This document shows positions 1 to 64,000 of a DNA stretch of 64,000 nucleotides, piece by piece; the stretch's first letter is position 1; every line of letters begins with the position of its first letter. The stretch is from Mustelus asterias (Eukaryota): NCBI RefSeq assembly GCF_964213995.1, contig NW_027590275.1, positions 248,001-312,000 of the forward strand, given 5' to 3'. A model generated the notes under the pieces. That model was not told the DNA's origin. It saw only the letters and a program-made list of their open reading frames with translations, and searched no databases. The position numbers and the translations under genes were made by a program.

Positions 1-1033
1 GAGATTTTTGGAAAACAAGCTCCTGAAGCACAGCACATCTGCACAGTTTAAAGTTACCTTCCATCCACAATGGATGATCCATTCCATGATTTTGAATAAT
101 CCAAATTTGAGGATGTGCATTGTTATTCTGGTCGCCACAGCCTGAAAACCACTCCAGGCATTGATGTCGCCCTTGGATTTTAAATTTGTAAATCCATTCT
201 CTATCTTTTAAAGCTACTATTGAAACTGTATCTATCACCTATTCAGTTCTTTGTGAGTGAGAAGGAGAATTGAAGATATATTTGGATAATTTTCCTATGA
301 CTGAATTTGTACAGAAGCATAAAAGCGGGAATCACACACATCACTTCATGAAAATCACCCGCTAAAGGCTGACAGTGTTTAATCAAGGGATGGTTCTCTT
401 CATTCATTTATTATTAATGGAGAATAGAAAAGTTGGAACTGTATGCAATCTGGGCAATATAACTGAGCAAAGTGAAACACATGGGGACTGGTCACGATAA
501 GCCTCCCATGGGTAAAAGACAAAGTGAAGGTGCGACGTTGACTGCCTTGTGAGACGGGGCAGGGAGACGTTGTAGGGTGAAGGTACATAAGAAAGTGGGA
601 GTGCTAAACGTTTAATGATCACTGTACAAGCAAAAGATGCAATGCAGACTGCAGGTTGGATATTCAATTCTTACTATCCGAAACAGCAGTGATTCAAAAT
701 GCCACTTGGTTCAAAATAAAATGCCAACCGGCACTAATACATTCACTTAAAAAGCATCGCCTTGCTGATTTATCATAATTTAAGTGATTTAATTTAATTA
801 CAGAGGAAAGCAGCGTACTGGTAGATTTCAAAATGATCTGGCCAACAGATTTAGTATTCCGAAGTTCTCCGTCCCAGGTTCAATATAATGTGAACAATTC
901 TTGTCTGTTGTGTCCCTCTCTAATGTTTAAACTTCAGTCTACCAGAGTGTGCTGACATCCACTGGCCGCAATACAGAACTGCAGTAGCGTGGAAAAAATG
1001 CACATCAACTATCGCTGCAGACCGACATGTTGT

Positions 1034-2095
1034 TGGTCAAAGAAGACAGAGGGTAGCAGTGGAAGGGTGCGTTTCTGAATGGAGAGCTGTGACAAGTGGC
1101 GTTCCTCAGGGATCAGTGTTGGGATCTCTGTTGTTTGTAATATATATAAACGATTTGGAGGAAAATGTAACTGGTTTGATTAGTAAGTTTGCGGACGACA
1201 CAAAGGTTGGTGGATTTGCAGATAGCAATGAGGACAATCAGAGGATACAGCAGGATATAGGTCAGTTGGAGATTTGGGAGGAGAGACGGCAGATGGAGTT
1301 TAATCCGGACAAATGTGAGGTCATGCATTTTGGAAGGTCTAATACAGATCGGAAATATACAGTAAATGGCAGAACCCTTACAAGTGTTGATAGACAAAGG
1401 GATCTGGGTGTACAGGTACACAGGTCACTGAAAGTGGCAATGCAGGTGGAGAAGGTAGTCAAGAAGGCATACGGCATGCTTACCTTCATCGGCCAGGGCA
1501 ATGAGTTTAAAAATTGGCAAGTCATTTTGCAGCTATATGGAACCTTAGTTAGGCCGCACATGGAATATAGTGTTCAATTCTGGTCGCCATACCACCAGAA
1601 GGATGTGGAGGCTTTGGAGAGGGTACAGAAAAGATTTTCCAGGATGTTGCCTTGTATGGAGGGCATTAGCTATGAGGAGAGGTTGGAGAAACTTTGTTTG
1701 TTCTCACTGGAATGACGGAGGTTGAGGGGCGACCTGATAGAGGTCTACAAGATTATGAGAGGCATGGATGGAAGCTTTTTCCGAGTTTGGAACAGTCAAT
1801 TACTATGGGGCACAGGTTTAAGATGCGAGGGGCAAGGTTTAAAGGAGATGCACGAGGCAGATTTTTTACACAGAGAGTAGTGGGTGCCTGGAACTCTTTG
1901 CCGAGAGAGGTAGTGGAAGCGGATATGGTAGTGACTTTCAAGGGGCGTCTTGACAAATACATGAATAGGATGGAAATAGAGGGATATGGTCCCCGGAAGG
2001 GTAGGGGATTTTAGTTCAGTCGGGCAGCATGGTCGGTACAGGCTTGGAGGGCTGAAGGGCCTATTCCTGTGGTGTAATTTTCTTTGTTCTTTGTT
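1034..2095 (+). mobile_element. 5'-truncated CR1/HER1-type LINE (RT C-terminal half, 3' UTR, TTCTTTG tail)
   Basis: ORF 1059-1715 has [17 protein letters not shown] and LVRPHMEY..QFWSP motifs; in-frame stop near 1715; tail tttctttgttctttgttct. Confidence 0.92.
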
Positions 2096-2689
2096 CTATA
2101 ACTTCGAATTTGCTATTACCTGGAGCATTTGAGTCGACGAGCACAGACGTACTAAAGGAAAATCTCGGTAATGAGACGATGGAGAATGAATTTCAGAGAT
2201 AAGCAGATGATGTTACGTTCAAGACTTTGAGTAGAGGATCGTGTGGAATCAAGCACTAATTAGAGCAAAAGGCCCAGTTTCAATTAGGTATCTTCCAGGT
2301 AGAATGTGTACAGATTTGCAAAGTCTCTCAGATTGATTTAGAAATTAATATCACAGACATATGTCGCATTAGAGACAGAAAGATACAGAATGAGTCCAAC
2401 ACTCATATATCTAGAATCTTAGAATGGATACAACAAAGCGAGGGAGACCATTCGGCCCTTTGACTGTATGCTGGTCTGTAAAAGAGCATCTCATCTCATC
2501 CCTTTCCAAGTCCTTGTCTCATAAACCTGGATATCCTTTCACTTCAGGTGCTGATCCCATTCCCCCTTGACAGCTCTGATTTGATGCTGCCTCTGCCGCC
2601 CTCCCAGGCAGTGCATCCCAGGTCCTAAACACTCAGCACATTAAAAACCAACCTTCTCTCCTCTGGCAATGGGATCAATGTTTCTTCAT

Positions 2690-3012
2690 CTACTCTTCTT
2701 CGACTACACCCACAAACCCACCACCTCTACCATCTCGAAGGACAGTGGCAGTAGATACATGGGAACACTTGCACTGCAAGCTCCTCCTCAAGCCACTCAC
2801 CATCCGAACTTGGAAATACATCGCGGCTCCTTCACTGTCGCAGTGGCAAAATCCCGAAAGACTGTTTGGCTAACAGCACTGTGGCTGTACCGACACCTCA
2901 GGGACTGCAGCAGTTCAATAAAGCAGCAAACCACCACCTTCTTCAGGTCAGTTAGAGATTGGCAATGAACGCTGGCCTCGTCAGTGATGCCCACCTCTCG
3001 AAATGAATAAAA
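2690..3012 (+). mobile_element. Degenerate 3' end of a second LINE family (tail shared with the second SINE family)
   Basis: ggactgcagcagttc..ccaccaccttc..tggcaatgaacgctggcc..gcccac..aatgaataaaa recurs at about 26815-26920, 42920-42980 and 45345-45390. Confidence 0.6.
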
Positions 3013-3743
3013 CAAACACAAACTCACATCTACAACCAGAGACGGACGAATACTGAACAAATCTCACTCACGTGCCTGTGTTGGACACAATATGAATCCC
3101 CCAATCACATTCACGAACAGAGGGTAAAATGCAGTCGAAATTGGGCGATCGTTATCCAGTTGCAGTTTAACCAGAGTTTTATACAAGAATAGAAAACATC
3201 TTAACACAACGTGCAACATTTTAACCGAATATGGAACATCATGAGACCAGTTAATCATCTTTCTGCCGAACAGAAAACATCTTCACGGTGAACATTTTAA
3301 CACAACAGGGAACACGGTTACAGAGCAGGGCATATATTAACAGAACATTTTTTAAAATTACACAAGATGGACCATATTTATCCAGCCGAAAAGATACTTT
3401 CAGCATGAGGGAAGCATTTTACACAACAACAGAAAACACCTCTCAACAACAGAGAGCACAGTTGCACAGCAGGAATTATATTTACAAACATGTATTTGCA
3501 ACAGAAAATTCCTTTTAAAATAGTGATTGATTTTCCAATTCCGTGTTTTGCCGGTTTTTCAGCACCTTTGTCTGTCGTTACGTGTCCAGACAATCTCTCT
3601 TACTGCGATTGTGTGTGTTTCTCTGTTTTATTCTCGGTGTGATGCAGTGGCTGAACCTCCTGACACTGGAACGAGTATTAAATGATACAACGGCGAAAAT
3701 CTGCCTGACTACATTGATAGACAGCACAGCTGACTTTTACCAT

Positions 3744-3815
3744 GGCAGAGTGTCGCAGCGGAAGCGTGCTGGATCCACAATCCAGCAGTCGGTGGATCAC
3801 AACCATCCTCTGCTA
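3744..3815 (+). pseudogene. tRNA-iMet-derived gene or pseudogene with CAC anticodon
   Basis: ggcagagtgtcgcagcggaagcgtgctggatccacaatccag...aaccatcctctgcta aligns to vertebrate initiator tRNA (72 nt); T-loop ATCACAA damages the B box; G1:T72. Confidence 0.85.
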
Positions 3816-4355
3816 TTCCTATTATCACTGATAATGAAACGACTTGTGACTTTTAGATGGAGTCTGCAGACAGGTATTTACATCGGCTTCTCTTTCCCCC
3901 AAAAAACCTCGATCTGCAGTGAATCACTTTTATATGCAAGAAAGCATATGAACGGGGAACATCTTAACACAATATGCAACAATTTACTGACAGAAACATC
4001 TTCACGGAGAATCTTCTCACACAACATAAAACACATTTGCAGAGCAGGGGCCATATAAACAGAACAGAGAAAAAAAACATTTACACAGCCGGAAACACAA
4101 CAGGGGAGCATTTTACACAACAGCAGAAATCATCTCTCAACACCAATTGAGACAGTTACATGGGTAAGATGGGTCTGGAGGGTATGGGACAAACACGGGC
4201 AATTGGGAATAGCTCGGTGGTAAAATAAAACTGGGCGGCATGGACAGGTTGGGCCGATGGGGCTGTTTCCATGTTGTAAACCTCTATATCATAGAGCACA
4301 GCAGGAAAAACAGTGAAACACTTTGCACAACAACAGTGAACATCTTTGAACAGCG

Positions 4356-4938
4356 GGGGTGGGATGGAGGGGTAGAGGGGGGAGGGAGGAGGGGGAGGGG
4401 GAGAGGAGGGTGGAGGGGAGGGGAGGGGGAGGCGGAGGGTTAGGCGAGGGGAAGGGGAGGGGGATGGGGATGGGGGACGGGGGAGAGGTATGGGGGAGGG
4501 GAGGTTGGGGAAGGGGAGGGGGAACGGGGAGGGGTAGGGGGAGGGGGAGGGGGGAGGGGGAGTGGGAGGGGGAGGGGGAGGGGGACCGGGAGGGGGAGCG
4601 GGGAGGGGGAGCGGGGAGGGGGGAGCGGGGAGTGGGGAGCGGGGAGCGGGGAGGGGAGGGGGAGGCTGGAGGGGGAGGGGAAGGGGTGAGGGGGGAGAGG
4701 GACGGGAGGAGAGGGGGAGGAGGGAGGGTGGAGGGGACGAGGGTGTAGGGGGGAGAGGGGCGGAGGGGACGAGGGGGGAGGGGGAGAGAGGGAGAGGGGA
4801 GAGAGGGAGAGGGCAGTAGGGAGGGGGGACGGGGTAAGGGGGGACAGGGAAGGGGAGAGATGCGGAGAGGGGAGGAGAGAGGAGGGAGAGGGGGTGGAGG
4901 CGGTGGGGGAGGAGGGGTGGAGGCGGGAGGGGGTAGGC
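4356..4938 (+). repeat. G/purine-rich low-complexity tract (G-quadruplex or triplex prone)
   Basis: About 580 nt made almost entirely of G runs separated by single A/T/C. Confidence 0.95.
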
Positions 4939-4955
4939 GAAGCTGGGCTTGCCGT

Positions 4956-5027
4956 AGCAGAGTGGCGCAGCTGAAGCATGCTGGGCCCATAGCTCAGAGG
5001 TCGATGGATCGAAAACATTCTCTGCTA
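4956..5027 (+). tRNA. tRNA-iMet(CAT), diverged copy, possibly a pseudogene
   Basis: agcagagtggcgcagctgaagcatgctgggcccatagctcagaggtcgatggatcgaaaacattctctgcta; about 6 substitutions against canonical vertebrate tRNA-iMet; A1:T72 and ATCG T-loop kept. Confidence 0.85.
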
Positions 5028-5499
5028 CTTCCTCTTAACAATAATAACAGAACCACTTGACTGCAATTCTGCAACATTTACGTGGAATATGCAGGCAGGT
5101 ATCTGCATTGGCTCCTCTTTTCTGTTTTAAGCCTCAAACCAGTTTGGTATGCACAAAAGGTGTAGATACTGTGAACATCACCAGGATCTATTCGTGACAG
5201 ACGTAATGGTGCACAGGACACAATTTCAGAATTTTGGGATAATGTTAAAGTTGGAAGCATTGTGAACTGTGAGGAGGATAGTGTGAACCTTCAAAAAGGA
5301 CATAGGCAAGTTGACAGAATGAGTGGATAAGTTGCAGATGACATTGAAAGATGAGAATTGTGAACTTATTCATTCTGGTAGGAAGATTATAGAGAGACAA
5401 TGAAAAGTAAAAGGAAAATAGTTCCAAAGTATCTAATCCATTTCATTAGTGAGGTTTCTCAGTCCTACAACTCTAAATGAGGTGCAACAGTGCAACTCT

Positions 5500-5636
5500 A
5501 AAATAAAAGCAAATTGCTACTGATGCGATCATCTGAAATCAAAAGAGAAAATGCTGGAAAATCTCTGCCGGTCTGGCAGCATCTGAAAGGAGTAAAATGA
5601 GTTGATGATTCAAGTCCAGATGACCCTTTGACAAAG
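5500..5636. repeat. Half copy of the palindromic PLE/hammerhead-type short repeat
   Basis: aaagcaaattgc..tctgaaatcaaaagagaaaatgctggaaaatctc..ggtctggcagcatctg matches the left arm of 25417-25643. Confidence 0.7.
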
Positions 5637-5879
5637 TCTCATCTGTATTGGTTTACTGCCAACTGGTAACTTCTTTAAAGTTAATAATAATCCATTCAAA
5701 ATATCAGCATATGTGTTTTACAATCATAATTACTCGTTTGAATCAATTACTGCATCTCATATTGTTTCTTGTTAGCTCATAAACGCATTTAGAAGTCACT
5801 TAACTGAATGCTGCTAGTTTTATCAAAACCTTAATGTCGACTGGTTTAAAAATCTTACCATCCCACCAGGGGTTCCACT

Positions 5880-7380
5880 TACAGGCATTAAATGTTATGA
5901 GGCGTCTGGACAGAGTGGATAGGGACAAACTGTTCCCACTCTGGAATGATGAAGAATGAGAGAGAACAGGTTTAGCATCATTAGCAAAGGAAGGAATAGG
6001 AACGCGAGGAAAACATTTTTCACACAGTGATTGTGTAAAGTGTTGAATGCATTGCTGGAGAGTGTGGTGGATATAGATTCAATTGAAACGTTCTAAATGA
6101 ATTAGACTGTTATCTGAAAAGGAAGAATGTGCAGGGTTGCAGGGAAAAGGCGGAGATGTTCATTTTCTGTCACAACTCCTCACATAATTTCGCATTCATC
6201 ACTCATCACTGAATCGAGTGTGAGCTGTTCTCTTGTCGTTTCTAAACAAGGAGAAGTGCAGCAATGTTTAAATGACAGGAGAGTTGGTGGCCGAAGTCTG
6301 ACGGGAAAGTTAAAAAAAAACAAATATATGTCGAAAAGGTGAGGATGGCAGAGAGACGAAATTTAGAAACCTTAGCAGATCTGGCAGCATATAGGGAGAG
6401 AGAAACAAAGTTAATACTTCGAGTCTGTATGATTCTTCTTCAGAGCTGAAGAGACGTTGAAATTTGACGGATTTAAAATGTTGCAGAGAATTCGGAGCAC
6501 AATCCAGATTATTCATTAAAGCAATTACAAATGGCATGTTTGTTTTTATTGCAAGTGGATTGGAGTAGATGAAGACTTGGTACAATTGTACAGGATTTTA
6601 TGGAGACCACATCTGCAATGTTGTGTACAGCTATGGTATCCACATTTGAGAAAAGGTAAGCTTGCATTGGAGGCGGTACAGAGAAGGTTCACTAGATTGC
6701 CCCCCGGAATGAGGAGGTTGTTCTATGTTGAGAGGCAGAGTGAATTAGGCGAGAGACCCGAGAGCTCAGAACAATGTGTAGATGCTGAGTGAACGCTTCC
6801 ATTGCTGTCCTCTGGGCAGACGAGTGACAGATTAAGTAAAAGTAAAGGAAAGTAAAGTTAAAGTAAAGTTTATTAATCACAAGTAAGGCTTACATTAACA
6901 CTGCAATGAAGTTACTGTGAAATTCTCCGAATTGCCACAGTCGGGCACCTGTGCGGGTCAATCACCGAACTAGTTGAAGTTCAATGCAGAGAAGTGTGAG
7001 TTGATTCATTTTGAAAGTGTGGAGAAATAAAGAGAGAAACTCTTAAGGAAATGCAGGAAAAAAGGGATCTCGGTTTCTCAGTACAAAAGTCATTGAAGGT
7101 GGTTGAGCATGTTGAGAGAGCAGGTAATAAAGAAAATGGCACCCTACGTTTTATTGGAGGATTGAATACATGAGTAAGAAGATCGTGTTGAGCTTTTAAA
7201 TACACTAGAGCCGGGAGCACTGCGTCCAATTCTGGGCACCACACTTGAAGAAGGTTGTGAAGGCAATGGGGAGAGTACAAAGGATATCCACACGAATGAT
7301 TCTGTTGATAAAGATTTGTAGCTATGAAGATCGATTTGAGAAGTTGGATATTTTTCCTCAGGGAAAGAAGTCTGAGAGGA
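5880..7380 (+). mobile_element. Patchwork of old CR1 fragments with a PLE-type short repeat at about 6355-6450
   Basis: RPHLQCCVQLW and ALEAVQRRFTRL motifs; many stops. Confidence 0.65.
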
Positions 7381-7384
7381 CCTG

Positions 7385-8256
7385 TTGAGGGACAGGGAGC
7401 ATTGAGGAAGCAGGCGTGCTGCAGAAGGACTTGGATAGGCTGGGAGAGTGGGCAGAGAAGTGGCAGATGGAGTACAATGTGGAAAAGTGTGAGGTTATGC
7501 ACTTTGGAAGGAGGAATGGAGGCACAGATTATTTTTTAAATTGTGAAATGCTTAGGAACTCAGGAGCACAAAGGGACTTGGGAGTCCTTGTTCAAGATTC
7601 TCTTCAGGTAAACGTGCAGGTTCAGTCGGCAGTTCGGAAGGGAAATACAATGTTGAGAGGGCTGGAATTCAAGGCCATGGATGCACTTCTGAGACTGGCA
7701 AAGGCTCTGGTCAGACCCCGTTTGGAGTAATGTGAGCAGTTTGGGCCCCATACCTAAGGAAGGATGTGCTGGCCATGGAAAAGGTCCAGAGGAAGTTCAC
7801 AAGAATGATCCCTGGATTGAGGAGCTTGTTGTATGAAGAATGGTTGAGGACTCTGGATCTGTACTCGTTGGAGTTTACAAGGACGAGTGGGGATCTTATT
7901 GAAACTTATCGGATATTGCGAGGCCTGGTTCGAATGGACACAGAGAGGATGTTTTCACTTCTAGGAAAAACTAGAACCAAAGGGCACAGCCTCAGACGAA
8001 AGGGATGATCCTTTAAAACAGAGATGAGGAGGAATTTCTTCAGCCAGAGATTGGCGAATCTGTGGAAATCTTTGCCGCAAAAGGCTGTGGAGGCCAGGTC
8101 ATTGAGTGTTTCTAAGACAGATATAGATAGATTCTTGATTAATAAGGGGATCAGGGGTTACGGGGAAAAGACAGGAGAATGGGAATGAGTAAAATGGCGG
8201 AGCAGACTCGATGGGCTGAGTGGCCTAATTCTGCTCCTACGTCTTATGGTCTTATG
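7385..8256 (+). mobile_element. CR1 LINE 3' fragment
   Basis: LQKDLDRLGEWAEKWQMEYNVEKCEVMHFG; 3' UTR gactcgatgggctgagtggcct and tcttatgg tail. Confidence 0.9.
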
Positions 8257-8269
8257 GAAGAGAAAGAAG

Positions 8270-8575
8270 TGTGGCTTTCGCACTGCTGCTGCAGAATGAC
8301 AGGGATGCGGGTTCAATTCAGGCTTTGGGTGGCTGTATGTATTTTCCACATTTTCTCTGTGTCCATGCGGCTTTCCTCCGGGTGCTCTGGTTTCCCCCAC
8401 ACTCCATTGATAGGGTAAGTGGATTTACCATGCTAGATTTGCCCTTATGTCTCCCAGTATGTTGAGATTAGGAGGATTAACGTGGTAAAATGTGAGGTTG
8501 CGTGGATAGGTCAGAGAATCAGTGGAGCCTCAATGGGCCGAATGACCACCTTTTGCAATGTAGGGATTCAATGAT
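8270..8575 (+). mobile_element. Degenerate HE1/V-SINE
   Basis: V-domain-like tttcctccgggtgctctggtttcccc and CR1-like tail. Confidence 0.75.
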
Positions 8576-8694
8576 AGATGTTTTCATGTTCCAGTCAAGA
8601 GTTCATCAAGAACCAGGGGAAAATTTTCAAAATAAGTGTCAAAATTGCAACGATTCAGTGCCTAATGTACACATCTTAGGAAAATAAAGGAACG

Positions 8695-8845
8695 TTTAAC
8701 ATGGCCAATCCACCTAACCTGCACATCTTTGAACCACGGGAGTAAACCAGAACACCCAGAGGAAACCCACGGGGAAGATGTGCAAAATCTGCACAGTCAG
8801 CAAACGTCAGGACCAAACCCGGGTCTCTGGGGCTATGAGGCGGGA
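8695..8845 (-). mobile_element. Degenerate HE1/V-SINE fragment
   Basis: catggccaatccacctaacctgcacatcttt..cacccagaggaaacccac. Confidence 0.7.
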
Positions 8846-9124
8846 GAGTGCGATTAGATAGCGTGCAATTTCAATAACGCAGTGTAGACTTGATGGGCCA
8901 AATGGACTGCTACTGCATTGTAAAGATTCTATGGTTTGGGAATCTAAAACATGATGCTATTGAATCGAGCAGTAGGCTTGAAGGGCCATGTAGTCCACTT
9001 CTGATCCGATTTATTGTGCTGCTGTGTCCAGAATGCTGCTGATTGATTTCTCATCATTAAATCAGAATTTAGTCCAAATACCGTTGATGCATCAACCCTG
9101 TGCTCAGTGACAAACACTGACTCG

Positions 9125-9470
9125 TCATAGAATCATAGAACCCTACAGTGCAGAAAGGGGCCATTCGGCCCATCGAGTCTGCACCGACCACAATCCCACC
9201 CAGGCCCTACCCCCATATCCCTCCATATTTTATCCACTAATCCCTCTAACCTACTCATCTCAGGAAACTAAGGGGCAATTTTATCATGGCCAATCAACCT
9301 AACCCGCACATCTTTGGACTGTGGGAGGAAACCGGAGCACCTGGAGGAAACCCACGCAGACACGAGGAGAATGTGCAAACTCCACACAGACAGTGACCCG
9401 AGCCGGGAATCGAACCCAGGTCCCTGGAGCTGTGAAGCAGCAGTGCTAACCACTGTGCTACCGTGCCGCC
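9125..9470 (-). mobile_element. Full-length young HE1/V-SINE
   Basis: tRNA-like head (ggcggcacggtagcacagtggttagc, ggttcgattcc), V core, CR1-like tail with ttctatga repeats; near-identical to 40511-40852. Confidence 0.93.
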
Positions 9471-10035
9471 ATAAAAAAATTAAGCAATGTCTCAATTTTA
9501 ATATTCTTATCTGTGTTTCCAAAACCCTCCTTGTCCTCAGCTCTTCCTCCCTTTCATCACCTCCAGCATAACAATCATCTGAGATATCTGACCTCCTATG
9601 ATTCTGCCCTCGTGAGCATCCGTGATTTGGTTCATTCCACCACTGATGATCGTAATTTCAGCTCTCTGGGTTTCAGCTCTGGAATTCCCTCTCTCAATGC
9701 CCCTGCTTCTCGCTTGCTTTCCTCTCTTTCATTTTTGTCGCCTGTTTCCTTCATTTATTTCCTCCTTCCTATCCCGTGGGTCTCACAGTTTGCACCCTCT
9801 GACTTTCCGCAGTCCTTCGGCCGCTTTAACTGCTGTCAACGAATTATAATTATACAACTATAATTTTCCGCGTGGTTCCACTTTAAGGATTATTTCCGCC
9901 TCCAGCTCTTTGATTTCTCATTGGTTTCAGCTCCGGATCGAATTGAATGACGCAATGACGCTGGGCAGGGAGTGACGCTGCGCGAGTTGCGCAGGAGCGG
10001 CGCATTCCGATTGGGCAGTGAGTTACGATTGGGTA

Positions 10036-11613
10036 GAACACAGAACATAGAACAGTACAGCACAGAACAGGCCCTTCGGCCCACGATGTTGTGCCGAGTT
10101 TTATCTGAAACCAAGATCAAGCTATCCCACTCCCTATCATCCTGGTGTGCTCCATGTGCCTATCCAATAACCGCTTAAATGTTTCTAAAGTGTCTGACTC
10201 CACTATCACTGCAGGCAGTCCATTCCACACCCCAACCACTCTCTGCGTAAAGAACCTACCTCTGATATCCGTCCTGTATCTCCCACCACGAACCCTATAG
10301 TTATGCCCCCTTGTAATAGCTCCATCCACCCGAGGAAATAGTCTTTGAACGTTCACTCTATCTATCCCCTTCATCATTTTATACACCTCTATTAAGTCTC
10401 CCCTCAGCCTCCTCCGCTCCAGAGAGAATAGCCCTAGCTCCCTCAACCTTTCCTCATATGACCTACCCTCCAAACCAGGCAGCATCCTGGTAAATCTCCT
10501 CTGCACTCCTTCCAGCGCTTCCACATCCTTCCTATAGTGAGGTGACCAGAACTGCACACAATATTCCAAATGTGGTCTCACCAAGGTCCTGTACAGTTGC
10601 AGCATAACCCCACGGCTCTTAAACTCCAACCCCCTGTTAATAAAAGCTAACACACTACAGGCCTTCTTCACAGCTCTATCCACTTGAGTGGCAACCTTTA
10701 GAGATCTGTGGATATGGACCCCAAGATCTCTCTGTTCCTCCACAGTCTTCAGAACCCTAACTTTGACCCTGTAATCCACATTTAAATTTGTCCTACCAAA
10801 ATGAATCACCTCACATTTATCAGGGTTAAACTCCATTTGCCATTTTTCAGCCCAGCTTTGCATCCTATCTATGTCTCTTTGCAGCCTACAACAGCCCTCC
10901 ACCTCATCCACTACTCCACCAATCTTGGTGTCATCAGCAAATTTACTGATCCACCCTTCAGCCCCCTCCTCTAAGTCATTAATAAAAATCACAAAGAGCA
11001 GAGGACCAAGCACTGATCCCTGCGGCACACCGCTAGCAACCTGCCTCCAATCCGAAAATTTTCCATCGACCACCACCCTCTGTCTTCGGTCAGACAGCCA
11101 GTTGCCTATCCAATCGGCCAACTTTCCCTCTATCCCACACCTTCTCACTTTCATCATAAGCCGACCATGGGGGACCTTATCAAACGCCTTACTAAAATCC
11201 ATGTATATGACATCAACTGCCCTACCTTCATCAACACACTTAGTTACCTCCTCAAAAAATTCTACCAAATTTGTGAGGCACGACTTGCCCTTCACGAATC
11301 CGTGCTGACTATCTCGGATTAATCCGCATCTTTCTAAATGGTCATAAATCCCATCCCTAAGGACCCTTTCCATCAATTTACCAACCACCGAAGTAAGACT
11401 AACCGGTCTATAATTACCAGGGTCATTTCTATTCCCTTTCTTAAACAGAGGAACAACATTCGCCATTCTCCAGTCCTCTGGCACCATCCCCGTGGCCAGC
11501 GAGGACCCAAAGATCAACGCCAAAGGCTCTGCAATCTCATCCCTTGCCTCCCAAAGAATCCTAGGATACATTTCATCAGGCCCAGGGGACTTCTCGACCT
11601 TCAGTTTATTCAA
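10036..11613 (-). mobile_element. Young 5'-truncated CR1/HER1 LINE with an uninterrupted 498-aa ORF2 segment (complete RT domain, no endonuclease)
   Basis: ORF 10117-11613: [41 protein letters not shown]; tail ttctatgttctgtgttct. Confidence 0.96.
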
Positions 11614-11993
11614 AAAAAGAAGATGTCAATCACATTGAGGGCGTGTATTGCCATCAGCGCGGTCTGCGATTGGTTAGAATTGGGAGCGTCATTTTCAGTG
11701 TTCTCACAGTTCAGCAGGATGGAGCTCACGGATTGGATAAAGTAGCTGTCACTCATTCGGCGCAGAGCGTCCATTGGATAACCGCGATGGGTCAATTTCC
11801 GATTGGTTTTCCCAGCTGCCGGTCACAGGCCGTTGGCGGGGATTTACCCCGGGCCCATCAGACACCGCGCGGAGCGGCAGCAAATGTCCCGCAAGTGGCT
11901 TCAGTCCCCGGGCCCGGATCCTGAGCCCGCGGCGGGGCTCGGGATGGCGGGAGGGTTTCGGCAGCAGGAATCCCGTCCTGCCCGGTTGTAAAT

Positions 11994-12272
11994 GGGGCGG
12001 CACCGTGGTTCGCACTGCTGCCTCACAGCGCCAGGGACCCGAGTTCGATTACGGCTTGGATCACTGTCTGTGTGGAGTTTGCACGTCTCCCAGTGGGTTT
12101 CCTCCGGGTGCTCCGGTTTCCTCCCAAAGTCCAAAGATATGCGGGTTAGGTGGATTGGCCATGCTAAATTGCCCTTTCGTGTCAAGGGGACCAGCTAGGA
12201 TAAATGCATGAGGTTATGGAGATAGGACTTGGTGGGATTGGAATGGCCTCTTTCTGCGCTGTTGGATTCTAT
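11994..12272 (+). mobile_element. HE1/V-SINE with internal deletions
   Basis: ggggcggcaccgtggttcgcactgctgcctcacagcgccaggga head and V core. Confidence 0.85.
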
Positions 12273-12849
12273 AAATCGCAGCTCAGGGTTTCCAATGGCA
12301 GCTTCCTGTGTAAACATGTCACTGCAGTTCCCCAGTCTCAGAAATGCCGGTGTTACAAACTCCCCTGGAGTCAGACCAATCAGTACATAAACTGGAATCT
12401 TCCTGTGCTCTGTGTGTGGGGCTCAGTGCCACACTGGGTTAAAGCAGCTCACTTTGCAGAGGCCACGGTTAGATACTGGGATCTTCCTGTGCTCTGCTTT
12501 GGGGGTGGGGTTTGCTTACTCTGAGTGGATCCCCCTTATTGTTTGGTTTTAATTATAGCCTCTCGCTCTCTTACAGACTGAGCAGAATGGCCTGATCTGA
12601 CGACACACATTGAGATGGAGGAGCTGCCGCTCGAAATGAAGATGATTGAGAACTCCAGCTTTCTCGACACTCGTTCACTGAGGCCCAGCCCTTCATTTAT
12701 CATTAGTTTTCCCAGGATGTCAGGTACATTACCATCTTCATCTGCTGTGCACACTGACCTGACAGTGGGAAGGTATTGGAGCAGGATAGTGCAGTCAACC
12801 ATGTCAAAGGTGTGGACAGGCTGAGAAGGATAAGGAGGGATAGTTTAGC

Positions 12850-13445
12850 TGGGTAAGACTGCATTTACCCCGTTCCGATCTTTTCCTTCATATGCAGAAT
12901 ATCACCTGCAATGATTTCTCTTCCCACTTCTGTTTTGTTACCACCCAAATCGCCCAAGGATCTATCCTTGGCTCCCTCCAATTTTTCATCTACACCTTAT
13001 CCCTCAGTGGCATTATCTGAAAGCACAGTGTTAGTTTTCACATGTATACTGATAACACCCAGCTCTACCCCACCATCACCTCTCACAACCAATCCCCTGT
13101 TATTAAATTATTAGACTCCTTCTCCGACCTCTAGTACTGGCTAAGCAGAGAATTCCCCCAATTAAATATTTGGAAAACCAATGTTCCCACCCCAAATTCC
13201 GTTCCCAATCACTGACTCCATCTCCCCCACTGATCACTGTCCGACGTTGAAACAAACCCTCATAATCTTGGCACCTCATTAGACTCGGAAATGAGATTCT
13301 GACCACATATCTGTTCCTTCACCAAGATCACCTATTTCCAGCTGTGTAACATCACACATTGTTTGTAATATCTCAGCTCACCCGTACCTGAAACCCACAT
13401 CCATATTTTTGTTACATCTAGACTTGATAATTCAAGCACACTCCT
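12850..13445 (+). mobile_element. Degenerate L2-clade LINE RT fragment
   Basis: ccccaaggatctatccttggc-like (PQGSILG) and catgtatactgataacacccagctctac (MYTDNTQLY, matching the L2-type YADDTQLY motif). Confidence 0.7.
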
Positions 13446-13640
13446 GCAGCAGATTTCCTTCCCTGAAGGACATTAGTCAACCAAATAGGGTTTTATGACA
13501 AGCAACAATTAGATTGTTGATTGCAGATTCATATTGAATTCAAATTTCACAATCTGCCCTGCTGGGTTTTGAACCCAGGTCCCTCAAGCATTCCCCAGAG
13601 TCTCTGGATCACTAGCCCATGACGCCACTGCCTCCCCTCA
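13446..13640 (-). mobile_element. Second SINE family (tRNA head plus ggttcactaatgtccttcagggaaggaaatctgc-type core), partial
   Basis: gcagatttccttccctgaaggacattagt matches the reverse complement of 45240-45275. Confidence 0.7.
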
Positions 13641-13644
13641 TCAA

Positions 13645-13727
13645 TGTAAGGACTGGAATTTGAACGCATGCCTCTCGAGGAGACTGTGACCTGAACGCAG
13701 CACCTTCGATGACTTGGCCATCCTGAC
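13645..13727 (-). pseudogene. tRNA-Leu(CAG) pseudogene, point-mutated
   Basis: Reverse complement GTCAGGATGGCCAAGTCATCGAAGGTGCTGCGTTCAGGTCACAGTCTCC...; full 83 nt, many substitutions. Confidence 0.85.
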
Positions 13728-14089
13728 ACAGACTATGTATTTCACTCCTCTGCCACTTTCTTGTTCCCCTTTATTTCCCAGTCTCAATCTCTCAGGAGCT
13801 TATGTTCACTTTAGTCTCCCTCTTTATTTTTATATAGTTAAAGAAGCTCTTTCTGATCCTTTTTATATTACTTGTTCATTTATGTTTGTAGTTCATCTTC
13901 TCCCACGTTAGTATTTTTTTGGTCATCATTTGTTGGTTTTTGAAACTTCCCCAATGCTCTGTCTTCCCACTAATATATGAAACATCCTATGTTCGTCTTT
14001 CAGTTTAATGCAATCTTTAACTTCCTCGGTTAACCATGGTTGATTTATTCCCTTCCAGAATCCTTGTTTGTCACTGGTATATATCTTTG

Positions 14090-14500
14090 TTATAGAGGTT
14101 TACAGCATGGAAACAGGTGCTTTGGCCCAACTTGTCCATGGCGCCCCCTTTTTTAAAAAAACACCCCTAAGCTAGTCGTAATTGCCCGCATTTGGCCAAT
14201 TCCTCTATACCCATCTTACCCATGTAACTGTCTAAACACTTAAAAAGATAAAATTGTACCTGCCTCTACTACTACCTCTGGCAGCTTGTCCCAGACACTC
14301 ACCACCCTCTGTGAAAAAATTGCTCCTCTGGACACTTTTGTATCTCTCCCCTCTCACCTGAAACCTATTCCCTCGAGTTTTAGACTCCCCTACCTTTGGG
14401 AAAAGATATTGACTATCAAGCTGATCTATGCCCCTCATTATTTTCAAGACCCCTCTAAGATCACCCCTCAGCCTTCTACGTTTCAGAGAAAAAAGGCCCA
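14090..14500 (-). mobile_element. CR1 3' fragment
   Basis: LGLFSLKRRRLRGDL..KTRGNRF. Confidence 0.85.
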
Positions 14501-14654
14501 AGACAGTATGCACATATTGAATACAGTGTTACCTTTCAGATAAGTACTCTTGAATCAAGTTTATCTTAGTGGGAGGCCCAGCAACACCCCGCCATTGAAA
14601 TTCCAGGGCAGGGGGAGAAGAAGTGGAGGGCAAAGAGACATAAGATTCAGAATA

Positions 14655-14950
14655 AGATTCCCTGTCATGCTGAAGGAGGCCATTTGGCTCATTGAGCCTG
14701 CATCGACAACAATCCCAGCCGGGCCCTATCCCCGTAACCCCATTTGTTAACCCTGCTTGTCCCCCTGGCACTAGGAGGCAATTTAGCATGGCACATCTTT
14801 GAACTGTGGGAGGAAACCACAGCACCCAGAGGAAACTCATGCAGACATGGAGAGAACATGCAAATTCGACACAGTCACCCAAGACTGGAATTGAACCCGG
14901 GTCCCTGGTGCTGAGGTGTAGCAGTGCGAACCACTGTGCCACCATGTCCC
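14655..14950 (-). mobile_element. HE1/V-SINE, diverged
   Basis: V core and head in reverse complement. Confidence 0.8.
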
Positions 14951-15751
14951 CAAGGTAGAATAAGCCATGTAGACCTATATCTTCACAGAAGAGCAACTTG
15001 CTGATGTAAATAAAGTAAGGAGAAGCAACTTGCCATTAAAACATTCTGTAAATATTCTGATTTTCTTATATAGAGATCATCTTGAAATATGCAAACAATA
15101 TTGCAGTTTCACAAATCTATAAAAGCGGGAGTAACGATGAATCTAAGGGTGACTCTCCTTAGAGAGCTAGTTACAGTAGCTGTGGGAATCTTTTGCCAAT
15201 CAAGTTTAAAAAAAGGAAATTACAATTGTTTTAGCCCTTTATAGACACACTCCCACATTCTTGGAGAGATGCTGGAAAGGCAGAACTTGACCATGACACA
15301 ATCTGCACAAAGTGACTCCAGAAACACATTGAGTGTTTTTTGTGAGTCAAAAACTATTTTCATAATGTATGTCATTGCTGATCGATCGTCTTTTCTGCTA
15401 AATATCTTTTGCAGTCCAGTCTCGCCAACTCTGCTCTCATTCTTTTGCAATTACCCTTATTTACGTTGAACACAGTTGCTTCTGACCCAAGTTTGCACTC
15501 TCAAACTGAATGCTAAATTCCACCATGTCAAGTTCACTGTTTCCTAGCGGAGCTTTTACTCTGATTGTTTATGAAAGCTGTCTCATTACATATTACAATA
15601 TTCAAACTGGCCTGATTTCTGCTTGGATTCACAAAATATTCTTCATGGAAACTGTGCCGAATGCACTCTGAATTCTTCCTCATGGCTACCTCTGCAAACT
15701 TGATTGTCCGAATCCACAGGAAGATTAAAGTCGGCCACTGACAGGAAGTAC

Positions 15752-16972
15752 TAGACGACGAAGGATACTCTGTCCACCGTGTCCCGTGTTTGTCTTCTGA
15801 GGAGGTCGGTGCGGTTTTTCGCTGTGGCGCGTCGGAACTGTCGACCGATGAGTCGAGCGCCATATCCTGTTCTTGTGAGGGCATCTTTCAATGTCTGGAG
15901 GTATCCGTTGCGATCCTCCTCATCTGAGCAGATCCTGTGTATACGGGAGTTAAAAACCTCACCAACCTCCTCAGAAGACAAACACGAGACACGGTGGACA
16001 GAGTATCCTCCGTCGTCCAGTACTTCCCCGGAGCAGAGAAGTTACGGCATCTCCTCCGGAGCCTTCAACATGTCATTGATCAAGACGAACATCTCGCCAA
16101 GGCCACCCCACACCCCCACTTCTCGCCTTCAAACAACCGCACAACCTCAAACAGACCATTGTCCGCAGCAAACTACCCAGCCTTCAGGAGAACATTGACC
16201 ACGACACCACACAACCCTGCCACAGCAACCTCTGCAAGACGTCCTGGATTATCGACACGGATGCCATCATCTCACGTGAGTACACCGTCTACCAAGTACA
16301 CGGTACCTACTCTTGCAACTTGGCCAGCGTTGTCTACCTGATACATTGCAGGAAAGGATGTCCCGAGGCATGGTACATTGGGGAAACCATGCAGATGCTA
16401 CGACAACGGATGAATGAACACCGCTCGACAATCACCAGGCAAGACTGTTCTCTTCCTGTGGGGGAACACTTCAGCGGTCAGGGGCATTCACCTTCTGATC
16501 TTCGGGTAAGCGTTCTCCAAGGCGGTCTTCACGACACACGACAGCGCAGAGTCACTGAGCAGAAACTGATAGCCAAGTTCCGTACACATGAGGACGGCCT
16601 AAACCGGGATCTTGGATTTATGTCACACTATCAGTGACCCCCACTGCTTGCCTCCTGGACTTGCAGAATCTCACTGGCTGTCCTGTCTGCAGACAATGCA
16701 CATCTCTTTAACCTGTGCTTAATGCTCCCTCCACTCACATTGTCTGTATCTTTAAGACCTGGTTGGCTGGAGAGATTTACATTCTAATCAGTATTCTGTA
16801 ACTTGATTTTGTGTCTCTGTATGCCCTGTTTGAGAGCAGATATCCACTCCAGCTGACGAAGGAGCAGCGCTCCGAAAGCTAATTGCGGTTGCTACCAAAT
16901 AAACCTGTTGGACTTTAACCTGGTGTTGTTAAAACTCTTACTGTGATTACCCCAACGCCGGAATCTCCACAT
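15752..16972 (+). mobile_element. Penelope-like element 3' part (GIY-YIG endonuclease remnant and pseudo-LTR) with an inverted 5' segment at 15752-15945
   Basis: VVYLIHCRKGCPEAWYIGET..RQRMNEH..GEHFS..GLNRDLG; pLTR with ctgacgaaggagcagcgctccgaaagct and aataaacctgttggactttaacctgg. Confidence 0.92.
16845..16890 (+). ncRNA. Minimal hammerhead-ribozyme-like motif in the Penelope pLTR
   Basis: CTGACGA, stem II GGAGC/GCTCC, then GAAA and short palindromic AGCT; hammerheads are an established PLE feature; activity not shown. Confidence 0.65.
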
Positions 16973-16999
16973 TGTGTAATTACCACAGTTTGAATATGT

Positions 17000-17610
17000 G
17001 CTTTGTGCAGCATTGCCAATGTCTCTAATATGCATCAGGAAGAGCAGTATTCCTAACACCAACCCTCCTGGAATCCCACTTTAACCGACCTCCATTCCAA
17101 ATAAAAACATTTCCCACTGCTGTGTTTCCTGTCACTCAGTCAGTTTCCTATCCATGTTGCTGCTGTCCCTGTTATTCTATCAGCTCCAAATTTTACCACA
17201 AGTTTGCTGTGTGCCCCTTTATTTATAAAATGTTTTTTGGCAGTCCATGTTCACATTAACCACATTACCCTCATCAAACTTTTCTGTTACCCTCATTAAA
17301 ATCTGAAGCAAGTTAAATATGATCCCCCTTTAATAATTATGTATGTGTTTTCCTTAATGTACATTAGCACAAGTGAGTGTTAATTTAATCTCCAGTGTTT
17401 GGAGATTAAACCTCAAACCAGTTTAACCTCGTTGCTGAGGTTAAACTGATTGGATTTAGTTGCCTTATCCTCACAGCCTTTTCTGAAGAAGTGTGTTTAC
17501 CATTTGCAATTCTCCAGTCCTCTGGCACCACCCATATAACTCGCTCGGATAGAAAACTTTTAAACATTGCCTCTGCAATTTCCACCCTTTTTTCCCCTCA
17601 GTATCCATGC
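17000..17610 (-). mobile_element. Old CR1 RT fragment
   Basis: tttgcaattctccagtcctctggcacc (VPEDWRIAN in reverse); heavily degenerate. Confidence 0.6.
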
Positions 17611-18319
17611 TTGTGTCTTGTCCAGTCACAAGAACACAGGAAATAAGGGCAGACATTTACTATGTGGCTCATCAATAATGTTAAACCATTCAAAACAATT
17701 TTGATTTCTGTATCTTTATTGCCATACAGTGCAAAGCACAGAGGCACAGCATTAAAACAAGAACAGCAACATCATCAGACAATACATAGATAGAAATCAC
17801 ACTGTTTCTGACAAGTTTTCTAAAAGTCACTACATTTTCAGCATTCCCAACAAAATCATTTGAAATATCAGCAATTCTATTGGGGAGAAAACAAACTGTG
17901 ACTATTAAGATGTGAATCAAATTTCTGTAGTTTATACTGACGATCACCAAAACTATGGTAACTCCGAATAAAGAACTTTTCAAGCTTGGGTAATAAGGTT
18001 ATGTACTAATTTATAAATTTGAACTAAACCATAAATCAGCCTCTTGAAAGGTTGCAATCCAATAATTCCTAATCCCTCATAAAGTATTCTCCTCATGCCT
18101 TCCATTTTCCTGGTTACACAGCTTTCCACTCTTTCTATCAGCTGTATATCTTTTTGAAAGTGTGGGTTCCAAACTGTGGATGCAGACTCCAGGTGTGGGC
18201 ATACCAGCTGCTTATGGAGTTTCAGATCTTGGGATTGAACTCCACTTTACTCCTCACTCCCTTGATTCCCTGAGAAACCAAAATTTGTCTATCTCAGCCT
18301 TAATTGTCATAGACTGTCA

Positions 18320-18613
18320 TAACCTGCAGTGTAGATGGAGGCCATTTGATCCATTGAATCTGCACTGACTCTGACAGAGCATCCCACCCAGAACCTATCC
18401 CGGTAACCCCACATATTCTGCTAATCCCCCTAACCAATATATTTGGGACACTAACAGGCAGTTTAGCATGGTCAATCCACCTAACATTTGGAGAATGGAA
18501 GGAATCGCAAACATGGGGAGGACATGCAAACATTATACAGGCAATCAGCCAAGGTGGAATTGAACCCGGTTCCCTGGTGCTTTGAGGCAGCAATGCTAAC
18601 CACTGTGCCACCA
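18320..18613 (-). mobile_element. HE1/V-SINE, diverged
   Basis: Head tgctaaccactgtgccacc, V core and tail. Confidence 0.8.
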
Positions 18614-19024
18614 CTAGTGTATTCAACAATGGAGCATGTCAAAGGATCACAACCCAATGAGTGCAGAAATTTATTCTCATGTCAGTGCGAAATGATCTGA
18701 TCCTTACACTGAGCCAGCTTCCGCAATCTCCCAATGTCCACAAAATCAAACCCCTTCAGAATCTTGTATGTTTTAATGTTTTGCCTCTCATGCTTCTAAA
18801 TCACAGAGAATACAGACCCAGTTTACGAAGGGTCACATCATATGAAACCCTTTCACCCCCGTGGACCAATTTACTGACCCTTCGTTAGTGATTGAAGCAT
18901 AATGAGAAAACCCTTTCCCACAGCGAGTAGTTCAGCTCTGGGATGCATTGTCTGACAATGTGGTGATGCTGCTTCAAGTGAGGCATTCAGAAAGGAATTG
19001 GATTGTTAAAGTTACACCAGCAGA

Positions 19025-19310
19025 GTGGCACTGGTTAGCGCTGCTGCTTCACAGCGCCAGAGACCCATGCTCAATTCCTCCATGGCTGACTGTCTGTGTG
19101 GAGTTTGCACATTCTCCCTGTATCTGCATGGGTTTTCCCCAGGTGCTCCAGTTTCCTCCCAAAGACTAAAGATGTGCAGAATAAATAGATTAGACATGAT
19201 ATATTGCCCCTTAATGACCCAAGATGTGTAGGTTAAGAGGGTTAGCCATGGGAAAAGATGTTCTTCCAGCGAGTCAGTGCAGATGCAATGGGCAAATGGC
19301 CTCCTTTCTC
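19025..19310 (+). mobile_element. HE1/V-SINE, diverged
   Basis: ggttagcgctgctgcttcacagcgccag..ctgtgtggagtttgcacattctcc. Confidence 0.8.
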
Positions 19311-20392
19311 ACAATGGATTATGAGGGATCCAATGGACACTCAGTGCTTCCATTTGTGAAGCCAAGGATCCTATCCACTTTGCGAACGACTGTCCGAAAC
19401 TATCTCACTTTCAAATATCTCCCTGAACCTCACTCCCTCTGAGCCTGCACACTGTTTAGAACTGGACCATTCAGTTTATTTTGCCTCTCCCCATCTCTTC
19501 TGTGAAAAGGCAGCACTGTTCCTGAGTGTGGGATTAATAATGTGTCTCTTCCACAGTATCAGTGAGAACTGATACTGCAGCTTCTGTTTCTCCAAGAGAA
19601 TCTTTCTGGCTAAAGCCAGAATTTACAAGGATTTCTGTCACTGAGACATTGTCTGGCCGTCTGTGTCTCGCCGCCCTAACTCACTCTGTCTCTGTCTCTC
19701 CCTCCACCCACTCTCATCGAGTCTATGTGAAGGCGGAATATTGTTGTTTAGTGACTGAGTGCACACAATCTGTATCTTCATCTGATCAAATAGAATTCAG
19801 CTTGTGAACAATATCATCATTTCAACCAGTTCTGGGTTAAATCAGGCACAGCTCTGATTGGCTGCAGCCCCCTGAATCTGGGGAGCAGCACTGGCCTCAG
19901 AGGCTTTTACAGTTACTGAGCCGGGAAACTCCAACAAATCCCTGAGAATCCACAGCACAGAGCGAGAGGAAAGCCTGGCCTGGGAGCTGTCAATCTGAGA
20001 CACAGTTTGACCCTGTCAATGTGCAGATGTGAACCTGCTCCTTCCATTCCCAAACTGTTATAACCAAGAATACAGAACGCCCAGTAATGACCAGCTTGTT
20101 GCAATGTGTTTGAATGAACATGATGTGATATCATCGAAGCAGCATTTTGAAATATTCATTCAATGTATTCTGATTAAATGTATTTTTATGCTCTGTGTGC
20201 ATTCTTATGCCATTGCATAAGAATCTTCCTCTGACATGAGACCGTGTTTTGCCTTTGTGCCTTGATGCTGCTTTAAAAAAACATGTTCATGTTCTGAATT
20301 TTCTCATCGAACCATAGGAAGAATTATAGAAAAATAACAGCACAGAAGGAAGCCATTGAACCTATCCTGCCATGCCAGTCCAAGGACACAGC

Positions 20393-20880
20393 AAGAAATC
20401 TCACAACACCAGGTTAAAGTCCAACAGGTTTATTTTTTTAAATACTTTTCCAATTCAATCAAATCAAATCCAATTCAGAGTCTCAACAAGTTGAGACATT
20501 TCAGATCCAGGCTGACAAGACAGGGCGAGCGACCAAACCACCCTGTCCTGGGCCTGATCTACATGAGCCAAGCTGATTGGAGAAGGGGGAGGTTCCTCCT
20601 CCAAGACCTGAGCTCATTTGCATCTTAGCCAAAAGGCCGAGATGCCGCTTTTAAAAATTGCTTCATATGAATATGAAACATATGAAGCCTCAGCGTAACC
20701 TAATGACCTCGACCAAGTGCGGCCGACCATGGGCTGCCGTCCATACACTTGATCTTAGCCAAAAGGCCGAGGTTTATTTGGTAGTAAAAGCCACTAGCTT
20801 TCAGAGCGCTTGCAGCTCCTTCATCAGGTGAGTGGTATTCACGAACAGGGCATATAAAGACACAAATTCAATTTACAAAA
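20393..20880 (-). mobile_element. Penelope pLTR fragment split by the U2-headed element
   Basis: acaacaccaggttaaagtccaacaggtttattt | ggtagtaaaagccactagctttcagagcgc..ctccttcatcag. Confidence 0.85.
20436..20769 (-). mobile_element. U2-snRNA-headed short retroelement, copy A (TSD aggtttattt)
   Basis: U2 nt 8-35 at 20744-20771; second U2 stem-loop at 20622-20642; A tail; direct repeats at 20426-20435 and 20770-20779. Confidence 0.88.
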
Positions 20881-21033
20881 TAGTATGTCCTTTCCAAGCC
20901 CATCTTCCTGCACCCAGCCCGGAGCGATGCAGCTGAATGCATGATGGAGATCCAAATAATGCCAAATATTTGCGAGCCTTCTTCGAGTCAGTGGCTGCCC
21001 TGCAGCAGCGGAGCAAACATTTCAAATCACACC

Positions 21034-21111
21034 CGCTGCGCGCAGGGCTCGAACCTGCGCGGGGAAACCCCATTGGATTTCTCAACGCCTTAACCACTCG
21101 GCCATCGCAGC
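21034..21111 (-). pseudogene. tRNA-Ser gene with a 4-nt deletion in the anticodon arm
   Basis: GCTGCGATGGCCGAGTGGTTAAGGCGTTG^AGAAATCCAATGGGGTTTCCCCGCGCAGGTTCGAGCCCTGCGCGCAGCG; 78 nt instead of 82. Confidence 0.9.
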
Positions 21112-21432
21112 TGCTTATTTGCTGTTGTGATGTAACCGACTTAGCAACATTCACAGACCTTTATCAGGCACCGGAATGATGCAGAGCACAGCGGGCGAGC
21201 TGAAATTTGTTCGTCTCCTTTTAATTTGTATCTTTGTCTCTGATCCAGAACTCATTCACTAGTTCAGAGACTTGTTGTTCTTTTTCATTAACCTTTCATT
21301 AAAATCAAGTTGAACCCGAATTCTGCATCCGAAAAATAAAACGAAAGCATCAAGTCCACTTTATTTCATTGCAGTCAAATGTTGCGTTTAAACCACATGA
21401 GGGCGCTGATAATGTCCAATACACATTACCAA

Positions 21433-21504
21433 TGCGATGGCCGGGAATCGAACCCGGGTCAACTGCTTGGAAGGCAGCTATGCTCACCACGATACCACCA
21501 CCGC
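21433..21504 (-). tRNA. tRNA-Gly(TCC)
   Basis: GCGGTGGTGGTATCGTGGTGAGCATAGCTGCCTTCCAAGCAGTTGACCCGGGTTCGATTCCCGGCCATCGCA; cloverleaf intact, A14>C variant. Confidence 0.9.
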
Positions 21505-22254
21505 TCGCTCCGCTCATGTAATTGTTATTTTCATCAGTTATAATTACAAAACTACCTTAGCTTCTGATTTCAGCAGACAGAAGGTATGTCCTTGGGACAT
21601 TTTTTTTACCTGAACTTGGCTTGTCTCATTTTTCTGGACAGTTTTAGCCACCTTTTTGCGATTGCTTCTGACTGATAACTCTGATTAGATTTGCGGCCTG
21701 TTCTTTCATTTGAACAAAGTTTCCACTGAACGGAAATTGAAGCTGGATTTTATGTCAGAAACACATGGATGATGAGAATATTTGCTGATTTTTTTTAGAA
21801 CTTTCCCCCTTCTGTTCTGACTAAATAAGTCTAATTAAATAAGTCAACACTCTGAAGGTCAGGAACTGACCCTTGGTCAAATGCTCGCACAGTCACCACA
21901 ACACCACCTGGCTCTGTCACCCCCTCTGTATTTATAGAACGAAGCAATGAAGTGGCAGAGAAATCACAGCTGAGAGAATTCTGTAACCGACATTCCTGTT
22001 CTGGGAGTTTTACACTTTCCGATAGATCGGGGTGAGCAGGGTCGCCCAATCAGAAAGCAGATCCTTGGGACATGGAATTTGATTAATATCATGTTTTGCA
22101 ATCATGTTAATCGGTAAGGACCATGTTGATGTAATTTCACTCCAATCTGTGAAGGTTTGTTTGAATCGTGACCTTGTTGCACAACTTGCGTTCAGCCAGG
22201 AGATGGCAGCAGGGACCAATAATTTGGATTTGCTGTTTGTGTCAATAAATCTCG

Positions 22255-23645
22255 TCATAGAGGTTCACAGCATGGAAAAAAGCCCTTTGGCACAACATGT
22301 CCATGCCGCCCAAATTTTACCATTAAGTTCGTCCCTATTGCCCGTGTTTGGTCCATATCCCTCTATATCCATCTTACCCATGTAATTGTCTAAATTCCTT
22401 TTAAAAGACAAAATTGTACCCGTCTCTACTACCTCTGGCAACTCGTTCCACACACCACTCTCTGTGTGAAATAAATTGCCCTTCTGGACCCTTTTGTAAC
22501 CCTCCCCTCTCATCTTAAACCTATGTTCTCCAGTTTTAGACTCCCTTATTGCGGGAAAAAGCTGTTCACACGGATGATCCCAGGAATGGTAGGCCTGACA
22601 TACGATGAACGTCTGAGGATCGTGGGATTGTATTCGTTGGAGTTTAGGAGGTTGAGGGGAGATCTGATAGAAACTTACAAGATAATGAACGGCTTAGATA
22701 GGATGGACGTAGGGAAGTTGTTTCCATTAACAGGGGAGACTAGGACGCGGGGGCACAGCCTTAGAATAAAAGGGAGTCACTTTAGAACAGAGATGAGGAG
22801 AAATTTCTTCAGCCAGAGAGTGGTGGGTCTGTGGAATTCATTGCCACAGAGGGCTGTGGAGGCCGAGACGTTGAGCGTCTTCAAGACAGAAATTGATAAA
22901 TTCTTGATTTCTCGAGGAATTAAGGGCTATGGGGAGAGAGCGGGTAAATGGAGTTGAAATCAACCATGATTGAATGGTGGAGTGGACTCGATGGGCCGAA
23001 TGGCCTTACTTCCGCTCCTATGTCTTATGGTCTACTATCTACCTTATCTATTTCCTCATTATGATATAGGCCTCTTCATATCACCTCGAGGTCTCCTGCG
23101 CTCCAGGGGAAAAAAAGTTCCAGTCTATCCAGCCCCTCCTTATAACTCAAACCATCAAATCCTGGTGGCATCCTAATAAATCTTTTCTGCACTCTTTCTA
23201 GTTTATTAATATCCTTCCGATAATAGGGTGACCAGAACTCTACACAGTATTCCAAGTGTGGCCTTATGAATGTCTTGTACAATTTCACAAGATGTCCCAA
23301 CCCCCGTGTTCAATGTTCTGACCACTGAAACCAAGCATGTCAAATGCCTTCTTCACCACCCTGTCCACATGTGACTCCACTTTCAAGGAGTTATAAACCT
23401 GTACCCCGAGATCTCTTTGTTTTATAACTCACCCCAACGTCTTACCATGAACTGAATAGGTCCTGCCGTGGTTTAATCCACCAAAATACATCACCTTACA
23501 TTTATCTAAATCAAATTCCATCTGCCGTTCATCGGCCCACTGACTCAATTGATCAAGATCCCACTGCAATCCGAGGTAACCTTCTTCACTGTCCACTCTG
23601 CCACCAATCTTGGTGTCGTTTGCAAACATACTAACCATGCCTCCT
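22255..23645 (-). mobile_element. CR1 3' fragment interrupted by a younger plus-strand CR1
   Basis: LYKTFIRPHLEYCVEFWSP and FANDTKIGG on the minus strand. Confidence 0.85.
22562..23032 (+). mobile_element. Nested CR1 3' end
   Basis: FTRMIPGM..LRGDLIETYK..RVVGLWNSLP; 3' UTR gactcgatgggccgaatggcct. Confidence 0.9.
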
Positions 23646-23689
23646 AAAAAATGACGGGGTAGGATGAGTGACTTTGCGGATGGCATATA

Positions 23690-24590
23690 GATTGGCTGGG
23701 TGGTGAAAGGGAGGCTGAGTTTCTTAGTCTGCAAGAAGATATAGACAGGATAGTCAAACAGGCAGATAAGTGGCAGATGGAATTTAACCCCGAAAGATGT
23801 GAGGTAACACACTTTGGAAGGAATAATTTGGCAAGGAAGTATTCAATGAAGGGCATGGCACTTGGAAGTTCTGTGGAATAAAGGGACATTGGCGTGTTTG
23901 TCCATAATCTCTGAAGGTAGAAGGGTATGTTAGTAGGATGGTGAAAAAAAAACATATGGGGCACTTGCCTTTAACAATCGGGGCATCGATTGCAATAAAA
24001 TGTCATGTTGGAATTGCATAGAACTTTGGTGAGGCCACAGCTAGAGTACTGTGTGCAGTTTTGGTCGCCACAAGGTAGCAAGGATGTGATTGCACTGGAG
24101 GGGATGCAGAGGAAATTCACCATGATGCTGTCTGGGATGGAACATGTAAGTTATGAAGGGAGATTGGGGAGGCTTGGATTGTTTTCTTTAGATCAGAGAA
24201 TACTGAGGGGGGACCTGATTGAGGTGTACAAAATTATGAGGGCATCGACAGAGTGGACAGGAAGCAGCTGTTCCCCTTGGTTGAAGGGTCAGTAAAAAGA
24301 GGACATAGGTTCAATGTGAGGGGCAGGAAGTTTAGGGTGGATGTGCGGAAAAACATTTTTACCCAAGGGTAGTGATGGTCTGGAATGCGCTGCCTTGGAG
24401 GATGATAGAGGCAAGTTGCCTCACATCCTTTAAAAGTATGTGTTCAGCAATTGGCATATCATAACATTCAGGTCCTTGGGTCAAGTGCTGGTAGATGCGA
24501 TTCGATTGGAGGTCAGATGCTTCTTCCGTGTCAGAGCAGACTCGAAGGGCCGAAGAGCCTCTTCTGTACTGTATGATTCTTTTATTCTCT
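23690..24590 (+). mobile_element. CR1 3' fragment
   Basis: LVRPQLEYCVQFWSP; 3' UTR gactcgaagggccgaagagcct. Confidence 0.85.
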
Positions 24591-24839
24591 AAAAAAATTC
24601 ACACGAACCGGATCAATGTCAGCCATATTCCTTGCCAGTTCTCAGACAGGCACTGATTGGTTCGAAGTTTGTTTCATCTTTCAGGGTCCAGCTCAATTAA
24701 ATAAATGTATTTCTTATGTTCTGTGTGTCATTTATAAAAACCTTCCTCTGACATGAGACCTTGTTTTGTCTTTGTGCCCCTGTTGATGCCTTTGTCACTC
24801 TGCTCATGCTTTGATTTTCCTCATGGCACCTTAGAAAGA

Positions 24840-25107
24840 GTAAGAGTTTAAACAACACCAGGTTAAAGTCCAACAGGTTTAAAGATCTGGTTGGCTGTAG
24901 GGATTCACATTCTAATCAGTATTCTGTAACTTGATTTTGTGTCTCTGTGCCCTGTTTGAGAGCACATTTCCACTCCATCTGACAAAGGAGCAGCGCTCCG
25001 AAAGCTAATGGTATTTGCTACCAAATAAACCTGTTGGACTTTAACCTGGTGTTGTTAAAACTCTTACTGTGTTCACCCCAGTCCAACGCCGGCATCTCCA
25101 CATCATG
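24840..25107 (+). mobile_element. Solo Penelope pLTR with an inverted partial copy at its 5' end; 12-bp TSD accttagaaaga
   Basis: TSD at 24828-24839 and 25108-25119; 24841-24880 is the reverse complement of about 25027-25067; hammerhead-like ctgacaaaggagcagcgctccgaaagct. Confidence 0.88.
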
Positions 25108-25317
25108 ACCTTAGAAAGAACCAGAGAAATGTAACAGCACCGAAGGAACCCATTCGGCCTATCTTGTCCTTGCCAGACTGAGGACACTCAGGTGTCCTTT
25201 CCAAGCTCACCTTCCTGTTATGTAGCTGAAAGCATGCTGGAGATCCAAAGAATTCATTCCAAAAAAATAGGATTTGCAATTCTGTGGCTGCCTAAAGCAA
25301 ACATCTCCAATCACACT

Positions 25318-25399
25318 TGCTGACAGCAGGGTTCGAATCTGCATGGAGAAACCCCCTTGGGTTTCAAATCCAACGCCTTAACCACGCAGCCACGGCAGC
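25318..25399 (-). pseudogene. tRNA-Ser(TGA) pseudogene
   Basis: GCTGCCGTGGCTGCGTGGTTAAGGCGTTGGATTTGAAACCCAAGGGG..; full length, substitutions in the A and B boxes. Confidence 0.85.
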
Positions 25400-25404
25400 T
25401 GCTT

Positions 25405-25643
25405 CCTTAAAGAGTGAAAGCAAATCACTGCGGATGCTGGAATCTGAAACCAAAAGAGAAAATGCTGAAAAATCTCAGCAAGTCTGGCAGCATCTGTAAG
25501 GAGAGAAAAGAGCTGACGTTTCGAGTCCAGACGATCCATTGTCAAAGCTTTGACAAAGAGTCATCTGGACTCGAAATGTCAGCTCTTTTCTTTCTTTACA
25601 GATGCTGTCAGACCTGCTGAGATTTTCCAGTATTTCATCTTTT
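25405..25643. mobile_element. Palindromic (fold-back) short element, PLE/hammerhead-related
   Basis: Arms of about 95 nt around tgtcaaag|ctttgaca (centre 25547/25548); absent from duplication unit 1. Confidence 0.8.
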
Positions 25644-25971
25644 GGCAGCTCTTATTTGTCTGAATAATGTAACCACCTCAGTAACGTTCACATTAACTTC
25701 ATCAGGCACCAGGATTGCGCAGCACACAGTGTGGGAGCTGAAATTTGTTCTTCTACTTTTACTTTGAGTCTTTGTGTCTGGCTGAAAATTCATTTATTCG
25801 GTCAGAGACTTGTTTTTCTCTTCCAATATTTTTCATCAAAAAATAATTATGTCCGAACAAAAAATGAAAAAGCTATCTGCATTTTATTTCATTCTTGTCA
25901 AATGTTTCGTTTGCCCTGTTTTTGTCCACTCAGTTTAAAGCACAAGGATAAGGTTCGAAATAAATGACCAA

Positions 25972-26043
25972 TGCGTTGGCCAGGAATCAAACCTGGATCA
26001 TCTGCTTGGAAGGCAGCTATGCTCACTCCTATACCACCATCAC
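25972..26043 (-). pseudogene. tRNA-Gly(TCC) pseudogene
   Basis: Paralogue of 21433-21504 with a damaged B box (GGTTTGATT) and acceptor stem. Confidence 0.85.
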
Positions 26044-27647
26044 TCACTCTGCTTAAACAACTGTTATTTTCATTAGTTATAATTAAGGAACTTCCTGAGT
26101 TGCTGATTTCATCAAACACCAGATGTGTCCACAGCACAGTTTGTAATTTGAACTTGGCTTGTCTCGTTTTTCTGGACAGTTTAGGCCAGCTTTCGTTTTA
26201 CAATTGTTTCTGACTGAGAACTCATTGATTAGTTTTGAGGCCTTTTCTTTCATTTGAACAACGTTTCAGCTGAAAGCAAATTGAATGTGGATTTTACTTA
26301 ACAAACACAGCGATGATGAGAATTTTTAGTGAATTTTATTTTAGGAGTGCCCACCTACTGTTCTGACCTGCGATAGATAATTAAGTGAATTACCACTGTG
26401 ATGGCCAGGAACTGACCCTTGGTCAAATGTTCGCACAGTCACCACCATCACTCACCTGGCTCTGCCACCCCCTCAGTAAGAAAGTCCAGCTCTGACACTG
26501 AATCTAGTTACCTTCGGGCCCAATTGGAGGATGGTCAGAAACTGTCTGCCACTGTCAGAAACTCCATTATCAGCGAGTGGGGGATGATTATTTAACTGGC
26601 TGTCACTGGTTGTTGAGGTTGTGATTTACTGTTACCTGTCAGTGCAAGAGAAACAAATAAAACAGGAAAATTGAGAGACTCCGAGAGCAGATAATTTGTC
26701 CTTCGCCCTAAAGAAACACAATCATGTCTCCAATCGCTATAATAACTGAAAAAACCCCAGATATAATTGGCTGTGGCCGCGAATCTGGTGAACAAATGTG
26801 GCCGTACACCACATGGACTGCAGCGGTTCCAGAAGGCAGCTCACCACCACCTTCCCAAGGGCAATTAGGGATGGGCAATAAATGCTGACCCAGACAGCGA
26901 CACTCACATTCCATGAATGAATTCAAAGACAATCTGCAGGGAGGGGGCTTCAGAGTGTTTAACAGTTACCGAGGTGAAAAACTCTAACGAACCCCCCGGA
27001 ATACAGAAGAAAGGCTAAAAGGAGGAGAAATTCCGTCCTGGGACCTTACATTTGGTGAAAGTTTTGTCCTGTGAATGTGCAGATGTGAATATTGTGTAAG
27101 AGAGAGTGTATGAAAGGGACGGGCGGTTCAGACTAATCCAACTGTGTTTGTGTGTCTGTTCTGATCATGACATCTCCGAGTCTCTCTTGTGTAAAATAAA
27201 ACAATTTTCCAATCAAAGATTCCCTTAATCCCCCTGCTGAGCCCCAAAGTTAGATTTCAAGGCAATTGTTTCGCTAAATTGAAGAATTCAGTGGCAAAGT
27301 AGAGAACATGTCAGCTATCGCGTGTGAGAGCGCGATCAGTGCAGCAGTAAAACGGGTTTCAGTGGAAAACGGAGTACTCAGTTCGAGTGAAACCTTTTCA
27401 ACAGCAAACATTCGTGTGTCAGAGACATGAAGGATGTGAGCTGGATCTCTGGAGAGGTGGAATTTCATTGCAGTGGGAGAGTTTGTGAGGAGAGAGAAAC
27501 ACAGAGAGGCTGGAGGAGCCGGGAGCTGACAGCAGCTTGTCTCTGCTCCGTCCGCTCTCTGCCTTCAAGTTGCTCTGTGCCGCCACCACTGGGTTCATTT
27601 CGGATCCAGTTCTGACTCTCACACAGATTTTCCACACACTCTCGGAT

Positions 27648-28313
27648 ATGACTGAAACTGCAGCCGCCGAAACGGCTCCTCCAGCCGCTCCCGCTCAAGT
27701 GAAGTCTCCCAGGAAGAAGAAGGCGGCTCCCCGACCTGCGGCAGCCGGTCCCAAGTTGGGCGAGCAGATCCTCAATGTTGTGGCGGGATGCCGCGATCGC
27801 AAGGGGATGTCCCTGGCCGCGATAAAGAAAGCTTTGGCTGGCAGCGGAGTGGATGTGGGGAAGCGCGTCTCCCAGATCAGGTTAACGATCAAGAGGAAGG
27901 TGGAGACAGGGTCTCTGGTGCAGACAAAGGGACAGGGCGCCTCCGGCTCCTTCAAACTCGCTAAGAACGAAAGCCTGGGGAAAATGGGAAAGAAGGTGAA
28001 GACACCAACAGCCAAAAAATCTTTAGTAAAGAAAACAGCGGCCAAGAAGGTGACAACAAAGAAAGCAGCAGCCAAGAAACCCGCAGCCAAGAAACCCGCA
28101 GCAAAGAGAACTCCAGTGAAGAAATCAACAGTGAAGAAAACAAGCAGCAAAAAGGCGGCAACTCCAAAAAAGGTGGTGAAGAAAGCAGCCCTGAAGAAAA
28201 AGTCTCCTGTGAAGAAGGTGACGGGCGGAAAGTCTGTCAAAAAAGTGACTAAATCGAAAGCCAAACCCAAAGTGAAAGCAGCAAAAGCGAAGAAAGCGTC
28301 AGGAAAGAAGTGA
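27648..28313 (+). CDS. H1: Linker histone H1, replication-dependent (221 aa from MTETAAAE)
   Basis: Globular domain RKGMSLAAIKKAL..LVQTKGQGASGSFKL; K/A/P-rich tail; downstream stem-loop. The true ATG is 27648, not the ORF-track start. Confidence 0.96.
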   Translation: MTETAAAETAPPAAPAQVKSPRKKKAAPRPAAAGPKLGEQILNVVAGCRDRKGMSLAAIKKALAGSGVDVGKRVSQIRLTIKRKVETGSLVQTKGQGASGSFKLAKNESLGKMGKKVKTPTAKKSLVKKTAAKKVTTKKAAAKKPAAKKPAAKRTPVKKSTVKKTSSKKAATPKKVVKKAALKKKSPVKKVTGGKSVKKVTKSKAKPKVKAAKAKKASGKK

Positions 28314-28349
28314 AACAACCCGAGCAAATTGTAAACCTCTGAACCCAAA

Positions 28350-28390
28350 GGCTCTTCTCAGAGCCACCCACATCTCTCAGGAAAGAGCTG
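28350..28390 (+). terminator. Histone 3' stem-loop and U7 downstream element (H1)
   Basis: ggctcttctcagagcc accca ... gaaagagctg. Confidence 0.95.
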
Positions 28391-28611
28391 ATCCCGCAAG
28401 GAAATGATTCCTGTCCCGCGGCCCGGCTCGTTCTCAATAGAGATCATTTCAAATTCAGACTAAAGCAAAACACAGCAGATGCTGAATTTCATTTGAATTT
28501 CACATTTGTTCAATCGCCACTTTCTCTCATAATAAAGGTGTCTGGTAGATTCAGTGTGAGACAGTAACACTGGCGGCTCAACACCGCATTCTTGCCTCGT
28601 TTTTAACCGAA

Positions 28612-28885
28612 TCCCTGCAATGCAGAAGGAGGCCAATCGTCCCATCGATTCTGCACCGACCTCAATCCCACCCAGTCCGGATCCCCATGACCCTATTTAT
28701 TGACCGGACTTACCCCCTGACACTCCGGTGCAATTTAGCATGGCCAATCAACCTGACAGGCACTTTGTTGTGCGGGAGGAAACCGGAGCACCCGGAGGAA
28801 GCCCGGGGAGAATGTGCAAACTCCACACAGACAGAGACCTCAGCCGGGAATCGAACCCAGGTGCCTGGCGCTGTGAGACGGCAAT
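28612..28885 (-). mobile_element. HE1/V-SINE, head truncated
   Basis: ggaggaaaccggagcacccggaggaa..gaatgtgcaaactccacacagacag. Confidence 0.85.
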
Positions 28886-28902
28886 TCTTCGCCAAACATC
28901 AA

Positions 28903-28972
28903 TGTCAGGAGTGGGATTTGAACCCACGCCTCCAGAGGAGACTGCGGCCTTAGACCGCTCGGCCATCCTGAC
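28903..28972 (-). pseudogene. tRNA-Leu (CAG type) gene with a 13-nt deletion removing the anticodon
   Basis: GTCAGGATGGCCGAGCGGTCTAAGGC^CGCAGTCTCCTCTGGAGGCGTGGGTTCAAATCCCACTCCTGACA; 70 nt instead of 83. Confidence 0.92.
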
Positions 28973-29499
28973 TCCCTTAATTTTAACACAGGAGATTGCC
29001 CCAAACAGCTTCAATAAAGTGTTTGCAAACAGCGAGAAGCAGATGTGTGTGAGGGTGTTCCGGAGGAAGATTCTTGCTAGAGAATCGACTGTGTTTCGGT
29101 CGGAATATTACTGTCTGGGAATTATTCCGGGACCAGGTTTAAAAACACAAAAGGACAAAGTCACGACCCGAAACGTTAACTCTGTCTCTCTCTCTCTTCA
29201 CAAAAGCTGCCGGAGCTGCTGATTATTTGCAGCATTTTCTGTTTTGATTCCATATTTCAAAGCTCCGGGTTTGTGGAAACTCTTGAGTGTGAAGGGCGGC
29301 TCTGGAAGGGTTTGTGTGGGGAGCTGTGTTTCGCTTCCATTGTTAATAAACGGGTTGAAATTGGCGGTTGCAGAAACTGGAGGTGGAGCTGAAAGATCAG
29401 GGGCCGTTCTGTGTGTGTGTGTCAGTCCGGCTCTCTCCTCCCTCCCGCTCTGTGTTTAATCTTCACCCTGTCTCCTCCCCTCTCTGCTCTCACTCCGCC

Positions 29500-29533
29500 T
29501 TTCTCAGTCAGGTCGGGGCGGGCTGTATAAAAG
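29500..29533 (+). promoter_or_regulatory. H4 promoter (site II-like motif, GC box, TATA)
   Basis: tttctcagtcaggtcggggcgggctgtataaaagg about 60-90 nt upstream of the ATG. Confidence 0.75.
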
Positions 29534-29579
29534 GAGCCTGAAAGATTTCCTCTCTCATATTGTGCAGTGATCTGAGTGA

Positions 29580-29900
<321 letters not shown>

Positions 29901-29934
29901 ACAACTGCAACCTTCCTACCGAACACACAACAAA

Positions 29935-29976
29935 GGCTCTTTTCAGAGCCACTCACCGCCTCACAGAGAGAGCAGT
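29935..29976 (+). terminator. Histone 3' stem-loop and downstream element (H4)
   Basis: ggctcttttcagagcc actca ... gagagagcag. Confidence 0.95.
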
Positions 29977-31117
29977 GACCTGGGAACGGGGGCTGGGATA
30001 GGCTGTTCAGTGGTGGAGATGAATATTTGCTTTGTTCAGTTTTAATTTAACATTTCATTTGCAGTAGGGATTGAAATTGTTTTTATTTTTAATTGGATGA
30101 TCTAAATAGCTCTATCGTTTCTGCAGTTGTTGATTTTCCCAAGTTGACATGTGCCCTCAGTGAAAAGCCACGTCACTCCTGTTTAATCACTGTGTTTGGA
30201 TAGAGTTTATAAAAACTTTCTCTGGAATAGCGGAGTTTAGTAGTAGCCGGTGAATCGTTCACTGGAACCAGTCCCAGTTGTGATGCTATTTGCCCCCAGA
30301 CGGTTGTTTCCTGCACTGAAACTGACAGGCTTTGTGAAACTGATCAGTTTCCGCTCAGTCATTCACAAACCCGCAATTCCCGCAGTTTGAGCCGCTCCAA
30401 CCCCAGCCTGCTTCTGATTGGCCATCCTCTCCGCATTCGCAGCTCTGAACCAATCGCAGAGCATCGAATGTGAACATTGAGCCAATCATTGGCTTCAACT
30501 GTCAACCGGCAGAAATTTTGAATTGGGGGAAATGCCGCCAATTTCAGCGCGGGAAAGGGAATTGAGACAAATTCTTAACTTATTAAAAATAGATTCTCAA
30601 TTAATATTCTGCTGTAAGATTATTTTACAAAGAGGATTCATTTGTGAACATTTGTCCGCCACGGGCAGCAAACGGCTCTATTCAGTAATGTCAAACGGGA
30701 CAAATATGAAGTCACTCTCTGTAACAAACAACAGACTCAACCCCTTTCACACCGGCTTCAGGGAGACACAGAGAAGCGACTGATTTCTGATCCTTTCCCA
30801 CGAAAACGGCGGCGAATGTTACAAGCGACAGGAGAGGGGAAATCTGAATGGGCTGGAGAGGAAAGGGACAGGGATCGAGTGGAACAGCGTGAGATTCTGG
30901 GAATGAACAGCCCAGAGAGCGGGAAAAGGGTCTAAAGCACTAAGTCGGGGGAGATAGACTTCAAATCTTCAATGTTTCTGGGAATTATCTTATTAAGGAC
31001 GGAATGATGACTTATTTTATACAAACGGTTATTTCCTGCACAGAAAACGGCGGAATTTCTGAAAGGGGCGGTTTAGAAAACAACTGAACCAATCAGAACC
31101 TGAGGTACAGACATTAA

Positions 31118-31669
<552 letters not shown>

Positions 31670-31698
31670 AACCCGACCTCAGCACCAAGAACAACAAC

Positions 31699-31739
31699 GG
31701 CTCTTTTAAGAGCCACCAAATCGGCAAATGAAAGAGCTG
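31699..31739 (+). terminator. Histone 3' stem-loop and downstream element (H3)
   Basis: ggctcttttaagagcc acca ... gaaagagctg. Confidence 0.95.
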
Positions 31740-32401
31740 CGATCTCCTGTTAACGATTCTAGTGTTTGAATTCCCAGGACAGAATATTCCCAGGACTCCA
31801 GTACTGAAACCTCTCAATGTTACAATTAACCCTCCGTTGCATTGGGGTCACTCATATCTCCAATCCTTTGATGGTTAGAGTAAAAACGGTGCCGTTAACA
31901 ATTCTACAACAATTTAATTTTAAAGTAGTTTTATTAAACCTGCGATCATTTCAGTTTCCGAGCAATAATTCCGCAAATCCAGTTTCTCCGCACGTGTTTC
32001 GAGTTGCAGCGAGAGTGTTGAAAATTGTGTCAATTAAGTTCAGAATATGAAGCATGCCTCCAACAGTAATCCACTCACACAGATATAGCCATTGCAGGAA
32101 CGCTTGCACATTCGCATAGACAATTAACACTTTTCCAGATCCAGTGACTGACTTTGAAAACCGATGGGCTGCAGATGAATATCCTCGCAGATTATCACAT
32201 TTTAAAGCAATTATATTTGAAATAGGATCATTTCAGTTCACTGGGATGGTTTCCCCGATAAACAGCAGCAACTTGCATTAAAATACTGTCTGTGTCAATC
32301 GTACGGATTGATAGAACAAAGCGGGAAACAGCTGTGCTGTGAATAGCAGTGCAGAAACTGACCGATAGACACCAGGTCGCCCTTTTTCAGATAAAGTGAG
32401 T

Positions 32402-32417
32402 GGCTCTGAAAAGAGCC
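32402..32417 (-). terminator. Histone 3' stem-loop (H2A)
   Basis: Reverse complement GGCTCTTTTCAGAGCC ACTCA. Confidence 0.93.
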
Positions 32418-32447
32418 TTTGGGTTATCAGATTAAAGAATGGTCGCT

Positions 32448-33167
<720 letters not shown>

Positions 33168-33169
33168 TG

Positions 33170-33300
33170 AAAAGATGTGCGGGTTAGGTGGATTGGCCGT
33201 GCTCAATTGCCCCTTAGTGTCCCGGGATGCATAGTTTAGATGGATTTGCGGGATAACTATGTGGGGTTACGGGGATAGTTACGGGGTTACGGTGGATAGT
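33170..33300 (+). mobile_element. HE1/V-SINE 3' half
   Basis: aaagatgtgcgggttaggtggattggcc..aattgcccc. Confidence 0.8.
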
Positions 33301-33329
33301 CAGAGATTCTGTAGATAGTTGAACAAGGA

Positions 33330-34800
33330 AAGAGTTAGCAGAGTGAGCACTGGTTCTATAGAAAGTGCAACTGGGGGATTGATAATGGAAAACAGGGTAT
33401 TGGCAAATGTATTTTTCATTGGTGTTCACTGTAGAGGATACAAGTAACATCCCAGAAATAGCTGGAAACCAGCAAATGGAAGGGAGGGAGGAACACAGGA
33501 AAATTCCAATCCACAGGGAAAGTGGTATTGAGCAAATTGTCGGGTCGACAGGCTGACAAATTCCTGGGTCCGGATGGACTTCTCGTGAAGGACATGAAAG
33601 AAGTGGTGAATGAGATAGTTGATGCATTTGTTTTAATTTTGCAAAATTCCCTGGCTTTGGAGAATGTTCCATTAGGTTGAAATATAACAAATGTAATACC
33701 TTGATTCAAAAAGGGATGGAGACAGAAAGCAGGAAACTGCAGGCTGTTAGCCGAACAGCTGTCATCGGGAAAATGTTAGAAGCTGTTCTGAAAGATATTA
33801 CAGATATTACAACTTGGAAAAAATACAAGGCAATCAGGCAGAGTCAATATGGTTTTCTGAAAGGGAAATCATGTTTAACTAAATTATTGGAGTTTTTTGA
33901 AATAGGCCCATGTGCTGTGAATGGGGAACCGGTGGATGTCCTGTTCTTACATTTCCAGAAGACATTTGCCAAAGTGCCAGATTAAAGGTTATTGTGTAAA
34001 ATAAACATTCATGGTTTTGGGCGTATCATTTTGGCATGGATTGATGGTTGGCTAGCTAACAGGTCAAAAAGAGTTAGCACAAATGGTTCCTTTTCTGGGT
34101 GGCAGGATCTGATGAGTGGTGTATTCATGCTGGGGCTACAAATTGTTACAATTTATAAAAATTGCTTGGATGAAGGGACTGAAGGTGCCATTGCTAAATT
34201 TGCTGACAGCATAAAGATAGATAAGAAATTAATTGTGAAGTATACGTAAGGAGGCTTCAAAAGGAAACAGATAGATTAAGTGAGGGCAAAATGTGGCAAA
34301 TGAGGCAAATTGCGAGGATAAAACAGTGGTTGACAAATGGGAGACTTTCAAAGTTGAGTTGAATGGGATGCCAGCCAGGTACATAGCCACCAGACACACA
34401 TATGCGGTGTCCAAAGCTGGGGTATCCTGGATGTCTGAGGTTATTGACGAGAAAATAAGGAAGAAAAAAGAGGCATATGATGCATGCTGCAATAATAATA
34501 GCAATAGAAATCAGGAAAAACAGCTCAAAATGCAGGAGAGGGGCTAAGGCTGGAATAATGAAGAGGAAGCATGAGGGAATGTTAGCAGGCTGCGCTAATA
34601 CAAATCATAACATCTTCTTCAAACATATTAAATGTAAAGGATTAGTGAAGGATAGAGTGGGGTTCATAAGGGCCAAGCAGGGTAAACTGCTCACTGCAGC
34701 AGAGGGTATGGCAGAGATAGTAAATAAGTACTGTACTTCTGGCTTTACCAAATTAGACAATGTGACAATGGCCCAGTTGAAAATGTATGTGTTGATTAAC
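33330..34800 (+). mobile_element. Old CR1 ORF2 fragments, rearranged
   Basis: SQYGFLKGKSCLTKLLEFFE, AKFADSIK, FFKHIKCK motifs with stops and frameshifts. Confidence 0.8.
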
Positions 34801-34814
34801 TGAGCTTCATAGTG

Positions 34815-37161
34815 AGAGTGTAGAATTAACTCTCTCTCAATCGATCATTGTGTGTGGGTGCGGAATTAACCCTGTCTCAATCTATTCGTGTGTGTCAGTG
34901 TTGAATTAACTCTCAATCTATTACTGTGAGAGTGTGTGGAATTAATTCTCAATCGATCATTGTGTGAGAGTGTGGAAGTAACTCTCAATCTTTTATTGTG
35001 TGAGAGTGCGGAATTAACGGTCCCTCAATCTATTACTTGTATGAATGTGGAATTAACTGTCTCTCAATCTATTACTCAATGTCACTGTGGAATTAACTCT
35101 CAATCTATTACATTGTGTGAATGTGGAATTGACTCTCTCTCAATCAATTACCGTGTGTCAGTGTGCAATTATATCTCAATCTATTACTGTGTCCGAGCGG
35201 GGAATTAACTCTCCCTCAATCTTTTACTGTGTGCCAGTATTGAATTAACTCTCTCTGAATCTATTACTGTGTTTGAATGTGAAATTAACTCCCTCTCAAT
35301 CTATCATTGCGTGTGAGTGTAGAATTAACCTTCTCTCAATTACTGTGCGCGAGTGTGGAATTATCTCTCTTTCAATCAAATACTCTGTGTGTGTGGAATT
35401 AACTCAATCTATTACTGTCTGACTGTGGAATTAACTCTCACTCAATCTATTACCGTGTGAGAGTGCGGAAATAACTCTCTCTCTCAATCTGTTAAAGTGT
35501 CAGCGTGGAATTAACTCTCTCTGTCTATCTATTACTGTGTCCATGTGCAATTAACTCTCAATCTATTTTTGTGTTCGTGTGTGGAATTAACTCCCTCTCA
35601 ATCTATTACTGTGTGAAAGTGTGGAATTAACTCTCTCTCAATCTATTACTGTGTGTGAGCGTTGAATTAACTCACTCTCAATTTATTCCTGTGTCAGTGT
35701 GGAATTAACTCTCTCACAATCTATTACTGTGTGTACGTGTGGAATTAACTCTCTCTCAATCTGTTGCTGTGTGAGAGCATGGAATTAACTCTCAATCTAT
35801 TCCTGTGTGTGAATGTGGAATTGACTCTCAATATATTAGTGAGAGAGTGTGGAATTAGCTCTCTCTCAATCTATTACTGTGTGTCAGTGTGGAATTAACT
35901 CTCAATGTATTGCTGTGTGTCAGTGTGGAATTAACCCTCTCTCAATCTATTACTGTGTGTCAGTGTCCAATTAACTGTCTCAATCTATTATGGTGTGACA
36001 CAGTAATGGATTGAGAGAGAGTTCATTGCACTGTCACACCGTAATAGATTGAGACAGTTAATTGGACACTGACACACAGTAATAGATCGACAGAGGGTTA
36101 ATTCCACACTGATACACAGCAATACATTGAGAGTTAATTCCTCACTAACACACAGTAATGGATTGAGAGAGAGTTCATTGCACTGTGTTAGTGAGGAGTT
36201 AACTCTCTCTCAATCCATTAGTGAGTCAGTGTGTCGTTAAAACTCTCTCAATCAATTACTATGTGTGAGCGTGGAATTAACTCCCAATCTATTACTGTGT
36301 GTGAATGTGGAATTGACTCTCTCTCAATATATTACAGTGTGAGAGTGTGGAATTATCTCTCTCAATCTATTACTGTGTGGGAATGTGCAATTATCTCTCT
36401 CTCAATCTATTTGTGTGTGTCCATGTGGAATTAACTCTCTCTCAATCTATTGCTGTGTGTCAGTGTGGAATTAACTGTCTCAATCTATTACGGTGTGACA
36501 GTGCAACTAACTCTCTCGCAATCTATTAATGTGTGTCAGTATGGAATTAACATCATATTCTATGATTCTATTCTATGATTCTAACGCATTCTCAACCTAT
36601 TAATCTGTGTGAGAGTGTGGAAATAACTCTCTCTGATCTATTACTGTGCGTTACTGTGGAATTAACTCTCCCTCGATCTATTACAGTGTGTCAATGTGGA
36701 ATTAACTCTCTCTCAATCTATTATTGTGTGTGAGCGTGGAATTAACTCTGTCTCAATCTATTATTGTGTGTCAGTGTGGAATTAACTCTGCATCTATTCC
36801 TGTGTGCGAATGTGGAATTAACTCTCTCCCAATCCATTACAGTGTCAGTGTGGAATTAACTCTGTCTCAATCTATGACTGTGTGAGAGTGTGGAATTGAC
36901 TAGCTCTCATTCTAGTATCGTGTGTGGGATTAACTCTCTCTCAATTTATTACTGTGTGTGAGCGTGGAATTAACTCGCAATCTATTGCTGTGTGTCAGTG
37001 TGGAATTAATTCTCTCTCAATCTATTACTGAGAGAGAGCTTGGAATTAACGCCCAATCTATTACTGTGCATGAATGTGGAATTAACTCTCTCTCAATCTA
37101 TTGCTGTGTCAGTGTGGAATTAACTCCCTCCCAATCTATTGCTGTGTGTCTGTGTGGAATT
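34815..37161 (+). repeat. Minisatellite I, left part; ~36-40-nt unit gtgtggaattaactctctctcaatctattactgtgt
   Basis: Dozens of tandem degenerate units; inverted block at about 36000-36185. Confidence 0.95.
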
Positions 37162-38886
37162 AAGAACAAAGAACAAAGAAAATTACAGCACAGGAACATG
37201 CCCTTCGGCCCTGCACCAACCTTGCTGCCCAACTGAACTAAAACCCCGACCCTTCCAGGGACCATATTCTGCTATTCCCATCCTATTCATGTATTTGTCC
37301 AGACGCCCCTTAAAACTCACTATTGTATCTGCTTCAACCACCTTCCCCGGCAGTGAGTTCCAGGCACCCACCACCCTCTGTGTAAAAAACTTGCCTCATA
37401 CATCTCCTTTAAACCTTGCCCCTCGCACCTTAAACCGATGCCCCCCAGTAATTGACTCTTCCACCATTGGAAAAAGCTTCTGACTATCCACTCTGTCCAT
37501 GCCCCTCATAATCTTGTAGCCTTCCATCAGGTCACCGCTCAACCTCTGTCGTTCCAGAGAGAACAAACCAATTTTCTCCAACCTCTCCTCACAGCTAATA
37601 TCCTCCATACCAGCCAACATCCTGGTAAGTCTTTGCTGTACCCTCACCAAAGTCTCCACATCCTTCTGGTAGTGTGGCGACCAGAATTGAACACTATATT
37701 CCAAATGCAGCCTAACTAAGATTCTATAAAGCTGCAACATGACTTGCCAATTTTTAAACTCAATCCCCCGCCGACGAAGGCAAGCATGCCGTATGCCTTC
37801 TTGACTACCTTCTCCACCTGCATTGCCACTTTCAGTGACCTGTGTACCTGTTCACCCAGATCCCTTTGCCTATCAATACTCCTAAGGGTTCTGCCATTGA
37901 CTGTATATTTCCTATCTGTATTAGACCATCCAAAATGCATTAATTCACATTTGTCCAGATTAAACTCCATCTGCCATCTCTCCGTCCAAGCCCCCAACCT
38001 ACCTATATCCTGCTGTATCCTCTGATGGTGCTCATCGCTATCTGCAAATCCACCAACCTTTGTGTTGTTCGCAAACTAACAAATCAAACCAGTTGCATTT
38101 TCCTCCAAATCAGTTATATATATTACGAACAGCAAAGGTCCCAGCACTGATCCCTGAGGAACGCCAAATGTCACAGTCCTCCATTCAGAATCGCACCCTT
38201 CCACTGCTACCCTCTGTCTTCTAAGACCAAGCCAGTTCTGTATCCATGTAGCCAGCTCACCTCTGATCCCATGCGACTTCACCTTCTGCACCATTCTGCC
38301 ATGAGGGACCTTGTCAAAGGCCTTACTGAAGTCCTTGTAGACAACATCCACTGCCCTACCCTCATCAACCATCTTCGTCACTTCCTCAAAAAACTCGATC
38401 AAGTTAGTGAGACATGACCAGCCCTTCACAAAACCATACTGCCTCTCGCAAATACATCCACTAATTTCCAAGTGGCAGTAAATCCTGCAGCCAGTGAGGA
38501 TACAAACATTTCTCTCAAGGCCCCAGCAATTTCCTCCCTTGCCTCTCCCAGTATTTTGGGGTATATCCCATCAGGCCCTGGGGAATTGTCGACCTTAATA
38601 TTCCTCAAGAACCCCAACACTTGATCTCAACATGACTCAAACTATCAACACACCCTTTCCCAGATTCATTACCCACCAAGTCCTTGTCTATGGTGAATAC
38701 TGACACAATGAACTCATTGAATACCTCACCCATTTCCTCTGGCTCCACGCATAGATTTCCTCCTTTGTCCTTGATTGGGCCAACCCTCTCCCTGGCTATC
38801 CTCTTGCTCTTTATATATGTATAAAAAGCCTTGGTATTTTCCTTAATCCTGCCGGGCAATGATTTTTTGTGACCCCTTTTAGCCCT
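37162..38886 (-). mobile_element. CR1 LINE inserted into minisatellite I
   Basis: [22 protein letters not shown]; tail (ttctttg)n; frameshifted, with internal deletion. Confidence 0.93.
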
Positions 38887-38887
38887 A

Positions 38888-39960
38888 TATTAACTCTCTC
38901 TCCAATCTATTACTGTGTGCCAGTGTGGAATTAACTCTCAATCTATTACTATGTGTGTGGAGTTAAGTCTCCCTCAATCTATTACAGTGTCAGCGTGGAA
39001 TTAACTCTCTCTGTCTATCTATTACTGTGTCTGTGTGCAATTAACTCTCTCAATCTATTTTTGTGTTCGAGTGTGGAATTAACTCTCTCAATTTATTACT
39101 GTGTGAAAGTGTGGAATTAACTCTCTCTCAATCTATTACTGTATGTGAGCGTTGAACTAACTCACTCTCAATCTATTCCTGTGTCAGTGTGGAATTAACT
39201 CTCTCACAATCTATTACTGTGTGTACGTGTGGAATTAACTCCCTCTCAATCTGTTGCTGTGTGAGAGCATGGAATTAACTCTCAATCTATTCCTGTGTGT
39301 GAATGTGGAATTGACTCTCTCTCAATCTATTACAGTGAGAGAGTGTGGAATTAGCTCTCTCTCAATCTATTTCAGTGTCAGTGTGGAATTAACTCTTTCT
39401 GAATCTATTACTGTGTGGGAACATGAAATAACTCTCAATCTAATGCTGTGTGTGGGTGTGGAATTAACTCTCTCTCAATCGATTAGTGTGTCTGAATGTG
39501 GAATTAACTCTCTCTCAATCTATTACTGTGCATGAGTGTGGAATTAACATTTTCTCAATCTATTACTGTGAGAGAGTGTGGAATTAACTCTCTCAATCTA
39601 TTACTGTGTGTGAGTGTGGAATTAACGCTGTCAGCCATTCTCTGTTCATGTGTTTCAGTATGGAATTACATCAGTTCATCTATATTAGTGAATGCGAGGA
39701 TGGAATTAAATCTGTATTTGTTATTCACTATTACTGAATGTGAGTGGGACATTAACTCTCTGTTCATCGCTGTTATAGCATGTGAGAGTGGAATTAACTG
39801 TCAGTCTTGGTTATTGTGTATGAATGTAGCATTAACTCTTGCTCAGTAGAATTGAATGTGTAATTAACTCTGGCTGTGTTACTGTTTTTTAGTGTGAAAT
39901 TAATTCTCTATCCTTTAATCACCATCACTGTGTTTTTGTTTGGAATTACCATTGTGTCAA
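38888..39960 (+). repeat. Minisatellite I, right part, decaying distally
   Basis: Same unit; increasingly diverged after about 39630. Confidence 0.93.
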
Positions 39961-40069
39961 TCTCTGTTACTGCATCTGAATGTGTAATTCACTCCCTATC
40001 TATCAATAATAATGTGTGAAATTATCTCACTGTCTGTCAGTCTCTGTTACTGCATGGAAGTGGGTCACT

Positions 40070-41270
40070 GTCAGCTTAGCAAACTGCTGCTTGCAGAGAG
40101 CCACATGGATCAGTGCTAGGTTCTCAGCTATTTACAATCTATATTAATGGCCCAGATGAAGGGACAGACCATCACAAAATTTTCAGACAATACATAAATA
40201 AGTGGGAAAGTAGGTTGTGAGGAGGACACAAAGAGTCTGTAAGGAGATATAGCGAGGTTAAGTGAATGGACACAAATTTGTCAGGTAGGATACAATGTGG
40301 GAAAATGTGAGGCTTTCCACTTCAGTGGGAAGGATGGGAAGGCAGAACATTATTTAAGTAGAGGGGAAGATACAGCAGATTGATCCAGAAAAGGAGGAAA
40401 TAACTCTAATTATAAGTACATATGTGGCGTATCAAAGTAGGGAAATGTTGCTACAAATACATGATATTGCTGAGTTTAAAGGTTTTCTCTGATTTAAAGA
40501 GGGAAATAGAGGGCGGCACGGTAGCACAGTGGTTAGCACTGCTGCTTCACAGCTCCAGGGTCCCGGGTTCAATTCCCGGCTCGGGTCACTGTCTGTGTGG
40601 AGTTTGCACATTCTCCTCGTGTCTGCGTGGGTTTCCTCCGGGTGCTCCGGTTTCCTCCCACAGTCCAAAGATGTGCGGGTTAGGTTGATTGGCCAGGTTA
40701 AAAATTGCCCCTTAGAGTCCTGAGATGTGTTGGTTAGAGGGATTAGCGGGTAAATATGTGGGGATAGGGGCTGGGTGGGATTGTGGTCGGTGCAGACTCG
40801 ATGGGCCGAATGGCCTCCTTCTGCACTGTAGGGTTTCTATGATTTCTATGATACTTGTATTGGAGGCAGTGAAGATTCACTCGGCTGATTGCTGAGATGA
40901 AGGAGTTATCTTATGAGGAAAGTTCAATCAAGTTGAGCCGATCTCATAGAAGTTGAGAAGAATGAGAGATGATCAGATTGAAACATTGAAGGATCTGAGG
41001 GAATTGGACAGGGTAGATATCGAGAGGAATGTTTTCATTTGTGGGCAAAATTAAAACTAGAGGACATAGTTAAAAATAAAGTATGCCCCACTCTAGATGG
41101 AGATGAGAAGAAATTTCTCCCCTCAAAATGTCCTTAATTTGTGGAATTTAACAGATTCCATCCTAAGTTAGAAAGAGTTTTGATCTACAGGAGAGACAAG
41201 GGTTATGGGGCAGGCAATTAAATGGAGTTGAGGCCATAATCACATTAATCATGATCTTACCGAATTTGAT
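40070..41270 (+). mobile_element. Old CR1 fragment interrupted by a SINE
   Basis: ggatcagtgctagg..tatattaat; agatgagaagaaatttc; degenerate. Confidence 0.7.
40511..40852 (+). mobile_element. Full-length young HE1/V-SINE
   Basis: gggcggcacggtagcacagtggttagc..ggttcaattcc; V core; tail tttctatgatttctatga. Confidence 0.95.
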
Positions 41271-41960
41271 GTCAATGTGGGACTAACTCTCTGTTAGGCT
41301 CTGTTCCAGTATTTCAGTGTGAAATTAACTCAAGCTTGATACTGCATATGAGTGCAGAACTGATTTGCTGTCGATTATTTATTCTATATGAGACTGCAAT
41401 GTCTCTGCCAGTCTCTGTTCCTGTACAGGAAACTTTGATGAGAAATGTTTGGGCTCGACTGGTCTCAAATGTACTCAGGTTTAAAGCCATCAGCTTTTCC
41501 TCCATCAACACTCCAGTTCAAAGCCAGCCAACAAGAACGTACCTTCACAGAACATCCACCCTAATTCCAAAGGGGTCTTCATTTGTCTATTTCAGGCCTC
41601 AGTTTTCTGAACAGCTGCAATATTTCACCGGTAAAATCATGTGGATACTGAACATCTGAAACAAAGTGAAAATTCTGGAATGACTCAACAGGTCAGGCAG
41701 GTCAGAGAGAAACAGAGTTCATGTTTCAGCTCTCTGACAATTGGCTTGCATTAAAACACGTACTGATGTCTGTGAATGGCAGCAGCCATTAATTCCCACA
41801 TGAGGAATTAATGGTGTTGTGGTATTGTCACTGGACCATGATCCAGAGTAATGCAATGGGACCTGAATATCACCACAACAGAGTGACATTTGAGCTCAAT
41901 AAACAACTGGAAATAAAGGTCTAATGATGGCCATGTCGTAAAAACTCACTGGATTCACTG

Positions 41961-42794
41961 ACAGGATGCAAAGTTGGGCCGAGAGGTGGCGGATGGAGTT
42001 TAATGCGGAGAAGTGTGAGGTAATTCACTTTGGTAGGAATAACAGATGTGTTGAGTATAGGGCTAACGGGAGGACTTTGAATAGTGTGGAGGAGCAGAGG
42101 GATCTAGGTGTATGTGTGCATAGATCCCTGAAAGTTGGGAATCAAGTAGATAAGGTTGTTAAGAAGGCATATGGTGTCTTGGCGTTTATTGGTAGGGGGA
42201 TTGAATTTAGGAGTCGTAGCGTTATGTTGCAACTGTACACAACTCTGGTGCGGCCGCACTTGGAGTACTGTGTGCAGTTCTGGTCCCCACATTACAGGAA
42301 GGATGTGGAGGCTTTGGAGAGGGTGCAGAGGAGGTTTACCAGGATGTTGCCTGGTATGGAGGGGAGATCCTATGAGGAGAGGCTGAGGGATTTGGGATTG
42401 TTTTCGCTGGAAAGGCGGTGGCTAAGAGGGGATCTTATTGAAACATATAAGATGATTAGAGGTTTAGATAGGGTGGATAGTGATAGCCTTTTTCCTCTGA
42501 TGGAGAAATCCAGCACGAGGGGGCATGGCTTTAAATTGAGGGGGGGTAGTTATAGAACCGATGTCAGGGGTAGGTTCTTTACCCAGAGGGTGGTGAGGGA
42601 TTGGAATGCCCTGCCAGCATCAGTAGTAAATGCGCCTAGTTTGGGGGCGTTTAAGAGATCCGTAGATAGGTTCATGGACGAAAAGAAATTGGTTTAGGTT
42701 GGAGGGTCACAGTTTTTTTTTTAACTGGTCGGTGCAACATCGTGGGCCGAAGGGCCTGTTCTGCGCTGTAATGTTCTATGTTCTATGTTCTATG
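41961..42794 (+). mobile_element. Young CR1 3' fragment (243-aa open frame) inserted into a second-family SINE (about 41810-41960 and 42795-42980)
   Basis: ORF 41966-42697; (ttctatg)3 tail; SINE core split as ggattcact | atgtcccttt. Confidence 0.92.
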
Positions 42795-43245
42795 TCCCTT
42801 TCGGCAAGCAAATCTGCCCACATGACCTCTTCTGGCCTACATGTGACTCCAACCACACAGCAATGTGTTTGACTCTTAAATGCCCTCTGAAATGGCCTAA
42901 CAAGCCACTCAGTTCAAAGGTAATTAGTGCAATGAATGCTGGCCAAGTCAGTGACGCACACATTACATGAATGAATAAAAATAATTATCTGCACCCAGAA
43001 AGCGCTCTATCCAACACACTGACTTGCCCAGGCACTGAGCGTGGGTATGCTCCCCAGGGGCAGCTGCAGGACAATCGGTGCTGGAACTTTCCTCACTGCC
43101 ACTTGTCTCCCATTCCACCAAGCTGCCTGTGTCCTTTTGAAGTTTCCCACTTTCCTCCTCACAGTTGCCAATGCCTCCAAGTTTGGTGGCATGTGGAAAT
43201 GTTGAGCTTGTGTCCTGTACACCAAGGTGTGTGTCATTAATATAT

Positions 43246-43871
43246 TAAGAAGTTTTACAACACCAGGTTAAAGTCCAACAGGTTTATTTGGTAGCAAAAG
43301 CCACACAAGCATTCGAAGCTCTAAGCCCCTTCTTCAGGTGAGTGGGAATTCTGTTCACAAACAGAGTTTATAAAGACACAGACTCAATTTACATGAATAA
43401 TGGTTGGAATGCGAATACTTACAACTAATCAAGTCTTTAAGAAACAAAACAATGGGAGTGGAGAGAGCATCAAGACAGGCTAAAAAGATGTGTATTGTCT
43501 CCAGACAAGACAGCCAGTGAAACTCTGCAGGTCCAGGCAACTGTGGGAGTTACAAATAGTGTGACATGAACCCAATATCCCGGTTGAGGCCGTCCGCGTG
43601 TGTGCGGAACTTGGCTATCAGTTTCTGCTCAGCGACTCTGCGCTGTCGTGTGTCGCGAAGGCCGCCTTGGAGAACGCTTACCCGAATATCAGAGGCCGAA
43701 TGTCCGTGACCGCTGAAGTGCTCCCCAACAGGAAGAGAACAGTCTTGCCTGGTGATTGTCGAGCGGTGTTCATTCATCCGTTGTCGCAGCGTCTGCATAG
43801 TTTCCCCAATGTACCATGCCTTGGGACATGTCCCGAGGCATGGTACATTGGGGAAACTTTGCAGACGCTGC
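43246..43871 (-). mobile_element. Penelope-like element 3' end (GIY-YIG C-terminal part, pLTR, fold-back 5' end)
   Basis: RQRMNEHRSTI..GEHFSG..GLNRDIGFMSHY; pLTR ctgaagaaggggcttagagcttcgaatgctt; palindrome 43786-43871. Confidence 0.92.
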
Positions 43872-45061
43872 TATTACGTTTTGAGCAACAGCAAAAATAA
43901 TTCCTCAGCGGCTCCTTCAAAATGATTTGACATTTCCGCCCAGGATGCTGTAATTTTCTTCCGCTTCTCGCTCCTAGTTAACATTTGAATGAGCAACAGA
44001 TCGCTGAAATGCCATTTACTCACACACGGACACAAGCTGTAAATGTTGCAAAGATATACAAGCCAAGGTTTTTCCCTTTCAGCCCGTTTCTCCCAAACAG
44101 CTGACACAGGCGTGATGATCCGAATGATCTTGAATTATTCACCATCACTCTATGATTGTCCGAATAGAAAAAAAGCTATTTTCTTCAATGAAAACAATCT
44201 AGTGAAGTTTAGACATATTAGCTGCACTATTTCTGATCTACAGGGCGCCCTGCAGTAAGCCACCATGCTTATATGGGCAGCAGCGTCCTCCCTGTGACAT
44301 GTACTATTGAGAAGGACAAGAATATCAGCACAGCGGACACAGCATCACGTTAAAAACAGAGTTAATCCTTATTTGGACAGAAATCACTATTTTTTTCTTA
44401 ATTACTGGTTTAAAACATGAAATTCAGTTCCCAAAATCACCATAAACTGAGAAAGTGAAGTTTCCTTTCTTCAGGTTTGCACATTGCATACACATTGTAT
44501 GAAATACTTTTTTCAGTCTCTCTGATTGTTCCCTTGATTCGCCTCTTCATAGCTGGACGGATTTTAACGTGTTCAGTTTACAACATATTTCACCCTTCTC
44601 GGCCTTACTTCAGGTCAAAACTGTGACCTGCGTGTGTCCTTTCTCCACGCACTGAATGTCTGCCTCTAACATATTGTGGTCACTCAGTGTTTGATGTTTA
44701 TTTACTGTCAGATTATTAATTAATCCTGCTCCTGCCTCATTACTGAAATTCGTGGAACCTTTTGTCTTGTGCTTTCCAAAGCAAGGTGGAGGGCAGGAGT
44801 GATTAAGTAATAAAATAATTGGTGCTGCAAGGCTAAAGGGAGTGTGAAAGGAACAAGTAACAGCAAACAGAGATGTGTCTGAAGGAGGTGTGAATTGAAG
44901 AATGATGAACAACTGCCAGCTGAAAGCAAAATCAAGAGAAAATATAGATGAAAACCAAAAATCAAAATAAAATGGAATCAATTATGACGGTTACTATCAT
45001 ATTAGAAATACGGGCAGGAGTCAGGCCATTCAGCCCCTCAGTCCTGCACCATCATTCAAGA

Positions 45062-45395
45062 AGGGGAGGCGATGGTCTCGTGGTATCATCGCTAGACTAT
45101 TAATCTGGAAACTCAGCTAATGTTCTGGGCACCCAGGTTCGAAACCCTCCACAGCAAATGGTAGAATTTGATTTCAATAAAAAGTAATTTGAAAATAAGA
45201 ATCTAGTGATGGCGATGGAACCATTGTTGGAAAAATCCATCTAGTTCACTAATGTGCTTTAGGGCAGGAAATCTGATGAAATTACCTTGTGTGGCCTACA
45301 TGTGACTTCAGAGCGACAGCAATGTGGTTGACTCGATACGTTGATGGGTAATAAATGCTGGCCAGTGATGCACACATCCTATGAATGGACCAAGG
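45062..45395 (+). mobile_element. Second SINE family, near full length
   Basis: ggggaggcgatgg..ccaggttcgaaacc head; gttcactaatgtgctttagggcaggaaatctg core; taataaatgctgg tail. Confidence 0.75.
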
Positions 45396-45569
45396 AAAAA
45401 GATCATAACTAAAATAATTGTGGCTGCAATTCGACTTTTCGAACTTTTGCAGCAACCATTCACTCCCTTGTATAATCTGTCTAATTTAGCCTAGAACATA
45501 TTCAATGATCCAATCTCAACTGTTGTCTGGGGAAGGGAATTCCACTGACTAACTATCCTCTGAGATGAG

Positions 45570-46495
45570 ATGAGAGTGACTGCCCTTGACATCAAAACAG
45601 GATTTGACCGAGTTCAGCATCAAGGATCCTCAGCGAAAGCAAAGTCGATGGGAATCATGGAAACCTCTCCACTGGTTAGAACTTCATCCAGCATAAAGCC
45701 AGATGGTTGTGGTGGTCAGTCATTTCATCGTCAGGAGACCATTTCCCGAGTTGGTCAAGTTACTGTCCCAGACCCTTCCACCATAAGGTCAGAATTGGAG
45801 ATGCTCGCTGATGACTGTGCAATGTTTAGCACCATTCAGGACTCTTCAGTTACCAAAGCAGCCCATTCCCAAATGCAGCAAGAACTGGACAGTATCCAAG
45901 CTTGGGCTGAGATGTGGCAAATAACAATCACACCACACATGTACCAGACAAAGACCATTTCCAGCAAGAGAGAATCTAACCATTGTCCCTTGACCTTAAA
46001 TGAAATTATATCAATATCTTTGTGATTACCTTCAATTGGACAAGCAATGTAATACAAGGGCTACAAGGCAGGTCAGAGACACAGAATCCCATGGTGAGTA
46101 ACAAAGATCCTGACTGCCAAACACTGTTCACCATCTACCAGGCACAAATCAGGAGTATGATGGATTAATCTCCACTTGCCTGGGTTAATGCAGCACCAGC
46201 AACACTCAAGAGGTTTGACACCATCCCGGACAAAGCATCCCTCATGATTGACATCCCATCTGTAAACACACATGCCCTTGACCACTGACACACAGTGGCA
46301 GCAGTACTTACTACCTCCAAGATGAGCTACTGGAACTCACAAATGTTCCTTCCGTCGCATCTTTCAAACCAAAGAGCACTACCGTCTAGAGAAGGACAAG
46401 AACAGTTGACTCATGGAAACACCATTAAATGGACCTTCCCCTCCAAGTCACTTACCATTCTCACTTGGGAATATATCGCTGTTCCTTCATTGTGG
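45570..46495 (+). mobile_element. Degenerate non-LTR retrotransposon RT and 3' region (CR1/L2 group)
   Basis: ALDIKTGFDRVQHQG, LADDCAMF, IQAWAEMWQ; 3' part resembles 2700-2850. Confidence 0.75.
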
Positions 46496-48259
46496 CTGGA
46501 TTCATTCTGTATCTGTCATTCTCTGGTGCAATATATCTGTACCATATGCCATATGTATCTTGCATTTTTTGCTGCAGGATGCATGTTGCATCATTATTTG
46601 AACCTGTGTTTGGAACAGTAGTTGAGCAAGGGATTTTGTGCATCAGTTACTTTCTGATACTCCAAGTGAATTTGGGACTCATTCTGAATCTCTTAAGAAT
46701 AGCATGTGTGAACATTCAAAATCTGAGCAGGAATAGACCACTCGAGTCTGCTCCTCCATTCTATAACATCATGGCTGATCTGATTTGAACATCGACTCCA
46801 CACTCCTGCCTAACCTTAATACCTTTTACCTCTTTGCTTATCAACAATCTATCTACCTTTGGCTTAAAGACTCCATTTCAGTTAGTGTGTGTGTGTTTGT
46901 GTGTGTGACCATCAGTCAGCGCTATTGTATATGAATTTAAACACAATTCTGAATAGGAATCTTTCTGGTACCACACGAGTGCAGTATTCAGTATTTTCTG
47001 AAATTGTATGAGTTTGGCAGGCATTCTGATCTGCCACAAAGATGGAATATTAGGGTAGGATTTATGTTTCTCTCTCTGGTACCATACGTGATTTGGGGTT
47101 CATTCAGCATCTGAGTATATCTGCTGCTGTTTCTAAAGGGTGCAAATCATGTGTATTGGTCAGACTGTCATAATGTGTGTGAGTGTGGGATCATTCTGAA
47201 TCTGTCACTGGTACTCAGTGTCTGGGATACTGCTATGTAAGTGTGATAATCAGATGTAACTTTCAGTCCCTGGTGCTGTGTGTGCAGCATGAGATTCATT
47301 CATCTAACACTGAGCACATGTTTGAGAATTATCGTGTGTATGTCAGAGTCTATGACTCAATGTGAGCATGGGATTCATCATGTAATCTTCAATCTATTTA
47401 TAAGTTTGGATTCATTCTATATAAATTTCCAGCAAAACAACAGGCCACTGATGTGGTAGGTTTGAAGCAAACAATGTATGTGAATTTCGGCCCAACATTA
47501 AATCTGTGTCACTCTGAACACAATTGTAAAAGATAATGTATCCTTCAATCTGATACTGGATTGCTATGCAAGCTTCACTCAGGTTGTTCACACTGATTTG
47601 ATCTGTGACACTCAGCCTGATTCTGAGGAAGAATTTTGACATGAATGTAAAAGGAAACTCAGTCTGGAATTCATGTAGTATCGTCCATCTGGCTCAGTGT
47701 GAGTGGGGAGTTAGGATTAGTTAATAAGCTATAGTTCAATTCAAAGTAATCAAATTGATGTTGTAACTTTAAGTTTCATAATCTGGGTGAGTTTTCAACT
47801 GGAATCTGAATTTGTATCTCAGGTTATACGAGCTCTCAGAATATCTCAATCTGAGAATGTATTTGAGATTAGGCTTTGTATCGAATGTATTTGTGAGGAT
47901 ACAAACTATGGGCCACTTTTAAACCCCTGATGTGGGTGGTATTTAACTCGAATCTCAGTGTACATTATTAAGGTGCATTGTGTAACTTTTAACCGAAAAC
48001 CATTTGTCAGTTTGATCAGATATTGAATTTGGAGCTGTGGCTGCTCTATTGTGGGATTGACACAGTGATGATCCAATATTAGGTGAGAATTTGGACTGGG
48101 ATTTATGGATCCCCCTATCAATGGCACTGAGTTTGATTTGATGTATTGGTATACAGTGAAAGGTATTGCTTCTTGCGTAAAACGGACGAATCATACCGTT
48201 CATAGAGTAGAGGGGAGAAGGAAAGGAGAGGGTGCAGACTGTAGTGTTAAAAATTCATT

Positions 48260-48335
48260 TACCAGGAGTGGGGTTCGAACCCACGCAGACATATGGCCAT
48301 TGGATCTTAAGCCTTAACCACTCGGCCATTCTGGT
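48260..48335 (-). pseudogene. tRNA-Leu(TAA) gene with a 7-nt deletion of the 5' anticodon stem
   Basis: ACCAGAATGGCCGAGTGGTTAAGGC^TTAAGATCCAATGGCCATATGTCTGCGTGGGTTCGAACCCCACTCCTGGTA; 76 nt instead of 83; T5 terminator at 48249-48253. Confidence 0.92.
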
Positions 48336-49619
48336 ACGAGAACTGGCTGTCAAATAGGCACATCATCTGTCTCTCCTGCTGTTTGGGTCTGTGGAATTGA
48401 TCAGCTGTCTGTGTCTCTGAGCTGTCAGTGACAATGTACGGACTGTGTGTGAGAAGGAGTTGGCGACAATTTCCCCTGTAACTTGTGTGGAGGAAATATC
48501 ACGTTTGTTTTGGATCTGTCAAATATTTGTCTGGGAAACAAAGTACATTTAATATCTCAAATCCAGATTCCGTCAGTTTAATCTCTATGAATAATCATTG
48601 TGAGCGGTTTGTGAGGCTGCAGCCAGACTCTAGCTCTGATTGGTCACTCACATTTCAATCACATTCCTAACCAATCGGGGTGACAGGTCGAAGAAATGGG
48701 AGGGTTTGATTGGTTCACATTTTCAAACTGGAAAAACCCGCCAATTTCAGTGCAGAAAAAAATAAAAAATAACGGAACGCCTGAATGTTCAGGAAACTAT
48801 TTCAATCTCACACTTTATAATCTGTTTATTGTATTTTCCCTCACAGAATCCTGGCGCTATTGTAGGAACAGTTTGAATTTCTCAATCTCTTATCTATAAC
48901 CCGCGGTAATCAGACCCCGTTCAGCAATTTAAAACGGAGCAAATCTTAGCTCAGTGAAAAAAGCAGAACCAAAGAGATCACCAACCAACCCCTTCACACA
49001 GGCTTCACAGGGACAGAGGGAAACGGCTGATTTCTGATCCTATCCCCTGAAAGCGGCCGAGAATGTTACAATGGGAAGTGCGGAGAGAATCCCTGACTCT
49101 ATCCCGCCGGTGGAACAAGGCAGCTTTGTCACCGGAGAAGGAGGAGGGCCTGGGGGAGACAGATCTGAAAAGCGCTGCAATGGACTCAGGTCCTGTGTGT
49201 GCAGAAATCTCAGTGATTCCGTCCTCTGGGAAAGCTGCGGAATAAACAGATCAGCCCGAGAATAACCTCTTCATTCCCGCCTTTACTCTGTTCCGGGAGC
49301 GGCTCCCAGATCGCCCGAGAAAAAAATAATAATTTAATTCAGAGTCGTGAAACTCTGAATATAGTTATAATCAAATTTAAATAATTACCTCCTGATATTT
49401 TTTCTGCCCATTGTCCGTGACGATCACCAGACTGGGATTTAAAATCTGCTCTCAGTTCAGTTTGATTGTCCCTTCAATGTGAAAGTGTGTGTGAGGGGTG
49501 GATATGAATTCCCATTCACAGCATTCCGGAAAGGGACAAATCTCTACCCTCCAGAAAGACATTTCTCATTCACTCAATAAGGGAAAAGATGGCGCAGCTT
49601 TTTCACAGAGATTGTGGGT

Positions 49620-49635
49620 GGCTCTTAAAAGAGCC
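49620..49635 (-). terminator. Histone 3' stem-loop (H2B)
   Basis: Reverse complement GGCTCTTTTAAGAGCC ACCCA; downstream GAAAAAGCTG. Confidence 0.95.
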
Positions 49636-49672
49636 GTTGTGTTTGGGGTGTTTTTCAGTCCATGGGGGAGTT

Positions 49673-50059
49673 TTACTTGGAGCTGGTGTACTTGGTCACC
49701 GCCTTTGTCCCTTCCGACACGGCGTGCTTAGCCAGTTCTCCGGGCAGCAGCAGGCGCACGGCGGTCTGGATCTCCCGGGAGCTGATGGTGCTGCGCTTGT
49801 TGTAATGGGCCAGGCGGGAAGCCTCACCCGCGATGCGCTCGAAAATATCGTTCACGAACGAGTTCATGATGCTCATGGCTTTGGAGGAGATGCCGGTGTC
49901 GGGGTGAACCTGCTTCATCACTTTGTAGATGTAGATGGAGTAACTCTCCTTCCTCGACTTTCGTCGCTTCTTGCCGCCCTTTGTTCCCGGTTTCTTAATC
50001 ACTTTCTTCGCTCCCTTCTTGGGAGCTGGTTTCGATGTTGGTTTCTTCTCATCAGCCAT
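49673..50059 (-). CDS. H2B: Histone H2B (128 aa from MADEKK)
   Basis: [36 protein letters not shown]. Confidence 0.98.
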
Positions 50060-50103
50060 CTTCAATTTCACGCAGAAATAAAGCAAACCCCTTCCGAGCG
50101 CTG

Positions 50104-50170
50104 ATTAAATAGACAGTCCCACAGAACTATGCTAATGAGGAATTGGGAAAGCAATGATTGTGATTGGACA
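50104..50170 (-). promoter_or_regulatory. H2B promoter: TATTTAAT, octamer variant ATTAGCAT, CCAAT
   Basis: Plus strand attaaata 50104, atgctaatgag 50129, gattgg 50162. Confidence 0.75.
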
Positions 50171-50440
50171 TTTTGAAAGTTATTACAGTCACTTATCAGG
50201 GATTCATTTGAGTGAATATGAAAACAGACCAATCTGATTGAGGTGGTTCCCCCAATCACAAGCCTCCTTACTAAATCAGGAAATACATTTTACAAAGAAT
50301 CTCCAGCGCCAGTTTGTCAGTGTGTAAAGATCCACCGGGAAATGTCCCCTGACTGTGGGTGTGAGGGACCGTTCTCCACAGAGGGACTGTGCGGGAGTGT
50401 GGGATTCCTTCAGGAACTGTGAATCTCTGGTAAAGTGTGT

Positions 50441-51182
50441 GAGTGTGGGATTTACTCACTCTCTAACACAGTGTGTGTGTGGAATTTACTCACTCTCTGA
50501 TACAGTGTGTGTGTGGGGGATTTACTCACTCTCTAACACTGTGTGTGTGTGGGATTTACTCACTCTCTGATACAGTGTGTGTGTGGGGGATTTACTCACT
50601 CTCTAACACTGTGTGTGTGGGATTTACTCACTCTCTGATACAGTGTGAGTGTGGGATTTACTCACTCTCTGATGCAGTGTGTGAATGTGGGATTTACTCA
50701 CTCTCGGATACAGCGTGAGTGTGGGATTTACTCACTCTCTGATACAGTGTGAGTGTGGGATTTACTCACTCTCGGATACAGTGTGAGTGTGGGATTTACT
50801 CACTCTCTGACACAGTGTGAGAGTGTGGGATTTACTCACTCTGATACAGTGTGTGAGTGTGGGATCTACTCACTCTCTGATACAGTGTGTGTGTGGGGGA
50901 TTTACTCACTCTCTGATACAGTGTGTGTGTGTGTGTGGGATTTACTCACTCTCTGACACAGTGTGAGAGTGTGGGATTTACTCACTCTGATACAGTGTGT
51001 GAGTGTGGGATCTACTCACTCTCTGATACAGTGTGTGTGTGGGGGATTTACTCACTCTCTGATACAGTGTGTGTGTGTGTGTGGGATTTACTCACTCTCT
51101 GATACAGTGTGTGTGTGGGGGATTTACTCACTCTCTGATACAGTGTGTGTGTGTGTGGGATTTACTCACTCTGATACAGCGT
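50441..51182 (+). repeat. Minisatellite II, ~36-44-nt unit gtgggatttactcactctctgatacagtgt(gt)n
   Basis: About 19 homogeneous tandem units; one more unit at about 52420 beyond the CR1. Confidence 0.95.
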
Positions 51183-51189
51183 GTGAGAC

Positions 51190-52415
51190 CATAAGTTATC
51201 AGAGCAGAATTAGGCCACTCGAACCATCGAGTCTGGTCCGCCAATCATGACTGATATTTTTCTCTTTCCCATTCTCCTGCCTTTTCCCCATAATCCCTGG
51301 TCCCCTTATTAATCAAGTCTATCTATCTCTGTCTTAAAAACACTCAATGACTTGGCCTCCACAGCCTTCTGCGACAAAGAGTTCCACAGATTCACCAGTC
51401 TCTGGCTGAAGAAATTACTCCACATCTCTGTTTTAAAGGATCATCCCTTTAGCCTGAGATTGTGCCCTCTGGTTCTAGTTTTTCCTGATTTTGGAAATAA
51501 CCTCTCCATGTCCACTCTATCCAGGCCTCACAGTATCCTATAAGTTTCAACAAGGTCCCCCCTCATCCTTGTGAACTCAAATGAGTGCAGACCCAGAGTC
51601 CTCATATGACAAGCTTTTCATTCCAGGGATCATTCTTGTGAACCTCCTCTGGGCCCTTTCCAAGGCCAGCACATCCTTCCTTAGATACGGGGCCCAAAGC
51701 TGCTCACAATACTGCAAATGGGGTGTGACTGGAGCCTTGTACAGCCTCAGAAGTACATCACTGCTCTTGTATTGTATCCCTCTCGCAATGAATGCTAACA
51801 TTGCATTTGCCTTCCGAACTGCCAACTGACCCTGCCAGTTAACCTTAAGAGAATCTTGAACAATGACTCCCAAGTCCCTTTGCGCTTCTGATTTCGTCAG
51901 CATTTCCCCATTTAGAAAATAGTCTATGCCTCCATTCCTCCCTCCAAAGTGCATAACCTCACACTTTTCCACATTGTATTCCATCTGCCACTTCTTTGCC
52001 CACTCTCCTAGCCTGTCCAAGTCCTTCTGCAGCCTCCCTGCTTCCTCAATACTACCTGTCCCTCTCCATATCTTTGTATCATCTGCAAACCTAGCAACAG
52101 AGCTTTCACTTCCTGCTTCCAAATTGTTAATGTATATGGTGAAAAGTTGTGGTCCCAGCACTGATCCCTGAGGCACACCACTCAACATCGGCTGCCATCC
52201 TGAAACAGACCTCTTTATCCCCACTCTCTGCCTTCTGCCAGTCAGTCAATCCTCTATCCATGCCTGGATCTTACCCTTAACACCATGGACTCTTAACTTA
52301 TTTAGCAGTCTCCGACTCAGCACCGTGTCAGAGGGCCTTCTGGAAATCTAAATAAATCACGTACACTGGTTCTCCTTTATCGAACTTCCTTTTACCCCCT
52401 CAAAGAACTTTAAAA
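51190..52415 (-). mobile_element. CR1 fragment inserted at the end of minisatellite II
   Basis: [20 protein letters not shown]. Confidence 0.92.
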
Positions 52416-53619
52416 CTTAGTGTGGGATTTACTCACTGATAGAGCATGTGAGTGTGGGATTTGTATCTGTGAATGGATGAGAACATTTCTAAGTTTATGA
52501 TTCATTCTGTATCTGGGTCTCATTGTGTGTCTGTCCAAAAGTGGTGCATGTGATTGCATGTAGTAATAATTCTCTTCTTGGTGGTATTAGTTTTATTTTT
52601 GTATGTATCCCTCTCCTCCACAATATCAGTGTGTTCATTTTATTCTGCATCTGTCAGTCTCTAGCTGTATTTAAGTGCATGTGCTGCAGAATGGCAGTGG
52701 AATCACATACTGACTCTGTTTGACTGTTCTTCCTTTGCGCTTGATAAGCAATTGCTAAAATACTCAATGTATAGCGTATTTTCTACCTATCCTCTTAAAT
52801 TTAAAACATTTTTCCTTCTGACAGGCAAAGAGTTGAAACCAGCAGAATAAATGAAGAGATTCTTTCACACAAGGAGAATTACAGCCAGCTCCTCACATAC
52901 AGTAAGTGTCACTCACACACAGCAGAGATGGCCAAGAGGTTCACTTGCTGGAGTTCTGATCCATTGTGCTCTGCAAGCACAGGCCCCAAGCACAATATTG
53001 TTGTTGGTTTATGGTTCAGTTGTCTGGTTGGTGAGGGTTTCAACTAAATTGGCAGCGGGTTCGACACCAGCATATAGAAGTAGCAGAAAGGAATAAGGGC
53101 AGAAAGGAGGGAGAGTGATGGATAATACTGGAGAAGGAGCAGTCTATGAAGCATTGAAGTTAGTCCTCTTCGAATTTAGAATGTCTACTTTAGATTGTTC
53201 CTTGCTAATGTCAAGCTTGTGATACAATGATCACTCGATAAAAACACAGACACTTGATTCATGTGGCCAACCGTGGCCCACCCCATTCCCCAGCACCAGA
53301 TCCAGCAATGCTTTGTTCATAGTTTCTTGAGAATACTCTGGTCCAAGAAATTCTCTTGAACATATTTCAAAAATTCCCAGACAGATGAATGTATGAATTA
53401 GGAGCAGGCATAGGTCACTTGGCCCCTTGAGCCTGCTCCACCATTCAGTATGATCATGACTGGTCTGATTGTAACTTCAAACCCACATCCTTACCTATCC
53501 CCGATAATCTTTCACCTCCTTGCTTCCTCGAAGCACCAGGGAGCCGGGTTCAATTCCAACCTTGGGTGACTGTCTGGAATTTGCACATTCTCCCTGTGTC
53601 AACATTTGTTCCTCTGGGT

Positions 53620-54597
53620 GCTTTTTCTGAGTGGCAGTCAGTGACTAGTGGGGTTCTGCAGGGATCAGTGCTAGGACCCCAACTGTTCACATTATATATT
53701 AATGATTTAGAAGAGGGAACTGAATGTATTATCTCCAAATTTGCAGATGATACAAAGTTGGGTGGGAGGGTAAGCTGTGAGGAGGATGCAGAGTTACTTC
53801 AGTGTGATTTGGACAAGCTGAGTGCATGGGCATCGCATGTCAGATGCAGTATAATGTGGATAAATGTGAGGTTATCCACTTTGGTAGAAGGAATCGGAAA
53901 AAAGATTATTATTCATGAATGGCTGTAAATTTAGAGAGGTGGATATTCAATGAGAGCTTGGAGTCCTCATGCATCAGTTCCTGAAAGTAAGAGCGCAGGT
54001 ACAGCAGGCAGTAAAGAAGGCAAATAGCATGTTGGCCTTAATAGCAAGAGGATTTGAGTACAGAGATAGGGATGTTTTGCTGCAATTGTGTAGGGCGTTG
54101 GTGAGGCCACACCTGGAGTATTGTGTGCACTTTTGGTGTCCTTATCTGAGGAAGGATGTCCTTGCTGTAGAGAGAGTACAATGAAGGTTTACTTGGCTGA
54201 TTCCTGGGCTGGCAGGTCTGTCATATGATGAGAGACTAACTCGCTTAGAATTCAGAGAGACTAAGTCGGTTAGAAAGAATGTTCCAAATGGTGGGGGAGT
54301 CCAGAACTAGGGGTCTTGGTTGAGGATAAGGGGTAAAGTTTTCAGAACTTAGGTGAGGAGAAATTTCTTCACCCAGAGGGTGGTGAATGTACGGAATTCA
54401 CTACCACAGAATGTAGTTGAGGCCAAAACGTTGTCTGGTTTCAAGAAGAAATTAGATATAGCTCTTGGGTTCAAAGGGATCAAGGGATATGGGGGGAGGG
54501 GGGGGATCAGGATATTGAATTCAATGATCAGAATGAATTGTGGAGCAGGCTCGATGGGCCGGATGGCCTCCTCCTGCTTCTGGTTTCTATGTTTCTA
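53620..54597 (+). mobile_element. CR1 fragment inserted into a V-SINE (about 53530-53620 and 54598-54825)
   Basis: QGSVLGPQLF..KFADDTK; SINE core split around ctctgggtg | ctccggtttcc. Confidence 0.88.
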
Positions 54598-55188
54598 CGC
54601 TCCGGTTTCCTCTCACATTCCAAAGATGTGCAGGTTAGGTGGATTGACATGCCAATTTGCTTCTTTGTGTCCCAAGATGTGTAGGTTGGGGGGATTAGCA
54701 GGGTAAATGCATGGGGTTACAGGGATGTGGCAAGGAGTTGCCCTCAGAAAGATGCTCTGTTGGAAAATCAGTGCAAACCCGAGGGGCCAAATGGCCTCCA
54801 TCTGCACTGTAGAGATTCTATGATTTTCTATCCACCTCTGCAATCAAAATATTGAAAGACTTTGCTTGCTTTGCCTTTTGAGGAAGGGAGTTCCATCGAC
54901 GCACAACCCTCTGAGAGAAAATAATCTCGCCTCATCTGTGCCTTAAATGAATGACCCTTTATTTTGAAACAGTGACCCCTCATTCTAGATTCTCCCACAA
55001 GAGGAAATGTTCTCTCCACATCCATCCTGTCAAGACCACTCAGATCTGTAAAATTTCAATCAAGTCGATACTTACTCTTCTAAACTCTCATGCATGCAAA
55101 CTTATCCCCTCCAACAATTCCTCATGAGAACCTGCTCCTTCCTGGTATTAATCCCGTAAACCTTCTCTGAACTCTGAACTTCTCTGTA

Positions 55189-55527
55189 GGGCGGCATGGT
55201 AGCACAGTTGTTAGCACTGCTGCTTCACAGCTCCAGGGACCTGGGTTCGATTCCTGGCTTGGGTCACTGTCTGTGTGGAGTTTGCACATTCTCCCTGTGT
55301 CTGCGTGGGTTTCCTCCGGGTGCTCCGGTTTCCTCCCACAGTCCAAAAATGTGCAGGTTAGGTTGATTGGCCATGCTAAAATTGCCCTTCGTGTCCTGAC
55401 ATGCGTAGGTTCGAGGGAATAGTGGGTAAATATATGGGAGTAGGGCCTGGGTGGGATTGTGGTCGGTGCAGACTCGATGGGCTGAATGGCCTCTTTCTGT
55501 GCTGTAGGGTTTCTATGATTTCTATGA
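55189..55527 (+). mobile_element. Full-length HE1/V-SINE
   Basis: Head, V core and tttctatga tail. Confidence 0.93.
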
Positions 55528-55674
55528 ATTGTGGGAGCTTGGAGTGGCCCAGGGTGCGGCCCCAAGTTTGGAGTAATGATGTTTCTTTATTAAACCCGTC
55601 CTTTGATTTATAAGATGGAGAAAGTTTTGTTGTATTTTCATGAGCTGCATTTTGAAGAGTTCCTTCTGAAGAAA

Positions 55675-55870
55675 CACTCCTTCCTCAGGTGAGTGGAGAG
55701 TTGGATTCACAAACAGGGCATATATAGAAACATATAGAAACATGAGAAGCGCTCTGAAAGCTTGTGCTACCAAATAAACCTGTTCGACTTTAACCTGGTG
55801 TTGTGAGACTTCTTACTGTGCCCCCCCCCCCCCCCCCCGCCCCCCAGTCCAATGCCGGCATCACGACATC
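55675..55870. mobile_element. Penelope pLTR remnant with internal inversion and expanded C run
   Basis: gaaagcttgtgctaccaaataaacctgttcgactttaacctggtgttg; 55680-55730 in the opposite orientation. Confidence 0.75.
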
Positions 55871-55929
55871 TGATTTGTTCTAGTATAAGGTGTAAATTTT
55901 ACATTGAAGACACGTCAGGTGAAGACAGC

Positions 55930-56880
55930 TGAGTAGAATGTGCGGTTTGTCTCATGTGGGGAGTCTTGGATGCTGCCAGTGTCTTGAATGACCACATGTG
56001 CAGGAAGTGTTCCCAGCTGCAGAAACTGGAGCTCCAGGTTTCGGACCTTGAGGAGCAGCTGGAGAGACTGTGATGCATTTGAGAGGCTGAGAGTTATGTG
56101 GACAGCACATTTAGAGAGATGGTCACAGCACAGCTCAAGGGACTAGAGGAAAGAAGGAAATGGGTGACCACTGAGCAGTCCAAGAAGAACAGGCATGTAG
56201 AATCATAGAATAGAATCATAGAATCCCTACAGTGCAGAAGGGGGCCATTCAGCCCACCGAGCCTGCACCAACAACAATCCTGCCCAGCCCCTATCCCCAT
56301 AACCCCAGGTATTTACCCTGCCAATCTCTCTAACCTACACATCTTGGGGCACTAAAGGGCAATTTAGCATGGTCAATCCACCTAACCTGCACATTTTTGG
56401 ACTGTGGGGGGAAACCAGAGCACCCGGAGGAAACCCATGCATAAATGGGGAGAATGTGCAAACTCCACACAAACAGCCACCCAAGGCGGGAATTGAACCC
56501 GGGTCCCTCGTGCTGTGAGGCAGCAATGCGAACCACTTTGTCACCGTGCCACCCAAACAGGTACTGCAGGAGTCCCGTGGGGTCCTCGTCACTAACACAT
56601 CTTCCATTTTGGATGCAGATGAGGGTGCGGTAGGCACCCCAGAGGAGTGCAGTCAGAGCCAAGATTCTGGCAAAACAAGCATCTTGCTTGTACAGGTGGG
56701 GAGGAAGAAGACAGGAAGAGCAATAGTGATAGGGGATTCATCAGTCAGTAGAGCAGACAGGCATTTCTGTGGCCAAGGATTTGACTTCAGGATGGTGTGT
56801 TATCTCCCTGGCCAGTGTCAGGGATGTCACTGAATCGCTGCAGGACATCCTGAAAGAGGAGGGTGATAGGATAGAGGTTG
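55930..56880 (+). mobile_element. CR1 ORF1 remnant (Cys-rich/coiled-coil region plus SGNH esterase), split by a V-SINE at 56200-56555
   Basis: HMCRKCSQLQKLELQVSDLEEQL and AIVIGDSSV..RMVCYLPG translated from the plus strand; typical of vertebrate CR1 ORF1. Confidence 0.7.
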
Positions 56881-57114
56881 TGATACATATAAAAGTAGCA
56901 GAAAGGAAGAAGGGCAGAAAGGAGGGAGAGTGATGGATAATACAGGAGAAGGAAGTAATACCATGTTGGATAGAAGGAGACTAACAAGTACTGTGAAGAA
57001 TGTCAAGACAGGTTTCCAATGTATGTAAACACACAGAGTGTGATAAATAAGGTTGATGAGCTTGAAGGACAAAGAGAAATGTGGGAATCTGGTGCAGAGG
57101 CAATGACAATAAGA

Positions 57115-58315
57115 GGGATTGACGAAGGATGTCGAAGGATTGCCGTGGATATCGTCTATATGGATTTCAGTAAGGCATTTGACAAAGTCCCTCATGGCAG
57201 GTTGGTTAAGGAGGTTAAGGCTCATGGGATACAAGGAGAGGTGGCTAGATGGATAGAAAACTGGCTTGGCCACAGGAGATAGAGGGTAGCAGTCGAAGGG
57301 TCTTTTTCCGGCTGGATGTCTGTGACCAGTGGTGTTCCGCAGGGCTTTGTACTGTGACCTCTGCTATTTGTGATATATATAAATGATTTGGAAGAAAGTG
57401 TAACTGGTGTTATCAGCAAGTTTGTGGATGACACGAAGATGGCTGGACTTGCGGATAGCGATGAACGTTGTCGGACAATACAGCAGGATATAGATAGGCT
57501 GGAAAATTTGTTCGGAGAAATGGCAGATGGAATTTAATCCAGATAAATATGAAGTGATGCATTTTGGAAGAACTAATGTAGGGGGGAGTTATACAATAAA
57601 TGGCAGAGCCATCAAGAGTATAGACACACACAGAGGGACCGAGGTGTGCAAGTCCGCAAATCCTTGAAGGTGGCAGCACAGGTGGAGAAGGTGGTGAAGA
57701 AGGCATATGGTATGCTTGCCTTTATAGGACGGGGTATAGAGTATAAAAGCTGGAGTCTGATGTACAGAACGCTGGTTAGGCCACATTTGGAGTACTGCGT
57801 CCAGGTCTGGTCGCCGCACTATCAGAAGGACGTGGAGGCTTCAGAGAGAGTGCAGAGAAGGTTTCCCAGGATGTTGCCTGGTATGGAGGGTCTCAGCTAT
57901 GAGGAGAGATTGGGTAGACTGGGCTTGTTCTCCCTGGAAAGACGGAGAATGAGGGGAGACCTAATAGAGGTGTACAAAATTATGAAGGGTATAGATAGGG
58001 TGAACAGTGGGAAGCTTTTTCCCAGGTTGGGGGTGACGATCACGAGGGGTCATGGGCTCAAGGTGAGAGGGGCGAGGTATAACTCAGATATCAGAGGGAC
58101 GTTTTTTACACAGAGTGGTGGGGGCCTGGAATGCGCTGCCAAGTAGGGTGGTGGAGGCAGACATGCTGGCATCGTTTAAGACTTGCCTGGATAGTCACAT
58201 GAGCAGTCTGGGATTGGAGGGATACAAATGAATGGTCTAGCTGGCCCAATGAGCGGCACAGGCTTGGAGGGCCGAATGGCCTGTTTCTTGTGCTGTACTG
58301 TTCTTTGTTCTTTGA
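57115..58315 (+). mobile_element. CR1 RT and 3' end
   Basis: [18 protein letters not shown]; LVRPHLEYCVQVWSP; ttctttgttcttt tail. Confidence 0.92.
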
Positions 58316-60644
58316 CAGAAATGTGCCTTAAAAAGAGTGAGGACTGGGTGCTGAATATTCAGGAATTGTGTTCAGAAAGAGATAGATAAGAGAAAAAGAG
58401 AGGTGGGATGACAATACTGACTAGGGAAGACATTGTAGTGTTGGAGAGTGGAGATGCCCTTGAGGTGACAAGGACACAATCCAGTTGTTTAAAATCTGTA
58501 ATCAGTGTAAGGGGAACTATTGAGACAAATTGTGAGGGTTAAAATTAATCTCCATTTTCAGAGGCAAGGATTAATCAAGGATAGTCAGCATTGCTTTGTT
58601 AGGGAAAGATCATGTCTAACAAATTAGATTGAATGTTTTGGGGAGGTGTCGATCCTTGTAGATCAGGGCAGTGAGTTGATGTCATCCACATGGACTTCAG
58701 TAAGGTATTTGACAATGGGAGACTGGTCAAGAAGATATCAGCACATGGGATCCAGTATGATTTGGAAAATTGCATCAACAACTTTCGTAGTGACATAAAG
58801 CAGAGGGTGATGGTCACAGGTTGCATGTTCCTTTGTGTTCCAGCTTGTGTAGATTCAATGGTTTGTGGGTTATTTGGATAGTGTGGGAGGGGGTTGTGTG
58901 GGCAAATGTAAGATGCTGAGTCAGTGCAGACGAGATGGGATAAATATCCTCCTTCTCTACTATAGGGATGCAAAGAACAACACAGAACAGAAACTGACCC
59001 TTTAGCCCACCAAGTTTGTACAGACTCAGACGCCTCTCTGATCTTTGGAACAAGTTTGGTGAACCTTTGTTACTCTTTCTATAACAAAATTATTATCCTT
59101 CCTAAGGTAAGGGGACCAAAACTGCACACAGTTCTCCAGGTGCAGTCTAACTAAGCTGCCAGACAATTAAAGTAAGACTTCACTTCTGCTGCACTCAGAA
59201 CCTTTTACAATAATGTCCAACATATCATTTGCCTTCATAATTGCCAACTGGACCTGCATGTTAACATCTAGAGTCCTTTTGTACATCTACATTTTCCTAT
59301 CTTTTGTCTTGACAGGTATATATCACAGGAATAAAACAAATTCATTCACTCACAGATATAAAACACGGTGTCACCTTGATCACACATTAAGTAACAATTC
59401 TTCGCTCAGACAGACAAAAGATAATTGTACAATACTGAATAAATTACAATTAATTTCCTGATACTATATACAGGGATAAATATGTAAATGAATCCAAAAA
59501 TGCTCAATCTGAGTAAGACAGAAAGAGGTAACAGCAATTCCTTTGCTACAAACTGCAGGAATTACTTACCAGGTTATGTATCCAACTGTTGCCATTCACA
59601 GAATTACAAATTGAATACTCACACACAGCTGCTGAATATAAACAGGGACAGTCAAATGTACTGGAAATCTACATGAAAAAATAAATTGAAAGATGAACAA
59701 ATATCAATACATTATGTATTTAGCATGTAGTGTTTATCACAATGTCTGAGATACATGTAAAGTTAAAGTACAGAAGTATCCCACACTTCAACGCAAGAGA
59801 TAAATGGATAAAGATTGATTCCTACACCCACATGGATAACCAGAGAATCACAGATGTAAAATTAATCCTACTTTCTCAAACTCTCTCGAGACAGATGGAA
59901 GAACAAGGAATTCCAAAACATACTAGAGAATGACAACTACAGAATATGATACCTACATTTGTTTTGAGAAACAGTGAAGCAAAATGATGTCCACTCTCAC
60001 ACAGTATCACAAGTAGCATCCATGGAATGAACCCTGCATTCACACACAGCACCACAGACAGACAGAAAAGCACACTCAGATGTACCAGAGACCGATGCAT
60101 ACAGTATGATTCAGACACTTATACAGTTACTCAATGACACATGCCTGCTGAACCGAAATCAAACTCACATTCACTTCAAGACACAGGTGTGAGCAGAATT
60201 TACCCCATATTAACATACACAGTGGAGACTGATATAGTGCATGAGTCTCAAAATTATGTTCAGCCAATCTCACACATGCAAGCTGGCAATCAACAGACAA
60301 ATACACATTTTGTTTCACATACTGTACCCAATACTTACAGGCACATAATTAATCGCATTCTGTACATGAAATAGAGAGATGCCATTTCAGTCCCAAACTC
60401 AGCCTCACTGATTTAGAATAGAATCCCTCCAGTGCAGAAGGATGTCATTTGACCCATCAAGTCTACACTGACTCAGCATTTTACCCAGGCCCTATCCCCA
60501 TAACCCCACAAATTTACCATGGCTACATCCTCTAACGACACATCTTGGGATACCAAGGGGCAATTAACATGGCCAAGCCGAATAACCTGCACAACTTTGA
60601 ATTGTGGGAGGAAACCAGTGCACTTGGAGAAAACCCATGCAGAT

Positions 60645-62246
60645 AAGAACATAGAACATAGAACAGTACAGCACAGAACAGGCCCTTCGGCCCACGATGT
60701 TGTGCCGAGCTTTATCTGAAACCAAGATCAAGCTATCCCGCTCCCTATCATCCTGGTGTGCTCCATGTGCCTATCCAATAACCGCTTAAATGTTCCTAAA
60801 GTGTCTGACTCCACTATCACTGCAGGCAGTCCATTCCACACCCCAACCACTCTCTGCGTAAAGAACCTACCTCTGATATCCTTCCTGTATCTCCCACCAC
60901 GAACCCTATAGTTATGCCCCCTTGTAATAGCTCCATCCACCCGAGGAAATAGTCTTTGAACGTTCACTCTATCTATCCCCTTCATCATTTTATAAACCTC
61001 TATTAAGTCTCCCCTCAGCCTCCTCCGCTCCAGAGAGAACAGCCCTAGCTCCCTCAACCTTTCCTCATATGACCTACCCTCCAAACCAGGCAGCATCCTG
61101 GTAAATCTCCTCTGCACTCTTTCCAACGCTTCCACATCCTTCTTATAGTGAGGTGACCAGAACTGCACACAATATTCCAAATGTGGTCTCACCAAGGTCC
61201 TGTACAGTTGCAGCATAACCCCACGGCTCTTAAACTCCAACCCCCTGTTAATAAAAGCTAACACACTATAGGCCTTCTTCACAGCTCTATCCACTTGAGT
61301 GGCAACCTTTAGAGATCTGTGGATATGGACCCCAAGATCTCTCTGCTCCTCCACAGTCTTCAGAACCCTACCTTTGACCCTGTAATCCACATTTAAATTA
61401 GTCCTACCAAAATGAATCACCTCACATTTATCAGGGTTAAATTCCCTTTGCCATTTTCAGCCCAGCTTTGCATCCTATCTATGTCTCTTTGCAGCCTACA
61501 ACAACCCCCCACCTCATCCACTACTCCACCAATCTTGGTGTCATCAGCAAATTCACTGATCCACCCTTCAGCCCCCTCCTCGAAGTCATTAATAAAAATC
61601 ACAAAGAGCAGAGGACCAAGCACTGATCCCTGCGGCACTCCGCTAGCAACCTGCCTCCAATCCAAAAATTTTCCATCCACCACCACCCTCTGTCTTCGAT
61701 CAGACAGCCAGTTACCTATCCAATCGGCCAACTTTCCCTCTATCCCACACCTCCTCACTTTCATCATAAGCCGACCATGGGGGACCTTATCAAACGCCTT
61801 ACTAAAATCCATGTATATGACGTCAACTGCCCTACCTTCATCAACACGCTTAGTTACCTCCTCACAAAATTCTATCAAATTTGTGAGGCACGACTTGCCA
61901 TTCACGAATCCGTGCTGACTATCCCGGATTAATCCGCATCTTTCTAAATGGTCGTAAATCCCATCCCTAAGGACCTTTTCCATCAATTTACCAACCACCG
62001 AAGGAAGACTAACCGGTCTATAATTACCAGGGTCATTTCTATTCCCTTTCTTAAACAGAGGAACAACATTCGCCATTCTCCAGTCCTCTGGCCCCATCCC
62101 CGTGGACAGCGAGGACCCAAAGATCAAAGCCAAAGGCTCTGCAATCTCATCCCTTGCCTCCCAAAGAATCCTAGGATACATTTAATCAGGCCCAGGGGAC
62201 TTAACGACCTTCAGTTTATTCAAAACTGCCAGGACATCCTCCCTCC
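60645..62246 (-). mobile_element. Young CR1, same subfamily as 10036-11613, one frameshift; inserted into a V-SINE (60415-60644 and 62247-62355)
   Basis: ORFs 61417-62181 and 60728-61420 nearly identical to 10117-11613. Confidence 0.96.
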
Positions 62247-63207
62247 GAACATCTCAGGGGAGAATATGCAAACTCCACAAAGACAGGCGTCCGAGGCCGG
62301 AAACGAACCTGGGTCCATGGCATTGTGAGGCAGCTGTCTAACCATTGTGTTGCCTGTTCTTGCAGTGTACTTCACAAATGGTGCACACTGTGTGTGAATG
62401 GTTGAGGGAGTAAATGCTGAAGCTGATGAATGGTTTGCAAGTGAAACCACAAACTAGATTTGTTTCTGAGATTCTTTGGTGTTGTTGGAGGTGCACTGAC
62501 CCGTGAGTGGAGAGTATTCCATCCCTTACCTAAATGTGGAATTCAATTGTGGAATGCCTTTTGGAAAATAGGAGGTCAGTCACTAGCTATGGACATGCTC
62601 TGTTCTATTTTTAAAGCCACAGTCATATTGTGACAGGGTACAAGAAATACCTTGTACCCATTTATCGTTAATGACAGTCACAGAATGATGACCATGCTAA
62701 AGCATAATTAGAAGATAAGAAATTGGAGCAAGAGTAGGCCATTCAGCTCTTCGAGTCCACATTGCCATACAGTGAGATCATGACTGATTTTCCACTTCAA
62801 CACCATTTTCCTGAACTATCCCCGTAACCCTTGGTGTTTTTGACATGTCGAAATCTATCAATCTCACTCTTGAACATATTTAATGATTAAATCTCCTCAT
62901 ATCTCTGCGCATTGCATTCAATCTACAAAATTGTTGCCCATTCGCTCAGCCTCTTCAAATACACACAAAGAGTCTTTGCCTCCTTTTCACAACTCACACA
63001 TCCACCTTGTTTGTGACAGCTACCAATTTGGAAATATTACCTTTAATCCCAAATCATTGATACATAGATTGGAAATAGCAGTGGCCCAAACACTGATCCT
63101 TGTGGTAGCCCACTTGTCATAGCCTGCTAACTTGAAAATGACCCATTTGTTCCTACTCTCAGTTCTCTGTCCATCAGCTCGTTCTCAGTCTATTCCAGGA
63201 TATTCTC

Positions 63208-63322
63208 TCCCCCAGCCCCCTCCTCCCCAGCCCCCTCCAACCCCCCCCCCCCCCAGCCCCCTCCACCCCCCCAGCCCCCTCCTCCCCCAAGCCCCCAGCC
63301 ACCCCCCCCCCCCCCCCCCCCC
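63208..63322 (+). repeat. C-rich low-complexity tract
   Basis: ccccagccccctc repeats and poly-C. Confidence 0.9.
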
Positions 63323-63739
63323 ATTCCACGTGCTCTCATTTTCTTTATTTGCCTCTGGTGTGGAACCGTATCAAGGCTTGTAGCCAGTAATATCCAATTC
63401 TAATTCCACTTCTTCTTGCAGTCAGCTTTTTGTTTTAGCAACAATGTCAATGTGGCTGTTGCTCATCAAACTTATTCCCCTTCCACACGCCCAGATATTG
63501 TACACTGCCAGCTCCCGGTGATGGACGGAAGTAAAGCAGAGGAAGGGGAAATGTATGAACAGTATCAGCAGTCTGATAGAGTGATGTGGGATTAGCAGCA
63601 GAGAGAATGCGCTGGTGCGGCAGAGGGAGTGAGAGAGTCAGGGGGTTGGGTGGATCGGGGCGGACAAGGGGAAAGGACGGATTGACAACAGACTGGTTAC
63701 TGCCCAAATCCACAAACTATGTGTTTGTGTCTCTGAACT

Positions 63740-63850
63740 AACCAATCAGAGAGAGAGCGTTACGAATTGACATCACTGTGAATGGGCCAATGGGGAACGG
63801 GGCTTTCAGCCATCCTTCATTAGCATAGGCCTCTGCTTTGGTCTATAAAA
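63740..63850 (+). promoter_or_regulatory. H2B promoter: two CCAAT boxes, ATTAGCAT octamer variant, TATAAAA
   Basis: accaatcag 63741, gccaat 63786, cttcattagcat about 63816, tataaaa 63844. Confidence 0.85.
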
Positions 63851-63902
63851 GAGGAGTTCCGAGCGCGACTTAGTGATTCTGTGTCTGAAATTAACTGTGA
63901 GG

Positions 63903-64000
63903 ATGGTTGATGAGAAGAAAGCAGCTCCGAAGAAGGGGGCGAAGAAAGTGATTAAGAAACCGGTAGTAAAGGGCGGCAAGAAGCGGCGAAAGTCGAGGAA
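63903..64000 (+). CDS. H2B: Histone H2B, 5' part, runs off the window
   Basis: [32 protein letters not shown]..; not in the ORF track; promoter matches the other H2B. Confidence 0.93.
   Translation, partial: MVDEKKAAPKKGAKKVIKKPVVKGGKKRRKSR

Follow-up and report, generated by a model that had tools for sequence, protein, structure and literature searches.

How did a short U2-headed sequence come to lie inside a Penelope pLTR of this shark, and do its ends record an insertion event of its own? The sequence (copy A; 20436-20769, minus strand) is a U2-headed, A-tailed, non-coding insert of 334 nt, and it interrupts a fragment of a Penelope pLTR (20387-20882, minus strand). A second copy of the element (copy B) lies elsewhere in the window, by which we mean the whole 64-kb stretch of DNA that was analysed and to which all positions refer. 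We examine below the ends of copy A, the structure and abundance of the element, the machinery that may have placed it and its relation to known U2-linked elements.

Target-site duplication and restored Penelope site

An exact-match search located the 10-mer AGGTTTATTT at both ends of copy A, at 20426-20435 and 20770-20779. These represent the 3' and 5' copies, respectively, of a target-site duplication (TSD; both on the minus strand), the 3' copy reading AAATAAACCT on the element strand. The 10-mer occurs six times in the window, twice flanking copy A and four times in intact pLTRs, against a chance expectation of 0.24 (mean of shuffles). The longer pLTR sequence spanning the site, GTCCAACAGGTTTATTTGGTAG, is intact at 43273-43294 (plus strand), 16892-16913 (minus) and 25018-25039 (minus) and carries one mismatch at 55767-55788 (minus), the mean chance expectation being 0.00. 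The original prediction held that removal of the insert together with one repeat restores the pLTR seen intact at 43273-43294. We therefore reconstructed the empty site by joining 20393-20435 to 20780-20882 with one repeat kept, and aligned it to the pLTRs near 43, 16 and 25 kb (the copy near 55 kb was left out). The reconstructed site gave a gap-free junction with a 38-nt exact run across it in all three pLTRs, as predicted, whereas keeping both repeats forced a gap of 10 nt.

The predicted 10-bp TSD is thus confirmed, with limits that blur to 8-10 bp because the 5' repeat overlaps the U2 head by its final 2 nt. On the element strand these nucleotides read CT, as do U2 nt 8-9, and depending on how the overlap is assigned the head of copy A lacks 7 or 9 nt, in agreement with the truncation of about 7-9 nt proposed earlier. 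At the other end, the 3' repeat begins with three A that cannot be told from the tail, and TAAAC (5 bp) is the sole fully unambiguous duplicated part; by base composition, its chance probability is ~1e-3, and that of the whole 10-mer is 1.7e-6. The A tail itself is short (four A of its own, seven with the overlap) and is preceded by TTT. Hence, the target duplication at copy A is real. To speak of direct evidence of retrotransposition, as was done originally, is slightly strong: the duplication and the restored pLTR stand, and the empty site is deduced from paralogous pLTRs. No orthologous empty allele was found among the 15 joints listed from contigs of four sequencing runs (see below), and the listed joints over copy A reach at most 36 nt on their short side, all inside the pLTR.

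Within the window, the 3' piece of the host pLTR (20387-20435, minus strand) is 90-93% identical to the other pLTRs, and the 5' piece (20770-20882, minus strand) is 76-79% identical to them. The insertion point of copy A is the AATAAA hexamer of the pLTR, which we take to be its poly(A) signal, and insert and pLTR run in the same direction. Two Penelope copies served for comparison. In the first (16302-16945, plus strand), an intact pLTR comes after a frame with GIY-YIG (16302-16634); the Pfam GIY-YIG match of this frame is weak (E 0.0034, below the cut-off), and among its 35 homologues, of which five carry an RT domain (PF00078), the closest are from Mustelus asterias (90-91% identity) and Scyliorhinus torazame (86%), which marks the DNA as that of a shark. 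The second copy (43246-43829, minus strand) contains the intact site at 43273-43294. The host pLTR also bears a minimal-hammerhead-like motif (CAC-CTGATGA...GAAA-GCTA-GTG; 20792-20830, minus strand; class from PMC4209133). Its core is matched in two of five pLTRs, the host among them, and the fold predicted for the monomer does not resemble a hammerhead (z -0.67). Minimal hammerheads of the CTGANGA...GAAA kind are known from Penelope-like pLTRs, according to the accessible sections of PMC4209133. We considered hammerhead cleavage as a way for the element RNA to leave the host pLTR, and rejected the idea; the motif is present, and nothing favours such a role.

Copy B (32842-33167, minus strand; 326 nt) has a full head of U2 nt 1-38/39 and the same body as copy A. 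The two are colinear and align over 338 columns with 86% identity (identity in 222 of 247 columns of the core and in 64 of 83 of the head), the match being confined to 20434-20771 versus 32841-33160, with none past the element ends. The tail of copy B (7-8 A) adjoins the start codon (ATG, 32841) of an H2A with a frameshift, while its 5' flank is the remnant of a different SINE-like repeat. No TSD was detected at copy B, AGGTTTATTT being at neither end, and its mismatched flanks point to deletion or recombination after insertion. Because the flanks of copy B are unrelated, copy A is not a segmental duplicate of it, and the independence of the two copies that had been proposed holds. The lack of the motif in copy B also rules out that the repeat is part of the family consensus. 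The concern that other copies might be devoid of both TSD and A tail applies in part, since copy B has the A tail and no TSD, leaving a TSD in one of the two copies. The H2A beside copy B (32440-33167 region, minus strand) keeps its 3' stem-loop at 32378-32422; its upstream region is absent, and copy B and the SINE remnant stand in its place.

Copy A and its host pLTR belong to a tRNA-Gly(TCC) unit that is duplicated in the window (20170-21930 and ~24700-26480; 68-77% identity), and the paralogous unit (24697-25310) is devoid of both pLTR and element at the position of copy A. Each unit also has a decayed tRNA-like piece, and the region holds histone H1, H4, H3, H2A and H2B frames (named from translations) as well as four histone stem-loops. 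A separate Penelope insertion at 24828-25119, an inverted truncated pLTR with a 12-bp TSD (~24828-24839/25108-25119), is found ~65 bp from the paralogous position of copy A's host pLTR, two independent Penelope insertions having thus occurred in one small interval. Elsewhere in the window there are long tandem arrays with a period of ~35-76 nt (34808-40050 and 50417-51188), interrupted by LINE-like fragments and including an inverted block at ~35996-36186, and two RT-bearing LINE-like fragments (10035-11615 and 60646-62225) that are 97% identical, one of them with a 502-codon open frame.

Structure of the element and its repetition in four runs

No frame of 130 codons crosses either copy, and neither contains a tRNA, 5S or 7SL head. 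The exact U2 20-mer occurs twice in each copy. The outer U2 head of copy A (20744-20771; this and all features of copy A that follow are on the minus strand) comprises U2 nt 8-35, nt 8-9 being common to the TSD, and is followed by an antisense arm (hairpin H1, 20697-20720) that pairs with it. The predicted fold continues with hairpin H2 (20660-20688), a 10-bp perfect stem that forms the 5' limit of the core found at high depth in all four runs, H3 (20620-20645), which holds the inner U2 fragment, H4 (20564-20616), H5 (20504-20560), in which A and B differ by one two-sided change (G-C/A-U), and H6 (20480-20497), whose 7-bp stem is identical in both. The 3' end (20436-20476) is made up of ATTGA-like repeats, GGAAAAGTA, TTT and the short A tail. 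Rfam recognises U2 in copy B with E 2.8e-8 and in copy A with E 0.0088, the latter below the gathering score. In copy B, U2 nt 25-39 and the antisense arm are paired at 15 of 15 positions (10 Watson-Crick and five G-U). The paired span includes GUAGUA (letters in the Rfam consensus), the branch-point recognition sequence at U2 nt 33-38, which is partly lost from the outer head of copy A. The inner fragment, an exact 20-mer of U2 nt 8-27 (20622-20641), stops before that sequence.

Directly after the inner U2 fragment both copies carry ATGCAAAT (20616-20623, overlapping H3, and 33018-33025, minus strand), which we assume to be the octamer motif of snRNA and H2B promoters. We ascribe no promoter role to it, as three occurrences in the window against 3.85 expected give no enrichment; a bacterial promoter scan, whose model is not applicable to this DNA, returned no match. 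Common variants at 20612 and 20608 produce AGATCAAG after the octamer, as in U2 nt 24-31 (unphased; region 20609-20641), and it is possible that the inner fragment once extended further and was split by a short insert.

In both copies the predicted fold is far more stable than in shuffled sequences (z -7.99 and -7.28; none of 100 shuffles as stable), and the element strand folds better than the opposite strand (-148 versus -110 and -133 versus -99 kcal/mol). The number of credible two-sided changes between A and B is one, three of four having been discounted for their position in the poorly aligned H1 loop; the H5 pair 20554/20510 appears as G-C, G-U or A-U across runs (unphased). In the 12 variant rows listed for paired positions, the pair, judged one variant at a time, is kept six times and broken six times. 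A strand-neutral test for an excess of G-U over A-C, in which H1 of copy A and H5 of copy B were counted from faulty alignments, gave 7:2 for copy A (p 0.18) and 5:2 for copy B (p 0.45), and the ratio of 5:0 in H1 of copy B (p 0.06), which was chosen post hoc, is not significant either. These non-significant tests lend no support to ADAR editing or to RNA-level selection, and the evidence for selection on the structure of the element is thin.

To see whether the element is repeated, contigs of four runs (X1, X6, X8 and X13; four organism codes; four of the 22 listed) were aligned to 19950-21030. Summed contig depth, which we read as a rough sign of repetition and not as a copy number, reached 4.1e5-1.2e6 (X1), 1.8e4-6.6e4 (X6), 3.0e5-1.6e6 (X8) and 4.2e4-2.4e5 (X13) in bins of the body, versus 1e0-1e4 in flank bins outside the pLTR. 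Among the rows listed, a variant may occur in as many as 124 separate contigs. The body is highly repeated in all four runs, at roughly 100 to 60,000 copies per run, with single-copy depth judged by eye and overlap of up to 31-fold. The head behaves differently from the body: in the bin 20690-20726 the depth is 1.7e5 in X1, 6.1e3 in X6, 2.2e4 in X8 and 42 in X13, and the head/body depth ratio is 0.14-0.41, 0.09-0.35, 0.014-0.07 and 0.0002-0.001, respectively. Plain 5' truncation cannot account for a thousandfold drop of the head in one organism only; the drop would be explained either by lineage-specific 5' addition or by divergence beyond the 80% threshold, which looks alike. A scan of metagenome contigs for the element gave no matches, and a match to a viral contig (L001) was alike over 23 nt only and is taken as chance.

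Mechanism of insertion and alternative explanations

In view of the TSD and the restored pLTR, and of the U2 head and A tail, we think it likely that copy A is a SINEU-like retroposon placed in the Penelope pLTR by LINE-type target-primed reverse transcription. It would represent a single insertion of a short, non-autonomous, U2-headed and A-tailed shark retroposon into an older pLTR fragment, at its AATAAA hexamer. A LINE endonuclease would have made the first nick in the plus strand at 5'-TATTT/GG, the freed TTT-3'OH would have primed on the A tail of the element RNA, cDNA synthesis would have proceeded to U2 nt 8-10, and, once a second nick had been made at a distance of 8-10 nt, the 5' end would have been joined through the microhomology of 2 nt. 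Since the paralogous unit lacks this pLTR, and the element at its position, the duplication of the tRNA-Gly unit would have come first, followed by the Penelope fragment and then by copy A. Within the family, the core (H2-H6 plus tail, ~250 nt) is probably older, the outer U2 head and the antisense arm being a later 5' addition.

As for the enzyme, L1 prefers T-rich nick sites. At copy A, a T-rich first nick and the 2-nt CT overlap are present (one site); the nick preference used for comparison was that given in the available portion of PMC11838501. The likeliest enzyme appears, by analogy, to be an APE LINE from the L1/Tx1 group that uses poly(A), since the SINEU elements are linked to Tx1-Mar and the tail consists of A, and we hold this attribution with somewhat less assurance than the LINE-type mechanism itself. 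TSD length is not decisive on its own, because Penelope elements of rotifers make TSDs of 8-10 bp (PMC3846280, in part). The L1/Tx1-type priming that had been proposed agrees with the TSD, the A tail, the T-rich nick and the 5' microhomology, but is weakened by the 8-12-bp TSDs that Penelope gives and by the lack, in the 64-kb window, of a partner LINE sharing the 3' end of the element.

A possibility that we consider rather unlikely, and which is compatible with insertion by a LINE, is that copy A arose after the original insertion, as a segmental duplicate of it within a repeated tRNA-Gly/histone unit. An older paralogous unit is indeed present in the window, and in X1 a contig over 20283-20414 has a depth of 582 with two differences (low-depth contigs, 15-28), which suggests that the unit around copy A is itself repeated, while another X1 contig, over 20912-21030, has a depth of 114. 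However, these flank depths differ fivefold, depth being a poor measure, and none of the contigs listed joins flank and element.

We regard it as improbable that other machinery was at work, be it an RTE-type or other LINE, or a Penelope RT that left its pLTR template at AAATAAA for the A tail of the element and later returned, pLTR and insert being integrated as one. Penelope elements are described as producing TSDs of 8-10 bp and as capturing unrelated sequence in trans, although such trans-mobilisation puts pLTRs around the cargo with the TSD outside (PMC3846280, available sections), whereas here the TSD lies inside a split pLTR. Moreover, while the 12-bp Penelope TSD at ~24828-24839/25108-25119 and the common orientation of insert and pLTR suit a Penelope origin, copy B is not bordered by a pLTR on either side.

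It is more doubtful still that the family is one of functional structured RNA genes, such as an snRNA variant, with A and B merely its retrocopies. The Sm consensus is a U-run followed by G. The element has a U-run between H2 and H3 that aligns with the U2 Sm-site region (Rfam), but A, not G, follows it. Likewise, the folding z-scores and the single credible two-sided change would fit an RNA gene, yet no Rfam family matches at a meaningful score beyond the U2 5' end, and the 5' module differs between runs. Finally, that the repeat reflects chance or a family consensus and copy A is a segmental duplicate of copy B may be dismissed, for although the tail and the U2 head could each account for some of the 10-mer, half of it in all, the pLTR continues on both sides, and copy B has neither the motif nor a common flank.

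Relation to known U2-linked elements

The reading that we favour, a SINEU-like retroposon inserted by a LINE, makes copy A an ordinary insertion, and its TSD is a routine hallmark whose value is that it shows the U2-headed sequence moving as a unit. The host is equally familiar: as in the Penelope-like elements of PMC4209133 and PMC3846280, so far as the accessible parts describe them, there is a pLTR after a GIY-YIG frame, a CTGANGA...GAAA motif and an inverted truncated pLTR with a TSD (24839-25119), although the host itself (20387-20882) is merely a short pLTR fragment. The element, in turn, resembles the snRNA retrocopies made by L1 and the U-snRNA/L1 or Alu chimeras in its 3'-truncated U2 piece, TSD and A tail (PMC4494074, in part). 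Such chimeras are one-off events in that account, whereas here head, antisense arm and body are common to two copies and the body is highly repeated.

Another point of contact is offered by Keno (Tx1 clade) and Utopia, whose 3' flank starts at U2 nt 39 (available portions of PMC4640811 and PMC6136364), the head of copy B ending at nt 38/39. Unlike these, copies A and B are short, non-coding, outside U2 genes and not followed by downstream U2 sequence. We rejected their assignment to Keno or Utopia, as they have no RT/endonuclease coding and their 3' flanks are pLTR and H2A, not U2 nt 39 onward. The outer head may have originated through template switching onto U2 RNA, by which snRNA heads could be added and which is Kojima's favoured route (PMC4494074, available text), or through co-transcription from a copy inside a U2 gene, as the Keno/Utopia site match of copy B suggests (one full-length head).

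In the accessible sections of Kojima (2015, PMC4494074), SINEU elements have a U1 or U2 head, polyA, ~10-bp TSDs, recurrent 5' additions and a Tx1-Mar partner; none were found outside crocodilians, and their transcription is left open. We found no paper on a shark snRNA-headed SINE in the literature outside subscription journals, Repbase and Dfam, nor is one mentioned in the portions seen of PMC5381603, PMC7245038, PMC4758252, PMC5786205 and PMC11838501; the family may already be in Repbase or Dfam. As far as the same sections of PMC4494074 go, the likeness to SINEU (SINEU-1 with serial U2 additions, and SINEU-3) extends to a U2-derived 5' sequence, a length below 500 bp, the non-coding and A-tailed character, a TSD of ~10 bp or none, an internal oligo-T, the lack of a tRNA head, two serial U2 fragments, possible signs of later 5' addition and insertion into another transposon. 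The differences are that the host is a shark, not a crocodilian, that the targets seen are a Penelope pLTR and an H2A start (the flanks comprising pLTR, SINE remnant and H2A), where SINEU prefers Mariner-N4_AMi, and that the shark element folds into six successive hairpins and has an antisense arm complementary to the U2 head, features that those sections do not report for SINEU.

Of the SINEU class features that we tested, the shark element has the U2 head, the short, non-coding, A-tailed form and many copies of one structure. By host and target it would stand apart from SINEU-1, -2 and -3, its body having been set beside theirs by description only. Hence, the shark family is probably a further example of the rare U2-headed SINEU kind. 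A repeated shark family with at least four organism codes and a lineage-variable U2 head would, if true, provide a second vertebrate case for comparison. We also put forward, as a speculation with the odds against it, that this family arose independently of crocodilian SINEU, from a Keno-type Tx1 master residing in a U2 gene at nt 38/39, that it is transcribed from the U2 promoter, and that the 15-bp antisense helix masks the branch-point sequence, sparing splicing. Since the head ends at the Keno/Utopia site, the idea of a master copy inside a U2 gene is testable in any shark assembly, and such a master, together with a masked branch-point sequence, would, if true, answer how SINEU elements get transcribed.
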